A stretch of 11,177 nt of DNA, taken from assembly GCA_001192655.1 (NCBI GenBank), contig BBVC01000095.1, positions 1-11,177 of the forward strand. The letters are read 5' to 3'. Position 1 is the first letter of the stretch, and each line of letters starts with the position of its first letter. The position numbers and the translations under genes are program-made. Shown here one piece after another: positions 1-11,177 of this stretch. The notes under the pieces were generated by a model. The model ran no database searches. It was given only the letters and a program-made list of their open reading frames with translations, and was not told the DNA's origin. Source of the stretch: Caedimonas varicaedens (lineage in GTDB: Bacteria > Pseudomonadota > Alphaproteobacteria > Caedimonadales > Caedimonadaceae).

Positions 1-2
1 AG

Positions 3-461
3 CTATATATCAGCATCAAGAAAAGCTTATTGAATCTGAAAATCCGGAAGGAAAAGCTAGTCTATAAACCTGTTATAGAACAATATGACCATCTTCTTGC
101 ATTTAGCCCCAAGAAAAAATTTCCTTTTCCCGTGAGTTGGGAGGAATTGTATTCTTTATTTCCAAGACTGCTTTGTTATAAAGGGGTTATCCTTTCTCCT
201 CATGATCTTGTTCTCTGCCTTCAGGAAAGCCATTATCAATCGTGTTTGATCCCCCTTCAGAAAAATACCTGTCGTTATGAAATAACAGAAGATCTTCGAC
301 TTGAGCTCAGCCAGATCATGGCACACGATCAACTTTGGTATTCTGTTTGTATTGAAGGCTTGAGCATCACTCAAGTAAGAGAATGCGCCAATTTAATGAT
401 CCCGCAAAAAGGAGAATTGATGGGATATGCTGAATTTTTGAATAAACACGGACACAACTAA
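3..461 (+). CDS. Hypothetical protein, probably 5'-truncated by the window edge
   Basis: Frame 3 is open from position 3 to the TAA at 459-461. The ORF-track start at 30 is a TTG, and the first in-frame ATG lies far downstream (MAHDQ...), so the gene probably begins upstream of the window. No recognisable motif. Confidence 0.4.
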   Translation, partial: LYISIKKSLLNLKIRKEKLVYKPVIEQYDHLLAFSPKKKFPFPVSWEELYSLFPRLLCYKGVILSPHDLVLCLQESHYQSCLIPLQKNTCRYEITEDLRLELSQIMAHDQLWYSVCIEGLSITQVRECANLMIPQKGELMGYAEFLNKHGHN

Positions 462-463
462 AA

Positions 464-480
464 CTTTTTACATTAAAAAG
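464..480. terminator. Weak AT-only hairpin in the 21-nt gap between convergent genes
   Basis: CTTTTTA (464-470), CAT loop, TAAAAAG (474-480): a perfect 7-bp inverted repeat. It is entirely A/T apart from one G:C pair, so stability is low. Confidence 0.25.
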
Positions 481-482
481 AG

Positions 483-1796
483 CTAAAATAATTTATGTTT
501 CAAGGTTGCCCAAAGCCCCTTTATTCCCCCTATTTTCTTAATTTCCCTTGATTTATCCTTGTAATCTTTTCCCGCGTCCAAAAGGTCTGAGAGATTTTTA
601 TTAATAATCAAGGGATCATAAGCTGCATCAGGGTCTTCTCTTATGGATCCACCATGAAGGGGAGCAAACCAGCTATAAACAGATTGTTTAAGTTTTGACA
701 AAAAACCAGAAGATGCTTCGTTGTTACCAACGCCCTTGAGCAACTTTCCCCGCTCAATAGCGTCGTTTGTATTATCAAGCGCAAGGAAACCTACGCTTTT
801 ATAGCCTGCGTATTTATCTGCTAGATAATCGCCCGCAAAAGGAATTTTTTTGAAAAGCGACTCGCTTGTTTTGCCCAAGCCAGTATTGGGAACAGGATCA
901 TGTTTTACATTATGGCGAATCATATTATTTTGTCCTACATGGGAATTAAGCCAGTTAAACGATGTATCATCTCCATATACTCTTGCAGGTGCCAGGAAAT
1001 ATCCGAAAAATGTGTTGCTCTTTATATTATCGAAGTGTTCTCCAAAAGTCCTTTTCCCATAGTTTGCGGCAAGATCAGCAATGGCAAGAGACGCCAGAGA
1101 ACCACCTTGACTATGACCCGTTACAACAATCTTTACATCAGACTTCTTTTCAGGGCTGAGTGAATTTATAAAAAAATCAAGGGTGTTTTCCATGTTTTCT
1201 CTTGAACTTTGATATTTTAAGGCAATCCCTCGATGAACCCTACCTGGCATCATTAAACCCAGATCTTTTGCTAAAGTTTTTTTTGCATCTAGATTATTTT
1301 CCCAATCTTCTGAATTAGAGGAACCATGATACACAATTGTTATCATATTCAGCTTCGCATTATAGGCTACAAATCCAGGCGTATCATCATGAGAAAGCTT
1401 GATGCCATTTTTACCTGAAAAAGTCTTTATTTCCCAACCTTCATCCCTGAATTTCTGGATATAGGCAGCTGATTTTTTATCATGTTCTTTAACAATTGCA
1501 TAACTGAGATCATTCATCTCGAGAAGAGCATCCAGACTTTTCTGCAAAAGAGGATTAACTTCCAGATGATTATCAACCCCAGTACTTACAAGCGGTTGAT
1601 TTCTTTTATATTGTTCAGGATCTGTGTTTTCTATACTATGAGGGTGCGCACTATTTTCAAACAGGTCATCCCTGTTAATCTGACTATTTCTTTGGATAGC
1701 TTGAGTATGAGACTGTAAGTTTTCATCCGTAGAGAAATAATCACTTGCGAAAGATTCTTCAAATAATAAAATAATAATAAATATATACTTTATCAT
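483..1796 (-). CDS. Secreted class-3 (Lipase_3 family) lipase / phospholipase A1-like esterase
   Basis: 437-aa ORF. The nucleophile elbow VVTGHSQGGSLA (GHSQG encoded at 1104-1118, Ser229 codon at 1110-1112) follows the YHGS(S) strand typical of Lipase_3. A candidate catalytic Asp lies in HDPVPN (D300, 897-899), with a later His (PLHGG). The N-terminus MIKYIFIIILLFEESFA|SD looks like a Sec signal peptide. AGGTGA RBS lies 3 nt upstream of the ATG on the minus strand. Confidence 0.85.
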   Translation of the reverse strand: MIKYIFIIILLFEESFASDYFSTDENLQSHTQAIQRNSQINRDDLFENSAHPHSIENTDPEQYKRNQPLVSTGVDNHLEVNPLLQKSLDALLEMNDLSYAIVKEHDKKSAAYIQKFRDEGWEIKTFSGKNGIKLSHDDTPGFVAYNAKLNMITIVYHGSSNSEDWENNLDAKKTLAKDLGLMMPGRVHRGIALKYQSSRENMENTLDFFINSLSPEKKSDVKIVVTGHSQGGSLASLAIADLAANYGKRTFGEHFDNIKSNTFFGYFLAPARVYGDDTSFNWLNSHVGQNNMIRHNVKHDPVPNTGLGKTSESLFKKIPFAGDYLADKYAGYKSVGFLALDNTNDAIERGKLLKGVGNNEASSGFLSKLKQSVYSWFAPLHGGSIREDPDAAYDPLIINKNLSDLLDAGKDYKDKSREIKKIGGIKGLWATLKHKLF

Positions 1797-2027
1797 GATT
1801 CACCTAAAAATTATACATTAACACAGTACAATTGTAGTAAAAAATAATAAAAATATTATGAATTACAAAAAAATAATTTAGTATATTAGGTAATTTTAAT
1901 TTTTTTAGATATTATAAAGAAATAATAGAAAGCCTGTGAGCAGTAATATTGTAGAGAAGATAAAGACAAAAAATCATAAGATTTGTCATAAAGTCTCAAA
2001 AAATCTTCATAAAAATTTAAGAATTTC

Positions 2028-2056
2028 TGGACAAAAATCTCTTAATCACTTCTAAT
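2028..2056 (+). promoter_or_regulatory. Candidate sigma70 promoter for the DD-carboxypeptidase gene
   Basis: TGGACA (2028-2033, 5/6 to TTGACA), a 17-nt spacer, then TCTAAT (2051-2056, 5/6 to TATAAT). If real, the transcript would start near 2063, which argues against the GTG at 2073 as the start codon. Confidence 0.35.
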
Positions 2057-2105
2057 GTTATATTGTGCCTAAGTGTTATTATGGAGATTCAGAAAAGTGA
2101 AGAGA

Positions 2106-3347
2106 ATGCTTTTAAATTTGATGAGTGTGAGACTTTTTAGTGTTTTTACTTTCATCTTGTTGAATTTGTATGTTTTTTCTTCACCTGTTCAGGCGGTTAA
2201 ATATGCAGCACTTGTCATGGATGCTCATACAGGAAAAATCTTTCATACAAGTCAGGCAAATGTAAAAGTACCTCCTGCTTCTCTTACAAAAATAGCGACG
2301 CTTTATATCGTATTTGAAGAGCTTGAAGCAAAAAGATTAACTTTGGATTCAGTCATTAAGATTTCTAAAAATGCGGCTAAGCAGCCCCCCTGTAAACTTG
2401 GAATTCCTGCGGGGAAAACAATCTCGCTCAAAGAAGCTATTCTTGCGATAATGACGCGCTCAGCTAATGATATATCAGTAGCTGTTGCTGAAAAAATTTC
2501 AGGGACTGAGGCTGCCTTTGTTCAACGTATGAACCGCACGGCGTATGCGCTCGGGATGTACGATACGATCTTTAAAAATACTTCCGGTTTGCCCCATAAA
2601 AAACAAATAACCACAGCGAGCAATATGGCACGCCTTTCTCAGGCTCTTTTAAAAAGATTTCCCACGTATTATCGCTATTTCAGCACGAAAGTATTTAAGT
2701 ATAAGGGGCAAGAAATCCGTAATCATAATAAGTTACTGGGGCGCGTAGAGGGACTAGATGGCATTAAGACCGGGTTTGTCTGCGCTTCAGGTTTTAATAT
2801 TGCTACGTCTGCTGTGCGGGAGGGGCGCCGACTTATTGTTGTTGTCATGGGCGGTGCAACCCCTCAATGGCGTGATGAGCGCGTCATACACCTTCTGGAA
2901 ACAGCTTTTTCTCAATTGTCTCAAAAAAATAACAGGCTATCTCGTGAACCGTTACTTCTTGCAAAAGAAGAGTCTGAGTTTCCTCTTCAGACCACAGCCT
3001 ATAAGGAAACAATGGAAGACTCTCAACTTCCCGCACAGAAAAACGTCAGTGAGAAAAAAAATCCAGGAGATTGGTACGTCCAAGTAGGAACTTACAAGAA
3101 GGCAAATGATGCCCACATGGCGGCCGCCTTGTTGCTTGCAAAGCTGCCAGAGCATTATAACCCGGTCATTTCTGTCTCCAAATCGGACCTCAAACGGGCA
3201 AAGCATTATCGTGCACGGTTGGGTGGTTTTGATAAAGCTTCTGCGAATAAAGTATGTAAACTATTGAGAAAGCAAGGTGTGTCCTGCCTTGCCCTTAAAG
3301 AATCTTCCCGCACCAAAATGTTGACGGCTATGGTGGAAACAGGATAA
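2106..3347 (+). CDS. D-alanyl-D-alanine carboxypeptidase (peptidase S11, PBP5/6-like) with C-terminal SPOR domain
   Basis: All three penicillin-binding motifs are present in order: SLTK (2280-2291), SAN (2460-2468), KTG (2766-2774). Signal peptide MSVRLFSVFTFILLNLYVFSSPVQA|VK. The C-terminal about 75 aa (3072-3300; WYVQVGTYKKANDA...YRARLGGFDKASANKVCKLLRKQGVSC) has the SPOR pattern. The start is ambiguous among GTG 2073, ATG 2106 and ATG 2121; an ATG is preferred. Confidence 0.88.
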   Translation: MLLNLMSVRLFSVFTFILLNLYVFSSPVQAVKYAALVMDAHTGKIFHTSQANVKVPPASLTKIATLYIVFEELEAKRLTLDSVIKISKNAAKQPPCKLGIPAGKTISLKEAILAIMTRSANDISVAVAEKISGTEAAFVQRMNRTAYALGMYDTIFKNTSGLPHKKQITTASNMARLSQALLKRFPTYYRYFSTKVFKYKGQEIRNHNKLLGRVEGLDGIKTGFVCASGFNIATSAVREGRRLIVVVMGGATPQWRDERVIHLLETAFSQLSQKNNRLSREPLLLAKEESEFPLQTTAYKETMEDSQLPAQKNVSEKKNPGDWYVQVGTYKKANDAHMAAALLLAKLPEHYNPVISVSKSDLKRAKHYRARLGGFDKASANKVCKLLRKQGVSCLALKESSRTKMLTAMVETG

Positions 3348-3373
3348 GTAAAAAATTAGTTTTGGCAGCACAG

Positions 3374-3466
3374 ACAGGAATTTTTTGTATATAAAGACGA
3401 AGATACTTGAATCAGGATGCTTTTTGCCTGTAAGTTAACCGTTAAAAATACTTACAGGAATTTTTT
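3374..3466 (+). repeat. 13-bp direct repeat ACAGGAATTTTTT (3374-3386 and 3454-3466)
   Basis: Exact 13-nt match read directly from the sequence. The copies start 80 bp apart in the dacA-like/lysS intergenic region, and the second copy overlaps the 3' arm and T-run of the hairpin. Confidence 0.7.
3427..3466 (+). terminator. Intrinsic-terminator-like hairpin plus T-run just upstream of the lysS start (upstream-gene terminator or lysS leader attenuator)
   Basis: CCTGTAAGT (3427-3435) pairs perfectly with ACTTACAGG (3450-3458) across a 14-nt loop, followed by AATTTTTT (T-run 3461-3466). It ends 8 nt before the ATG at 3474. Confidence 0.45.
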
Positions 3467-3473
3467 AAAACCC

Positions 3474-4991
3474 ATGGCACACACAAAAGACTCTCTTTCA
3501 GATTTGAAAACAGAACTGGAAAATGAAACCAATCAATTCCGGGCTGCTCGCCTGACTAAATTAAAAGCTGTCTATGATTTAAATATAGACCCCTATCCTT
3601 CTGGTTTCAAAAAAGAACACGAGATTAGCGATCTTTTATCTCGATATTCTTTTTTAGAAGAGGGGCAAGAAACCCAAGACGTTGTGACAATTGCGGGTCG
3701 TATCCTGTCTATCCGTAATAGTGGCATGTTTATAGATTTACATGGACCTTCTGCAAAAATTCAGATATTTTCTCATAAAAACCATTTATCTGAAACCCAG
3801 CAAAAACTTTTATTGCTTCTGGATCTGGGAGATTTTATTGGAGTCAAGGGGACAGTGCGTCGCACACCCCGTGGAGAGATCACGATCAATGCCCAGGAAA
3901 TTACACTTTTAGGTAAAGCTCTTTTGCCGCCCCCCGAAAAATATCATGGATTAAGCGACCTGGAAACCCGCTACAGACAGCGTTATCTTGATTTAATGGC
4001 GAATCCTGAAACACGAGAACGCCTGCGTCAACGCTCACAAATCATTTCTGAAATTCGCTCCTGGCTTACTTCCCATAGTTTTTTGGAAGTGGAGACACCT
4101 ATGCTCCATACACTCGCAGGGGGAGCAGCGGCGCGACCGTTTAAAACCTATCATAACGCTCTTGATATGGAACTTTTTTTGCGCATCGCTCCAGAACTTT
4201 TTCTCAAGCGTCTTATCGTTGGCGGACTTTCAGATAAAATTTTTGAAATTAACCGCAATTTCCGCAATGAAGGAATTTCGACACGTCACAATCCTGAATT
4301 TACCATGATAGAGATCTATCAAGCTTATGCTGATGGAGATGTCATGATAGATTTGACAGAATCTCTTATGTATCACGTGGCACGCGAAGTCTTTGGTTCA
4401 GAAGAATTTGTTTTTGAGGAAAAAAAGCTTGATTTCAAAAAACCCTGGAACCGCAAACCTATGTTGACATTGGTAGAGGAAGCGACAAGCATTTGCTTTG
4501 AAAAAATTCATTCCCTTGAAGACGCAAAGAAAGCAGCGCATCAGAAAGGGATTGATGCAAATGATGCGCCGACCTGGGGACACGTTGTCGAGCAAGTATT
4601 TGCTGAGAAGGTTGAACATACGCTTATTCAACCTATCCATGTGACCGAATTTCCCCTTGATATTTCTCCTCTTGCCAAACCTCATCGCCATAAACCACGC
4701 CTGACCGAGCGATTTGAGACCTATATTAATGGCTGGGAGATAGCGAATGGATTTTCCGAGCTTTCTGATCCGCGTGACCAGCGGGAACGTTTTATGGAAC
4801 AAATGCGCGAGAAAGCTGCGGGGAATGAAGAAGCCATGCCGTTTGATGCGGACTTTATTACAGCTCTTGAGTATGGTTTTCCGCCTGCAGGAGGGCTTGG
4901 TATAGGAATTGATCGACTTGTCATGTTACTAACCAATTCACCCAGTATTCGCGATGTGATTGCTTTTCCAACCATGAGACTCAAAGAGTAA
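3474..4991 (+). CDS. lysS: Lysine--tRNA ligase, class II
   Basis: Class II motif 2 FRNEGISTRHNPEFTMIE (4260-4313) and motif 3 GGLGIGIDRLVMLL (starting 4890). An N-terminal OB anticodon-binding region is present (VTIAGRILSIRNSGMFIDLHG). The length from ATG 3474 (505 aa) and the N-terminal register (..ELENETNQFRAARLTKL) match typical LysS. The 19 extra codons from ATG 3417 look spurious. Confidence 0.95.
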   Translation: MAHTKDSLSDLKTELENETNQFRAARLTKLKAVYDLNIDPYPSGFKKEHEISDLLSRYSFLEEGQETQDVVTIAGRILSIRNSGMFIDLHGPSAKIQIFSHKNHLSETQQKLLLLLDLGDFIGVKGTVRRTPRGEITINAQEITLLGKALLPPPEKYHGLSDLETRYRQRYLDLMANPETRERLRQRSQIISEIRSWLTSHSFLEVETPMLHTLAGGAAARPFKTYHNALDMELFLRIAPELFLKRLIVGGLSDKIFEINRNFRNEGISTRHNPEFTMIEIYQAYADGDVMIDLTESLMYHVAREVFGSEEFVFEEKKLDFKKPWNRKPMLTLVEEATSICFEKIHSLEDAKKAAHQKGIDANDAPTWGHVVEQVFAEKVEHTLIQPIHVTEFPLDISPLAKPHRHKPRLTERFETYINGWEIANGFSELSDPRDQRERFMEQMREKAAGNEEAMPFDADFITALEYGFPPAGGLGIGIDRLVMLLTNSPSIRDVIAFPTMRLKE

Positions 4992-5036
4992 ATCTGGACA
5001 AGCATATTGACAGAAAAAATAACCGTAAAAAAGAAA

Positions 5037-5070
5037 AACACTCTGAAATTCCCACGAATTTCAGAGTGTT
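5037..5070. terminator. Rho-independent terminator shared by convergent lysS and the repressor gene
   Basis: Perfect 14-bp stem AACACTCTGAAATT / AATTTCAGAGTGTT with loop CCCACG (5051-5056). On the minus strand it is followed by TTTCTTTTTT, a good U-tract for the 5081-5974 gene. On the plus strand only TTTG follows. Confidence 0.8.
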
Positions 5071-5080
5071 TGAAAAGAAA

Positions 5081-5974
5081 TTAAGCGGCTTCAATCACCC
5101 CAATCACGCGATAGACAACTTTCATTGAGTTATTATCAATGTTTACAAGGTCATCATTTGATGCAGGTTGTGTTTTTGAACTCCGGTATACACGCAGCGT
5201 TATACAATCATTGTGTTCATGGTGGGAAGACCAGCCAATAAACTCACCAACGTATGCACGGTTATCATGTGTAATAACTAGAACTGAACAGTTTTGTGAT
5301 AACGGACGTGTTGGATGAGCAAAGATGTGATCTCCTGGACGATAACGTGATCCACCATATTCCCCGCTGACTTGGAAAGAAATAGCTCCTGGAACTCCGA
5401 CCAATGCGTGTGGCCGATTTATCCATTCAGAAGGTGCTTCAAATTCAATGGTGCAAACTTTATCGTTAAGCGTCTTGAGTTGGTAAAGAGGAAGGTCGGG
5501 TGCATTTAAACGAGGCACTGAAAATCCCTGTCCCTGTTCATAGGCTTCAGGTTCAGCAAGATGCATAACAGAAGAGTTAAACTTGTTGCCATAAGAATCA
5601 TTGGAAAGAAGATCCCCCGGATGGCAGGACAAAATATTTGCCAATCTTTGCAGGATATCTGCATTCAAGCGTCGCGTTCCGCTTTCAAGGCGAGAAAGGT
5701 AGGAAGGAGACAGTTTTGTCAAATTCGCTAATTCTTCAAGAGTAAATCCTCTTTGCAATCTTAAATCGCGCAGTGGGTGACGCGAACGCCTGCGTTTGCG
5801 TGTTAAAAGCTTATTTGCAACTGTTTGATTAAAACGATTCTGGATGATATTTCCAAAAGTTGAATCGCGGGAGTGAGTCCGCGAATCGTTGGCTGGCTGT
5901 TGGTTGATTTTACTTTCATTTGATTGCCAGTTTGTCTTTGAACTTGACCCTGCTTGCTTATTTTTTGTTTTCAT
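5081..5974 (-). CDS. XRE-family HTH transcriptional regulator with LexA/cI-type S24-like C-terminal domain (catalytic dyad apparently degenerate)
   Basis: HTH_3-type segment LRDLRLQRGFTLEELANLTKLSPSYLSRLESGTRRLNADILQRLANIL (about 5609-5776). The C-terminal about 138 aa (5084-5497) follows the LexA/cI layout: LPLY..., VSGEYGG (5351-5371) where G-[DM]-S-M is expected, PGDHIF in place of GD-x-V, and a terminal VIGVI strand. The N-terminal about 66 aa are basic, S/N/Q-rich and probably disordered. AAGGGA RBS lies 8 nt upstream. Confidence 0.8.
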   Translation of the reverse strand: MKTKNKQAGSSSKTNWQSNESKINQQPANDSRTHSRDSTFGNIIQNRFNQTVANKLLTRKRRRSRHPLRDLRLQRGFTLEELANLTKLSPSYLSRLESGTRRLNADILQRLANILSCHPGDLLSNDSYGNKFNSSVMHLAEPEAYEQGQGFSVPRLNAPDLPLYQLKTLNDKVCTIEFEAPSEWINRPHALVGVPGAISFQVSGEYGGSRYRPGDHIFAHPTRPLSQNCSVLVITHDNRAYVGEFIGWSSHHEHNDCITLRVYRSSKTQPASNDDLVNIDNNSMKVVYRVIGVIEAA

Positions 5975-6217
5975 TTATTTTTCCCTTTTTCGCCTCATTT
6001 TCTTCATCATAAAACGATCATTTATATTCACGAGTATCCACATTTATACTTGTATTTGACAAAAATTTAAAAAAAAGTTGACAAATTTAGTCCTAAAGGT
6101 CAAAAAATAATTTCATGTATGACCCATATATTGTATATGCTACATTTATATTTTCATGCAAGAAACATTTTTAAAATTTTTGAATAATTTTACATTAATC
6201 CAGAAGGAATATACTCG
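5975..6217. promoter_or_regulatory. AT-rich divergent control region between the repressor gene and the two small + strand genes
   Basis: 243 bp of non-coding sequence between divergent start codons. It contains tandem TTGACAAA(n)TTTA elements (6056-6069 and 6078-6089, starting 22 bp apart), a 9-bp direct repeat ACATTTATA (6040-6048 and 6142-6150) and a palindrome at 6125-6139. Exact promoters could not be assigned. Confidence 0.6.
6125..6139. promoter_or_regulatory. Candidate operator palindrome CATATA-TTG-TATATG
   Basis: Perfect 6-bp inverted repeat with a 3-bp spacer, flanked by an offset second pair ATGTA (6115-6119) / TACAT (6141-6145). It lies about 80 bp upstream of the 6218 start. 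Confidence 0.35.
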
Positions 6218-6823
6218 ATGAGTGTCAAAACTTCCAGAAAACTTTGGTCTGAAAAAGAAATAGAATACCTTTACATAGGACATCATCTAGGAGCTCCACT
6301 TAAAACACTCTCTGTTGTCTTCAATAGAACGGAATCAGCTTTAAGTAAAGCGCTGGTACGATTGGGTATTCGGCAATATGGCGCAACACCAAGAGGGCAG
6401 AAACCAAAATCCAGAAAAATGTCTATCATCACTCCAGAAAGGCTGTATCAGGAAATTTCTGAGTTTGCAAAAAAGAAAGGATATTTGGATGTTTCCTCTT
6501 CTTCCCAGTCTTTGGAAAATCCTGATCAAGAGTCATCATCTTTTCTTCTTTTCCCCAACCCCTTACTGAATTTTCCTGAGAGAAAGAAATCTCAGCCTAT
6601 GCCCCAATGGCTGGATTTGGATTGTGTCATTGCTATGTTAAAAAACAGGGGACACGTCTTATGCCGCAATACAGACTATTCTCAAACTCTGCAGGGTTTA
6701 AAGGCAGATTTTTTGCTGGATGGAATTCCTTTGACAGCAGCGCAATTATTAATACGCGCCAATCGCCTTCGTATTGAACAGGGTTTGGAACCATTTTATG
6801 TTGAAAATATTACAGAACATTAA
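6218..6823 (+). CDS. Hypothetical protein with Myb/SANT- or GcrA-like N-terminal HTH
   Basis: 201-aa ORF with a GAAGGAA RBS about 8 nt upstream. The N-terminus KLWSEKEIEYL...GAPLKTLSVVFNRTESALSKALVRLGI (about 6239-6376) matches the W-[ST]-x-x-E...L...G...R-[ST]-x-x-A...K...RLG-[IL] pattern of GcrA/Myb-like DNA-binding modules. A Ser-rich linker follows, and the C-terminal half is unrecognised. Confidence 0.6.
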   Translation: MSVKTSRKLWSEKEIEYLYIGHHLGAPLKTLSVVFNRTESALSKALVRLGIRQYGATPRGQKPKSRKMSIITPERLYQEISEFAKKKGYLDVSSSSQSLENPDQESSSFLLFPNPLLNFPERKKSQPMPQWLDLDCVIAMLKNRGHVLCRNTDYSQTLQGLKADFLLDGIPLTAAQLLIRANRLRIEQGLEPFYVENITEH

Positions 6824-6838
6824 ATAAAAGAGGTTTTT

Positions 6839-7357
6839 ATGAATAGATATTCCGTTGAAAATACTGAATTAATATTGCAACTTCCTCTAAAAACACGAGG
6901 ACGTCCGAAAGTAAGAAAAATGAACCATAACCGCTTGAAAAATTCCCGGTTCTTGTATGGGAATTCAAATCTGGCGCATCTATATAGTGAGAAAAAAATT
7001 ACACCAGAGCAATTTAATGCAGGAGAAAGCTTTCTGTGGATCTTACATGAAGTCAAAAAAAACATTCCTATCCCCCGCCTTGCCAAAAGTACGTATCAGG
7101 AGCGAATAGAAGGTATTATATGGGACCTGGGCTTAAAAAACGAAAAAAATCAAAAGGAAATTTTTAGATGGTGGCGTGCTTCTATTCTTGTATTGAAAGA
7201 GGCTGGGGGGACAACAAAAAACCTGTTGGAAAATTTTGTCTGGAATAATGACTCACCTCACACTCTTTCAGAAGTTGAGCTGCAACTCATTAAACGGGGA
7301 TTAGACCGTCTGACGCTTCTTTATAACGAAGCTCCAGCAGATAAAAATTTGCCCTGA
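6839..7357 (+). CDS. Hypothetical protein (RGRPK AT-hook-like motif near the N-terminus)
   Basis: 172-aa ORF starting 16 nt after the previous stop codon, with an AAGAGG RBS 5 nt upstream, so it is probably co-transcribed. RGRPK is encoded at 6896-6910. No family recognised. Confidence 0.6.
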   Translation: MNRYSVENTELILQLPLKTRGRPKVRKMNHNRLKNSRFLYGNSNLAHLYSEKKITPEQFNAGESFLWILHEVKKNIPIPRLAKSTYQERIEGIIWDLGLKNEKNQKEIFRWWRASILVLKEAGGTTKNLLENFVWNNDSPHTLSEVELQLIKRGLDRLTLLYNEAPADKNLP

Positions 7358-7406
7358 AATTTTTACTTTTCTTGACGGTGGCTTCGATTTATTTGCCGTT
7401 ACTCAT

Positions 7407-7440
7407 TTGTGATTTAACGAAATCATTTACAATGCATCAC
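7407..7440 (+). promoter_or_regulatory. Candidate promoter with nested inverted repeats upstream of the T6SS-associated operon
   Basis: TTGTGA (7407-7412) and TACAAT (7428-7433) are separated by a short 15-nt spacer. The spacer holds the inverted repeat TGATTT (7410-7415) / AAATCA (7420-7425), and an outer pair GTGAT (7409-7413) / ATCAC (7436-7440) surrounds it. Confidence 0.25.
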
Positions 7441-7481
7441 GAAACAAGTTAAATTTAAAATTAAAAACAAGGAAAAAGGCA

Positions 7482-8600
7482 GTGACAGGGGAAGAAGCCA
7501 TTTTTGGGATTGTTCGCAGAAGGGAAAATATTAAATCCCTTGCTGCACAAAAGCATTCTGCTCTCCCTTCTTCCATGACACAAGCCGCTTGGTACCAGGG
7601 GGATATTGAAGGCGAGCCTGTCGATGATTTAAAAAAAGATATGGCGAACCTTGATATTAAAAAGCAGCAACACCTTTCTGTCCCCAATAGAAAAGGGGGG
7701 AAAAAGATGAATAGACTATCCTTATTTGGCTTATTTATGGGACTTGTTGTTGCAGGGGCAGTTTTCTTTACAGCCGGATTTTTAATGTGTTATTCTCTCT
7801 ATCCTCCCTATGGGGGTATTATTTTCCACCCCAAATACGCATCTGTATTATCCGGTCAACCCTTGCCCATTGCTAACCCTGAAACAGTTGTGAATAGTAC
7901 ACCTGACGCTTCTTCCATGCCTGATGTACCGCAACACAGCTATTCTGATCGTCAGGCGCTTCTGGCAAGTGCAAACGGAACAGAAAATCCGGGAGTTTTA
8001 GAAAAAGCGCAACAAAGGACCATGGACAATGTAACCTATCAAATGGGCTATATGAAAGATCAGATAAAAGATCGTATGATCCAGGGTGTTCGTTCCGTCA
8101 CAAATAAATTAGGGGATAAAGTCTCTCCTGTTATAGGGAATCTTGCTGCACCTATTACGGAAGATCTGCCCAATCAAATCGTTAACGAAGAAGTTGGTGC
8201 TGCTTTTGACACCATTCCGTTATCAACGAAGAAGACACAGGGGAATTCTGCGCCTTCTCTTTCTTCTCCTGATAGATCTGCTTCTTCCCAATCATTACCT
8301 TCAAAATCAATGATTCCTGCTTCTCTATCCATGCGAAAAAATAATATATATTCCGTTCGTGTGCGAAAATTTGATGAACGCGAGTCCGCTCTCAAGTTGG
8401 CAGAAGAACTCAAGCGCAAGGGGTTTGAAGGATATGTCGTTCCTTTATGGAATGTTGATCATTTAGAATTTGAAGTTCGTTCTGGTGGATATGATAAATT
8501 TTCAGACGCTCAGAATGCATCCAAAATTCTTAGGGAACAAGGGCTGGAACTTACAAGCGTTGTCATGACAGGTCGTGACGAGGAGAAAATAAGCCCATGA
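7482..8600 (+). CDS. Bitopic membrane protein with C-terminal SPOR (peptidoglycan-binding) domain, FtsN/DedD-like architecture
   Basis: One TM helix LSLFGLFMGLVVAGAVFFTAGFLMCYSLY (about 7716-7802), then a long S/P/Q-rich linker. The C-terminal SPOR pattern is YSVRVRKFDERESALKLAEELKRKGFEGYVVPL...FEVRSGGYDKFSDAQNASKIL (about 8349-8573). Two start options: GTG 7482 (GGAAAAAGG upstream) or ATG 7707 (AAAAGGGGGG RBS at 7691-7700), giving 372 or 298 aa. The stop overlaps the next start (ATGA at 8597-8600). Confidence 0.75.
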   Translation: MTGEEAIFGIVRRRENIKSLAAQKHSALPSSMTQAAWYQGDIEGEPVDDLKKDMANLDIKKQQHLSVPNRKGGKKMNRLSLFGLFMGLVVAGAVFFTAGFLMCYSLYPPYGGIIFHPKYASVLSGQPLPIANPETVVNSTPDASSMPDVPQHSYSDRQALLASANGTENPGVLEKAQQRTMDNVTYQMGYMKDQIKDRMIQGVRSVTNKLGDKVSPVIGNLAAPITEDLPNQIVNEEVGAAFDTIPLSTKKTQGNSAPSLSSPDRSASSQSLPSKSMIPASLSMRKNNIYSVRVRKFDERESALKLAEELKRKGFEGYVVPLWNVDHLEFEVRSGGYDKFSDAQNASKILREQGLELTSVVMTGRDEEKISP

Positions 8601-9232
8601 TTTTAAAAGTAAAAGATCTGGGATTTCTTCTTTTTTGTTTTTTGGTATTTGGTCTGACAGGGTGTGGCGTATTTAAGGAAGAAGACACTTCAGGAGACCC
8701 CAAATTTAATCTTCAAACGGTTAATATTATTTTGGATACAGACGCGAATAATTACTCTGCCACAGAAGTTGATTTGGTGATTGCCTATAAGATGGATCTT
8801 TTCAAATCCCTTATGAAAATGAAGGCCGCAGACTATTTTGCCATTGCTGAGCAAATTCGCAGGGATTACCCTGAAATGCTGAAAGTCTGGCACTGGGAAT
8901 TAACGCCCGGGCAAACTATTAATGATTATCAGCTGAGCTCGTGTTTTATGTGTCCAGAAGCTTTTGGGGCTGTCATTTTTGCCCGCTATTTAACACCAGG
9001 ATCCCATCGTGTGCGCGTGGGATCTTCTGACACCATTCACGTTCTTTTAAAAAAGGAAGACCTGTGTATTGTAGAGCAGGGTTGCCCCAATCATTCGCTC
9101 CTTCTGCCCACTGCCAGCGACAATGATGCAAAAAAAGGGAAGAGTTTCAAACCTTCCCAACCTTCTGAACTGGAAGGTGAAATGAAAAAAATAACCGCTG
9201 TCGCGGATAAAATTAAAGGAGTGCTTAAATGA
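8597..9232 (+). CDS. tssJ: Outer-membrane lipoprotein, TssJ-like (T6SS membrane complex)
   Basis: Lipobox L-T-G-C (8654-8665, Cys23) follows a hydrophobic signal. The mature region follows the TssJ/SciN order: NIILDTDANN, VDLVIAYKMDLF...AADYF, ELTPGQ, GAVIFARY...HRVRV. It lies immediately upstream of tssK-tssL, the canonical tssJ position, with ATGA overlaps at both ends. Sequence similarity was judged by eye only. Confidence 0.62.
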   Translation: MILKVKDLGFLLFCFLVFGLTGCGVFKEEDTSGDPKFNLQTVNIILDTDANNYSATEVDLVIAYKMDLFKSLMKMKAADYFAIAEQIRRDYPEMLKVWHWELTPGQTINDYQLSSCFMCPEAFGAVIFARYLTPGSHRVRVGSSDTIHVLLKKEDLCIVEQGCPNHSLLLPTASDNDAKKGKSFKPSQPSELEGEMKKITAVADKIKGVLK

Positions 9233-10557
9233 TATACGGGGGAAATGTAAAGAACGCGATTCAATGGCATGAGGGCATGCTTTTACGTCCTCAACATTTC
9301 CAGCAAGCAGATCGACGCATTGAGCAACTTTTTGCGTACCACCTCAATACGATCATGACTCACCCATGGGGTATTATTCGCTTTATTTATGATACTGCCG
9401 CTATCGTTACGGGGGTTGTGCGGATATTGGATTTAGAGGCAATTCTGCCAGATGGTTTGGTACTTTCTCTTCATCAGACAGAAGGGGAAGATATTTATTT
9501 AAATCTGGAATCTTATCAGAAAGATCTCAAAGACAAAGTTATGACACTTTATTTGACAATTCCAGAATATCAGGCAGGAAGAGCCAATGTGAATAGCGAT
9601 AATCCGCGTTTTCGTTCGACAGAAAATCAGTCTGCCGTAGATGAGAATACAGGTGATGATGCCGTTGCATTTCCAGCGCTTAAGCCTAATTTTACTTTGT
9701 TGCTTTCTGAAACACAGCCTGGTCGTTGTGTTTCTCTGCCTTTAATGAAAATACAGAAAGTCGCGAACACCTATCAGGTTTTAGAGTTTATTCCCCCCCA
9801 ACTGAAGGTTGCCACTGATTCTTCTTTGGGTTTAATGTGTCGTAATTTGATTTATCGTATTCGTGAGAAAATGGCTTTTCTGGCAGATCGCCTCACGTCA
9901 CAAACTTCTGAATTGATGTCTGCTGAGGCAGAAAATGCGGTCAAAGCCCTTTGTTCAGGGCTATTGCCCCTTGAAGCAATGATTTCCGCCGGCGTTTCTC
10001 ATCCTTTTGATGTCTACATCCAGCTCAATAATCTTGCGGCTCATCTTATTTCTATTTCTCCGGGACAAATGGCGCCTTCTTTCACGCCTTATAATCATGA
10101 TGATGTACGATCAAGTTTTATCCAAGTTATCCAGTTTGCTGAAACGATGTTAGAGCGTATACAGGAAGGGTATTATGTGGTGCCCTTCACTCTGAAGGAT
10201 CGAGTTTTCTGCCTGGGTCTAAATGCTCAATGGATGACTTCTCGTCTTATTTTAGGCGCCAAGGCCTCTGCAAAAATGTCAGAAAAAGATGTTGTGGATT
10301 GGATTTCACAGACTGTTATTGCTACAGACAACTACGTGAATTCCTGTCGGGAAAAAAGAATTTTAGGCGCAAGCCGTAAAATTATTTCAGGTGTAGACGA
10401 GCTTAAACTTATGCCAGCACGAGATGTCGTTTTGTTTGCTGTTGAAAATACACCGAATTTTATAAGTTCTGATCAGGTTCTACAAGTCTTTAACGTTGCG
10501 GATTCAGAGGACATGAGGCCCGAAGAGCTTGTATTATACATTCCTAAAAATAGTTAA
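9229..10557 (+). CDS. tssK: Type VI secretion baseplate protein TssK (ImpJ/VasE family)
   Basis: The hallmark N-terminal motif IQWHEGMLLRPQHFQQADRRIEQL (9265-9315 covers W..DR) matches the TssK signature W-x-EGM-x-L-x-PQHFQQ-x-DR. Its 442-aa length is typical. AAGGAG RBS lies 7 nt upstream, and the start overlaps the tssJ-like stop (ATGA at 9229-9232). Confidence 0.9.
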   Translation: MIYGGNVKNAIQWHEGMLLRPQHFQQADRRIEQLFAYHLNTIMTHPWGIIRFIYDTAAIVTGVVRILDLEAILPDGLVLSLHQTEGEDIYLNLESYQKDLKDKVMTLYLTIPEYQAGRANVNSDNPRFRSTENQSAVDENTGDDAVAFPALKPNFTLLLSETQPGRCVSLPLMKIQKVANTYQVLEFIPPQLKVATDSSLGLMCRNLIYRIREKMAFLADRLTSQTSELMSAEAENAVKALCSGLLPLEAMISAGVSHPFDVYIQLNNLAAHLISISPGQMAPSFTPYNHDDVRSSFIQVIQFAETMLERIQEGYYVVPFTLKDRVFCLGLNAQWMTSRLILGAKASAKMSEKDVVDWISQTVIATDNYVNSCREKRILGASRKIISGVDELKLMPARDVVLFAVENTPNFISSDQVLQVFNVADSEDMRPEELVLYIPKNS

Positions 10558-10654
10558 GATGCCATATTATAAATGTGAAGGGGAATATTAAGGTCTTTAA
10601 AATAAAATAAACCCAAAATAAAGTCCAGAGAGTTAAGGGAGCTCGCGCAAATCA

Positions 10655-11177
10655 ATGAAATTTAACGCACTACGCCGACGCTTTGAAGATCAGGGAACCT
10701 CGTTTGTGATACGTGACTTTGAAGATTTTTATCTCCAGCTTTTAAAATATAAATCCATAATTGCCGGCACTCCTGTCACGCAAGATGAATTAGAGGCCAT
10801 AGCGCCTCAGGCTATTTCTGATACGCTTAAAACCACACTTGAACGGATGTCCATGGATGCCAGTCAAAAAGGTGGAGAATATGCCACCAGTTATTTTGAA
10901 GAAGCCATGTTTATTATGAGCGCTCTTGCAGATGAATTTTTTTTAAATCTAGCGTGGGAAGGGCGACAATATTGGGAAGACCACCTTTTGGAATCTCGCC
11001 TTTTCGGAACACATGATGCAGGAGATATCTTTTTTAAAAATCTGGATAATTTTCTGGGCGCCAGGGATCCCATGCGACGTGATCTTGCTGAAGTTTATCT
11101 TCTTGCTTTGGGGCTTGGATTCCAGGGTAAATATCGCAATACAGAAGATGGGGGAAAGCTTAATGTTAGCGCCGGAG
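10655..11177 (+). CDS. tssL: Type VI secretion membrane protein TssL (DotU family), 3'-truncated by the window edge
   Basis: Not in the supplied ORF track. My manual translation from ATG 10655 gives 174 codons with no stop up to the window end: MKFNALRRRFEDQGTSFVIRDFEDFYLQLL...EEAMFIMSALADEFFLNLAWEGRQYWEDHLLESRLFGTHDAGDIFFKNLDNFL...DLAEVYLLALGLGFQGKYR. The ALADE..W....W....L and E-x-Y-x-x-x-L-x-LGF-x-G-x-YR (11090-11137) blocks are DotU/TssL cytoplasmic-domain signatures. An in-frame TAA at 10634-10636 limits any upstream extension. Confidence 0.85.
   Translation, partial: MKFNALRRRFEDQGTSFVIRDFEDFYLQLLKYKSIIAGTPVTQDELEAIAPQAISDTLKTTLERMSMDASQKGGEYATSYFEEAMFIMSALADEFFLNLAWEGRQYWEDHLLESRLFGTHDAGDIFFKNLDNFLGARDPMRRDLAEVYLLALGLGFQGKYRNTEDGGKLNVSAG

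What the first reader, a model, noticed from the sequence alone, without database searches (positions are those of the whole stretch)
7482..11177. T6SS tssJ-tssK-tssL block led by a translationally coupled FtsN-like SPOR-domain protein
Seen directly: an ORF with a TM helix, linker and SPOR domain ends in an ATGA overlap with a lipobox lipoprotein gene (8597-8600). That gene ends in a second ATGA overlap with a gene carrying the TssK N-terminal signature (9229-9232), and a DotU/TssL ORF follows. Established knowledge: in canonical T6SS-i loci the gene ahead of tssJ-tssK-tssL is usually the FHA protein TagH. Cell-wall anchoring is normally supplied by OmpA/Pal-type PG-binding domains (TagL, TagN, TagP or extended TssL). 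SPOR domains instead bind denuded glycan strands, typically at septal or remodelled peptidoglycan. Inference: this SPOR protein may be an undescribed T6SS accessory that anchors or positions the membrane complex at amidase-processed peptidoglycan.
Basis: partly seen in the sequence, partly recalled or inferred. Interest (0 to 1): 0.72.

Follow-up and report, generated by a model that had tools for sequence, protein, structure and literature searches.

The report
SPOR-domain accessory gene of Holosporales T6SS
A membrane protein ending in a cell-wall-binding SPOR domain sits directly in front of the type VI secretion membrane-complex genes in protist endosymbionts of the order Holosporales, so it is probably an unrecognised cell-wall anchor for that secretion machine rather than a cell-division protein.

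Summary
[quoted passage not shown] It overlaps by ATGA a lipobox lipoprotein (8597-9232). That gene overlaps by ATGA tssK (9229-10557), and tssL follows.

The lipoprotein has no Pfam hit, but its model matches only TssJ structures. It is therefore the divergent TssJ that reviews say Holosporales lack.

About 40 clusters of relatives share the SPOR protein's full architecture. Eleven distinct lineages could be read, down to about 25% identity. They include Caedimonas, Ca. Nucleicultrix and a Holosporales MAG. In all eleven the gene sits directly before tssJ-tssK-tssL(-tssM-tssA), with differing neighbours. A twelfth member follows vgrG and a PAAR-like gene.

TssL is the short form. No other wall-binding domain occurs in the block.

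Best reading: a stand-alone SPOR-type wall anchor that works like TagL. TssL-SPOR fusions were noted in 2012. No stand-alone SPOR accessory appears in the searched literature, and databases call these proteins "DedD" or "SPOR domain-containing".

The canonical glycan-binding Gln is Arg here and varies across the family. Specificity for denuded glycan is therefore unproven. I rate it a new variant of a known kind, of moderate interest.

The parts
7426..7455 (+). Promoter-like site (TTTACA-18-TAAATT) in the 124-bp gap upstream of the SPOR gene. Tentative.
   Evidence: The number of such sites in the region (11) is no higher than in shuffles (9.6), so this is only a candidate.
7482..8600 (+). Gene for the single-pass inner-membrane SPOR protein (372 aa, GTG start). 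It is the proposed SPOR-type T6SS accessory.
   Evidence: ORF. The family alignment covers the full length. The orthologous start codon is ATG in L001, L005 and L008, and pN/pS is about 0.3 against L013 and L002. Synteny is shown.
7482..7715 (+). Cytoplasmic N-terminal region (aa 1-78). It has a conserved basic motif (FGIVRRRE, with R12 in 28 of 31 members) and a second conserved helix (KKxxHL, with L65 invariant).
   Evidence: Helices 4-23 and 46-64 appear in the AF2 model at low confidence.
7716..7799 (+). Transmembrane helix (aa 79-106) with a strongly conserved face, consensus G-x-L-F-F-x-G-G-F-L-x-C-Y (GAVFFTAGFLMCY in the window protein), followed by PP. F96 and G99 are invariant in 31 sequences at about 20% overall identity.
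7800..8342 (+). Periplasmic region. It has a conserved S-Y154-x-x-R157-Q motif (Y154 in 31 of 31, R157 in 29 of 31), predicted long helices (aa 172-243) and a Ser-rich disordered linker (aa 245-285).
8343..8573 (+). C-terminal SPOR domain (aa 288-364). It is non-canonical: Arg293 replaces the conserved glycan-binding Gln, and beta1 is basic (VRVRKF).
   Evidence: Pfam PF05036 hits 30 of 31 family members. Residue counts are, and reference residues come from PMC6895207.
8597..8600 (+). ATGA stop/start overlap between the SPOR gene and tssJ.
   Evidence: The same 4-nt overlap occurs in L001, L002, L003, L005, L008 and L015.
8597..9232 (+). Divergent TssJ outer-membrane lipoprotein (211 aa), with lipobox LTGC at 8654-8665.
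   Evidence: No Pfam hit. TIGR03352 scores E=0.0038, below cutoff. The AF2 core has pLDDT about 80. The top six PDB Foldseek hits are all TssJ: 3zhn, 4a1r, 6ixh and 4y7o. G22-C23 are invariant.
9229..9232 (+). ATGA stop/start overlap between tssJ and tssK.
9229..10557 (+). tssK (baseplate subunit, 442 aa).
   Evidence: PF05936 at 3.1e-42. TIGR03353 at 6.8e-61, 206.7 bits against a cutoff of 100.
10655..11177 (+). 5' part of tssL (DotU family), cut by the window end. The full protein is 258 aa in the 92-94% identical relatives and has no PG-binding extension.
   Evidence: PF09850 at 4.3e-26. L002 TssL has DotU only. tssM and tssA follow in L002 and L001.

Best explanation
The gene at 7482-8600 is a dedicated accessory of the Holosporales type VI secretion membrane complex. 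It is the first gene of a six-gene unit: SPOR gene, tssJ, tssK, tssL, tssM, tssA.

The protein is inserted in the inner membrane with its N-terminus in the cytoplasm. Its conserved cytoplasmic motif and unusually conserved TM helix dock it to the TssL/TssM membrane core. A long flexible periplasmic linker lets the C-terminal SPOR domain reach and bind the peptidoglycan glycan backbone. It thereby supplies the cell-wall anchoring that this system's short TssL cannot provide.

That role is filled in other T6SSs by the OmpA-like domain of 'evolved' TssL or by TagL.

Shown here: the domain architecture, the translational coupling, the family-wide synteny with T6SS genes, and the absence of any other PG-binding domain in the block. 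Inferred: the physical contact with TssL/TssM, the peptidoglycan binding, and the requirement for secretion.
For: (1) Synteny. All 11 non-redundant lineages recovered place the gene immediately upstream of the TssJ-like gene, followed by tssK and tssL where the contig extends that far. The junction ranges from a 4-nt overlap to a 30-nt gap. These members share 24-94% identity with the window protein. tssM and tssA complete the block where contigs are long enough. Upstream and downstream neighbours differ: polyprenyl synthase, DivIC, glutaminase/pdh, a pyrH-region gene, PfkB and orf172. The block therefore moves as a unit.

(2) A twelfth, very divergent member (P0066) is again T6SS-linked but in another module. 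It follows vgrG, a MORN protein and DUF4280, and is followed by a 178-aa gene.

(3) TssL is 242-294 aa with DotU only. TssM and TssA carry no PG-binding domain.

(4) The SPOR fold is confident, and Pfam SPOR hits 30 of 31 members.

(5) TM residues F96 and G99 are invariant, and R12, Y154 and R157 nearly so, in a family with only about 20% overall identity. This points to specific protein contacts rather than a passive anchor.

(6) There is precedent. TagL compensates for short TssL and binds TssL through its membrane domain (review PMC13584744). TssL-SPOR fusions also exist (PMC3326028).

(7) The family does not match FtsN in NCBIfam. A profile of the family finds no FtsN, DedD or DamX chain in the PDB at E<=1.
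Against: There is no experimental or co-folding evidence of contact with TssL, TssM or TssJ.

The canonical SPOR Gln is replaced (R293 here; E13, R5, Q5, L3, H2 and T1 across 31 members). PG binding by the usual mode is therefore not assured.

The architecture (cytoplasmic basic N-terminus, one TM, linker, SPOR) is exactly that of FtsN, DedD and DamX, and IMG annotates members as DedD.

In L007 a DivIC/FtsB gene lies just upstream.

I could not check whether these genomes carry a separate FtsN.

The SPOR protein evolves much faster than TssJ, TssK and TssL (about 25% identity against 38-55% at the same distances).

In Ca. Bodocaedibacter the gene upstream of the T6SS block is reported as only 203 aa with a TM at 81-103. 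It may therefore lack the SPOR domain. Its homology was not tested.
Confidence: 0.6

Rival explanations
1. Positioning factor rather than a passive anchor. The SPOR domain recognises stem-peptide-free (amidase-processed) glycans. It thereby directs or times membrane-complex insertion to septal, new-pole or otherwise remodelled wall, where the sacculus is open. This would replace a dedicated wall hydrolase such as MltE or TagX. This is the stronger form of the first reader's idea.
For: All characterised SPOR domains bind denuded glycans and target proteins to the septum (PMC6895207). EAEC needs MltE remodelling before TagL can join the complex, and Acinetobacter needs TagX. No hydrolase gene lies in the six-gene block. 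The canonical Phe (F297, in 22 of 31 members) and a basic beta-sheet face (R293, R295, K296, R333) are present.
Against: The key Gln is not conserved. No localisation data exist. Other T6SS loci of these genomes were not examined for hydrolases.
Confidence: 0.2
2. It is the lineage's housekeeping FtsN/DedD-type division protein. It merely happens to sit, and be co-transcribed, in front of the T6SS genes.
For: It has the same architecture as FtsN, DedD and DamX. The N-terminus carries a basic RRR motif, reminiscent from memory of the FtsA-binding N-terminus of FtsN. IMG names members DedD. DivIC lies upstream in L007. Two of 31 members give weak FtsN hits.
Against: Linkage to tssJ survives every rearrangement seen across 11 lineages. 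In a twelfth lineage the gene moves with vgrG/PAAR-like genes instead. There is no significant FtsN, DedD or DamX sequence match. The highly conserved TM helix is, from memory, unlike FtsN, whose TM is reported to be replaceable. Ca. Bodocaedibacter has a separate single-TM SPOR protein elsewhere in its genome (CPBP_00644, 296 aa).
Confidence: 0.1
3. It is a TssJ-specific partner, for example an inner-membrane factor that escorts, tethers or regulates the divergent TssJ lipoprotein or its link to an equally divergent TssM periplasmic domain. The SPOR domain would be secondary.
For: In every lineage read, and in the P0066 contig, the SPOR gene is immediately followed by a small gene: the TssJ-like gene in the 11 lineages, and a 178-aa gene of unverified identity in P0066, where tssK is not adjacent. 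The two genes are usually translationally coupled. TssM here lacks Pfam hits to the usual C-terminal IcmF domains. The possibly SPOR-less 203-aa CPBP_00932 has the same N-in TM topology.
Against: The identity of the 178-aa gene next to P0066 could not be checked because no DNA was available. The SPOR domain is retained in 30 of 31 members. No interaction data exist.
Confidence: 0.1

Closest known systems
TagL (SciZ) of the enteroaggregative E. coli Sci-1 T6SS
   Same: It is an inner-membrane accessory encoded in the T6SS locus. It supplies peptidoglycan binding when TssL is the short 'ancestral' form, and its membrane part contacts TssL (review PMC13584744). The gene is not a core component but is retained with the membrane-complex genes.
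   Different: TagL has three TM helices and an OmpA/Pal/MotB-type domain (PF00691) that binds the peptide stem region. The protein here has one TM helix, an 80-aa cytoplasmic N-terminus and a SPOR domain (PF05036), which in characterised cases binds stem-free glycan. There is no sequence relationship.
TssL(DotU)-SPOR fusion proteins (Broms et al. 2012, PMC3326028)
   Same: A SPOR domain is attached to the T6SS inner-membrane core through a TM helix and linker. This was proposed as an alternative to the OmpA-like extension.
   Different: In those proteins SPOR is fused to TssL itself. Here TssL is short (258 aa in L002) and SPOR is on a separate protein with its own conserved cytoplasmic and TM module. 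None of the ten non-family SPOR hits I scanned carried a DotU domain.
FtsN / DedD / DamX (single-pass SPOR division proteins)
   Same: [quoted passage not shown] The SPOR fold matches DedD and DamX structures.
   Different: There is no significant sequence match to FtsN, DedD or DamX models or chains. The canonical Gln is replaced. The TM helix is strongly conserved. The gene is invariably embedded in T6SS gene clusters.
TssJ (SciN/Lip/TssJ1) outer-membrane lipoprotein
   Same: The lipoprotein at 8597-9232 has a lipobox. Its predicted fold is a transthyretin-like beta-sandwich with a helical insertion after beta2. The best structural matches are exclusively TssJ, and the gene lies directly upstream of tssK.
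   Different: It falls below the Pfam and NCBIfam thresholds and shares 11-14% identity with solved TssJ. It carries an extra disordered C-terminal tail with a terminal helix and a conserved C157/C163 pair.

Membership tests
SPOR domain (PF05036) | Profile match above the Pfam gathering score | tested here: met
   29.3 bits against a cutoff of 21, E=1.1e-6, though only half the model aligned. 30 of 31 family members hit SPOR at E<=0.01, best 1.3e-9.
SPOR domain (PF05036) | RNP-like beta-alpha-beta-beta-alpha-beta fold superposable on solved SPOR domains | tested here: met
   AF2 model aa 290-362 has pLDDT of about 83-90. Foldseek finds CwlC 1x60 (E=3.8e-4, TM 0.73), RlpA 6i09 (TM 0.79, rmsd 2.2), DedD 6ztg and DamX 2lfv.
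SPOR domain (PF05036) | Conserved beta1 Gln (RlpA Q270, FtsN Q251) that hydrogen-bonds NAM/NAG of denuded glycan | tested here: not met
   The position is Arg293 in the window protein. Across 31 members it is E13, R5, Q5, L3, H2 and T1. Reference residues come from PMC6895207. The Phe four residues later (F297) is kept in 22 of 31.
SPOR domain (PF05036) | Binding to peptidoglycan, specifically glycan strands lacking stem peptides | not testable with these tools
   This needs sacculus pull-down or ITC with the purified domain.
FtsN (TIGR02223) / DedD / DamX division proteins | Sequence membership in the curated family model | tested here: not met
   The window protein has no NCBIfam hit. TIGR02223 is hit weakly by 2 of 31 members (best 3.5e-5). 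A family profile against all PDB chains finds no FtsN, DedD or DamX chain at E<=1.
FtsN (TIGR02223) / DedD / DamX division proteins | Periplasmic essential-domain motif, divisome localisation and a division phenotype | not testable with these tools
   The conserved periplasmic motif here is S-Y-x-x-R-Q. I could not align it reliably to the FtsN essential region, and localisation needs experiments.
TagL-type T6SS peptidoglycan anchors (TagL/TagN/TagP/TagW) | OmpA/Pal/MotB-type PG-binding domain (PF00691) | tested here: not met
   No PF00691 hit in the window protein or in any of 31 family members.
TagL-type T6SS peptidoglycan anchors (TagL/TagN/TagP/TagW) | Encoded within a T6SS cluster whose TssL lacks its own PG-binding domain | tested here: met
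   TssL is 242-294 aa with DotU only. The gene is adjacent to tssJ-tssK-tssL in all 11 lineages read.
TssJ (PF12790 / TIGR03352) | Profile match above the curated cutoff | tested here: not met
   No Pfam hit. TIGR03352 scores 16.9 bits against a cutoff of 31.6, E=0.0038. The profile of the family against PDB sequences finds no TssJ.
TssJ (PF12790 / TIGR03352) | Lipobox lipoprotein with the TssJ transthyretin-like fold, encoded next to tssK/tssL/tssM | tested here: met
   G22-C23 are invariant. The six best PDB hits are all TssJ (E from 2e-5 to 3e-3, target TM 0.51-0.66), and plain transthyretins score far lower. Gene order is shown.
TssK (PF05936 / TIGR03353) | Profile match above the curated cutoff | tested here: met
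   145.3 bits on Pfam. 206.7 bits against a cutoff of 100 for the equivalog model.
TssL / DotU (PF09850) | DotU domain, with a C-terminal TM anchor, in the short form without a PG-binding extension | tested here: met
   The window fragment scores 92.3 bits. The full-length 258-aa orthologue in L002 has DotU at 50-231 and nothing else. The TM anchor itself was not examined separately.
Complete T6SS | Presence of the remaining core genes (tssA-C, E-G, M, hcp, vgrG) | tested here: inconclusive
   tssM and tssA follow tssL in L001, L002, L009, L011 and L016. The other core genes are reported at separate loci in Holosporales (PMC8163844). They could not be checked for this organism.

The most novel reading that the evidence does not exclude
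The SPOR accessory could couple T6SS membrane-complex assembly to sites of stem-peptide-free glycan, meaning the septum, new poles or other amidase-processed wall. Obligate intracellular Holosporales would then build their secretion machine only where and when the sacculus is being opened by the division machinery. They would need no dedicated wall hydrolase. This would be a cell-cycle or position-dependent T6SS assembly mechanism not described for any T6SS.
Probability: 0.2. Interest if true: 0.75.

Novelty: new variant of a known kind. Interest (0 to 1): 0.55.

Why it matters
Reviews call the T6SS the most credible candidate for mediating host interaction in Holosporales. They also describe it as 'non-standard' and apparently lacking TssJ (PMC11909080).

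This locus shows two things. TssJ is present but too divergent for the profile models. The conserved membrane-complex unit also begins with a sixth gene that has gone unrecognised. Public databases label it 'DedD', 'SPOR domain-containing' or 'hypothetical'.

If the protein anchors the complex, it adds a second, chemically different solution to the problem of rooting a T6SS in the wall: binding the glycan backbone rather than the stem peptide. It would extend the rule that short TssL is compensated by an accessory anchor.

It also gives a concrete and cheap experiment. The SPOR domain can be swapped into the E. coli tagL/tssL complementation system.

Tried and rejected
- An exact look-up of the window's TssK found nothing on record.
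The 7-sequence alignment found only 2 loci.
- The genome-collection scan found a single locus, in Caedimonas sp..
- The third homologue search, using the broad alignment, was swamped by low-complexity candidates. It returned only one new member, P0053.
- I looked for TssL-SPOR fusions among the nearest non-family SPOR hits to test a gene-fission origin. None of the ten proteins scanned had a DotU domain, so that idea has no support.
- Profile searches of the lipoprotein family against PDB sequences did not find TssJ. Only the fold comparison did.
- Profile searches of the SPOR family against PDB sequences gave only a marginal CwlC hit.
- PHROGs gave nothing for the SPOR protein.
- Rfam and tRNA scans of the window were empty.
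- Short family hits (P0018, P0044, P0047 and others) look like truncated gene calls rather than SPOR-less variants.
- The promoter scan gives only one chance-level candidate upstream of 7482. No terminator-like site lies at either gene junction.

Full report
**What is in the window**

Six-frame ORF listing and direct reading confirm four co-directional genes at the right end.
- A 372-aa ORF at 7482-8600 with a GTG start.
- A 211-aa ORF at 8597-9232.
- A 442-aa ORF at 9229-10557.
- An ORF from 10655 that runs off the window.

The first two junctions are ATGA overlaps at exactly the stated coordinates.

Pfam and NCBIfam identify the third gene as TssK (PF05936 at 3e-42; TIGR03353 at 7e-61). They identify the fourth as DotU/TssL (PF09850 at 4e-26). 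The first gene has a SPOR domain (PF05036, 29.3 bits against a cutoff of 21). The lipoprotein has no Pfam hit and only a sub-threshold TIGR03352 (TssJ) match at E=0.0038.

**The lipoprotein is a divergent TssJ**

Eleven homologues (41-98% identity) share an invariant Cys23 (Gly22 nearly so) in the lipobox and a conserved C157/C163 pair. An AlphaFold model built on that alignment has a core pLDDT of about 80. It shows a beta-sandwich with two helices inserted after strand 2. Searched against the PDB, its six best hits are all TssJ: P. aeruginosa TssJ1 3zhn at E=2e-5, Serratia Lip 4a1r, and EAEC 6ixh and 4y7o. Ordinary transthyretins rank far below.

This matters for context. A 2025 review states that Holosporales T6SSs apparently lack TssJ (PMC11909080). 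Only the Bodo saltans endosymbiont paper noted a 'tssJ-like' lipoprotein, found through InterPro (PMC8163844).

**Anatomy of the SPOR protein**

The first search found six homologues, and all align over the full 372 residues. This includes the 75 residues upstream of the internal ATG at 7707. The orthologous start is ATG in L001, L005 and L008 and GTG in the window, L002, L013, L003 and L007. pN/pS against the two closest relatives is about 0.3. The GTG at 7482 is therefore the real start.

The model and alignments give the following layout.
- A cytoplasmic N-terminus with a basic motif (FGIVRRRE, R12 in 28 of 31 members) and a second helix (KKxxHL, L65 invariant).
- A TM helix at aa 79-106 with a strikingly conserved face (consensus G-x-L-F-F-x-G-G-F-L-x-C-Y; GAVFFTAGFLMCY in the window protein; F96 and G99 invariant).
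- A periplasmic S-Y154-x-x-R157-Q motif (Y in 31 of 31, R in 29 of 31).
- Low-confidence long helices.
- A Ser-rich disordered linker.
- A confident beta-alpha-beta-beta-alpha-beta domain at aa 290-362.

That domain superposes on the SPOR domains of CwlC, RlpA, DedD and DamX, with target TM scores of 0.73-0.79 for CwlC and RlpA.

**How wide the family is and where it lives**

An exhaustive profile search of 1.8 billion representative proteins found 44 clusters at E<=1e-10. About 40 of these are full-length proteins of 335-440 aa with the same layout. Below that come generic SPOR hits. Named members are as follows.
- Caedimonas sp. (MAG JAEUKR01).
- Ca. Nucleicultrix amoebiphila FS5 (WP_085784728.1).
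- A 'Holosporales bacterium' MAG.

Sources annotate these proteins as 'SPOR domain-containing protein', 'cell division septation protein DedD' or 'hypothetical'. At about 40% GC, the window most likely comes from a member of the Holosporales (Alphaproteobacteria), which are obligate symbionts of protists.

**Synteny, the key result**

I recovered DNA for 11 non-redundant lineages.

| Lineage | Loci |
|---|---|
| 1 | window, L002, L013 |
| 2 | L001, L008 |
| 3 | L003, L004 |
| 4 | L005, L006 |
| 5 | L007 |
| 6 | L009, L010 |
| 7 | L011, L012 |
| 8 | L014 |
| 9 | L015 |
| 10 | L016, L017 |
| 11 | L018 |

In every lineage the SPOR gene is immediately followed by the TssJ-like gene. The junction ranges from a 4-nt overlap to a 30-nt gap. 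tssK, tssL, tssM and tssA follow wherever the contig is long enough (and the tblastn table).

The flanks differ.
- Upstream: orf172, polyprenyl synthase, DivIC, glutaminase/pdh, a pyrH-region gene, or PfkB.
- Downstream of tssA: a pyridine-nucleotide oxidoreductase, grpE, or a CDP-alcohol phosphatidyltransferase.

The conserved unit is thus exactly SPOR gene, tssJ, tssK, tssL, tssM, tssA.

A twelfth, very divergent member (P0066, 503 aa) lies instead after vgrG, a MORN protein and a DUF4280 (PAAR-like) gene. It is followed by a 178-aa gene. This is still T6SS context, but a different module.

Published descriptions give the Holosporales cluster as [tssK-tssL-tssM-tssA]. The two leading genes have been overlooked. 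In Ca. Bodocaedibacter the gene upstream of the block (CPBP_00932) is listed only as a 203-aa hypothetical protein with a TM at 81-103. That is the same topology as here.

**Why an anchor**

TssL in these loci is 242-294 aa with only the DotU domain. TssM shows only the IcmF-related N-terminal domain, and TssA only ImpA_N. The SPOR domain is therefore the only recognisable wall-binding module in the unit.

In other T6SSs, short 'ancestral' TssL is compensated by TagL. TagL's membrane domain binds TssL, and its OmpA-like domain binds peptidoglycan. That domain can be fused to TssL with retention of function (review PMC13584744). Broms et al. (2012) catalogued 14 natural TssL-SPOR fusions.

The most economical reading is that this protein does the same job as TagL. 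It uses a different wall-binding fold and a different membrane module. The invariant TM residues and the conserved cytoplasmic motif are what one expects of a specific docking surface. This last step is inference.

**Caveats**

The only side chain highly conserved in characterised SPOR domains is the beta1 Gln (RlpA Q270, FtsN Q251), which contacts NAM and NAG of stem-free glycan (PMC6895207). That position is Arg293 here. Across 31 members it is E13, R5, Q5, L3, H2 and T1.

The canonical Phe (F297) and a basic sheet face (R293, R295, K296, R333) are present. Most contacts in RlpA are through the backbone, so glycan binding remains plausible. Specificity for denuded glycan is not established.

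By contrast, the window's other SPOR protein is a PBP5-type carboxypeptidase at 2073-3347 with a C-terminal SPOR domain. It keeps the canonical YVQVG. The change is therefore specific to the T6SS-linked family.

The SPOR protein also evolves much faster than its neighbours. At the distances where it shares about 25% identity, TssJ, TssK and TssL share 38-55%.

**Rivals**

1. A housekeeping FtsN/DedD-type division protein. The architecture fits, IMG calls members DedD, and L007 has DivIC upstream. Against this, no FtsN, DedD or DamX sequence membership could be shown. The linkage to T6SS genes survives all rearrangements. Ca. Bodocaedibacter has a separate single-TM SPOR protein elsewhere in its genome. 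I could not scan whole genomes for a second FtsN.

2. A positioning or timing factor that targets assembly to amidase-processed wall. It is plausible but untested.

3. A TssJ-specific partner, suggested by the small gene that immediately follows the SPOR gene in every locus, including next to P0066, where its TssJ identity is unverified.

**Novelty and verdict**

Searches combining SPOR with T6SS terms found only two relevant items. One is the 2012 note on fusions. The other is a 2026 catalogue of accessory genes, which contains no SPOR entry.

I therefore class this as a new variant of a known kind: a T6SS peptidoglycan-anchoring accessory that is lineage-specific to Holosporales and their relatives. 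As a by-product, the supposedly missing TssJ of this group is identified. Interest is moderate (0.55). It would rise if the SPOR domain proves to target assembly to denuded glycan.

Noticed in passing
window 2073-3347 (+): A PBP5/DacC-type D-Ala-D-Ala carboxypeptidase (Peptidase_S11, 1e-52) carries a C-terminal SPOR domain (PF05036, 5.8e-8). It keeps the canonical beta1 motif YVQVG. It is a second SPOR protein in the same 11 kb and serves as an internal control showing that the Gln loss is specific to the T6SS-linked family.
   Followed up: partly
window 483-1796 (-): A 437-aa class-3 lipase (PF01764, 9e-16, GHSQG serine motif) has a hydrophobic N-terminus resembling a signal peptide. It may be a secreted lipase of an intracellular symbiont. 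No link to the T6SS was tested.
   Followed up: no
window 5081-7357: A CI/Xre-like repressor lies at 5081-5974 (-), with an HTH_3 domain plus a C-terminal domain and a best PHROG hit of 'transcriptional repressor' at 8e-14. Two ORFs without family hits follow at 6218-6823 and 6839-7357 (+), between the class II (D/K/N-type) aminoacyl-tRNA synthetase gene at 3417-4991 and the T6SS block. Both ORFs are conserved in L013 and the second also in L002, and neither has a match in any other locus recovered. This may be a small mobile or regulatory insertion just upstream of the T6SS unit.
   Followed up: partly
L002 4607-8845 (TssM), also L001, L009, L011, L016: TssM (1402-1437 aa) matches only the IcmF-related N-terminal Pfam domain. 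It has no hit to the usual C-terminal IcmF domains that contact TssJ. This is consistent with co-divergence of the TssM periplasmic end and the divergent TssJ.
   Followed up: no
contig of P0066 (JGI 3300059473; no DNA held): A 503-aa Pro/Ala-rich member of the SPOR family lies after vgrG, a MORN protein and DUF4280. It is followed by a 178-aa gene and then rplU-rpmA-obg. Here the SPOR gene and the small gene after it travel with the spike module instead of tssK. Whether the 178-aa gene is TssJ-like could not be checked.
   Followed up: partly
L007 126-440 (+): A DivIC/FtsB-type septum-formation gene lies about 250 bp upstream of the SPOR gene in this locus. L009 has the pdhABC cluster nearby. 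This may be a remnant of an ancestral neighbourhood or a hint of a division link.
   Followed up: no
Ca. Bodocaedibacter vickermanii CPBP_00932 (literature, PMC8163844 supplements): The gene directly upstream of that genome's tssJ-like/tssK/tssL/tssM/tssA block is listed as a 203-aa hypothetical protein with a TM at 81-103. That matches the topology of the family here, but the protein is too short to hold the SPOR domain. It may be a SPOR-less or truncated member. The authors flagged it only as a predicted effector.
   Followed up: no
window 8597-9232; alignments A2/A5: The TssJ-like family has a conserved D-x-C157-x-x-E-Q-G-C163 motif, probably a disulfide. It also has a variable, disordered, charged C-terminal tail ending in a helix. 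I am not aware of either feature in the solved TssJ proteins; this was not checked here.
   Followed up: no
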